Origin: Chloropicon primus
Lineage: Eukaryota
Assembly (NCBI GenBank): GCA_023205875.1
Contig: CP060766.1
Location: forward strand, 558,001 to 605,067
Reading direction: 5' to 3'
DNA: 47,067 bases
In this document: positions 1 through 47,067 of the stretch, one piece after another
How the letters are laid out: each line of letters opens with the position of its first letter
Position numbering within the stretch: the first letter of the stretch is position 1
The notes under the pieces: model-generated
Seen by the model: the letters and a program-made list of their open reading frames with translations, nothing else
What the model was told of the DNA's origin: nothing
Databases searched by the model: none
Program-made: the position numbers and the translations under genes

Positions 1-1458
1 GCGGCCAGCCTCCACACTCGCCTCTGGCTCCGTCTGAGCTTGATCTTGTACTGCCTCGCCAAGGCGGCGGACTTGTACTTGTCACTCGACATGTACACCT
101 TTTGATAACGGATGGCAGAGACCTTGTTGATCTGCTTCCACCATTCCGCTTCCGCCTTGGCCTTTGCGAGCTCCCGCTTCGCGTTCCTGTTGACCAAGAG
201 AGATCCTTGGATGTCGATGTCGTACCCAGTCCCTTGCTCGGCCTGCTGCGGTGCATCCCTCTTCCTCTCGATGTTCTTCCTCAGCCTCACCAGCTTGAGC
301 AAAGCGCCGTACTCTGCGTTTTGGGCCACCGCGTCATCCAAGCGAATCTTGCACAGGGAGAGGTCCTTGTCCAATGCGCTGGCCCTCAGCCTCGACTCCA
401 AGAGGTTCTCGCTCTCTTCCCTCAGAGCTTTGGTCAAGAAGGCTATCTTCTTGTTCATCTGAACCATCACGTTCTCCATCCCTGGTCCCAAGTAACTGCC
501 GTACAGCATCTCCGCCGCTTCGTTGACCTCGTTCGCCACCGACGGTATCGAGGGAGACAACACCGCTTGACCAGCTTTCCCTCTCGCTCGCTCTTCCTTG
601 ATGCAGGGCACGTGACGCAGAACAACCCTCACGCTCGCAAACGTGAGCGGATCCAACGGAAGCTCCGCGAGCTCACCCACCATTGCCACTTGCCTGTCGC
701 CCGTGTCCAAGCTCAAGCCCTGGCCAGCCTTTCCTTGACCGCTCAAGTACACGTGGACCAGCACCTCCGCCAGTCTCTGTCGATTCTTTCCGTGGGACAG
801 CCACACTCTACACATTGGGAACGGTGGAAGAAGCAAGCGAAAGCCAATCGTGAGTTCGTGAGGTGCGCAACGAAACTCAAGCACCGCGCCCGCTGCCCGC
901 GCCTGCGCCCTCTGCCAACCACTTACCTCAGGTCGAACTTTTTCCGCTTGTCCTCCCCATGTGAGAAGGAGTCCGTGACAGCAAGCGTCTTCTCCGCTTC
1001 TGACATGGCCTGCCTCAGTGCTTCATCGAATTCCACGAGGGTGACGAACTGCTCCTTGCCGTCTCCACCTGCCACGTTCCTCTTCTCCTGTGCCAGGTTG
1101 GCCAGGACAACATACGTCCCTTTGGCCATCTTCCAGTTGCACGGCAAGCCCATACGGTGCATGCCGGTCTGAAACGCATTGCCACTGGTCAATTCGAACC
1201 CCTCGGTTAAGATCTTGTACACATCCCTCGCCCTCTTCTTCTTCGCGTCCATCCAAAGCCTGCACATCAATCCATCATTCACACAGCATCAATTGGGAAA
1301 GTCAAATGGTTTGTCAGACAAGTTGTTGTGTGGAAGACAGCGGAAGCGTCCCTTTTGAGAGGATGAGGTTCTCCTCGATGCCGCAACTTTGCTGACCGTC
1401 ACTCCGAACGCTCCGCTTACCTCAGAAGGAGGAGGGCCTCCAACGCATTGGTCTCCAT
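1..1458 (-). CDS. Uncharacterised coiled-coil protein, 3 exons (1458-1421, 1259-927, 807-<1), 3' end runs off the window
   Basis: On the minus strand, AG|GTAAGC (1420) and AG|GTAAGT (926) donors pair with TGCAG (1260) and TGTAG (808) acceptors; both introns are phase 2. This joins METNALEALLLLR-LWMDAKKKR...KFDLR-VWLSHGKNRQ into one frame that stays open to base 1, with a helical E/K/R/A-rich C-terminal part. The start codon is uncertain. Confidence 0.7.
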
Positions 1459-1809
1459 GGCGCTGGCAATGGAGTTAGTGACTCCAACTTCAATCCTTTT
1501 CGTGAGTGAAAATGCGTTCGAATTTGCTGGAGTGTGGCGAACGCTTGAGCCAGTCCGCGATGCAGAGGGCCAGGTTCCGGCCTCTCGTTCCCCCTCCGCC
1601 TCACCCGGGAAGAGGATTAGGATTGTGGTCCGGTCGCAGTCCCTTGATCCCAAGGACAAGAACAATTAATGGAAGAGCACCAGCGGCTTCCTGCTTCCTG
1701 GAGGGTACGAGATGATGATGATGATGGGGGTGGGGGGGATGATGGGGAGTGAGGTGGTAGATCCGTCTTCAAAAAAGTACAGTTGGGTCACTACAAGACT
1801 CAAGAATTT

Positions 1810-4083
1810 TTATAGGTTGTTCGCGAAGACGTTTGTCTTTCCGAGGGTCTTCAAGGAGGTGGCCGCGATGTGAGAGGCGGTCAGACCGGCCTCCGCAAGC
1901 TGCTCCGCGGGGGAGCCGTGCTCGATCCACTTGTCGGGGAGACACATTGGACGGAACTTGAGCTTGCCCGAATCGAGGAGGCCCTCAAGGGCGAGGAATT
2001 GCATGACGTGGCTCCCGAAGCCTCCGATGCTTCCCTCCTCAACCGTGATCATGGCACCGTGGTGCCTCGCCAGCTTGCGCAGGAGCTCGGTGTCCAGCGG
2101 CTTGCAGAAGCGAGCGTCGACAACGGTGGCCTGGATGTCGTGCTCCGCCAGCATGTCCGCCGCAGCGAGGCACTGGTTCACACTCTGGCCGTAGCCGACC
2201 AGGGCAACGTCGGTGCCCTCCCTTCTCACGACGCCCTTTCCGACTTCCAGGGGCGTGCCCTTGTAGTCACCGAGGACGCCGGCGTCCGCCATGTCCACTC
2301 CAATTCCGTTGCCCCTGGGGAACCTAAAGGCGCTCGGTCTGTCGTCAATCGCGATACTCGTGGCGACCATGTGGCAAAGCTCCGCCTCGTTGCTCGGGGC
2401 CATGACAACCATGTTGGGGACGCAGGCGAGGTAGGCCACGTCAAAGGCACCGCAGTGGGTGGCGCCATCGGCCCCCACGAGCCCGGCCCTGTCCATGGCA
2501 AACCTCACGGGCAGGTTCTGCAGGGCCACGTCGTGAACGATCTGGTCGTAGCCCCTCTGCAAGAACGTGCTGTAAATCGCGCACATCGGGATGAGGCCCT
2601 CGCAGGCCAACCCGGCGGCGAAGGTCACCGCGTGCTGCTCCGCGATGCCAACGTCGTAGGTCCTGTCCTCGAACCTCTTCTCAAACCTGTTCAGCCCGGT
2701 TCCGCCGCCCATCGCGGCGTGGATTCCAACGACCCTGCTGTCCCTCTCCGCCTCGGCGATCAGGGAGTCCGCAAAGTAGTTCGTGTACGACATGGTCTTG
2801 GTCACCGGCTTGTTCTGCTTCCCGGTCCTGACGTCGTAGGTGGAGACTCCGTGCATCTTGTCCGACGCGGTCATGGCCGGCAGGTAGCCGCTCCCCTTCT
2901 CGGTCATCACGTGAATGAGAACGGGCCCGATCGAGTCGGTGTTCTTCACCTCGCTCAGGATGGCGGTCAGCTCGTCGATGTTGTGGCCATCGATGGGGCC
3001 GATGTAGTACAAGCCCAGCTCCTCGAAGAGGGTGGCTTGGCTTCCGCTGATCATGCCGCGAGCGTACTCGTCGATCTTGGCGGTGAGGTCAGGGAGGGGG
3101 CCGGGGAGGTTCCTGGTGACGTCCTTGGCGACCTCCCTCAGCTCTCTCAGGGGCTTGTTCGCCTGGATCCTCGCCAGGGTGTTGCTCAGGCCTCCCACGG
3201 GGTCCTGGGTCTTCCCGTTGTACTGCGTCGGCAAAGACACCTGCTTGTTGTCGTTCAGGATGACAATCATGTTGGTGTCCAGGTACCCCGCGTTGTTCAT
3301 CGCCTCGTACGCCATTCCACCGGTAATCGCGCCGTCTCCAATCACCGCGATAACGTTGTTCTTCCTCCCCTTCATGTCCCTCCCCACCGCCATTCCCAGC
3401 CCTGCGCTGATCGACGTCGAGGAGTGCCCGGCGCCGAAGGGGTCGTACTCGCTCTCGTCCCTCTTGGTGAATCCACTCAAGCCTCCCGACTTCCTTATCG
3501 TGGACATCTCCTTCCTCCTTCCGGTCAAGATCTTGTGAGGATAAGCTTGGTGCCCGACGTCAAAGATGATCTTATCCTCCGGCGTGTTGAACACGTGGTG
3601 CAATGCAACGGTGAGCTCCACGACGCCGAGGGAGGAACCGAGGTGACCCCCGGAGTTGCTCACCGAGTTGATCACCTCGCTCCTCACCTCCTTGCTCAAC
3701 TCCTTGAGCTGCTTCGTTGTGAAGTTTCGGATGTGCACTGGATAATTCACCGTGTCCAGCAAAGGCGTCGCGGGTCCCGTCTCACGCCACTCGCGGATGT
3801 CATCCAACGAAACGAACTGCTGGTCCCTCCACGTGTCGTCGCTCTCACTGAAGCTGTCCTCCTGCGATACGTTCGACCCCGCGCTCACCGCAAAGCATCG
3901 TACCTTGTCCATTGCAATGGCATCCTCCTCACCTTTTGTGCTGAAAAGGTTCTTGGGGTTCGTCGTGGTGGATGCATAAGAAGTATTGTGGGATGGTTTC
4001 CTTCCGTGGAAGCGGACGAAAGAAGAAGTGAATGAGGCCGAGGCCTTCGACCTCGACAACCTCGTCGCTTTACCCTTCACCAT
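1810..4083 (-). CDS. DXS: 1-deoxy-D-xylulose-5-phosphate synthase, plastid-targeted
   Basis: Motifs [32 protein letters not shown]-binding [29 protein letters not shown] and [13 protein letters not shown]. The N-terminus is S/T/R-rich, like a transit peptide. First ATG is at 4083. Confidence 0.97.
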
Positions 4084-4184
4084 CGTCGCTCGTCTTCGTC
4101 GTCGCCACTGCGTCGGCCGCAACGCCTTCGTCGTCTGACTGCCACGATTCTGTTTTTGGTCTCCAGACCTCCGGCTTCAACTTC

Positions 4185-4414
4185 ACATTTGAACTATGGG
4201 ACTTTTCCGTAATTAAAATCTAATACAAATCCCTTCTTAGAGGGGGCCGCTCTTCGCACTTCTAATCCAACATTTCCGTCATTCAAATGTAGACGTGCAA
4301 GCACTTGACATTTGAAGTACGCAACTTTTCCATAATTAAAATCTAGTAGAGATCCCATCTTAAAGGGCTTTCGCTCTTCGCACTTGAAATCCAACATTTC
4401 CGTCATTCAAATTC
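4185..4414. repeat. Two tandem ~106-bp AT-rich elements (4185-4290, 4308-4414), each bounded by ACATTTGAA...TTCAAAT(GT) inverted ends (MITE-like)
   Basis: The copies share blocks such as ACTTTTCCRTAATTAAAATCTA, CGCTCTTCGCACTT and ATCCAACATTTCCGTCATTCAAAT. Copy 1 has a perfect 9-bp terminal inverted repeat. Confidence 0.8.
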
Positions 4415-4528
4415 TAGCGATAAGGCGATAAGGTGGAGAAACTACACGAATCCCATTGGCCGACAGGTGGCAACATTATCAAACGTCTCCGATAGAATAG
4501 AAGATCTACGTTAGTATTACTGAATCAT

Positions 4529-4536
4529 TTTCCCGC
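4529..4536 (+). promoter_or_regulatory. E2F consensus site TTTCCCGC upstream of TIPIN
   Basis: Exact TTTSSCGC match ~240 bp upstream of a replication-fork protection gene, a typical E2F target class. Confidence 0.55.
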
Positions 4537-4773
4537 GCAAAAAAAAAAAAAAAAAACAGAAAAGAAGAGAATCTCGCGATCGATCGTGTGCCCTTGGTTT
4601 CTTTCCCCTTCCGCGTCGCAGGTGAGGTTTCCTGACGCGTTCGAGGTGCTGCTAGTGACCTGCTTTGTGTCGAGACCTTTCCAACGATACCCAACATCGA
4701 CATTGACGTCGACGTCATTGACGACGGGTACCGCCGCTTCCTCTCTTGACACAGACAGAGGATTCGATTCACG

Positions 4774-5586
4774 ATGATGAGGATGGAAGCGACGACGGCG
4801 ACGACGGCGGCGGCGACGACGACGGCGGAGGACGATGCGAAGGCGAAGGCGACGAAGACGAAGGCGACGAAGAGGAAGAGGCAGCTGAAGATGGAGGACT
4901 TCAAGGTGGACGTCGCTTTGCCTTACGTCTACAACAACTTTTACGACAACTTTCGTGACGGGATGGAGGAGTCCGTCGCCAGGAGGAGGAAAGCTTCTTC
5001 TCCCTCTGGTGCTGCTGCTGCTCCCTCTGATGCTCCTCCCGCTGATGCTGCCACACAGCCGAGGGAAAGCACCGCGAGGAGCCTCCGTCGGCTGATACAG
5101 CTGTACTACCGGTGGCAGCACTGGGCGTTCCCTGGGTTCGCGTTCAGGGACTTTGCCGAGAGGGCGCAGACCTTTGGTGGGTCGTACCTCTTCAAGCGTG
5201 AGCTGGACGAGCTCAGGAAGGAGGCCATCAACATCTGCTCGAGGCAGGGGCTGGAGCCCGAGAAGGACGAGGACGGCGAGGTTCGGGCGGCGGAGAACGA
5301 CGCCGCGCCAGCGGCCAGGAGGTCGAGGATGGACTGGGTCGACGACGACGAGGATCTCCTCGCTCTGCAGCACGAGGAGGTCGCTCAGGGGGAGGCCGTA
5401 CTGGACGAGATGGCGGATGACGAGCTGAACGAGCTCCTCGCGGACGAGCCGAACCAGACGACGCCACCCCGTCCAGCAGCAGCGGCTTCGGCGGCGGCGG
5501 AGGCGAAGGAGGTGGAGGCCCAAGAGGGCCCCGAGGGAGTCGACGACGACGACGATGAGGGTCTCCAGGAGCTCCTGGCCGATTGA
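4774..5586 (+). CDS. TIPIN: TIMELESS-interacting protein / Swi3 / Csm3 (replication fork protection complex)
   Basis: Swi3-domain-like segment LRRLIQLYYRWQHWAFPGFAFRDFAERAQTFG...ELDELRK, followed by an acidic disordered tail. Confidence 0.8.
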   Translation: MMRMEATTATTAAATTTAEDDAKAKATKTKATKRKRQLKMEDFKVDVALPYVYNNFYDNFRDGMEESVARRRKASSPSGAAAAPSDAPPADAATQPRESTARSLRRLIQLYYRWQHWAFPGFAFRDFAERAQTFGGSYLFKRELDELRKEAINICSRQGLEPEKDEDGEVRAAENDAAPAARRSRMDWVDDDEDLLALQHEEVAQGEAVLDEMADDELNELLADEPNQTTPPRPAAAASAAAEAKEVEAQEGPEGVDDDDDEGLQELLAD

Positions 5587-5812
5587 GGCCACCAAGCCAC
5601 GCCAGTCGGCTGCTTTTGTACCACTTTGTAATCTAAACCATCAAAACTTCGTCCGTCGTTAGAAAGAGAAAGAGAAAGAGAATAATGACGAAGAGATCAA
5701 TGAGATGGTGATTCCAGAGTGCCACCGTCATCACCCCTCCCCCTCCTCCTCCTCTCCTCCTCTCCTCCTCCTCCCTCTCTCCTCCCTCCTCTCCTCCTGC
5801 CACAATCGCGCC

Positions 5813-7321
5813 ATGGCGAAGCGGCAGAGGGACGAGGAGCATGAGGACCTGGACTCCTCAAGGAGGCAGAGGCGTCTGGACGCGAATGCGGTGACACGTC
5901 GGCCTCCCTCCAAGGACTCGGAGGACTCGGAGGGCGTCCCTCCTCCCTCTCTCCAGCCCAAGTCCGAGTCCGAGTCGAAGAAGCGTTTGGCTTTACCTGG
6001 ATCCCAGTGCCCTTACCTCGACACGATCGCGAGGCAGAGGCTTGACTTCGACTTCGAGAAGTGTTGCAGCGTGAGCTTGCTGAAGGAGAACGTCTACGTG
6101 TGCCTCGTGTGCGGCAAATACTTCCAGGGCCGCGGACCCAAGACCCACGCGTGCACGCATGCCCTCGAGGAGCAACACAGCATGTTCATGAACTTGAAGT
6201 CCGGAAAGGTGTACTGCTTGCCGGATGGGTACGAGGTGATTGACAGGTCCCTGGAGGACATCAAGCAGGTTCTCAACCCGCGATTCACGGAGGAGCAGGT
6301 GAAGAGGATTGACGAGGAGGGAACCGCTTGGAGGAGGAGCCTTGATGGCCAGCACTTCCTTCCTGGCATGGTGGGACTGAACAACATCAAGTGCACGGAT
6401 TACGCCAACGTTGTCGTCCATTCGCTGTTGAGGGTGAAGCCGTTCAGGAACTTCTTCCTCAGGCTGGGGAGCGAGGGAAGCGAGGGTGGGAGGGCGACCA
6501 CCTTGCTGCTGGAAAAGTTCGGGGAGCTCTGTCGAAAGATGTGGAACCCTGGGAACTTCAAGGGGCAAGTCTCGCCCTTGGAGTTCCTCCTGGCTGTCCA
6601 GGAGAGGAGCAAGAGGCGGTTTCGGGTCGATGTCCAGTCGGACCCTGTGGATTTCCTCACCTGGCTGCTGAACACGCTTCACTTCGACCTCACAAGCGGC
6701 AAGCCGAGCAAGAGGAAGTCGATCGTGACGAGGTGCTTCCAGGGGGAGATCACGGTGACGAAGATAAACGAGGCGGGGGAGGACCAGCCGGCGGTGACCA
6801 CGAAGTTCCTCATGCTTGGGTTGGACCTCCCGCCCACGCCGCTGTTCAAGGACGCCTTCGAGAAGAACATCATACCCCAGGTCCCTCTGTTCGTGTTGCT
6901 CAAAAAGTACAACGGGACCACGATAAGCGAGTCGATCAAGAGCGGGCGGAGCAAGTACTCGGTCACCAGGCTCCCGGACCACCTCATCGTTTGGGCGAAA
7001 CGATTCACGAAGAACAACTTCTTCAGGGAGAAGAACCCCACAATCGTGACATTCCCCGTGAAGAGCTTGGATGTCGCGGACAACATTCCTTTGCCCGCCG
7101 CGGAGGCTGCCAGGAGCAAGTACGACCTCGTGGCAACGGGTTGCCATGTCGGCAAACCGGAATCCGGGTCGTACCACGCCATCCTCTACCACTTTGCCGA
7201 TCAGGAGTGGTACCAGGTGGAAGACCTGTCGGTGAAGGAGGTGAGGCCGGAGATCGTTGCCATCCAAGAGGCTTACTTTCAGATCTACAGCAAGCAAGCC
7301 AAGTTCAGTAATGTAAACTAA
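5813..7321 (+). CDS. USP39: U4/U6.U5 tri-snRNP-associated protein 2 (Sad1), ZnF-UBP plus inactive USP domain
   Basis: Motifs CPYLDTI.R..LDFDFEKCCSVSL, NVYVCLVCGKYFQGRG, GMVGLNNIKCTDYANV (Asp in place of the catalytic Cys) and KRFTKNNFFREKNPTIVTFP. Start taken at MAKRQ. Confidence 0.96.
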   Translation: MAKRQRDEEHEDLDSSRRQRRLDANAVTRRPPSKDSEDSEGVPPPSLQPKSESESKKRLALPGSQCPYLDTIARQRLDFDFEKCCSVSLLKENVYVCLVCGKYFQGRGPKTHACTHALEEQHSMFMNLKSGKVYCLPDGYEVIDRSLEDIKQVLNPRFTEEQVKRIDEEGTAWRRSLDGQHFLPGMVGLNNIKCTDYANVVVHSLLRVKPFRNFFLRLGSEGSEGGRATTLLLEKFGELCRKMWNPGNFKGQVSPLEFLLAVQERSKRRFRVDVQSDPVDFLTWLLNTLHFDLTSGKPSKRKSIVTRCFQGEITVTKINEAGEDQPAVTTKFLMLGLDLPPTPLFKDAFEKNIIPQVPLFVLLKKYNGTTISESIKSGRSKYSVTRLPDHLIVWAKRFTKNNFFREKNPTIVTFPVKSLDVADNIPLPAAEAARSKYDLVATGCHVGKPESGSYHAILYHFADQEWYQVEDLSVKEVRPEIVAIQEAYFQIYSKQAKFSNVN

Positions 7322-7346
7322 AGAGGGAGTACTTGTTCTCACCCCG

Positions 7347-8024
7347 TTACTTCTTCAACTTCTTCGACGACCCGCTGCCCTCGGAGAGGACCGCTGCTGT
7401 GAAGATCGCCCTCTCAATCTGCTCGCAGGTGAACGCGTCCGAGTCCCCGCACTCTTTGTTGAGCTCTTCCGCTTTTGCGTTCAATTCCTTCGCCAGGTCA
7501 AGGTAACGCCCAAGGGTATACGTCCTTGGGCCCGTCAGCTCCAGCGCCTGGTCGCTCATGAACGGGTAGAGCTTGGGGTTGAAGCGGCTCAAGACAACCG
7601 ATGCCGTGGCCGTGCCCACGCCTTTGAGCTCCGACAAGGTCGTCACAGCCGCCTTCAGCACCTCGATCGACAGGGAGTCGCCCGCCAACGCGGGTTCCGA
7701 CAGAGCTTTTTTTGTGGTTTCCTCAATCTTCTTCTCGTTCAGGGCAACAATGAACCGCATGAGCGGCCGCATCTTTCCCCTGGTCAGCTTCCAGTCCATC
7801 ATCTTGACCAACTCCGCCTTGGCCAACCCCTCCTTTCCCACCACCCAGTCCCGAAACCACCGGTGCAACTTGGTGAGGTCCCTCTTCTTCCCTCCCCTGC
7901 TTGCCACCACTCCCACGGCCTCATCCTCCCTCCCCAGCACTGCCACCCAGTCCTCCGCATTCCCCTTGTCCCACAACTCCCCGGGACTCAACACTCCGCA
8001 CTCCACCGAACTCCTCTTGCTCAT
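7347..8024 (-). CDS. Helix-hairpin-helix DNA-glycosylase-fold protein (Amun-like family)
   Basis: ELVKMMDWKLTRGKMRP, HhH motif LSELKGVGTATASVVLS, and PFMSDQA...YTLGRY match the pattern of this conserved uncharacterised family. Confidence 0.75.
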   Translation of the reverse strand: MSKRSSVECGVLSPGELWDKGNAEDWVAVLGREDEAVGVVASRGGKKRDLTKLHRWFRDWVVGKEGLAKAELVKMMDWKLTRGKMRPLMRFIVALNEKKIEETTKKALSEPALAGDSLSIEVLKAAVTTLSELKGVGTATASVVLSRFNPKLYPFMSDQALELTGPRTYTLGRYLDLAKELNAKAEELNKECGDSDAFTCEQIERAIFTAAVLSEGSGSSKKLKK

Positions 8025-8289
8025 GCTGCTGATGATGATGCTGAAGCAGATGCTGAAGCTGCTGTTGAGGATGACGAAGGTGATGAAGCTGATGTCGCAA
8101 CCGTTACGACGTCGCGATGCTTCTCGTACCGATGTTCCTCGAGTATCGTCGAGAAGGGTCCTGGCGATCACGTCCTCGTTCCTCCCTCTCCTCGTCGTCG
8201 TCGGTTACGTGTTGTCCTCGATGCTCGATGGAGACGTGTTGCTTCGATCCCGTTCGAAAGGGAACCTTCCTCGTGACGACGACGCTGTC

Positions 8290-8774
8290 CCCTTCGAGCG
8301 ACGGCTCGTTCGAAAGAGGAGAACGTGACGCTTCCGATCGCACCGCTTGCTCTCGCCCTCGACCGCGTCGGTCGGCGACAACGTGCCAAGCGTTCTGATC
8401 GATCGATCGATCGATCGCGATCGATCAGCATTCGTTTGGAAAAAGCAAAAAGGAAGGTGATTGTCGCGATCGATTGCGATCGCAAGGAAAGGTCAAAGGT
8501 AAGGCTTGTGGCGACGGAGGCGGTGGAAAGGGAAGAGGAGAATGTCAAAGATGGAACTTTCGCGTCTTCCTCTTTCGATGGACTCCTCGCTTGAAACATT
8601 TGCGTGATGATTTCGTGGAGAAAAACCATTCCACTCGGAGCCTGCCCTCGTGGCTGCCCTCGTGGCTGCCCTCGTGGTGGGTGGGCGGCGAGGACGAGAG
8701 CGAGGAAGAAGGAGCGAGCGGTGTCATCGGAAGCGTCGCGTTCTTTTCTTTCCAACGAGCCGTCGCTCGAAGGG
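8290..8774. repeat. Inverted repeat with ~63-bp arms (8290-8352 and 8712-8774) in the divergent promoter
   Basis: Arm 1, CCCTTCGAGCGACGGCTCGTTCGAAAGAGGAGAACGTGACGCTTCCGATCGCACCGCTTGCTC, matches the reverse complement of arm 2 with ~7 mismatches. The spacer holds a (GATC)n run and 3 copies of GCCCTCGTGG. Confidence 0.9.
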
Positions 8775-8840
8775 TTTGGCGTCGTTTCGAAGAAGCTGAC
8801 CACGAATGTCTTTTTGCTTTGTGGTGTTCTAGGAGAGGGG

Positions 8841-11800
8841 ATGGGTTGGTGCCATGCGCGACGGTACGGGGAGGAGAGGCAGGAGGGGGAGAGGAGGTGC
8901 GAGTGGACGACGTTGAGCTCGAGCGACTTCGATCCTCTTTCCGTCTCTCAGGCTTGTGGTGATGCCAGCGCTGACAACGTCGTTGTGGACGAGGAGAAGG
9001 TTTCCAGGACGACGACGACGACGACGGCCAGCGATGAGGAGGACGAGGAGAAGGTGGGCTCGGCCAGCGCGGTCGAGCTGGAGGAGGAGGACTTCGACCC
9101 TCTGTCAGGAGGAACCGGAGGGAGTGCCTCGGGAGGCGACGCGGAGAGGGAGTCAGGGGCGGGGAGAGCGGCGCAGGCGGACCTCGGCGGTCGAGGGGAA
9201 GACGCTTTGTCCGGCATAGACGAGGGAGAGGCGAAGAAGTTTGGTTATGGAGTCGGCGCGGCGTCGTACACGCCAGGGTACGAGCGAAAGATGAATTGGC
9301 AGGACTGGCGCGGCCGGAGGAACAAGATGCTGAACGTGCGGAGCTTCCTGAACACCGACTGCTTGAGCAAGGAGGACAAGGAGTCCCTGTCCGTGGTCAC
9401 GGTGAACTTGAACTTTCAGGTGGCGACGACGGTGGCGCCCAAGGACGGAGGGGGGGGAGGGGGGGAGCTGAGTGCGTCGGAGCAGCGCCTTCGCGCCTTG
9501 GAGGACGCCATCGAGTCCCGGGCCAGGGAGAGGAGCAGGACGGTGGGTGGGTCTCAACTGTCCGCGGCCGCAATCAGGAAGCAGGCGCTGAGTGACCAGC
9601 AAGAGATGGTCGAGAGGCTGAGGCTCCTCAGCAACGACTTGAGCACGGCTTGGGCAAAGAACCAGAGGGTTGTTGCGGTCAAAATTGCGGAGAAGACCGC
9701 AAGCCTGCTCGAGAAGCAAGTGCAGCACATTGACTTCTTGAACACGGGAGAATCGAATTTGGACGACGGCCTGATGATCACCTCGCTCGTGTTCTACCCA
9801 GCCATCTACGTCTTCGCTTGCGAGATTCTGGACACCCTCGGGGACTTGGTGTGGGACAGGATACTGAGGAAGTGCCAGTACGAAGACAACGGGACGTTTG
9901 TGAGGTCGCTGGGCAGAGTCTTCACGCACGAATCCGTCAGGGAGGAGGCCAGTTACACGTGCAGGAATTGGTTTTTGAAGATCGCCGGCAACAAGTCCCT
10001 CGTCGGTCGAATCTACCTCGAAGCGAGCGTGTCCCGATGCCACCACTTTCTGATCGGCTCCACGCACCAGGAGGAGCTTCACGACAAGGTGTTTTTGCGC
10101 CTGGCGAAGATGTGCAGGGGCATAGCCCACCCCATCACGTCCAGCTTTGCGAGGATGTACGTGGCAAGGAGAGGGTGCGCCCTCTTGCCGGACTCCTCCT
10201 CCTTTGGTTTCTTGGACGTCTTGCTGTCGGATGTCGTGCAGACCTTTAAGGGGCTGGCGATGTCAGAGGTCAACAACTCGCCTCGGGGGCTGCATCTGTT
10301 GAACATCATCGAGGCTTGCCTCGCGTACATAGTGGAATCCCAGGGGAAAGTGCTAATGGCCAAAACGAGCTCGAGGGAATCGAAAAACAACAAGCTCAAG
10401 CAGATGCTGAGGCTGATCACGGCAGGAGGGGGGAGCCAACCGGGGCAGATGCACCCCTGCAGCCTGTGCATCCTGCAGCACTTTCTTCGGCACCTTCCAC
10501 ACGATTTCGTGCTGGAGTACGCCGTGCAGCTGACTCAGGTCGTTGGCAGCGCCCTGGAAGCTGAAGCCCCGCAGGAGAGCGTCCTCACCGAGCACTACGT
10601 CGCTGCCCAATCGGAGTGCTTTGCCCAGCTCGGGGTTTACCTCAGCAGCGCCTCGGTTTCCGCCAAGACGCAAAACGTGGTCCAGCTGAGGAAGGACCAG
10701 CAGAGGCAGGTACTCAACATGACGTGGAGAGTGGTCCTCAAGTACAAGAGCTTGGACCAATTCCTCCAGGTGGCCACCACGTTCGCGGCGTTCATCACCA
10801 GCAGCTTTGGGGACAGGGAGATCAACGTCTTCCTGCAGTCGGTTCACAAGCACGTGCACGCTTTTCTGCACTCGGCGGACGACGCAGAGAGCCAGGATGT
10901 GGACCAGGGGGTGCCAAAGAGGGTGCTGAGCAAGCAGCACGTGAGCCAGATCAGAGAAACTTTGCTGCACCTCTTTGGGTACTACAAGGAGACCCTGGGA
11001 GACCTGTCTCCCCTCTTTGCGTTCCCATCCCTGGTCCACCTGATCGACCTGACCTTCAGCAGCAGCACCGAGAAGGTCGATTTCGCTGAGACCTTGCTTG
11101 GTCTGCTCTTCTGGCAAAGGGCCTTGAACCAAGAGAGCTCCCTCAGCGTGACCGACCCGATGGCCCAGCAATTTTGCCTCGACATGTGCCAGCTGGTCTC
11201 TGACGCCATCGCCTCGGACATCAATTCCTCCTGGACCCGTTCCGGCGGGAGCAGCAGCAGGGCGAGGAAGGCCGGGAGGAGCATCTCTACTTTCATCCTG
11301 TGCTGCGATTTCGGGGGGAATTACGAGTCCCACCTTGGCTTCCTGTCCACGTGCCGCAGGGTGTTCCATAAGGTCGTCGAGGTGCAGGAGCTCTGCATCC
11401 ACTTGGCCTGCCAGATCGCCGCGAGGATCTTGCACAAGTCCTGCGGGGACGACCCCCAGAGGCACACTGGGGCGACCCTGGACATCGCCAAGGCCTGCAT
11501 TGCATTTTGCCACATCACGATCCCCTCCCTGCCGGGGATGAACCCAAAGCTGGGGCTGATGCAGCAGGCGGCCAGCGTCGCCCTCATGAACGGGCTCGTG
11601 TCCCAAGCGGAGTCCCTCCTCAAGGCCGGGGTGAACATGGCGCAGGAAGCGGAGGCCGACCAGGGGGGGAGTGGCCGGGAGCTGATGGCGAGGGCCCCGA
11701 CCCAGGCCTCCTACTGCGCCAACTTTCTCAAGTCCTGCGCCTCCCTGTGCCTCCTCCTCCCGGGCCACCCCCAAAAGGGTCCCCTGTACGTGGTGCACGG

Positions 11801-12185
11801 GCTCGAGGGCGCGGTCACGGAGTCCTCGGACAAGATTGCCCTCCTTCCCATGGTCTGCGCGTTCGCCCAGGAGAGCCTCCCGTACCACTGCAAGGGGGTG
11901 GACAGCAACGACGTCCTTTACGCGGGCGACGAGGACTTCCACAGGGAGCTTCAGGAGATCGGGGGGAAGATGATCGCCGAGGCCGTCCAGGGGCTTCTGG
12001 ACAGGGGAACGGCGGTGGGGGCGGCGGACGACGCCTTGCTCCTGGCGATCGACACCATCCTTTCCAGCTGCCAGTGCTCGGCGGTCCTCCAGAACAAGCT
12101 GAGGACGCTGCTGGACAAGGTGGAGAGGAGAGGTGGTGGGCAGTACAAGGCGATCGCGAGGCGGCTACTCACTTCGGGGGCTTGA
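8841..12185 (+). CDS. VPS35L: VPS35 endosomal protein-sorting factor-like (Retriever subunit, C16orf62/UPF0505)
   Basis: Motifs FYPAIYVFACEILDTLGDLVWDRI, TCRNWFLKIA, RIYLEAS...C.HFL, RGIAHPITSSFARMY, KACIAFCHITIPS and LPYH..GVDSNDVLY. Single long exon. Confidence 0.9.
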   Translation: MGWCHARRYGEERQEGERRCEWTTLSSSDFDPLSVSQACGDASADNVVVDEEKVSRTTTTTTASDEEDEEKVGSASAVELEEEDFDPLSGGTGGSASGGDAERESGAGRAAQADLGGRGEDALSGIDEGEAKKFGYGVGAASYTPGYERKMNWQDWRGRRNKMLNVRSFLNTDCLSKEDKESLSVVTVNLNFQVATTVAPKDGGGGGGELSASEQRLRALEDAIESRARERSRTVGGSQLSAAAIRKQALSDQQEMVERLRLLSNDLSTAWAKNQRVVAVKIAEKTASLLEKQVQHIDFLNTGESNLDDGLMITSLVFYPAIYVFACEILDTLGDLVWDRILRKCQYEDNGTFVRSLGRVFTHESVREEASYTCRNWFLKIAGNKSLVGRIYLEASVSRCHHFLIGSTHQEELHDKVFLRLAKMCRGIAHPITSSFARMYVARRGCALLPDSSSFGFLDVLLSDVVQTFKGLAMSEVNNSPRGLHLLNIIEACLAYIVESQGKVLMAKTSSRESKNNKLKQMLRLITAGGGSQPGQMHPCSLCILQHFLRHLPHDFVLEYAVQLTQVVGSALEAEAPQESVLTEHYVAAQSECFAQLGVYLSSASVSAKTQNVVQLRKDQQRQVLNMTWRVVLKYKSLDQFLQVATTFAAFITSSFGDREINVFLQSVHKHVHAFLHSADDAESQDVDQGVPKRVLSKQHVSQIRETLLHLFGYYKETLGDLSPLFAFPSLVHLIDLTFSSSTEKVDFAETLLGLLFWQRALNQESSLSVTDPMAQQFCLDMCQLVSDAIASDINSSWTRSGGSSSRARKAGRSISTFILCCDFGGNYESHLGFLSTCRRVFHKVVEVQELCIHLACQIAARILHKSCGDDPQRHTGATLDIAKACIAFCHITIPSLPGMNPKLGLMQQAASVALMNGLVSQAESLLKAGVNMAQEAEADQGGSGRELMARAPTQASYCANFLKSCASLCLLLPGHPQKGPLYVVHGLEGAVTESSDKIALLPMVCAFAQESLPYHCKGVDSNDVLYAGDEDFHRELQEIGGKMIAEAVQGLLDRGTAVGAADDALLLAIDTILSSCQCSAVLQNKLRTLLDKVERRGGGQYKAIARRLLTSGA

Positions 12186-12411
12186 AAGCAAGCAAGCAAG
12201 CAGCAGCAGCAGGGGACCGAGGATTGGGGGGAGACTGACAGGCAACACGCCGCTAGATTATATTTAAAACAAAACAACCTTGGATTATTTTGATGCAAAA
12301 ACATTCATCTTGGGCGCGTCGCGCCAGATCATTCATCATGCAGGACGTCATGCAGAAACATGCAGGTGGGGCTCGTCCACTACCGAGGAGTGGTGAGCGG
12401 TGCTTGGCCTC

Positions 12412-13650
12412 TTAGTCCAAGTGGGCCCACTTGGGGGCCCACTTGGGGGCGTGCCACTTGGGGGCGTGCCACTTTGGCTCCGGTGGGGGCGTAGGGCTTG
12501 GCTTCCCCCAATCCCACTTGTGGTAGTGGTAGTACGGCTTGGAAGGGTACGTCTTGTGCGTGTACCACTTGGGCTCTGGTGGAGTTGGCCCTGGTGGCGT
12601 AGGCTTCTCCCACTTGTGCTCTGGTGGAGTTGGCCCTGGTGGTGTAGGCTTCTCCCACTTGTGGGTCTCCCACTTTGGCGGTGGCACAGGCCCTGGTGGC
12701 GTAGGCTTCTCCCACTTGTGCTCTGGTGGAGTTGGCCCTGGTGGCGTAGGCTTCTCCCACTTGTGCTCTGGTGGAGTTGGCCCTGGTGGCGTAGGCTTCT
12801 CCCACTTGTGCTCTGGTGGAGTTGGCCCTGGTGGCGTAGGCTTCTCCCACTTGTGCTCTGGTGGAGTTGGCCCTGGTGGCGTAGGCTTCTCCCACTTGTG
12901 CTCTGGTGGAGTTGGCCCTGGTGGCGTTGGCTTCTCCCACTTGTGCTCTGGTGGAGTTGGCCCTGGTGGCGTTGGCTTCTCCCACTTGTGCTCTGGTGGA
13001 GTTGGCCCTGGTGGCGTTGGCTTCTCCCACTTGTGGGTCTCCCACTTTGGCGGTGGCACAGGCCCTGGTGGCGTAGGCTTCTCCCACTTGTGGGTCTCCC
13101 ACTTTGGCGGTGGCACAGGCCCTGGTGGCGTAGGCTTCTCCCACTTGTGTGGCGCTGGTGGAGTTGGGGTTGGCTTCTCCCACTTGTGTGGCGCTGGTGG
13201 AGTTGGGGTTGGCTTCTCCCACTTGTGTGGCGCTGGTGGAGTTGGGGTTGGCTTCTCCCACTTGTGTGGCGCTGGTGGAGTTGGGGTTGGCTTCTCCCAC
13301 TTGTGTGGCGCTGGTGGAGTAGGGGTTGGCTTCTCCCACTTGTGTGGCGCTGGTGGAGTAGGGGTTGGCTTCTCCCACTTGTGTGGCGCTGGTGGAGTTG
13401 GGGTTGGCTTCTCCCACTTGTGTGGCGCTGGTGGAGTTGGGGTTGGCTTCTCCCACTTGTGTGGCGCTGGTGGAGTTGGGGTTGGCTTCTCCCACTTTGG
13501 CGGTGGCACAGGCGCTGGTGGCGTAGGCTTCTCCCACTTGTGTGGCGGTGGCACAGGCCCTGGTGGCGTAGGCTTCTCCCACTTGTTGTCGGCCAATGCC
13601 CCCGTGGCACACAATGCCAAGACGGCAACAATCACATACCCAAACTTCAT
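12412..13650 (-). CDS. Secreted Pro/Lys/Trp-rich tandem-repeat protein (HRGP/extensin-like cell-wall protein)
   Basis: Signal peptide MKFGYVIVAVLALCATGALA, then more than 20 KWEKPTP repeats (13-aa, 15-aa and 19-aa units) and a C-terminus with PYYHYHKW and WHAPK repeats. Confidence 0.85.
   Translation of the reverse strand: MKFGYVIVAVLALCATGALADNKWEKPTPPGPVPPPHKWEKPTPPAPVPPPKWEKPTPTPPAPHKWEKPTPTPPAPHKWEKPTPTPPAPHKWEKPTPTPPAPHKWEKPTPTPPAPHKWEKPTPTPPAPHKWEKPTPTPPAPHKWEKPTPTPPAPHKWEKPTPTPPAPHKWEKPTPPGPVPPPKWETHKWEKPTPPGPVPPPKWETHKWEKPTPPGPTPPEHKWEKPTPPGPTPPEHKWEKPTPPGPTPPEHKWEKPTPPGPTPPEHKWEKPTPPGPTPPEHKWEKPTPPGPTPPEHKWEKPTPPGPTPPEHKWEKPTPPGPVPPPKWETHKWEKPTPPGPTPPEHKWEKPTPPGPTPPEPKWYTHKTYPSKPYYHYHKWDWGKPSPTPPPEPKWHAPKWHAPKWAPKWAHLD
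12565..13585. repeat. Coding minisatellite of 39/45/57-bp units
   Basis: Near-identical units built on a GGCTTCTCCCACTT core; all unit lengths are multiples of 3. Confidence 0.95.
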
Positions 13651-14265
13651 CTCTCTCGTCAAGACAAGACCCTCGTGTCCCTCCCTCTCGGTCTCTCTCC
13701 CTGACCGCCCTTGCCCTTGTCCCTTCTAAACCTTATCCGTAGCCACTATTTTTAGTTCCCCTTCTCGTCACCACAGCACTTTTCACGAAAATGTCCAATT
13801 CCTGCCATATTCTTCCAATTTGGAAGGAATCAGTGCAAACCGAGCGTTACACTCGACCCACCTTTATGACGCCTCTCACCGATCGACGAGAGAGAGGCGA
13901 GAAGTTTGCCATTCCCTCGAGGAGCTGTGGTGGTGAAGGTCGGGGACGAGAACCCGAGGGCTCTGGAGCGGAGCGGAGGTCTGGGCTTCTTCTCTTCTCT
14001 TCTCTCTCTCTCTCTCTCTCTCTCTTTGGTCTACTCTTCTCTGTTTTGCTTGACCCCTTTGTGGTAGCGTTGCCTCCGGGGCGAAGGGTGAAGGACCAAG
14101 CACGAGGCCCGGTTGCAACAACAACAACTTTCCTTTCCTTTTCCTTTTCCTTTCGACTCGAAGGAAGGAAAGAGTACGCTTTGCTTGCTTGCTTGCTTGC
14201 TTGCTTGCGCTCCTGCCACCACTCCACGAGCGAAGGAGAAGAAGGAGAAGGAGAAGGAGAAGACG

Positions 14266-16161
14266 ATGAAGGAGAGCAACGCCAACGCCAACGCCAACGA
14301 CGTGAGGAGGATGAAGAAGAAGGTGACCAAGGACCAGCAGAGTAGGAAGCTGGGCACGATGTGCTTGGCCCTCCTGTGCCTGACCTTGGCCCTGGTGGTC
14401 GTGACCCGGGGGAGGGGCGGCACTTCGCCGTCCTCCCCCTCCCCCTCCCCCTCCTCGTTCCGCGAGGACATCATGGCGGAGTTCTCCTCCTCCTCGGTCT
14501 CGGCCTCGGTTCTGGACCAGCAACAACAACAACAACGCTTCCGAACCCGCCGCTCTCTCATCAAGAGCCCCTCCTCCTCCTTCTCCTCCTCTTCTGCGAG
14601 GAAGGGAAGGATCCGCCGGGCTCGGGAGAGGAAGATGGAGGACTACAAGCGTTACAGGCGGGACCAGTGCGACCTGGGGCGTCGATGGATGACCTTGGAC
14701 CTCGAAAGGGAGAACGTGAGCGCCAAGTACTTTTACGAGGACAGCATGTTCTTCCCGGAGGTGTACCAGAAGCGCGCCATCGGGGTGCAGACATGCGAGG
14801 TGGAGACCTCCGAGGACGGCTCGGAGGGCTGGCTCATCCACAGGATCGGACCCATGGTGGGCACGGGGGGTTACGACAGGCACGACGTCCACGTCACCCC
14901 GCTGCCTCACCCGAAGAAGGCCAAGTTCATCACGGGCAAGGTCGCCGCCCCCGTGTACGAGGACGGGGAGATCGCCGGCTACCCGCCGCTCCACACGCAC
15001 CACATCATGGTCGGCTTCGATGGGGTCTACCACGCCCTGGAGTCCCACGGGGACGCGATCTGCTCCCAGGACTTTGGAGCGGAGAGCTGCTACCTCATCA
15101 GTTACCCGGAAGGCATGGGGCTCCCGCTCGCGAACGAGACGTACGCGCGGGACTCCATGAGGCTCACGTTTGTGATCAACGACGTCAGGCGCAACGACGA
15201 GACGAACACGCCCAACCCCCTGCTGTTCTACACCGAGGTGGCCCTCAAGTGGAGCGCCAGGGACCCCGAGGTCTCCCCCATCAGCGCTGCCGCCTTGCAC
15301 ATGCAGGGGAACGAGCACAGTTACGCGGCGAACGTCGTGACGAGGAGGCCGAGCCTGAGGTGGAACACCGGCAAGTGGCCCGCGGACGGCAGGATGATCA
15401 TCTCCCCCGAGGACCAGCTTCCTTGGTTCCACGCGCACAGGAGCTACTTCGACTCTATGTGGGCCTTCGCGGCGAGCCCGGAGGAGCTCGGCCTGCGCCC
15501 CGAGGAGCTCCTCACCCGGGTGGACGACAACAATCAGACCAAGAACGGCCCGCTGGGAGAGTTCGACTACGTGTGGTCGCAGAAGAACTGGACCAAGGGG
15601 GACGCGATCAGGGCCCTGGAGGACAAGGTCGGGGGGAGCGACAAGGGGTTCCAGTCCCTGAGGTGCTGGCTCAGGACGAGCGACGAGGAGAGGGTCTTGG
15701 AGTTCGTCGACGGGACGGCGAAAGAGCCCCGGGAGGCCAAGGACCAGGACTGGAAGGCGAGCTGGTACGACAGGTCGGGCGAGGTGCACTGCGACCCTTG
15801 GTCCTTCAAGGCCGGGGACAACTACACCGTGGTCGCCCTGAACGGGATCGACCAGGAGAAGTACAACTGGACGCACGACCAGTCGGACTTTTTCACCATG
15901 ATGCAGCACGGCATCTTCTTCACCGCGTACGAGACGACTGGACCGGAGCTCGGTCCGACGGTCGAGATGTTCGGAGACTTTGACTCCAGCCTCGCGAGCG
16001 ACGTCAAGGTCAAGATGTCGTACGTTCCTGATTCCCTCAAGGGCGACGCTGAGCGTTACTTTAGGGAGGAGAACGCGGAGGAGTTCCGGCGAGCGATCAA
16101 CGAGGACTTTGACGGCAAGATCGGCGGGCACGTCAATATCATAAGACAAGCGACGCCGTGA
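14266..16161 (+). CDS. Uncharacterised type II membrane protein with His-rich putative metal-binding motifs
   Basis: Basic N-terminus, a single TM segment (MCLALLCLTLALVVV), a Ser-rich stem, then a ~500-aa globular region with PPLHTHH, SHGD, WFHAH and MMQH. Strong GC3 codon bias. Confidence 0.8.
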   Translation: MKESNANANANDVRRMKKKVTKDQQSRKLGTMCLALLCLTLALVVVTRGRGGTSPSSPSPSPSSFREDIMAEFSSSSVSASVLDQQQQQQRFRTRRSLIKSPSSSFSSSSARKGRIRRARERKMEDYKRYRRDQCDLGRRWMTLDLERENVSAKYFYEDSMFFPEVYQKRAIGVQTCEVETSEDGSEGWLIHRIGPMVGTGGYDRHDVHVTPLPHPKKAKFITGKVAAPVYEDGEIAGYPPLHTHHIMVGFDGVYHALESHGDAICSQDFGAESCYLISYPEGMGLPLANETYARDSMRLTFVINDVRRNDETNTPNPLLFYTEVALKWSARDPEVSPISAAALHMQGNEHSYAANVVTRRPSLRWNTGKWPADGRMIISPEDQLPWFHAHRSYFDSMWAFAASPEELGLRPEELLTRVDDNNQTKNGPLGEFDYVWSQKNWTKGDAIRALEDKVGGSDKGFQSLRCWLRTSDEERVLEFVDGTAKEPREAKDQDWKASWYDRSGEVHCDPWSFKAGDNYTVVALNGIDQEKYNWTHDQSDFFTMMQHGIFFTAYETTGPELGPTVEMFGDFDSSLASDVKVKMSYVPDSLKGDAERYFREENAEEFRRAINEDFDGKIGGHVNIIRQATP

Positions 16162-16314
16162 AGGGGAAGAGCTAACCTAACCTAACCGATCCCAGTTTGT
16201 AGTATACCAAGCATGAAAACGTTCAACGTGTTACAGAGGCATTGCTCGCGATGTGTGCTTGAAGGGAGGGCGTGGGAACAAAAAGGCGACGCAGGCCAGT
16301 GGGATGGATGGGAA

Positions 16315-17010
16315 TCACTTTCCAATCGTCCACCCAGGTTGGCAACCGTAAGAATGGCAGACCCACCCGGGCGCGCACTTGCACCCGCAGGGATGGCCCA
16401 CCGGATAGGAGCAGAGGACGTCCCTGATGGCGTTCAACTGCCCGGCGTTGTTGGGTCTCGCCCTCGTCTGCACGTCGGGCCCGCTTCCGACCGGACGGCG
16501 GCCACTCGCGCCGTGAGTGATTCTCCCCGGATAGTACCCCGGACCGGGCTGAGGCTCGTGCTTCTTGTGCTCAGGCTCGTGCTTCTTGTGCTCAGGCTCG
16601 TGCTTCTTGTGCTCAGGCTCGTGCTTCTTGTGCTCAGGCTCAGGCTTGTGGTGGTGAGCGGGTGCTGGCCTGCTGTAGGCGTACTCGACGACTTTGACGG
16701 CAGGAGCGTAGGGCTGAACGTAGGGGACGTGAATGACCGGTGGCCCGTACCTCGGGAGAATTTTCTTGGTCTCCTTCTTGGTCTCCTCCCCCTTGTGGAG
16801 CTCCCACTTGCTGTGCTCGGAGTGGTGGTCGTGATGGTCGTGATGGTGGTGGTCGTTCCAGGGCTTGTACGGCTTGGGCTTGTACCAGTCAGGCGCCGTT
16901 CCCTGAAACCCAACCTGGCCAAGGGAAACCGGAGCCAAAAGGGCCAAAAGGAGCGCAACAGCGCAGAGGGAGACACTCGTTGGATTCATCCTTCTCATGG
17001 TCATCCTCAT
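16315..17010 (-). CDS. Secreted His/Pro/Lys-rich protein with (EPEHKKH)x4 repeats and a 6-Cys C-terminal module
   Basis: Signal peptide VSLCAVALLLALLAPVSLG, a poly-His tract, 21-bp coding repeats at 16550-16650, and the C-terminus CSYPVGHPCGCKCAPGWVCHSYGCQPGW. Confidence 0.8.
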   Translation of the reverse strand: MRMTMRRMNPTSVSLCAVALLLALLAPVSLGQVGFQGTAPDWYKPKPYKPWNDHHHHDHHDHHSEHSKWELHKGEETKKETKKILPRYGPPVIHVPYVQPYAPAVKVVEYAYSRPAPAHHHKPEPEHKKHEPEHKKHEPEHKKHEPEHKKHEPQPGPGYYPGRITHGASGRRPVGSGPDVQTRARPNNAGQLNAIRDVLCSYPVGHPCGCKCAPGWVCHSYGCQPGWTIGK

Positions 17011-17160
17011 CCGTTTCTTTTTTGCTCGCCGACTGTGTTTCTTTCGTAACGCTCGCCGCCCAGCGTGTAAACCCTCGGAAGGTGTGGCAAACGCCTCGAG
17101 GGGGAGAATTGGGCGGAGATGAGGATGACGATGACGTTGGAGTGAGCGGTAAGGGCGCGC

Positions 17161-17162
<2 letters not shown>

Positions 17163-17204
<42 letters not shown>
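17163..17204. repeat. (GA)n microsatellite
   Basis: About 21 GA units in the divergent promoter between the two secreted-protein genes. Confidence 0.9.
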
Positions 17205-17208
<4 letters not shown>

Positions 17209-17361
17209 TCCCCTTTCCTCTCTGACCGTTCTAGCACTGACAACTCCTTGCCTCTCTTCTAATCTTCAAGCTTTGTGTCTCATCCATCCTCCTCACCAGA
17301 GGGAACGAAGAACGAAGAACGAAGAACGAAAAGCGTTTTTGCGAGCACACACTCTGAGAGG

Positions 17362-17922
17362 ATGTGGAGGAAAGTAACCGTCACGGCCCTCGTGGTGCTT
17401 GTGATTGCACTCATCGCTCAAACCGCCACCGCATTTCACGGCCGCCACAGGCACCCTTCGCCCTACCGCTACTCTTGGCGTTACAGGTCGCATCCAAGGG
17501 TAAAGGTAATGTCAACGCAAGTTGTTGTTGTGTTGTGCTTCCTCTGACCGTTCTCCTCATCAAAGCCTGACCTTCCAAAGCCCAAGCCGCCACCAGTGGT
17601 GCCGAAGCCCAAGCCCAAGCCCAAGCCAGTGGATCCCACGCCAAAGCCACCAGTGGTGGTTCCGAAGCCCAAGCCAAAGCCAAAGCCAGTGCTGCCCAAG
17701 CCAAAGCCAGTGGATCCCACGCCAAAGCCACCAGTGGTGGTTCCGAAGCCCAAGCCCAAGCCAAAGCCAGTGCTACCCAAGCCAAAGCCAGTGGATCCCA
17801 CGCCCAAGCCACCGGTGGTGGTTCCGAAGCCACCGTCAAAGCCAAAGCCAGTGCTGCCAAAGCCGGAACTTCCAAAGCCAAAGGAAAGCGAGGAGGGAAA
17901 GGAAAGCGGGGAGGGAAAGTAA
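17362..17922 (+). CDS. Secreted Pro/Lys-rich (PKPKP, PPVVVP) wall-type protein, 2 exons (17362-17505, 17566-17922)
   Basis: The signal-peptide exon MWRKVTVTALVVLVIALIAQTATA is joined in frame to the PKP-repeat ORF by a phase-0 intron (AAG|GTAATG...CTGAC...CAAAG|CCT). An alternative donor lies 6 nt upstream. Confidence 0.8.
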
Positions 17923-18275
17923 AGCGAGGAAGGCTCTGTTAATGACCCCTGGGAATTGCAAAGCACAGTTCTTTTTCTGTTCTTCTCCTGCCTGCCACCA
18001 CCACCACCCTTCTTCGAAGTTCGAACGACGACATCGCTCGTCGCTCCCGCAACCCTCCCCTCTCCACGCACAGGAATGTATTGGTCTCGAACTAGACAAA
18101 TGCCGCCTCTCCCGCACACCTCCTCTCCCTCCCTCCCTCCCTTCTCCCTTCATCACCCTCCACCACCATCAGCAGCAGCAGCAGCAGCAGCAGCCAGAGA
18201 TCGCTCTCGCTCTCGCTCTCGTCGCCGTGGTGGCTCTCGTCGGTCGATCGCGATCGATATCAATAGCGGACAAGT

Positions 18276-19090
18276 ATGAGGTGCAGGAGCGGCGCGGCGC
18301 GGGTCTTGACATGGCGTATCCTGGACCGTCTCCAAGCAAAGAAGGTTGACCCCTTGGCTCTTCTCCACCAACAGACGGAAGGCTTGGCCGGCACCCATGG
18401 TGGGATCCTTTTCACACGCATGCCCCTTTGCCTTCCGCCCAAACCCAAATGGGAGAGCGAGTACCTCGAATGGCAGGAGGAGTGGCACAAGCGGAGCGGC
18501 AGGCACAGGCAGTGGCCCGAGTGGCTCGAGCAGGGTGACTTGGGTGGAAGTGAACAGAGGCAAGGCAGTGGTGGTGAGGGGGGTGGGCAGGGGGTGGAGC
18601 AAGGGGGAGGGGAGGGGAAGCAAGCCGCACCCTTGGAGCAGGAAGCGGATAGGGTGAATGACAGGAGGACTGTGCAGAGGCGGATTGATTCTCACCTTTA
18701 CCTTCTGTTGAAGAGCAAGGAGACGGAGAGATGGTTCTTTCCTCATGTGCCCCATGCGGCCAGGGAGACTTTGAGGCAGACGTGTGAGCGTGCCCTGGAG
18801 ACTTTTGTGGACCACGGCAAGGTGGAGACCTTCTTCATTGGGAACGGGCCGTGCGGGATGCTTCCCGTGGAGGACGAGGGCAACGGGAACGTCTTCCTCA
18901 TACCAGTGGAGTTGATCAAGGGCTCGCCGAGGTTGAACAAGAAGGTGGCGGACTCGGTGAGCGACTTTGCGTGGGTGGCCAAGGACGAGATGCCAGAGTA
19001 CTTTGAGAGCCAGGAGACGAGGGACTACCTGGACAAGCTTCTGCAGGACAAGTCGGACTACTACGGATCGGGAACATCTCAGGCGCACTG

Positions 19091-19091
<1 letters not shown>
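18276..19091 (+). CDS. MRPL46: Mitochondrial large ribosomal subunit protein mL46
   Basis: EADRVNDRRTVQRRIDSHLYLL, WFFP...ETLRQTCERAL, FFIGNGPCG and DFAWVAKDEM match the Nudix-like mL46 pattern. Confidence 0.88.

Positions 19092-19150
<59 letters not shown>
19092..19150. repeat. (AC)n(AG)n compound microsatellite
   Basis: Begins directly after the mL46 stop codon. Confidence 0.9.
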
Positions 19151-19152
<2 letters not shown>

Positions 19153-19344
19153 CGCGTGCGGGCGTTCGGGCGGCGTCGAGAACTTGTGGAGAACTAGAAG
19201 ACTCACTCGCTTTGATGAAAATGGCTGGTCGGAGAAACAAATGTCCTATTGTTACACACGAGTACTACCAGCCTGCCAATGGCTTTTCTTTTTTTAATCG
19301 AAAAGTAGAGGAAGAAGAAGAGACTCCTCCTCCCAAAACCGAAC

Positions 19345-20112
19345 CTAACCCTCCATGTCAGAGTCGTCGTCCTCCTCCTGCTCGATCTCCTTCTTGGCCG
19401 CCGCCTCGCACTCCTTGGCGAGGTCCGCGGGCACGCGCACGAACTCCCTCCCCGTCTCCTCGGAGATCCACGCCAGTTCGATCTCAAACTTCTTGTTGCT
19501 CGAGTCATCCCTCTGCTTGATCAGACACTTGCAGACCGCCTTGAGCGCCTCCTTGCACGTCATCTGATCAAGCTTCATCCTCTCCAGCTCGGTCTTGATG
19601 CCCTGACGCCCCTTGCCCACGGCTATGCCATAGTACCTGTAGCTCACGCCGTTGGTCTCACTGAGGTACACGTGAGGCCCGTCGTCGTCGAAGGACGCCG
19701 TCAGCGCTGCACTTCCCAATGGCCTGAGGTGCCAGTAGAGAGAGAACACGTGACAAAAGTTCGCCAAACGATCGGTCAAAACTTTCGTCGGGATAGTCTC
19801 TCCATAAAAACGCTTGTAGTTCTCCGCCTCCTGCTGGGCTCTCGACACGATCTGCCTCCCATCAGGAAGCTTCCCAGGTACCGCCATGCCACAGTGCCTG
19901 GACACGGTGAAGATCCTACGGTTCGAGTTGGGTAACATCATCTTCGTCTCTTCAGGCTTCTCCACAGCGAGGATGGCTCCATCTTTGCAGCACACGCCGA
20001 CGCAAGGCACGCCGTTATCCGTCGCTTTTCCTGCGTACTCGGTCTGAAACACTCGCCCCTCCGGACTAAACGTCGTCACCGACAGATCGTATCCGCTACC
20101 CACGCCACTCAT
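19345..20112 (-). CDS. PSMA3: 20S proteasome subunit alpha-7 (alpha type-3, PAG1)
   Basis: N-terminal signature MSGVGSGYDLSVTTFSPEGRVFQTEYA, GKGRQGIKTELE, and an acidic C-terminal tail. Confidence 0.95.
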   Translation of the reverse strand: MSGVGSGYDLSVTTFSPEGRVFQTEYAGKATDNGVPCVGVCCKDGAILAVEKPEETKMMLPNSNRRIFTVSRHCGMAVPGKLPDGRQIVSRAQQEAENYKRFYGETIPTKVLTDRLANFCHVFSLYWHLRPLGSAALTASFDDDGPHVYLSETNGVSYRYYGIAVGKGRQGIKTELERMKLDQMTCKEALKAVCKCLIKQRDDSSNKKFEIELAWISEETGREFVRVPADLAKECEAAAKKEIEQEEDDDSDMEG

Positions 20113-20328
20113 CACGCCACCGCAAGAACAAGGTGATGGAACCTTCCGCTGTTGTTGCCGTCGTCGTCGGTGCCGCTCCTCCTCGTCGTCCTCGTCGTCG
20201 TCGTCCTCGTCGTCGTCGTCGTCCTCGTCGTGAGGCGCGCGCTTCGATCGATCACCTCCTCGCCTCTGCCTTTTTTCGCGAGGATCAAAATCGAAACCAA
20301 ACCCTACGAGGCACCGAGGATGGAGGAG

Positions 20329-20827
20329 GATGAATCGATGGATGATGATGGTGATGTTGGTGATGAGGGGCAAGGGCAATGGGAGGCGGGGTAAATCGAT
20401 GCAGCGTCTCTTCCTCTTCCTCTTCCTTTCTTTCTCTCTTTCCAAGGATGGATGCCTCACACTTGCCAGGGGGGGCAGGGAGAAGAAGAATGGTGATGGG
20501 ATGATGAATCGATGGATGATGTTGATGGTGAGGGGCAAGGGCAATGGGAGGCGGGGTCAATCGATGCAGCGTCTCTTCCTCTTCCTTTCTCTCTTTCCAA
20601 GGATGGATGCCTCACACTTGCCAGGGGGGGCAGGGAGAAGAAGAATGGTGATGGGATGATGAATCGATGGATGATGTTGATGGTGAGGGGCAAGGGCAAT
20701 GGGAGGCGGGGTAAATCGATGCAGCGTCTCTTCCTCTTCCTTTCTCTCTTTCCAAGGATGGATGCCTCACACTTGCCGGGGGGGCAGGGAGAAGAAGAAT
20801 GGTGATGGGATGATGAATCGATGGATG
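20329..20827. repeat. Tandem repeat, ~155-bp unit x ~3.1, upstream of PSMA3
   Basis: TGAATCGATGGATG recurs at 20331, 20505, 20660 and 20814, with near-identical sequence between. Confidence 0.92.
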
Positions 20828-20903
20828 GAGGCAAAAAAATCACCAGACAAAGCAGCAGTTTAGCGCATGATTCTACTACTACTACTACTACTCGATGATG
20901 CTA

Positions 20904-22163
20904 CTACTTTGCATCATCGTGGTCCAAGATGTGCTGAGGCAAGCCTGACAACAGATTCTGGCTGACAAGGAGGCTCTGGAGATCCCTGAGGGAGTTCACG
21001 TAGGTCACGCGCTTGAACAAGACCGGGTCGATGCGCAGCTGGAAGGCCAAGATCCAGGTCCGGAGCAGCGGGGTGGGGTGGACGACGTAGATGTTCTTAA
21101 TCCTGCTCCTGCAGAACGACTCGCCTCCCAGGGCAACGTGAAGGCTTTTGAAGAACCCCACCTTTGGCTTCTTCTCCAGTTGGGCGTTGGAATGAAAGTA
21201 TAGAATGGAAATCGGCTTTCCGGCGGTCTCCTTGTCAAACACCATCGCCTTGAGGATGTGCAAGAGCATGTCCTCTCTGGGAATCATCCTTTTGCTGTAG
21301 TGGGCGCCGATGCCGACGAGGATCGGGTCCCCGGCGTTGTCGTTGGCCTCGCTCCTGTAGACAACCTTCATGTCCTTGACGTAATCGACGTCTCTCTCCT
21401 GCGCTCTCATCTGCGGGCACGGTGGAAAAGGAAGGAACGAGGGAAAGAAAGAGTCAGGGACGGGGGACAGGGGACGGGCGGACGGACTCTCTCCCTCTGT
21501 ACCAGCGAGTGAGAGTGCGATCCGTATATCTATCTATATCTATACCTGGCACTGGATCCTCCAGTCCTGCTTGTTCTCGTCGCTGTACAGGTCCATGGTC
21601 CTCCCCGCTCTCCGGTCCGCCTTCTTGCTGGCCTCCTCCGCCGTTCTCGCGTCAGGGGACACCCCGGTGGCGCTGTACCTGTCCTTGTGGAAGCTCAGGT
21701 CCTCCTCCCCGCTGCCGAAGAGCCTCTGCAACCCCCGGAGAAGCCCGTGGAATGTCGCGGGGGACGAGGAACCCGCGTACGCCGAGTAAGACCCCGGGGA
21801 CGACGCCGAGGTCGACGGCTTCGGGTTCGGGCTCCTCGATTTCGGGGGCTTGTAGTACTTTGTCGGGTTGGAGGCCCTGAGGGCCCAGTCCTTGCCCCCA
21901 CCCGCGGAAGCCAGCGACCCGGGGGACTCCATGATCCGTATTTTTCTCCTGTTCGCCCTCTTCTCGGCCTTGGCCCTCGCCGACTCGTCGAGGTCATCCT
22001 CCTCCCCCTCCTCCACCCTCACCAGGGACGCCTCCCCCTCGACTCGAATGACGTCAGGAGGCCTCGACGCCGCGGTCGGGTCCTTCTCCTCCTCCTTGCC
22101 GCCTCCGCCCTCGCCGTCCTCGAAGGGGTCCCGTCCAGCGAAGGGGTCGTACCTCTGCGACAT
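20904..22163 (-). CDS. CRAL-TRIO/BCH (Sec14-like) domain protein, 2 exons (22163-21546, 21410-20904)
   Basis: Phase-0 intron CAG|GTATAG...CCCGCAG|ATG. The C-terminal exon has ISILYFHS, IKNIYVVHPT and KRVTYVNSLRDL, typical of CRAL_TRIO_2. The N-terminus is disordered. Confidence 0.82.
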
Positions 22164-23903
22164 CAGGCCCCGCTTGTCCTTCCTTCCAACAACTTGCCTC
22201 GAAAGCCGGGGAGCAAAACCCTTCTCGCTCCTCGCTCCTCGGTCCGTGCGCGGCCAACCCCCTCGAGTGAGGTATCGTTCGAAAGCCCGCGAGAAGACGC
22301 TTCCCGATGTGTCCACGCCCTTGCGAGCTCAAGCCTCCCGCACTCGCGCTCGCGCTCGCCGTCGTCCGCGGTCCCCTCTGGTCCGCCGCGTAACGCACGA
22401 GGGTATGAAGGCGTGTAAAAACCGGAACACTCAAAAAACGAAAGCGAGGAGCGAGAAGCTTTGGAGCGATGGCGATGATGGTCTCGACGGTCAACCGAAG
22501 AGCCAAGAGCCATGGATGCTTTCTTCCTCTTCCTCTTGTTCGTTGTTCCCTCCCTCCGTTCCCTCCCTTCGAGCATGATGCAGCGAGGTTGTGTCGGTTG
22601 TGTAGTATGGGAAACACTATAGAAGGGGTTTAGGTCGAGTGTGAAGAGAAGAGAAGACATCGACATCGACCATGGTTCTCGTCTTATCTGTCTTCCTGCG
22701 ACTGCTACTGGGGAGGACCGAGGACGGACTTTGTGCAACTCCCGTGCTACGACGGTAGGACAACTCACTCCCTCCTTCCCCAAAAGAGAGGAGAGAGAGA
22801 GAGAGAGGAAGGAAAGGAAAGGAAAGGGAAAGAAGAGAGAACAGGTCCTTCTCTTCCTCTTCCTCTTCCTCTTCGTCTTCGTCTTCGTCTTCGTCTTGGT
22901 TCTTCACCACCTCGTTGGTAAAGGCGGCCCTCTCTGACCTAAAAGGAAAAAGACAGTATTCGTTCCAAGACCAAAGGTTCGTGGAGGAACATTTCTGCAA
23001 GACTTCAAATTCAAACTCTACTCTCAACAGTAAACGCTCATTCATTACCACATTTCAATTACGGTAAAGTTGGATTTCACTTATTTTGTGTTCGTTCTCT
23101 CGTAGAATCATGTTCGCGACGTCTTTACGAACCACGCAATTAGAATATTCAAGTGGAAGAGAGGCCAAGTGGACGGAAACCATCGTCGCTGGCGACGCGA
23201 GGAGGGAGCAGCTTTGTGTGTGTCTCTCGAGCAAGAGACTCTTGGCCCACTCAAGTCGTTATCTTGGACCGTAGCGTTCCACCCAAAGTCGACTCGACTA
23301 GCCAAACCGACTGCTTGCCCTTTGTGCTGCACATAAACGAGCGCCCAACCCCGCGAGGTGCTTGGCTTTGTCCTGCAAGAGCAAGAGCAAGAGCAGAGGT
23401 GCCTTTTGTGCAGACCATTGGTTGGGAAGGGACCGAGGCAAGGAGGTTTGCTTGGGTTCAACTCGTTTGACTCTTCTCTTGGGTTGGGTTGGTACGACGG
23501 TGGGCTGTGGAGCGTGACCCTGGCCTCACTCTTTCGAGGTGAAGCGGAGGAAAGGAGGAGAGCTTGACGCGCTCGAGGGGCTGCTGGAGGAAGAAGACGA
23601 AGACCTTCTGAGCGGGCGGACCAAAGTGAAACAAGTGAGAGAGACGACAGAGAGACAGAGAGGCACGAGAGAGAGAGAAAGAGAGAGAGAGAAAGAGAGA
23701 GAGAGGGGCACGACAGAGAGACAGGAGCAAGGTGCTTGTTGTTGTTGGAGAATGAAGGTGCAGAGCCAAGTGCTTTGTTAAGGACAGACCAAGAACAGAC
23801 ACACACGAAAACGAAACAGAAGTCTCTTTGCTTTGGGGTGCAGCTTCACGATAATTTCTATGACTAGTGAGAAGAATTTGAAGCGTACTGCTGCAACAGT
23901 TTG

Positions 23904-26597
23904 ATGACGAAAGAGTCTTCAGGAGATAGTGCCGCTCCTAAAACAGCCATAGTTGGGAACTTTACCGATAGTAACAACATGAAGAACGAAGTAAAATCCG
24001 TAAGCCCTCTGACGTCGATAGACGAGATAGAGTCGGAGAATGGGACGCACCATGAGGTCGTCAAAAACAAGAAGCGAAGGCGGAGCAGCTTCAAGAAGAA
24101 GGGTGCCATCACAAAGAAGCTGTTGATCAAGTTCTTGGACTCGGCAGGCTTTCAGGCGTATATGTTCGTCTGCCTGGTGCTTGCACTCTTCGCCGTGGAC
24201 GTCATTGCCCTCCACTCGTACGGTAACGACGTCACAGAGGCCATGAACATCATCCTCACGCTTGTGTTTGCGAGTTTCCTTGCCGAGATGGTCTTGAACT
24301 TTTTCATACGGGAGGATTACTCCAAGCTGGAGACGGTGATGAACTTTATAGCCACGTTCTCCATCCTTTTGGACATCACGTGGATCACAGAGCTTTGGGA
24401 GAAGAGCGATGGAGGAGGAGGAAGCTACGAGAGGGCCTCGCGTGCGGCCAGGGTCGGAGCGAGGGCCGGTAGGATTGGTAGGATTGTTAGGGTGGTCAGG
24501 CTTGTTCGTGTGATTAAGATGTTCGCCCTCTTCTTCCGGTGCTTCCGCAAGGATGAGGAGGAGGACTCCATGGCGCCAACCAACTTGGGGCAGAAGCTGG
24601 CCGAGTCCATCTCCCGTTTGGTGGCCCTTCTCATCATGATTACCATCTGGGTTGCTCCTATGTTGACGTTCGAGGAGTTCGACGAGTCCCTCTCTGCGTG
24701 GATCACTGTCTTTGATTCTCACGCGCAGAACAACGCCACCACGTTCCAGCTGGAACCTGTCGTCACGGACTACTACGACTTCATCATGGATGGCGGCCTG
24801 CTGAGACCGGTGGAGCTGAACATTCACGGCGACTACTGGGACTGGACGGAGATCTCTGGCGGGTACACGCCAAGAAAGAAGGACAAGATCACGCTCCAGG
24901 ACAACAGCGGTTTGATCGTGCTCAAGCTCGACTCCTCGAAGAAGAACCAGGAGGACGCCATGCTCAACATTCTCTTGGTGGTGGTGGTGGTGGTGGAGCT
25001 GATCTGTTTTATCGCGCTTCTGAACCAGACGACCTCTCTGCTGGTGGTGCGGCCGCTGGAGAGGATTTTTACCATCATCCGAATCAACGCTTCGCAGATT
25101 GTGGGAGCTTTGGACATCGAAGACTCGGACGAGGAGTCTGAGGACGAGAAGGAAGTGGACGAGATCAACACAATCGAGGCTGCTGTCCAGAAGATGACAA
25201 GGATCGTGAAGCACGTCAGTGGAGGTGGTGCCCAAGGTTCTCAGATCGTGCAAAACTACATTGATGACGCCAACATTGATGAGAAGACAAAGGCCTGGCT
25301 GGTGAACCAGTACGACGGTTCCGAGACCGTCGCCGAGACCCCTGCGAAGAAGAAGAAGAAGGAGAGGAAATTCAAGAGGAGCATCATTGCCTACGACAAC
25401 GTGGACCTTGATTTCTTGAACTCCTGGAACTTCGACGTGTTCTTGCTCAAGGAGGAGGAGATGTTCTCTTACGTGAGAGCCATGTTCATGGAGCTTGGCT
25501 TGTATGAGGCTGGCATGGTCACGGACGAGATCCTGAGCAACTTCTTGAAGGAAGTGAGGAAGAACTACCACGACAACCCTTACCATAACTTCCACCACGT
25601 CATCGACGTTACCCACGGAGTGTACCGCATCTTGAGGCTCACGGAGGACCGCTTGGATCTCACGGAGTACGAGAGAATGTCTCTGATGGTTGCTGCTATT
25701 TGCCACGACATGGATCACCCTGGTGTGAACAACGCTTACTTGGTGCACACCCTGGACCCCCTTGCCATCAAGTACAACGATTCTGGTGTCTTGGAGAACA
25801 CCCACGTCGCTTGCTTGTACAGCATGGTCACCACAAAGCCAAACAGCAACATCTTCGTGAACATCAAGGACGACAAGGTGTGGAGGGATATGAGGAAGAA
25901 CATCATTGGTTGCATTCTGCACACCGATATGGCTCACCATTTCAAGATGGTTTCCCAGATGGATGTGTTCTTCGAGTTGCACGCCAACGTGATTGAGAAG
26001 AAGGACAACCCTTTCACCACTCCTGATGACAGGCAGTTTTTGATGAACATGGTTCTGCACTCTGCAGACATCTCGAACGCGGTGAAGCCTTTCGGAATCT
26101 ACACCAAGTGGGCGAACTGCGTGCTGGAGGAGTTCTTCTCTCAGGGAGACAAGGAGGCGGCCAAGGGGCTACCAAAGTCTCCGATGATGGACAGGGAAAC
26201 CACCTCAAGGGCCATGTCCCAGGTCAACTTCATAGAGTTCATTGTTGGCCCATTGTACCTGAACCTTGTGAAAATTCTGCCTGAGCTCTCTGAGCTGGCC
26301 ATCACCTTGTTGAACAACAGGAAAACGTGGGGAGACATGTACATCGAGGAAGTTGACGGCAAGTCCATGAGCTCCATGGACTTTAACGCAAGAGAGGAGG
26401 AGAAGGCCAAGTGCACCAACAGGTACTTGAAATTCAAGGAGAAGTTTGAGCCAGTTATGGAAAAGATGGAGGAGCTGGGTTTCGCCAGTGAACAACTGCT
26501 GAAGAGGGCTGGTATCCAAAAGAAGGAGAGGCCAAACCCAAGGGCCTCCGTCATTGGCAACCTTGCCCGCAGAGCTTCGATTTCCATGGGCAAATAA
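23904..26597 (+). CDS. Class I cyclic-nucleotide phosphodiesterase fused to an N-terminal six-TM ion-transport/voltage-sensor-like domain
   Basis: PDEase_I motifs YHNFHH..DVTH, AAICHDMDHPGVNN, LENTH, TDMAHH, HSADISN, EEFFSQGD and SQVNFIEFIV. N-terminal TM helices include the S4-like RASRAARVGARAGRIGRIVRVVRLVR. Confidence 0.93.
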   Translation: MTKESSGDSAAPKTAIVGNFTDSNNMKNEVKSVSPLTSIDEIESENGTHHEVVKNKKRRRSSFKKKGAITKKLLIKFLDSAGFQAYMFVCLVLALFAVDVIALHSYGNDVTEAMNIILTLVFASFLAEMVLNFFIREDYSKLETVMNFIATFSILLDITWITELWEKSDGGGGSYERASRAARVGARAGRIGRIVRVVRLVRVIKMFALFFRCFRKDEEEDSMAPTNLGQKLAESISRLVALLIMITIWVAPMLTFEEFDESLSAWITVFDSHAQNNATTFQLEPVVTDYYDFIMDGGLLRPVELNIHGDYWDWTEISGGYTPRKKDKITLQDNSGLIVLKLDSSKKNQEDAMLNILLVVVVVVELICFIALLNQTTSLLVVRPLERIFTIIRINASQIVGALDIEDSDEESEDEKEVDEINTIEAAVQKMTRIVKHVSGGGAQGSQIVQNYIDDANIDEKTKAWLVNQYDGSETVAETPAKKKKKERKFKRSIIAYDNVDLDFLNSWNFDVFLLKEEEMFSYVRAMFMELGLYEAGMVTDEILSNFLKEVRKNYHDNPYHNFHHVIDVTHGVYRILRLTEDRLDLTEYERMSLMVAAICHDMDHPGVNNAYLVHTLDPLAIKYNDSGVLENTHVACLYSMVTTKPNSNIFVNIKDDKVWRDMRKNIIGCILHTDMAHHFKMVSQMDVFFELHANVIEKKDNPFTTPDDRQFLMNMVLHSADISNAVKPFGIYTKWANCVLEEFFSQGDKEAAKGLPKSPMMDRETTSRAMSQVNFIEFIVGPLYLNLVKILPELSELAITLLNNRKTWGDMYIEEVDGKSMSSMDFNAREEEKAKCTNRYLKFKEKFEPVMEKMEELGFASEQLLKRAGIQKKERPNPRASVIGNLARRASISMGK

Positions 26598-26811
26598 TAA
26601 TAATGTTTTAGAGCTTTTTGACGTAGCTGGTCAATCATGTTGTAATTTACCACACACACGCTATATTCGCATACCCCACAACGCAACGCGACGCGGCGGA
26701 GAGAGAGAGACAGAGGGAGAGAGAGAGAGAGTTCGCAAGGACGGTCTTTTTGGTTTGTAATACAAATCGTTACACTAGTTTACTTGGAGAGTTTACTACC
26801 ACGAAAACGGT

Positions 26812-28259
26812 TCACGCAATGGTCAGGTTCAGCCTAAGAGTTCGAGGCAACTTCTTGTCATTGATCGCGAGGGTCGCTTTGTTCGTCATGATCAAGTCCT
26901 TCACTTTCCTTTGCAAGTTCGGCCTCGTTGCTTCCTCCAGAGGACCGTGCATGTAGAGGTTCATGCTGCCACAGCTTATGCTTGGCGCGGAGATGTTCCC
27001 CTTCACCGATGCGTGGGCGGAAACCACATCGATGAGCTCCGCCAACGTTTTCGATTCCGATATCGTCAAAGAAATCCCAGAGCTGCAAACAGGGCATTCC
27101 GCGTCCTTCTCGTACTTGACTGTGTGCGTGTAGATTCCCTCGGCTCCCATGTACATCATGTAATTGTCCATCCCTGCGCAGCACATCGTCACCGTCTTGA
27201 GAACTTCGGTGGCGCAAGCCGCCGCCACAATTGCGTTGGTCGAGGCGATGGCCGGAATGATGTTCTTCACCACCCCCTGGACCAACGAGAACGTCACGCC
27301 CCCGATCCCGAATTGCTCCGCCCTCTTCACCGCGTTCTTGTGGCACCACTGCAGATGCTCGACATTGTCCACGTCGAACTCCACGATCTCGTTCTCCTTG
27401 GGCCACTGGATGAGGTGAGCATACTCTATGCAGTGCACGGGCGTTCTCGGCGTCTCCGCCAGAGTGCACAGTGGGAACTTGACCTGGGGAGGGAAGAGCC
27501 ACATGGTGCACGCAAAGCACGGCGTGATGCCGGGAAGGATAACCCTTGCGTGGCCCTTGAACCCCTCCGTGCCCCCGTCAACGAGCGGCTTGATCGTCGA
27601 CAGGTCCAGCTGCCCGTCGTCGTCGTACTCGAGAAAGCCGCAGACCGTCTCGTTGATCCAGCTCCTGGCCTCCACGGAGTCCAGCCCGAGGACGATGATG
27701 TGGAAGCCCTTGTAGAACTCTGGCGATTTGTCCTCGATCCTGCCGAAATGCGGGACGACCTTGACCCCCTCGATCCTTTCCTGGATCCTCTCGGCCGCCA
27801 CGACCGCCTTTGGCTTCCCGACGTCCTTCATCCGAAACAGGAACTGCCTGTTGAGGTTGCTCACGTCGATAGTGTCCATATCAATCACCTCAATGTTCCC
27901 GAACGCCAACAGGGCCAAGTCCTTGAGCAGCTCGCAGCCCAGGCCACCCGCACCAATCACAAGAACCCTGCAGAGGCGCGAGCCGAGGAAGGAACACGCA
28001 AACACAAACACAAACACAAACACACACACACACACACACACACACCAGTTCACTCAGTACGGAGAAGGGGGAGAGAAAGAGATTGTGTGTGTGTGTGCAA
28101 AACCGCTGTCGCCTTGCGCTCTTACCTGCAGTCCTCCCTCAAGAAGGGCAGGATCGCCTCCGAGGGCTCGAACCCTGGACCCACGAGCATCCCATCCCGT
28201 CGAAACAACCTGCCCAACACATCCCACCTCTCTTTCTCGTAAGAATACGAAGGATCCAT
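26812..28259 (-). CDS. UBA3: NEDD8/RUB-activating enzyme E1 catalytic subunit (ECR1), 2 exons (28259-28126, 27967-26812)
   Basis: VLVIGAGGLGCELLKDL, DMDTIDVSNLNRQFLFR and active-site FPLCTLAETPRTPVHCIEYA. The phase-2 intron AG|GTAAG...CTGCAG|G contains (GT)n repeats. Confidence 0.95.
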
Positions 28260-28272
28260 CGCGCGATCGCGT

Positions 28273-28306
<34 letters not shown>

Positions 28307-28913
28307 TGGGTGGTTCGCTCGAGCGACGAGAACAAACTAGAGCCGTTCTTCTCAATCGAAAGCTCGCAGAACTTGCCTTCCCACTGGCCACCACCCTCGC
28401 TCCCCTCCTCCACGCCTCTCCTTGGATCACTCACTCACTCAATCGCGAACGAACGAACGAGACCCCAGGAATGCCAGTATTCGCGGAAAGAGAACGAGAC
28501 GTTCTATCGATCTTCGCACTCCTCCGTCGCTCCCGACGTAACAGTTCGCTCTAACACCCTGCCTTCCTCCCCCTTTCCCCTTTCCTCTCCCCCCTTCGAC
28601 TCGCACAACAACGCGCGCGCACGATTCGCTTGGGATGAATGAGGTCGTTCGTCACGCCAGCCAGGTGATGCTTAGGTCTACGGAAAGAGAACGAGATGTT
28701 CTATCGATCGAACGAGGTCCATTCCTCCCAAAACGACGCACGCGTCCTTCCCTCTGGAACACAAACACGTCCCTCGAGCGCGCTCCTCCTCGATCGATTG
28801 ATCGATCGCAGGTCGTCGCAAAAGTGTATTTAATTGCGTACACTCACTGCTAGATTTTTGGCGAATGACCGTTATCCACTGCAGAGGAGAAAATACTGCA
28901 AGGACCAAGGCAG

Positions 28914-29293
28914 GTGAGTGGAAAGGGGAGTGGGTTTTCGACGGACGATTGTGTGCGTTCGCTTGAAAGGAAGGGAAAGAAGTGGAGCTTTTACGAAAGA
29001 AGACGTCTTTCTCTTTCGAATGAGCCGTCACTTGAAAGAAATGGTTGCGTTTGAGGGGCGTGAGGACTGACACAAGTTTGGTTTCGTTCCAAGGCTAGCT
29101 TGTGGCTTGACAAGGTGAGTTTGAAGGCGGGTGGGGTGCGGTTAGGGGGTCAGAGGGGACAAAAGGCGGGATCTTGCGGCAGATAACGTCTCCCTCTTTC
29201 GAATGAGCCGTTGCTTGAAAGAGATGGTTACGTTTGAGGGGGCTTGAGGACTGACACAAGTACAAGTGTGTGTGTGTGTGTGTGTGACCAAAG
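28914..29293 (+). other. Two paralogous probable 5'-UTR introns (28914-29093, 29115-29293) separated by a 21-nt mini-exon
   Basis: Both start GTGAGT, carry a GGACTGAC branch point and end in AAG. They share a ~76-nt core (29003-29077 vs 29186-29261) at about 89% identity. Confidence 0.6.
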
Positions 29294-29443
29294 CAAGTGA
29301 GGTTTGGAGAGAGGGTGGCGAGGGGAGCGAGAGGGAGAAGGAGGAAGCGGGAGGGTTTGCAGCCGGTGCGCTTGAGAGGGACGAGAGAACGCAAGGTTTC
29401 CTTTCGGTCTCGTTTGGAAAGGGAGGGTGTGAAGTGCAGCAGG

Positions 29444-30661
29444 ATGTTCTGGAGAGGGAAGAGGAAGGAGGAGAGCAAGGAGAATGCAGACGATGTGGAC
29501 ATCGAGTGCGGGCTCGGAGGGGTGAGACCGACCATGATAGACGAGATCGAGGTGCAAGGAGCGCTGGACATGGCCCAGGTTGCCCTGGCGAGCGTCAGAA
29601 GGCGAGCTGAGCAGAGCGAGGGAGAGGCCGTCCTGCTGTCCTTGCAGCTGCAGGACAACCAAGCGAAGGTTGAGAAGGAGCGGGAGCGGAGGACGAAGCT
29701 GGAGAGAGACATGAGAGAAAGGAACCAAAAGGTTTCCCAGCTGCAGAAGGCCGTGGCTGACGGCATCCTGAACAACAGGAGAGTCGAGACGGAGCTCTCC
29801 GTTGAGCGGGAGAGAGCGAGGACCGACCTCCGGACCGCCAAGGACACGATAAAGGAAAGGGACGGGAGGATTGCGGAGCTCGAGAAGGAGAAGGCTTCGC
29901 TTGGCCAGGAGCTGTCCGTCGTGAGAGAGCAGCTGGAGGAAGCCCTCTCGTCGAGCACCAGGGCGGACGTCCCCGAGCGCTCCAGGAGCAAGGTGGAGGA
30001 CAAGGCTGCGGTGCAAGAAGCGGAGAAGCTCAGTGACGAGGACGTCTCCGCTGCGGCCATGACCCTCGCACGGACGCTGGCCAGAGAGATGTCCGGGTTT
30101 GGGAGAGAAGGCCTCCGGACGGAGGCGAGTGCCACGGCGTCGGCTGCCCTCAAGCTCGCGGAAGCCCTCGGCGGCAACGCCGATCCTGCTTGGGTCGATG
30201 CCACTTCCTCCTTCCGCGCAGACCCATCCAGTGAGATGGACAAGGGGAATGCCCCAGCGACTCTGCCTTTGCAAGACAAGGAGAACTTCAACTACAACGC
30301 CTTTGGCCACTTCCGCGACGCGATGTCGAGCGCAAAAGCGAACAGAGCTTGCCTCACTTCCCCGAGCAAGAAGAGTCACTCTGGATTGGAGCCCCAAGGC
30401 AGCCTCATGGGCAGGAAGAGGGGCCTGAGCACAAGCAAGGCGTCTAACGTCAACAATGCCAGTTCAAAGAACGCTTCGCCGTGGCCTGCCCCTCTTGGGT
30501 CGACCCTCGGGCAGTTCCTTTCCTGGACTTCTGCGGAGAAGAAGCAGCTGAAGCCTCGCTGGGGCGGTGGCGGTGACATTGAGAACAACGCCGGCGAGAG
30601 CTTCACGTCCCAGCAGCAGCTAACTCAGAAGAATGTGGAGTACTCCCTAACTTCGTGGTAA
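29444..30661 (+). CDS. Uncharacterised coiled-coil protein
   Basis: Long ORF with coding-like bias and a heptad-rich E/R/K/L segment (LQLQDNQAKVEKERERRTKLERDMRE...). No recognisable family. Confidence 0.75.
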   Translation: MFWRGKRKEESKENADDVDIECGLGGVRPTMIDEIEVQGALDMAQVALASVRRRAEQSEGEAVLLSLQLQDNQAKVEKERERRTKLERDMRERNQKVSQLQKAVADGILNNRRVETELSVERERARTDLRTAKDTIKERDGRIAELEKEKASLGQELSVVREQLEEALSSSTRADVPERSRSKVEDKAAVQEAEKLSDEDVSAAAMTLARTLAREMSGFGREGLRTEASATASAALKLAEALGGNADPAWVDATSSFRADPSSEMDKGNAPATLPLQDKENFNYNAFGHFRDAMSSAKANRACLTSPSKKSHSGLEPQGSLMGRKRGLSTSKASNVNNASSKNASPWPAPLGSTLGQFLSWTSAEKKQLKPRWGGGGDIENNAGESFTSQQQLTQKNVEYSLTSW

Positions 30662-30709
30662 CACCGCACCCCGGAGGACGCGCATGATTCTAGAAAATCG
30701 GAACGTTTT

Positions 30710-31570
30710 TTAGTACAGACCTTTGAGCTTTTCCAGTAGATCCGACTTCTCCAGGCAGCCCGTCACGTCCACGCCCGCCTCGACCAAATATTTTTTCAAC
30801 TTTCCCACGGACAGCTGGGACGCTTCCTCGAAGGCCAACTTTGGTCCCCCACTTCCTTGGAGGCGCTGAACGAGAAAGTCCTTCATGTCATCAAGCTCTT
30901 CCATGCTGCAAGAGTGGCCGATGCCTCTGTACGTTCTGAAGGTGACGTCGTGACCCAGCTTGGAAAGGAAGGCGTTGCTCTTCTGTCCCAAAGCGACGGG
31001 AACCATTGGATCGGCATCCCCGTGGCCCACGAAGAAAGGGAGAGCGCTGTTCGCCCCGTTGCCGCCAAAGAAGCTCCCGACCCAACTGCTGAGAACCACG
31101 CAGCCCGCCAGCTTCACGTCGCACTCCAGCGCCGCCCTCGCGGCCACGTGCCCGCCCTGCGAGAAGCCACCGAGGATGATCTTCTCCGGCGGAATGCCCG
31201 CCACCTCGATCTCCTTCTTCACGAGCTCAAGGCAGTACTTGACGCTGTCCTTGACCCCTTCCTCCCCGATATGCTTGTCCATATCCTCCTTGCTCACCTC
31301 CTCCGCGCTCTCTATGCGCGTAGCGTCCAAGGGAAGATCCTTGATGTCGAACCACCCAGGCATCGCCATGCCCATGTTGCAGCTGATTGGACGCGTAGGA
31401 GCCGTCGGGTAAAGCCACTTCACTCCAGGAATCTGCAGCTGCTGCCCGGTGAAGCTCCACCCCTCCCCCGTGTCCCCGAGACCATGAAGCATGATGACGG
31501 TGGCCTCGTGATTGGAGTTGTGCACCGGAGCCGTCTCATAAACCTTCCCGAATGGGTACGCATACGACAT
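30710..31570 (-). CDS. Acyl-protein thioesterase / phospholipase-carboxylesterase (LYPLA/APT family) with a short C-terminal helical extension
   Basis: IMLHGLGDTG, PTAPTRPISCNMGMAMPGWFDI, nucleophile GGFSQGG, HGDADPMVP and GIGHS give a Ser-Asp-His triad. Confidence 0.93.
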   Translation of the reverse strand: MSYAYPFGKVYETAPVHNSNHEATVIMLHGLGDTGEGWSFTGQQLQIPGVKWLYPTAPTRPISCNMGMAMPGWFDIKDLPLDATRIESAEEVSKEDMDKHIGEEGVKDSVKYCLELVKKEIEVAGIPPEKIILGGFSQGGHVAARAALECDVKLAGCVVLSSWVGSFFGGNGANSALPFFVGHGDADPMVPVALGQKSNAFLSKLGHDVTFRTYRGIGHSCSMEELDDMKDFLVQRLQGSGGPKLAFEEASQLSVGKLKKYLVEAGVDVTGCLEKSDLLEKLKGLY

Positions 31571-32028
31571 TGTGGCCACCTTTCTTCTCGCACCCCTGGC
31601 CTTCCCTACCCCACTGCAGCGTCCATCCCCATCCCCATCCATCATCCATCAAGAGCAAAGAGCAAAGAGAGAAGAAACGTGTTTGGTTGAGTCCGAGGCT
31701 TCTTTCGAAAGAGGAAGAGGAAGAGAAGACCATTCCGTCCCTCCGCGATGCTTTCGTTCTCCTCCACAACTCTCAACCTGCTTCATCCCCACGGCGAAGA
31801 TGAAGTCCATGGTGAAGTGGATCACCAAGTTGATCCCGAAAGAAAGCGGAAGGCAAACGAAGCGGAGCGGAGCGGAGGGTGTTGAGGTCGTAATTCATTG
31901 CTCCGACCGGTTCGATCGCGCTTCCTCTCTCTCTCCTTGTCCTTGCGCTCCACTCGTACGCACCTGAGACGAAGCCCTCGCGAACAGGGCGCCAGCATCC
32001 CCTCACAAAAGTGAAGAGCCTTGGCGCC

Positions 32029-32082
32029 ATGGAGGACACGACGACGACGACGACGACGACGACGAGCGCGCAACAACAAGCG

Positions 32083-32115
<33 letters not shown>

Positions 32116-33030
32116 GGTGTCGATGCAGACGCCAAGGTGCAGGCAACGAAAGGGCAAGGGCAAGGGCAAGGGCAAGGGCCTCAGGTTGAGCAGCATGGGA
32201 ACGTGATTGTGGGTTTGGATGGGAAGGTGAAGAAGAGGAGAGGGAGGCCGCCCGGTTCGAAGACGAAGAAGAGGCATCATGGCGGAGGGACCTTGTACTC
32301 GAACTTGGCTCAACTCGGCGGAAGTGGGAATGCCTTGGCACAAAACGAACTCGCTCGTTCTGTGTTGGGAGGAAACCATGGGTCCACGAGTTTGCATGGT
32401 TTGCATCAGCTTGGAACATCATTGCATGCCTCTTCGGTTGTTGGTTTAGCATCTGGTCACGGTGGGAGGCCTCTCTTGGCGAGTGGTGGGGGAAATTCAG
32501 GGCTAAGGGATGGGCAGAGTCAAAAGCAGAGGGCGAGGAACGGGTTGGAGTTGGCGGCACTGGATCTCTTGGCGTGTCTCCAGCCCAAGGAGGTGGGCAA
32601 GCCCTTCGAGTCGTTGGGGGACGCATGCGAGAGGCTTTATCCTTACCACGTGGTGTACGAGGAAAACTTCCCGGACGCCAAGGGGGAGGAGGCGGGAGGG
32701 AGTGACAAGTCCGAGCGGGAGCGCGCGGGACCGGCGCCCAAGCCGGAGGGTGTGGCCGGTGGAAACGAGAAGGGTGACCTGTCCGAGTTCGAGGAGCTTT
32801 CGTTCTACAACAAGTGGCGCACGTACTTGGACTACAAGTGCGCCTCGATGTGCAATAGAATGATGCTGCTCGAGGAGAGGTTCATGAACTGCGTGAAGGA
32901 GACTGTGACCGAGCAGCTCCTGGACAACTGGCAGCTGGAGTACATGAACTTGACAGAAGCAATCGCAGAGAGACGCAGGGAGAGGGAGAGGAACGCTTCA
33001 ATGCCCGGAGTGGCCAAGGATATGAGATGA
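32029..33030 (+). CDS. AT-hook plus GLTSCR1-domain protein (BICRA-like SWI/SNF-associated)
   Basis: AT-hook KKRRGRPPGS. KPFESLGDACERLYPYHV resembles the GLTSCR1 core (PF.S..DA..RLLPYHV). C-terminal coiled coil. Confidence 0.72.
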
Positions 33031-33143
33031 AATGGAAAGCGTACATGTACATATACATAAGAAAATACTTCTACAACTTACACTTCCCGGGGAGCGGGAG
33101 GCCAACCTCCCCCACTGTGCTTTGGCCTCCCGCGGTCATCCCA

Positions 33144-34727
33144 TCACAACGCGTGCTTGGCCTCGGAAAGGGCCTCGGACGCCATCTCCCTCACTGTCTC
33201 CTTCAGTATCCAGGTGAAAAGCAGGTTGACCACGCGGCTCCAATTCTTCCTGCAGTGGTTAGTGCACCTCTGCATCTTCCTGCCGACGGTCTCCCATTTT
33301 ATGGAACCCCCGTTCCGGTTGTAGCAGTCGACCACGGACTTGTGAAGGTCGATCGCCTCGTCGTCTGTCCAATCGCCTTTCTTGAGGTCCGGATCGATCA
33401 GAGTGTACCTCTCCCGGCACTGCCTGTCCGACTTGTTGTCGATGAACTTTGCCACTTTAGACCACTTCCTTCCCTCCTCGGCCACCTTCTTCAACAAAAT
33501 CTCGTCCTCCTCCTCCGTCCACTTGTTGCTTGCCTTTCGACCAGTGCTGCCGGCACCGAGTTGGGTCTGGCTCTGGGGCTTCTTCTTCCCCTTCGCACCG
33601 GACCCGTCGGGCTGCTGCTGGGTCTCCTTGACCAGGACGTTCCATCTCTGCAAGCACTGCTTGCCGGTCTTCTCCGGGAACGAAGCCGCGATCCTTGACC
33701 ACATGTTCCACCGCTCACCATCCATGATCTCCTCGCCCTTGACGGCTGCGGTAAGCAGGGCATCCTCCTCCTTGGTCCAAGAGGCGGCCGTAGGCCTCCT
33801 CTTCCTGTTCTTCTGATAGTACTGGAGGCAGTCCACGGGCCTCTTCCTGTTCGCCCCTGTGCCGCTTGAGCCCGCACCCCTTCGGTCCATGGTCTCCTCG
33901 TATTCCCTCGCGACCGCCTCCCAGTTCCTCACCTCGTGGTCCTTGGCGATCTTGATGAGCCTGTCCCCTTGCGCGTTGGTGAACTCGGCGCTCGGGATCG
34001 CTGGGTCCGCGTGGTACGTCCACTGCCACAGGCACTCCTGTGGCCCCCTGCCCCTTGCACCATCCACCCCCTTGGTCACCCCCTTGGTCAACTCATTCAC
34101 CCTCTTGCCGACCTTGTCCCAATCCAAGTTGTCCACGTGACGCCTGTCCTCCTCACTCACAAGCGTCGTCAACTGGTAGACCTCCTGATACTGTGTCCTG
34201 TAGTTCCTCAGCAGGTTCTCCTCCGTCTCCTCCTCCTCCACCTGATGCTTCGCCTTGTGCGACTGCGACACCATCTCCTTCCCGCACATCTTCATCCGAA
34301 CCACCTCGCTCCTCACGACGTTCACGAGCTCCTTGGTCTCCCTCTCCGTCCACCGGTACGCCATAGGGTTGAAGGGGATGGGCATGCTCATGGTATACTC
34401 GGCCAACTTCACCGTGTCTTCGTTCGGTTTGGGAACCGTCCCGTTGCAGCTGACGAAGTACCTCGAAGGGGGGACCTCCACGGACCTTCCGCTTTCGTTG
34501 ACCGGATAGAACATCGTCTCCATCTCCTTGTGGTACACGACCTCCAAGCCCAACGCCCGATGCTCTTTGTATTCCATCCTCTTCCTCAACGCGTCGATCT
34601 TCCTCAAGGTCATCCCGTTCTCCTCCTTTTGTTTTCGCACCAGCTCCAACACACGACTCAGGTGTGCCTGCAGTGACCGGTTCGTCACCAGCAGGCTCCG
34701 CAGCGCCTCGGCCTCCGGCACCTCCAT
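33144..34727 (-). CDS. SNAPC4: Multi-repeat Myb protein, snRNA-activating complex subunit 4 (SNAP190/MYB4R1)-like
   Basis: N-terminal coiled coil (NRSLQAHL...), YF..NG.VPKPNEDT, then about 4.5 Myb repeats (W/FT..ED..L...W..IA......QC..RW). Confidence 0.78.
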   Translation of the reverse strand: MEVPEAEALRSLLVTNRSLQAHLSRVLELVRKQKEENGMTLRKIDALRKRMEYKEHRALGLEVVYHKEMETMFYPVNESGRSVEVPPSRYFVSCNGTVPKPNEDTVKLAEYTMSMPIPFNPMAYRWTERETKELVNVVRSEVVRMKMCGKEMVSQSHKAKHQVEEEETEENLLRNYRTQYQEVYQLTTLVSEEDRRHVDNLDWDKVGKRVNELTKGVTKGVDGARGRGPQECLWQWTYHADPAIPSAEFTNAQGDRLIKIAKDHEVRNWEAVAREYEETMDRRGAGSSGTGANRKRPVDCLQYYQKNRKRRPTAASWTKEEDALLTAAVKGEEIMDGERWNMWSRIAASFPEKTGKQCLQRWNVLVKETQQQPDGSGAKGKKKPQSQTQLGAGSTGRKASNKWTEEEDEILLKKVAEEGRKWSKVAKFIDNKSDRQCRERYTLIDPDLKKGDWTDDEAIDLHKSVVDCYNRNGGSIKWETVGRKMQRCTNHCRKNWSRVVNLLFTWILKETVREMASEALSEAKHAL

Positions 34728-34828
34728 CGACACGACGACGACAGCCACCACCACGACGACCGCGACGACCGCCAGCGCAGGAGCAGCTTTCGTAACTGCT
34801 GGAGGGGAGGTGGAGGGGATGGAGGCAA

Positions 34829-35205
34829 GGCGGAAGGAAGGAGAGGGAGGAGGAGGGGGGTCTGCATTGCCTGATCATGGCCCCCTTGCTCTTGATCTTG
34901 CTCTCTCTGCTTCCAATGAGCGAGGACACAAGGACGAGAGAGACAGAGAGACAAGGAGAGGATGAAGTGCAGAAGATCAGAGGAGGAGGGGAGAAGGCGG
35001 AAGGAAGGAGAGGGAGGAGGGGGGTCTGCATTGCCTGATCATGGCCCCCTTGCTCTTGATCTTGCTCTCTCTGCTTCCAATGAGCGAGGACACAAGGACG
35101 AGAGAGACAGAGAGACAAGGAGAGGATGAAGTGCAGAAGAGGGGAGAAGGCGGAAGGAAGGGGAGGGGAGGGGGAGGGGGAGGGGGCCTGCATTGTCTGA
35201 TCATG
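34829..35205. repeat. Tandem repeat, ~163-bp unit x ~2.3, upstream of SNAPC4
   Basis: CTGCATTGYCTGATCATGG recurs at about 34862, 35026 and 35188; the first two units are nearly identical. Confidence 0.9.
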
Positions 35206-35274
35206 GGCTGGCGTCGTGTCGCTAACGTACGACTACAAGGAAGGAACGGAAAAGTTTCTTGTGCTGGTTCGGGA

Positions 35275-35967
35275 TCAGATCATTGCATACTTGGCAAGGG
35301 AAGCCTGGTTGGGAACGATTCCGTCGAAGAAGGTCGCCTCCGCGTATTGGAGGAGGTGGATCGAAGCCAAGCAGGACTTGTAATCGAAAGCATCTTTCGG
35401 CTCGACGCCAGCCAAGACGCCTCGAACTTGCTCCTCGAACGCGGCTGCATTCTTTTCCTCCAAGCCCTTGGCGAACCTCTCCAAATATGGCAGGGGCCCG
35501 ACGTCGCTTGCGGCGACGCTGATGAGGTGGCACATCTTCGACCACGCCCTCAAGTTGACGAGCATCGCGAGCGCGATGGTCCCCTTGCTCTCCGTGGCCA
35601 TGATCGAGGTGAACACGGCCGCATAGACTTGGCACATGGGCAAGGGAGCGACGCCGTGCACGACCTCCCCCCAAGTCTTGCCAAAGGTCGTCAACAAAGT
35701 GGCCAGCAGATCCTTCTTCGACTCGACGATCGAGGCCTTCATGTCGAGCAAGAACCGATCCTCGCCGTGCTTGGCCAGGGCCAGGTCCACGGCCTTGAGC
35801 ATCGCCCTCGTGATGAAGACCTCCTGCTCGCAGATCCTCCTCACAACCTTTCTCATCTGATCCCTTGAGGCCCCGGCCAAACCCCTGTGCACCGGGTGCT
35901 CCTCCAACGCCTCCTCCAAACGCCGAAGCTCCGGCTCCTTCTGGATCCACTCCATTGCGCACTCCAT
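35275..35967 (-). CDS. TenA/THI-4 (heme-oxygenase-like fold) family protein
   Basis: Pattern LEEHP, ICEQEVFI, PLPMCQVYAA, ALAMLVNLRAWSKMC, YLERFA and LLQYAEATFFDG resembles prokaryotic TenA-like proteins. The start could be 35955, 35967 or 36234. Confidence 0.65.
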   Translation of the reverse strand: MECAMEWIQKEPELRRLEEALEEHPVHRGLAGASRDQMRKVVRRICEQEVFITRAMLKAVDLALAKHGEDRFLLDMKASIVESKKDLLATLLTTFGKTWGEVVHGVAPLPMCQVYAAVFTSIMATESKGTIALAMLVNLRAWSKMCHLISVAASDVGPLPYLERFAKGLEEKNAAAFEEQVRGVLAGVEPKDAFDYKSCLASIHLLQYAEATFFDGIVPNQASLAKYAMI

Positions 35968-35979
35968 CCCGCCGCTGTG

Positions 35980-36097
35980 CTCGACAACGGATGACGATGA
36001 ACCCTTGCCGAGACTCAAGCAAGAGCAATGCCTATGCCCCTCGACCACGGATGATGACGATGAACCCTTGCTGAGACTCAAGCAATGAGCGATGCCT
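35980..36097. repeat. Direct repeat, ~60 bp x 2
   Basis: CTCGACMACGGATGA(TGA)CGATGAACCCTTGCYGAGACTCAAGCAA occurs at about 35980 and 36040. Confidence 0.8.
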
Positions 36098-36279
36098 GGA
36101 CGGTTGCCTCCCATGTGTTTCCCTCCATGTTTCCCTCCATGGACCCGCTCTCGTCCTCGGTCTCGGCATCGGGACGCCTCGGTCTCGGCATGTGCGTGAC
36201 CTGGCGCTTCAGACCTTTTTTCTTCCTCTTCCATGGGCGACGGCGGTAGACTTGGCTGAGACGACAGCGACCGAGGACA

Positions 36280-37599
36280 GTGACGATGAGAGTGACGATG
36301 ACGATGAGACCAGGTGCGAGGATGCGGACCGCGGCCGCTGCATCGGTGCCGCAATCGATGAGAGCGGCGCGATTGAGGAGGTACTTGGGAAGGTACTCCA
36401 GGTGGAAGATGGCGGAGCATGGTCCGGTGAGGGCGATTGCAGAGGGAGGGATCGACTCGACGATGGTGGAGGCCTGGCTCTCGATGGTGGAGTGCGATGC
36501 GCTCAAGGAGAAGATCGTGAGGGAGAGGGGAAGGGCGTCGTCTGCGGCGACGCTTGACCTCTCGAGGGGGGAGGAGGAGTGCGCGAAGGTGATGAGAGAG
36601 GCGGCATTCGGTGGCACGGGATTTTTTTACCTCAAGGGTCATGGCATCCCGAGGGAGACCCTGGACGGCGTGATGAGGAGCCACTCTTGGTTCTTCGAAC
36701 AGGAAGCCGAGCTGAAGAACACCTTCAGGCCAACAACGAAGTTCCAAGAGCCTCTTGGCTACAAGGACGCTCAGGTCGAGAACATTCTTGTCGAGAAGGA
36801 GTCCCAGACAAAGCCTGATTTCAGGGAGCACCTTCGAGTCGCGAGGAAGCGTTACCAGTACGACTTTCACAAGGAAACGGGCGTCGACACGTCCGTGTTG
36901 GATGCGCACAACATCTCAGAAATGGACGGCGACCACCTCCATTGGGTGGGCCAGGAGGACGCCGGCGGGAGACCCAGACCCCGGGACGACGACGACGGTG
37001 CTTTGGATGATTTCAAGCGCAGGGTGGAGGCATACTACTCGGAAGCGTTCAAGCTCAGCAGGAAGGTTCATCGCATCACCGCGCTTTCCCTCGGCCTGGA
37101 CGCGGACGCCTTCGACCGTTACTTTCAGAGACCTCTCGACATCTTGATGCTGAATCACTATCCCGCGATCAAGAGGGACGCGGCCAAGGGGGAGGTCGGC
37201 ATGGGAGCCCACTGCGACTTTGCGTTCACCACCTTGCTCCTGACCGACGGCACGGAGGGCCTGCAGGTCTGCAAGGACAAGAACCGGCCCGTCGAGGAGC
37301 GGGAGTGGGAGTGGATCACACCGGAGGAGGGGACCTTCGTCATCAACTTTGGAGACGCCCTGGAGAGGCTGACGAACGGCAATTACAAGTCCGTCCTCCA
37401 CCGAGTCGCCAATGTGAGCGGCAGGGAGAGGAAATCCGTGGCCTTCTTCTGCGAGCCCAGCGCGGACGCCAGGATCAAGCCGCTGGCGATGTCGGACGGT
37501 GACGATCGCGGAGCCGGGGAGGGGGAGGGGGAGGAGGGGGAGACCTACGCGAGGTACCTCAAGAGGAGGTTTTCGGGCATCTCGGAAGACCTCCAGTAG
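36280..37599 (+). CDS. 2-oxoglutarate/Fe(II)-dependent dioxygenase (DIOX_N + 2OG-FeII_Oxy, IPNS-like)
   Basis: GFFYLKGHGIP, LNHYP, HCD (HxD) in GAHCDFAFTTLL, INFGDALERLTNGNYKSVLHRV and RKS (RxS). The true start may be a downstream Met. Confidence 0.93.
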   Translation: MTMRVTMTMRPGARMRTAAAASVPQSMRAARLRRYLGRYSRWKMAEHGPVRAIAEGGIDSTMVEAWLSMVECDALKEKIVRERGRASSAATLDLSRGEEECAKVMREAAFGGTGFFYLKGHGIPRETLDGVMRSHSWFFEQEAELKNTFRPTTKFQEPLGYKDAQVENILVEKESQTKPDFREHLRVARKRYQYDFHKETGVDTSVLDAHNISEMDGDHLHWVGQEDAGGRPRPRDDDDGALDDFKRRVEAYYSEAFKLSRKVHRITALSLGLDADAFDRYFQRPLDILMLNHYPAIKRDAAKGEVGMGAHCDFAFTTLLLTDGTEGLQVCKDKNRPVEEREWEWITPEEGTFVINFGDALERLTNGNYKSVLHRVANVSGRERKSVAFFCEPSADARIKPLAMSDGDDRGAGEGEGEEGETYARYLKRRFSGISEDLQ

Positions 37600-37978
37600 C
37601 AACCCGGGATAGACTGCAGGGTTTGGGCCGCTTGCGACATCAAGACTACGCACCTCGACGACGACCGGCGAGTGGTGGTTTCTCCTTTACACTTTTCTAA
37701 TTTTAATTCATTCAACAACAAAGGAAAAAAAGAAGAAGACCAGGACTCTGGGAGCAGCCAGACCCTCGCTGGCTCTGCCGCCATCATTGTCCCCTCTCTA
37801 ACCCGAGATGCAGTGTGAAATGAAGAGGCTGGGCTCGTTCCATCATCATCCTCGGATGTGCATGTGTGTCCCAATAATATTATTGTATGCAAAAATGCTT
37901 TTGGGGTGTGTGTGCGTGCGTCGCAAAAGACTTCCCGCAAGTCTAACACTCCACCCAATAAGTTAGTTAGTTAGTTGG

Positions 37979-39412
37979 TTAGTTCCCCTTGCAAAAGTCT
38001 TCGATTCTGTTCCAGGCCTCCTCGAGGACGGACATGGGCGCGGCGGAGACGATGCGGACGAATCCGGGGGATCCGAAGAGGACGCCGGGGAGCGTGAACA
38101 CGTTCTGCTGCTCCAAGAGCTCCCGGCACCACTTGACGTCGTCGCTGTCCATGGCGTCCGCCACCTCCTTGTTCGAGGTTGGCACCTGGAAGAAGAGGTA
38201 CATGGCCCCCTTGGGCACGCTCAGGCACTGCAGCCCGGGGCACCTGTTGCACCTCTCCAGGCAGTACTCCGCCCCCTTCTTCATCGTCAGGTTCAGCTTC
38301 CGGTGGTAGGACTCCGGGGTCTTCTCCAGGACCACGGGGGCCGCCGCCTGAATCAGGGAGGTGGGCGTCATCCCGATCTGGCACAAGGCCGCGATTCCGG
38401 TGTAGAGTCCCGCCTTCTCCAGGGACTCGCCGGCGTCGTCGTAGAGCGCCAGCCAGCCCGTCCTCCACCCCGGGACCAGGAACCTCTTGGACAAGGCGCT
38501 GCAGGAGAGCACGGGGGGCCTCTGGCTCCCAAGCCTGCTGTGTGCGATCTCCGCCATGTACTGGAAGTCGCCGTCGCCGGCACCGCCGTTCTCCTCGTCC
38601 GCCGACGACCCCGCGCCGCCGACCTGCACCTGATACGTCATGTGGGCGTACACCTCGTCGGCCACCACGGGGATCCCCCTCCTGTACGCGAACCTCAGGA
38701 GTTCCTCGATGTGGTCCGGGGAGTACGAGTGGCTGGTCGGGTTGCCCGGGTTGCACACCAGCAGACAGCACGTGTCCTGGTCGCACTTGGCCTCCAGGTC
38801 CTCGAGGCAGGACTGCCAGCCCCTGTCGCTCAGCAGCTTGTAGGGCCTCGCCTCCGCGTTCACGAACTCGCAGATGGTGTTGTAGAGGGGGAAGGCCGGG
38901 TTGGGGACGAGAACGTTCGACCCGTCCTTGGCCAGGGCCGTGAGGGCGAACTGCAGGGCCTGCGAGCACCCGCTCGTGACGAACACGGCGTTCTCCCCGA
39001 GCGCCGGCCTGATCTCCCGAGTGATGGCTTCCCTGAAGGCCGGGGACCCGCACGAGTGCTGGTACCCGTGGACCTGCTTGGTGGTGAGAGCCTCACCCTG
39101 GATCGCCTCCACCACGGCGTCCTTGGCCTCCTGCGGCGGGGAAAGCCCCAAGGCGGTTGGGTCCCCGAGGCTCAGGTCCATCCTCTTGGGGTACGGCACG
39201 CCCGTCTTCTCGTTCACCTCCCCCTCCTTGGGCGCGTTCCTCAGTATCCTCTCCACGAACACCCTGATCCTGTTCTTGGGCCTGGCCGCCATGGACCCCA
39301 GCACCAAGTTCATCTTCTTCGTGTTGTTGGTGGTGGTGTTGTTGGTGGTGTTGTTGTTGGTGGTGCTGTTCTGGTCGACCGAGGTCTCCTGTTGGGAAGG
39401 CATTTGAGTCAT
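37979..39412 (-). CDS. TAT: Tyrosine/nicotianamine aminotransferase-like PLP enzyme (class I/II)
   Basis: DLSLGDPT, FVTSGCSQAL, CNPGNPT, VADEVY and PLP-Lys motif SALSKRFLVPGWRTGW. The start is uncertain (39412 or 39313). Confidence 0.88.
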   Translation of the reverse strand: MTQMPSQQETSVDQNSTTNNNTTNNTTTNNTKKMNLVLGSMAARPKNRIRVFVERILRNAPKEGEVNEKTGVPYPKRMDLSLGDPTALGLSPPQEAKDAVVEAIQGEALTTKQVHGYQHSCGSPAFREAITREIRPALGENAVFVTSGCSQALQFALTALAKDGSNVLVPNPAFPLYNTICEFVNAEARPYKLLSDRGWQSCLEDLEAKCDQDTCCLLVCNPGNPTSHSYSPDHIEELLRFAYRRGIPVVADEVYAHMTYQVQVGGAGSSADEENGGAGDGDFQYMAEIAHSRLGSQRPPVLSCSALSKRFLVPGWRTGWLALYDDAGESLEKAGLYTGIAALCQIGMTPTSLIQAAAPVVLEKTPESYHRKLNLTMKKGAEYCLERCNRCPGLQCLSVPKGAMYLFFQVPTSNKEVADAMDSDDVKWCRELLEQQNVFTLPGVLFGSPGFVRIVSAAPMSVLEEAWNRIEDFCKGN

Positions 39413-40120
39413 CTTCTTCTTCTTGTTCTTGTTCTTCTTGTTGTTCTCACTCGTGTCTTGCAACTCTGTGCTACCTCGGTGTGTTGTTGTGTTGTGTGCG
39501 TTGTGTGTGTTGTTGTGTGTTGTATGAATCGTATCAATATCAACACCTAATCCCGTATTCTATCGTTGTGTGTGTTGTGTATATATCTATGTCTCCTCCA
39601 GTGTATCGAGTCCAGGCCCCCCCGATGGTTCCTCTCCCTTCTGGTGTTATGTATCTATGTCTCCTCCAGTGCCTCGTATGTTGTCGTGTGTTGTATATGA
39701 TGTCGCCTCTGCTCTGCTCTTGTGTCTAGTGTCTTGTGTGTCTTATGCCTTGTGTCTTGTGTTATGATTGTCGCCCCGTCTCGTCTCGTCTCGTCTCGTC
39801 TCGTCTCGTCTCGTCTTGTCTTGTGGTGTTGATGCTATTGTTGCCGCCAGTTTCTCTCCTCATTTTTTTTTCTTCTTTTTTTTCGTTTTCGTTCTAAGAG
39901 GTGTGTCATGATGTGGAAGATGTACTCTGGGGGTGACGTGTCAGTTTTTCCCCGGATGAACATTTCCACGCGTTTCTCCCGCGAAAAAAAAAAGAACAAC
40001 TGGATAAGGCAACTCGGGCCTCTCCACCAGAAACACGCCGCAGCGGCGGAGGACGAGGAACAACACAAGACAAGACGCCAGAGGAGGAGGACAAGGAGAC
40101 AAGGGGAACATTACATCATC

Positions 40121-40762
40121 ATGGCGACTACCATCAGGTGCCTGACGAACGTAAACATGATGGCTTACAACATAAGAAACGAAAACAAAAACACGATTAC
40201 AAGAAACATAAACACAACACTCACGCAACGACGTCGAGCAATGGGAGGGAGGGAACACAACATAAACAGGACGAACACGAACACGAACACGAGGAGGGAG
40301 GTCACCGCCATGGCGGTGAAGAAGTGGGTCAAACCACAGGTCAACAATAACACGGGGAAGGCGGTCAGGACGGAGATGCACGTCAGGGAGGGGGACACCG
40401 TCAAGGTCATCGCTGGAAAGGATAAGGGAAAGGTGGGGGAGGTCGTCAAGGTGTACCGCAAGGGACTCAAGGCAGGACAGATCCTCGTGGACGACGTCAA
40501 CCTCGTCAAGAAGGCCATTAAACCAAAGAGCACCATGGGGGGGGAGGAGGAGAGGGGGAAGATCATCCTCACCGAGGCGCCCATCCACCACTCCAACGTC
40601 ATGCTCTTCTCCAAGACCAAGGAGGTCGTCAGCCGCGTGGGCCACAAGGTCGTCGGGGGGAAGAAGCTCAGGTACCTCGTCAAGACGGGGGAGGTCCTCC
40701 AGGAGGTCCCCAGGAAGGTCCAGCCCCAGAAGGAGGAGGACGCCGAGGCCTCCGACGAGTGA
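40121..40762 (+). CDS. RPL24: Plastid 50S ribosomal protein uL24c
   Basis: [23 protein letters not shown] (KOW motif), [14 protein letters not shown], and an N/T/R-rich transit peptide. Confidence 0.95.
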
Positions 40763-40959
40763 GGCGGTCGAGGGAGACGGGCCGAGGAGGCCGAGCAGTA
40801 GCAGCAGCAGCCGAGGAGGAGGAGGAGGAGGCGGAGGAACAGAGCAAAAGAAAAAAAGAATAGGGGACCAACCAACCAACCAATCATCATCGTAAAGGTT
40901 TCCTTCGTGATTGCTATTTTACTTTCGACACACAGACACAAGAGCAGACCTGGGCGCTC

Positions 40960-41310
40960 TCACAGCTCCTTGGGGAGGACGCGTTGCCTCTTGAGGCACT
41001 TTTCCATGTTCTTGGCCTCCCGAACGCAAGCCAGCTGACCCGTCTTGGCGTGGACCCCGAGGTTCCCCCTGTTCACCGCGAGGTGGTAGCACCGCTCGTA
41101 CCCCGCGACGGCGTCCTCGCAGTACCCCTTGGCCCAGCAGTGCAACACCTGGTTCCTCAAGTTCTCGCAAGCCTTGTTGCCGGTGTTGCTGCCCCCCCCC
41201 TGGTACGCCCTGGTGCAGTTGACATAAGCCGACAGGTTCTGCTGACACTTCTTCCTCCCCCTCTCCCGCTTCTCCTGGTCCACCTTGACGAACCACGGCC
41301 AACCCAACAT
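40960..41310 (-). CDS. Small protein with four CX9C motifs (double CHCH; probable mitochondrial intermembrane-space MIA40 substrate)
   Basis: C-QQNLSAYVN-C, C-ENLRNQVLH-C, C-EDAVAGYER-C and C-VREAKNMEK-C within 116 aa. Confidence 0.78.
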   Translation of the reverse strand: MLGWPWFVKVDQEKRERGRKKCQQNLSAYVNCTRAYQGGGSNTGNKACENLRNQVLHCWAKGYCEDAVAGYERCYHLAVNRGNLGVHAKTGQLACVREAKNMEKCLKRQRVLPKEL

Positions 41311-42097
41311 CCCAACTGAACACCAAAGCAAAGCAAAGCAAAGCAAAGCAAAGGAAGGTGTCGCGTCGCTCGTTCCTCTCTCGTCCTGCTCTCTCCCACC
41401 ACCAATTGGTTACCTATAATATAAATATAATAGATAGAGATAAACCCCGCCGACGACGACACCGGAGGTTGTTGTGGTGGATGATGCCAACGCCACGTCG
41501 TCAATCAATCAATCAAACAAACAAACAAACAATCCAACAAGCAAAGCAAAGCAAAGCAAAGCCGGGAGTGGATCGTTTTCCTTCTCGTTCGTTCGAGTGT
41601 GGTGGCCTTCCCCCTCCTCTTCGTCGTCGTCGTCGTCCTGGTTTGGTCCTCTCTCTGGTGTGTGCGCTGGGGTTCCCTTCACTTGTGGAGGAGGAGGAGG
41701 CGCTCGAGGCGCTCGAGTGGCGGGAGGACCGAGGACACAAGACCCTCGTCCAGGAGGGGGAAGACAAACCAAGGGCGTCATTCACCATTCCTCCACTTCA
41801 TTGAGATTGAGAGTCAGGACACAACACAACACAACACAACACAACACAAGGCTTCATTCCATTCCATTCCATTCCATTCCATTTCAGGAGGTGAGAACCA
41901 TGAACAACGAAGACGGGACCGAGGAGCTTACCCCCGTGCTGGGCTGACCCTTCCTGCTGCTCCTTCCTCTTCCAAGCATTACCTCACGACACACACAGAG
42001 AGAGAGAGGGAGAGAGACAGAGAGAGACGGAGAGAGAGACGGAACATTACTTGCTTACGGCATTGCATTGCATTGCATTGCATTGGTGGTGCTGGTG

Positions 42098-45024
42098 ATG
42101 ATGAAGGAGAAGGTGTTGTCGTGGAAGCTTGTGAGGATTGTTTTGTTTTATGTGGTGGTGGTGTCGTGTGTGTACTGGAGTTGGCACCGGGTGCCGGAAG
42201 TCGTGAGGGATGAGGACGACGGGAAGGACAGGATAGAGGGGCTCTCCGCCTCGCACGCGTTCTCAGAGGAGAGAGCCATGAGGCACGTCCACCAACTCGC
42301 GGAGGTCATAGGACAGAGGCAGGTGAGTCAGGGAGCGAGCTGGGACTTCACTACAGGTCCATCGATCGATGGATGGGTTGACTGACGGAATGGCTTTGTG
42401 CTTGGCTTCCAGGTGGGGACCTACGGGCTGGTCCGAGCGGAGGAGTACCTGCTGGAGGAAAGCTTAAAGGTGAAGAGGATGTGCAAGGAGCTGGGAACCT
42501 GCGTGGCGGAGGTGACCGAGGACACCGTGTCGGGGGCCTTCCAGTACAACAAGACGGGGGAACCCCTGTACTTGAGCTACTCCGGGCTGAAGAACATCCT
42601 GCTGACGCTGTACCCCAAGGGGAGTGACCTTTGGGGGGGTAACCATTCTGACCACAGGGCGCTCCTTCTGAACGCGCACTTCGATTCGGCGATGTCGTCC
42701 CCCGGGGCGGCGGACTGCGCCTCCTGCGTCGGGGTGGCTCTGGAGTCCGCGAGGGCCTTGGCGGCAAGCGGACCGACCGGGAAGGTGGCTTTCCTTCTCA
42801 ACGGAGGGGAGGAGATCTACATGAACGCGGTCCACGGCTTCGTCAAGGGCCACGGCAAGAGATACCACAAGGAGGGCTACAAGGACGCCTACTTTGCCTT
42901 CATCAACTTGGAGGCCACCGGGTCTTACGGGCCGGACGTCGTCTTTAGGGCCAACAGCGAGGCCTTGCTGCGCTCTTACGTCAGAAGGGCGCCCAGGCCG
43001 AGGGCCACCGTGATCGCCCAGGACATCTTTGGATCCGGAGTGGTCCCCAGCGACACCGATTACAGCGTGTTGGGCGGCGAGCAGTTCGGTAACCTGACCG
43101 GCATGGACCTCGCAACGATGTTCGACAGCAGGTCGTACCACTGCGCGAGGGACACGTACGACAGGATCAAGAGGGGCAGCCTGCAGGCCTACGGGGACAA
43201 CGTGCTGGAGATCGTCAAGGACGTGTCCGCCGGGCTGGAAGAGAATGACGAGGACAAGGTCGGGGACATGGTGTACTTTGACATCCTTGGCCTGGGCGTG
43301 GTGTCTTACTCGCCAAAGGTCACCTTCTTCCTGCACAACCTGCCCCTCGTGCTCACCGCCTTTGTCTTGGACAAGGAGCTCCTGTTCGGCAGCAGGAACA
43401 GGATCAAGTTTTTTCTTGCGGTGCTCAAAGGAATCTTGGCGTGCTGCCTCAGCTTTGCTTGCTGCCTGGTCTTCCCGGCGGCCGCGGCCCTCCTGGCCTG
43501 CGCCCCGAGCGGGGAGGCCGCCATGACCTGGTACGGCAAGCCCGGCGTCGCAGCGGTCTTGCTCTTTCCGCCTGCCCTGGCGGGCCTCCTCCTCCCCTAC
43601 CTCGTGCTCTTCATGGGCGGCGGGGAGGGTGGAAACAAAGGGAGCGGCAAGGGATTGAGGAAGCTCAGCTGGGACTCCTTCCTGTCCCACTGCTTCGGGA
43701 CGCTCCTGGTGTTCTCCGCGCTGTCGTCTTACATGACGACGAACGAGAAGGGGATCATGGGGCACTCTGGCTACATCTTCGCGTACTTCTCGTTCAGCAC
43801 GCTGGCCTGCCTCGCAAGGTGAGTTATCCGGGAGTGGTCCCCCTGGTGCATTATCTTGTCCTTTCTCTTTGTTTGACCTGACCGCCTCGATTCGTTCATC
43901 GGGTTCCTTCTCCCCCAACCAGGTCTTGGAGCAAGCAAGATGTCTCCCTGGACGGCCTGGCCCTGGCCCTGCACTTCCTGCCCCTCGCGGCCAGTGCCAA
44001 CGTCTGCATGTTCGCCTGGCTCTTCTTCTCGGACAGGCTGGGCCTGATGGGCGGCGGAGGGGAGTCTCTCCTCGCGGCGGCAAAGTCGGACGTTACGCTC
44101 GCGGTGATCACCGGGATTTGCGTCCTCGTGTGCGTGGGCCCCCTCGTCCCTTGGATCTTGGCCGCGGCGCCAAGCCGGGGATCCAGGGCCAGGGTGGTGG
44201 CCGGACTCCTGGCGTGCTCCCTCTTGGGCTGGGCCTACGCTTACAACTTCTCGGGAGAAGACGGGGGTGCCTTCTCGCGGGAGGACCCCAAGAGGGTCTT
44301 CGTGGTGAACTCGTACGAGCTGGACACGTCGCTGTGGGCCAAGATCGTTCCCTCTGGCCTGGCCCTCGGCCTGCCAGGAAAGGGGCTCAAGCTCAGGAGG
44401 GGCGCGGGGGCGGAGAGGTGGACCTTCATGGGGGCGGACGCGGCCCCCCTCAAGCCTCTGGTCCTGGACGCCCTCGGGGACGTGGAGGAGCAGGACCTGA
44501 TCGCTCCGGTCCCCCGGGAGTTCCTCCTGCCCCACTACCCCAAGCAGAAGAGGATGAAGGACGTGGCCCACGTGGTGGAGGACCTCCAGCACCACGACGC
44601 CTTGGAGAGGAGCGGGATCGAGGTCCCAAAGTTCAGGAAGACGGTGAGCGGGCTCCTCGGGGCCGGGGTCCTCAAGGGCGTGAGGTGCGAGGTCATCATT
44701 GATACCAACGTGCCAGGCTACCACACCCTGAACATCACCGGCGACCTGGACAGGTGGAGCTTCACCAAGGGGAGCCTGCTGCCCTCCCAGGTGGGCGACA
44801 CCAGGGAGCACGACTCGTACATTGTGCACCACCACGGGCACGGGGATGCGGGGAGGCACTGGAGGTGGTGGTTCCACAGGAAGCAGAGGAGCCAGCCGGC
44901 CCTGGTGACCTGGAGCTACACCAACCTCACGGAGACCGAGGCCATCGCCGGCATGGCCAGGAAGCTCCCGGAGACCGTTACGGGCATCTATCAGACCACC
45001 CTGACCCACACCTTTGAGTGCTAA
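42098..45024 (+). CDS. ERMP1: Endoplasmic reticulum metallopeptidase 1-like (peptidase M28, multi-TM), 3 exons (42098-42322, 42413-43818, 43923-45024)
   Basis: FSEERAMRHV, LLLNAHFDS..SSPGAADC, FLLNGGEE, FINLEATG, PSDTDY and YH...D. Introns GTGAGT...CTGAC...CCAG (phase 0 and phase 2) join the ORFs in frame. Confidence 0.9.
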
Positions 45025-45952
45025 AGACGGACGGACGGAAGGACGGACGGAAGAACCTCCCAGATCAGATATTATTTATTCATAGGAGTAGAACGTATAA
45101 TATTCATATATATATATATTTAACACCTAACTAAACTCGTTACCAAAGTCGTTACGAGTCTTTGCTCGTGTGCATGAAAATGTTTTTTTACCCACTTGGG
45201 GCCAAAGAAGAAAGGACACCAGTGAGGTCCTGCGCGGGAGGAGGCATTGTGGGCGGCAGAGGAAAACAAGTGTGTGTTGTGCGCGCATGGATTGGGCCTT
45301 ATTTCATTCTGTCGTCCTTCCGATGATCGGGAGAGGCCAAGCTGTGGTGGGAAGTGGCCGGCGCACCCGTACCGTTGCCGGGGGGCGAGGGAGGAGAGGT
45401 GTTCTTGGGCGATTCAGGAGTGTGGGAGAGGAGAGAAGGCAAGTAGATGTGATTGTGGGTAGTTGTTCGTGGCTTGGATCATCTGTGTTTGGTTCATGGT
45501 GACTTGATTGTGTAATGTAGGTGTGTATTATGTGATTCTGTTGCTATTATTGTCCATTTTTGGGCCTATTTTTTGGTACGAATAATGGAGTGACGGATCC
45601 AGTTCGTGTCCGATGGCTGTGAAACTTTGTCAGAAGGGGCTTGTATTTTATATTTGGAATTCGTTGAATATGGTGTTTGTTCCCGTCGTCCTTGATAGCT
45701 GTAGAGATCCATCTGTCGGACCACTAAAACCCAAACCACAGCCCTCCATGGATGATGATGATGTTGTGTGAATGGAGTCCGTGATGAAGAGCCCTGTTCC
45801 GGGTGGAGTGCAATAGAGGGCACCAGAGAATAAAGAGGTCCAATCGTAAACCTTACCCTGATCCACTCTTCTGCTGGAATCCGTCGTCTTATGCGACCTG
45901 ATTTAGGGCCGACTAAAACCCAGATCACACTTAAGACTTATACCAGAAAGAA

Positions 45953-46263
45953 AAAGTGCGGTGGCTGGAGGCACCACGGAAAGCTTGTATGATGCGGCGG
46001 TGTCTTTCACTTAGGCTTCTTTTGTTCTCCGGCTCCTTTCCTTGGCCAGGACTTCCTTCCTTCCTTCCTCGGGCAAACCCTACTCAAGGCACTTAGGACC
46101 CACGAGAGGGCCTTTTAGGCGTTAGGTTTTAGGACTCCCAAGGCTTTAGGAAACGCGGTGCTTTGGAGGCACCACGGCAAGCTTGGATGATGCGACGGTG
46201 TCGTTCTCTTAGGCTTCTTTTGTTCTCCGACTCCTTTCCTTGGCCAGGTCGTCCTTCCTTAGG
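45953..46263. repeat. Subtelomeric direct repeat, ~100-110 bp x 2, with interspersed degenerate telomeric motifs
   Basis: TGGAGGCACCACGGMAAGCTTGKATGATGCG...CCTTTCCTTGGCCAGG occurs at about 45966 and 46164. TTAGG-type motifs lie between and after the copies. Confidence 0.88.
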
Positions 46264-47067
46264 TTTGTAGGTTTGTAGGTTGTTAGGTTGTTAGGTTTTT
46301 AGGTTTAGGTTTTTAGGTTTTAGGTTTTAGGTTTAGGTTTTAGGTTTTAGGTTTTAGGCCCAGGCCTTAGGCCCAGGCCTTTAGGCCTTAGGCCTTAGGC
46401 CCAGGCCCAGGCCTTTAGGCCCAGGCCTTAGGCCTTAGGCCCAGGACTTTTAGGTTTTAGGTTTTAGGTTTTAGGTTTTAGGTTTTAGGTTTTAGGTTTT
46501 AGGTTTTAGGTTTTAGGTTTTAGGTTTTAGGTTTTAGGTTTTAGGTTTTAGGTTTTAGGTTTTAGGTTTTAGGTTTTAGGTTTTAGGTTTTAGGTTTTAG
46601 GTTTTAGGTTTTAGGTTTTAGGTTTTAGGTTTTAGGTTTTAGGTTTTAGGTTTTAGGTTTTTAGGTTTTAGGTTTTTAGGTTTTAGGTTTTTAGGTTTTA
46701 GGTTTTTAGGTTTTTAGGTTTTAGGTTTTGGGTTTTAGGTTTTAGGTTTTGGGTTTTAGGTTTTAGGTTTTAGGTTTTAGGTTTTGGGTTTTAGGTTTTA
46801 GGTTTTAGGTTTTAGGTTTTAGGTTTTAGGTTTTAGGTTTTTAGGTTTTAGGTTTTGGGTTTTAGGTTTTGGGTTTTAGGTTTTAGGTTTTAGGTTTTAG
46901 GTTTTAGGTTTTGGGTTTTAGGTTTAGGTTTTAGGTTTTAGGTTTTAGGTTTTAGGTTTTAGGTTTTAGGTTTAGGTTTTGGGTTTTAGGTTTTAGGTTT
47001 TTAGGTTTTAGGTTTTAGGTTTTAGGTTTTAGGTTTAGGTTTTAAGGTTTAGGGTTTAGGTTTTAGG
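46259..47067 (+). repeat. Telomere, (TTTTAGG)n with proximal and distal variant repeats
   Basis: About 0.8 kb array with the G-rich strand running 5'->3' to the window end; pure TTTTAGG at about 46448-46655. Confidence 0.98.

Follow-up and report, generated by a model that had tools for sequence, protein, structure and literature searches.

A single gene of Chloropicon primus is predicted to encode a membrane-anchored cyclic-nucleotide phosphodiesterase (PDE) with a putative voltage sensor, and we put at roughly one-half the probability that its product is a pore-less, voltage-regulated enzyme, a reading that draws on sequence and structural models. The gene lies within a 47,067-nucleotide stretch of contig CP060766.1, here called the window. 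We propose, at slightly less than even odds, that such pore-less voltage-sensing PDEs are widespread in eukaryotes and form a second class of voltage-controlled enzyme, in which a eukaryotic-style voltage-sensor domain (VSD) is combined with a bacterial-receptor-style transmitter and a cyclase or PDE output. To our knowledge, the voltage-sensing phosphatases (VSPs) are the only well-established voltage-controlled enzyme family. The protein is a variant of the ACalpha-type cyclase system that is real, conserved, and widespread. The features of the gene, and the gene just downstream, are as follows.

23904..26597, + strand: whole gene, a single open reading frame (ORF) of 897 amino acids (P0001); first ATG in the open frame, start backed by relatives
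24144..24215, + strand: S1 helix, residues 81-104, with conserved D99 (AlphaFold model, hydropathy, alignment)
24225..24308, + strand: S2 helix, residues 108-135, with the F125 (charge-transfer Phe) and E128 (counter-charge) positions (aligned to FxxE of Hv1 S2)
24324..24407, + strand: S3, residues 141-168, with N147 at the family Asp site and conserved D157 (model, alignment)
24420..24530, + strand: long S4 helix, residues 173-209, with ten Arg/Lys within 177-205 (sequence, model, alignment)
24576..24662, + strand: linker helix entering membrane helix 5, residues 225-253 (hydropathy, model)
24669..24935, + strand: loop domain between helices 5 and 6, residues 256-344, two helices and four strands (both models, alignment)
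24936..25106, + strand: membrane helix 6 running into the first coiled-coil-type helix, residues 345-401, with invariant P384 (model, alignment)
25149..25217, + strand: second coiled-coil-type helix, residues 416-438, with conserved E420 and K430, low model confidence, HAMP-like (model, alignment)
25404..26339, + strand: class I cyclic-nucleotide PDE domain, residues ~501-812, with H561, H565, H601, D602, D722, Q773, and F776 (Pfam, structure, alignment)
26812-28053, - strand: ThiF and E2_bind protein (UBA3-like NEDD8-activating subunit), convergent with the PDE gene (Pfam)

Reading frame and PDE domain

The plus-strand frame is free of stop codons from 23871 to 26597, and its first ATG lies at 23904. 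The database copy of the 897-residue protein begins at M26, but the start at 23904 was preferred because three of five close relatives (P0003, P0006, and P0007) open with MTK or MTN at the same site. The uninterrupted ORF of the original prediction is therefore upheld, and every peptide quoted from it is present in the translation. A single-sequence search returned 27 matches, 18 of which carry a PDE (one being the query itself); the rest are mostly cyclases, five named Paramecium. As the membrane and PDE parts occur together in those 18 matches, a chance fusion or misassembly was ruled out. Named transcriptome ORFs of homologs hold both parts in one frame, so that in relatives a single transcript contains them. 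Contigs from two presumed-RNA runs give no real cover of the PDE gene and are neutral as evidence; one covers only the neighboring gene, matching 26738-27200 at the ThiF/E2_bind locus with zero differences.

An antisense ORF (23919-26168, - strand, 749 codons without a stop) was dropped as a gene because it mirrors the coding strand; similar antisense frames lie over several other genes of the window and are probably due to codon bias. Pfam matches were found in 8 of the 20 ORFs scanned, and the neighbors include DXS, a ubiquitin hydrolase, a proteasome subunit, and a Myb protein. Together with the long unbroken ORFs and the prasinophytes among the nearest named homologs, this gene content suggests a compact green-algal genome. 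Nothing suggests a functional linkage between these genes and the PDE gene.

The C-terminal half contains the complete PDE catalytic domain that had been predicted. Pfam assigned PDEase_I to residues 560-799 (E 5.6e-76), the modeled domain superimposes on PDE9A at a TM score of 0.90, and the metal-binding His and Asp residues, the catalytic His, the invariant Gln, and the Phe clamp are all present. Moreover, the core catalytic six are intact in 81 of the 83 family members with a full PDE domain. The top-scoring PDE matches were PDE9 and PDE1B. N725 and Y733 resemble the cAMP-specific pocket of PDE4; position 733 varies across the family, and thus a preference for cAMP drawn from these two residues is no firm call. 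We conclude that the class I PDE looks intact by sequence and model and is predicted to hydrolyze cyclic nucleotides.

Distribution of the module and its cyclase-bearing sisters

A profile built from the membrane module alone, biased toward PDEs by its composition (16 rows, 12 PDE-type and 4 cyclase-type), matched 5785, 3415, and 1188 representatives at E values of 1e-3, 1e-10, and 1e-30, respectively. Among the best 150 of these matches, our own profiles detected a PDE after the module in 80 and a cyclase in 43; another 25 stop shortly past the module, and the remaining 2 carry different tails. The tails of P0084 and P0196, candidates for other effectors, were rejected as such because by eye they look like truncated PDE-type proteins. 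Algal homologs had been suspected and do exist: named PDE-type members come from Cymbomonas, Pterosperma, Pyramimonas, Amphidinium, Oxyrrhis (a cluster member), and Chattonella, so that the PDE-type family spans prasinophytes, dinoflagellates, and one raphidophyte. A 279-member ESM Atlas cluster carries PDEase_I in 100% and PF26726 in 90% of its proteins, with Perkinsozoa commonest among the five that have a record. PF26726, a newer Pfam family with the ill-fitting name Helical_RasGEFs, marks most PDE-type and cyclase-type members.

Some family members add ankyrin repeats, and some also add an N-terminal cyclase. Four proteins (P0109, P0148, P0158, and P0166) combine an N-terminal cyclase, ankyrin repeats, the module, and a PDE, and thus hold synthesis and breakdown in one chain. 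Four others (P0035, P0043, P0099, and P0174) have a diatom-type order of PDE, module, and cyclase, in which the PDE lies ahead of the sensor, with a GAF domain in front in P0035, P0043, and P0099. P0028, whose source label is 'Opistho-1_new', has the module and, by eye, a cyclase-type C terminus and would extend the cyclase family toward opisthokonts.

The tree and conservation analyses used 142 of 171 proteins, namely those whose module was nearly complete and followed by an effector; the other 29 were dropped. A FastTree phylogeny of the module alone separated 94 PDE-type from 48 cyclase-type proteins on one branch with SH-like support of 1.0, and the clean split between PDE-bearing and cyclase-bearing modules therefore indicates an old family. 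Distances in the module tree and in the PDE tree were correlated with a Mantel r of 0.85 among 83 full PDEs, the highest of 999 shuffles reaching 0.14. The data, with the tree unrooted, fit one old effector swap followed by joint inheritance of sensor and enzyme.

The ion-channel-type (ACalpha) class III adenylyl cyclases of ciliates and apicomplexans were reportedly described by Weber et al. in 2004. Consistent with the original claim that ciliate cyclases share the membrane module, the whole of it is homologous to that of ciliate, oomycete, and diatom cyclases. Homology extends over S1-S4, helix 5, helix 6, and the post-membrane helices, the same F/E/D/R/P/E/K positions are conserved, and identity to a Paramecium cyclase is 34% over 179 amino acids and 24% over 266. 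The ACalpha proteins differ in that their module forms a separate clade, their effector is a class III cyclase rather than a PDE, and a GFG motif that is missing here lies behind their membrane module. The Paramecium cyclase is reported to respond to hyperpolarization (PMC12414865); for the ACalpha module of Plasmodium, activity as a channel is described as 'so far not confirmed' (PMC5746546).

Anatomy of the membrane module

All six hydrophobic segments originally listed are present as peptides, but neither S3 nor S4 exceeds a hydropathy of 1.5 (S4 peaks at 1.46), so that both were called from the structural model and homology. The full-length AlphaFold model (29 sequences, mean pLDDT 74) and a second one restricted to residues 72-445 (16 sequences, pLDDT 72) contain the same elements; confidence falls below 50 at residues 198-226 and 395-445, which are the coupling elements. 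The expectation that Pfam would return Ion_trans and PDEase_I was strongly supported for the latter; Ion_trans was matched at residues 86-207 (E 3.9e-4), yet with a score under the curated cutoff. Since only profile positions 7-109 of 241 are covered, the match represents the S1-S4 half alone. In six relatives the Ion_trans match also stops by profile position 109-118, and in two others it extends to 166 and 188.

Foldseek with the 72-445 module gave no match at E <= 0.001; the best was HCN1 (E 0.096), and the top rows were mostly channels of the voltage-gated superfamily. When 630 Foldseek chains were realigned with VIA, the sensor of Ci-VSP (4g7v) ranked first, superimposing on residues 72-206 with a Z score of 11.7 and an rmsd of 3.2 A over 124 of 136 residues. 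Dozens of Nav, Cav, and Kv VSDs followed at Z 10-11, although helical bundles can reach a Z of about 11 through a common arrangement. The N terminus had been expected to model as a VSD, and we conclude that S1-S4 is predicted to adopt a voltage-sensor-type four-helix fold. VSD folds occur also in proteins that do not sense voltage, such as CNG and TRP channels.

The ladder of S4 arginines at every third residue in the original prediction was confirmed, with one i+4 step among the i+3 steps that separate R177, R180, R183, R187, R190, R193, R196, R199, R202, and K205. The proton channel Hv1 was the top PDB sequence match of the module profile (E 0.0067), and R177, R180, and R183 pair with the three arginines of its S4. 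All 94 PDE-type members have basic residues at 7-10 of the ten sites, and the ladder is kept in both clades. Moreover, S4 is the second-best conserved region among the PDE-type proteins (mean identity 0.55, with 9 columns at 80% or more), next to helix 5 (0.56). The R202 site is Pro in 50 of 94 PDE-type members (dinoflagellate-type), which would shorten S4, and R or K in all 48 cyclase-type members. The long S4 with its internal break is reminiscent of the hyperpolarization-sensing HCN channels. Weighing against voltage sensing, the first half of S4 is polar and rich in Ala and Gly, and some of its arginines may sit outside the field.

Opposing charges were likewise found, with exceptions. F125 and E128 match FxxE of Hv1, in agreement with the S2 Phe/Glu pair that had been proposed, but the S3 Asp cited with it (D157) is the outer one; the site aligned with the inner S3 Asp of Hv1 is Asn147 here and Asp in 90 of 94 PDE-type relatives. 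A basic residue that the VSD S2 motif of one report (PMC4878010) calls for is replaced by N132, and the family has no consistent basic residue at that position. At the S1 site of D99, D or E is found in 92 of the 94 PDE-type proteins and in all 48 of the cyclase type. Conservation among the 94 PDE-type proteins is 91 for F125, 94 for E/D128, 94 for D/E157, 94 for R190, 94 for P384, and 90 for E420.

Hydrophobic segments 5 and 6 are present as predicted but flank an alpha/beta domain of ~90 residues instead of a pore loop; we infer that this loop domain (256-344) lies outside the cytosol. The linker that follows helix 6 had been called HAMP-like. Its two helices have a heptad pattern and the conserved P384 and E420, but of 16 members just one matched the Pfam HAMP family (PF00672), with an E value of 0.059, and HAMP was absent among the 25 families listed for 64 members. 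The spacing from Pro to Glu ranges from 27 to 69 residues in the family and is 36 here, indicating a long and variable connector. A PDB single-sequence search with helix 6 and the helical pair returned nothing meaningful. We therefore use 'HAMP-like' as a weakly supported description of the helical pair and not as a statement of membership. A homodimer model of residues 65-475 scored 0.45, against 0.41 for the control.

When residues 225-445 were compared with the ESM Atlas, spirochete Ion_trans clusters alone were returned, at 0.80-0.85, and are a lead. Spirochete Ion_trans proteins of ~380 amino acids resemble module residues 70-445 by features, at 0.90, and are possibly a bacterial stand-alone form. 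Plasmid matches were sought for the bacterial loci, and none were found.

Mechanism, alternative readings, and implications

A change in membrane potential would move the long S4 past F125 and E128, and the S4 linker would then shift helices 5 and 6. Helix 6 feeds the HAMP-like pair, which, in a probable dimer, could repack and alter access to the PDE domains or their pairing, such that cAMP, subject to the uncertain substrate preference, would fall or rise. Each coupling step, like the dimer itself, is a conjecture. In the sister family a class III cyclase is under the control of this same transmitter, so that cells could couple voltage to either synthesis or breakdown.

Several other readings were weighed against a voltage-regulated PDE. 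The protein may be a receptor-type PDE, a plausible though unlikely case, in which the loop domain binds a ligand, an ion, or a partner protein and passes the signal on via helix 6 and the HAMP-like helices while the VSD only tunes the output or senses pH, lipid, or stretch. Two membrane helices, an external alpha/beta domain, and heptad helices with a conserved Pro and Glu are the layout of bacterial sensors, and one residue of the loop, R324, is shared by 78 of the 94 PDE-type proteins and by 36 of the 48 with a cyclase. Set against this, the loop is the least conserved region (mean identity 0.30 in the 94 PDE-type members) and highly variable in length, no Pfam sensor family for it was among the families listed, and the S4 ladder is preserved across both clades. 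Rather improbable, in our estimate, is a constitutive tethered PDE whose module serves in targeting, for example to a flagellar or organelle membrane, or in oligomerization, with catalysis unregulated. The deviations of N147 and N132 from classical VSD counter-charges are consistent with such a tether, as is the existence of many membrane-bound protist PDEs with no known regulatory domain (PMC7720076, PMC5746546), but an anchor would need neither the basic S4 residues nor the acids of S1-S3 that are kept in all 94 PDE-type proteins sampled.

We regard as very improbable a 'chanzyme' that conducts K+ or H+ and has its PDE controlled by the flux, a scheme put forward for the Paramecium cyclase. 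The purified cyclase was reported to be K+-channel-like (PMC12414865, PMC5746546), and with Hv1 as the best PDB sequence match, conduction through the VSD itself is conceivable. However, the filter motif is missing, as originally noted: neither GYG, GFG, TVG, nor TIG occurs in residues 1-460, and loops with any G[YF]G or T[VI]G number just 5 among the 94 PDE-type proteins and 2 among the 48 of the cyclase type. In place of the pore helix and TxGYG that six-transmembrane K+ channels have between S5 and S6, the alpha/beta loop domain is found, and the Ion_trans match is confined to S1-S4. Of the 48 cyclases, 47 carry G[FYL]G in the 20 residues that follow K430, whereas none of 93 PDEs does (one further PDE did not align); the motif thus tracks the cyclase, not the membrane module. 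It sits after the second helix and is, we take it, what Weber et al. 2004 reportedly called the cytoplasmic 'pore loop'. Finally, channels superimpose in VIA at ~3 A over ~120 residues and at 6-19 A when the alignment is extended, and therefore, in the monomer model, the region beyond S4 fails to overlay a pore. The module looks like a sensor joined to a receptor-type transmitter rather than a channel.

The predicted voltage-regulated PDE resembles known systems in part. Like Ci-VSP and TPTE, the former its best structural match over S1-S4, it bears a pore-less VSD on an enzyme; unlike them, in which S4 is joined directly to a PTEN-like phosphatase, it interposes two further membrane helices, a loop domain, and a helical pair between the VSD and the catalytic domain, and its substrate is soluble. 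Rh-PDE of Salpingoeca rosetta likewise joins a membrane sensor and linker to a class I PDE (the PDE here matches 5vyd and 7d7p), but it senses light by means of a rhodopsin. Closest by annotation alone are TgPDE4 and TgPDE16 of Toxoplasma, annotated in 2020 and 2022 with an ion-transport domain and a PDE, that is, a Pfam ion-transport portion and PDEase_I in one chain; these reports suggest coupling to ion transport and call the pairing 'apparently exclusive' (PMC7720076; PMC8809380). They differ in that the excerpts give annotation with no voltage-sensor reading and TgPDE4 has many catalytic substitutions. In the literature searched, where subscription papers were sparsely covered, no study of a voltage-sensing or voltage-regulated PDE was found, in line with the prediction that no enzyme of this type has been characterized. 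Novelty is nevertheless lower than supposed, because TgPDE4 and TgPDE16 were already annotated and the architecture extends far beyond one gene. We conclude that the domain pairing was annotated earlier but, in the available text of the papers found, was not read as a voltage sensor.

If the proposed reading is true, membrane potential would be linked directly to second-messenger removal in plankton, and the enzyme would offer a tool for electrical clamping of cAMP. The role of the membrane module in the Paramecium and Plasmodium cyclases has been a question since 1992, and channel activity was still unconfirmed in a 2017 review; a single 2.7-kb ORF with a routine enzymatic readout thus provides a direct way into that question. 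The 'ion-channel cyclases' of ciliates and Plasmodium would then be sensors and not channels, and algae and protists would set cAMP in both directions from membrane potential.
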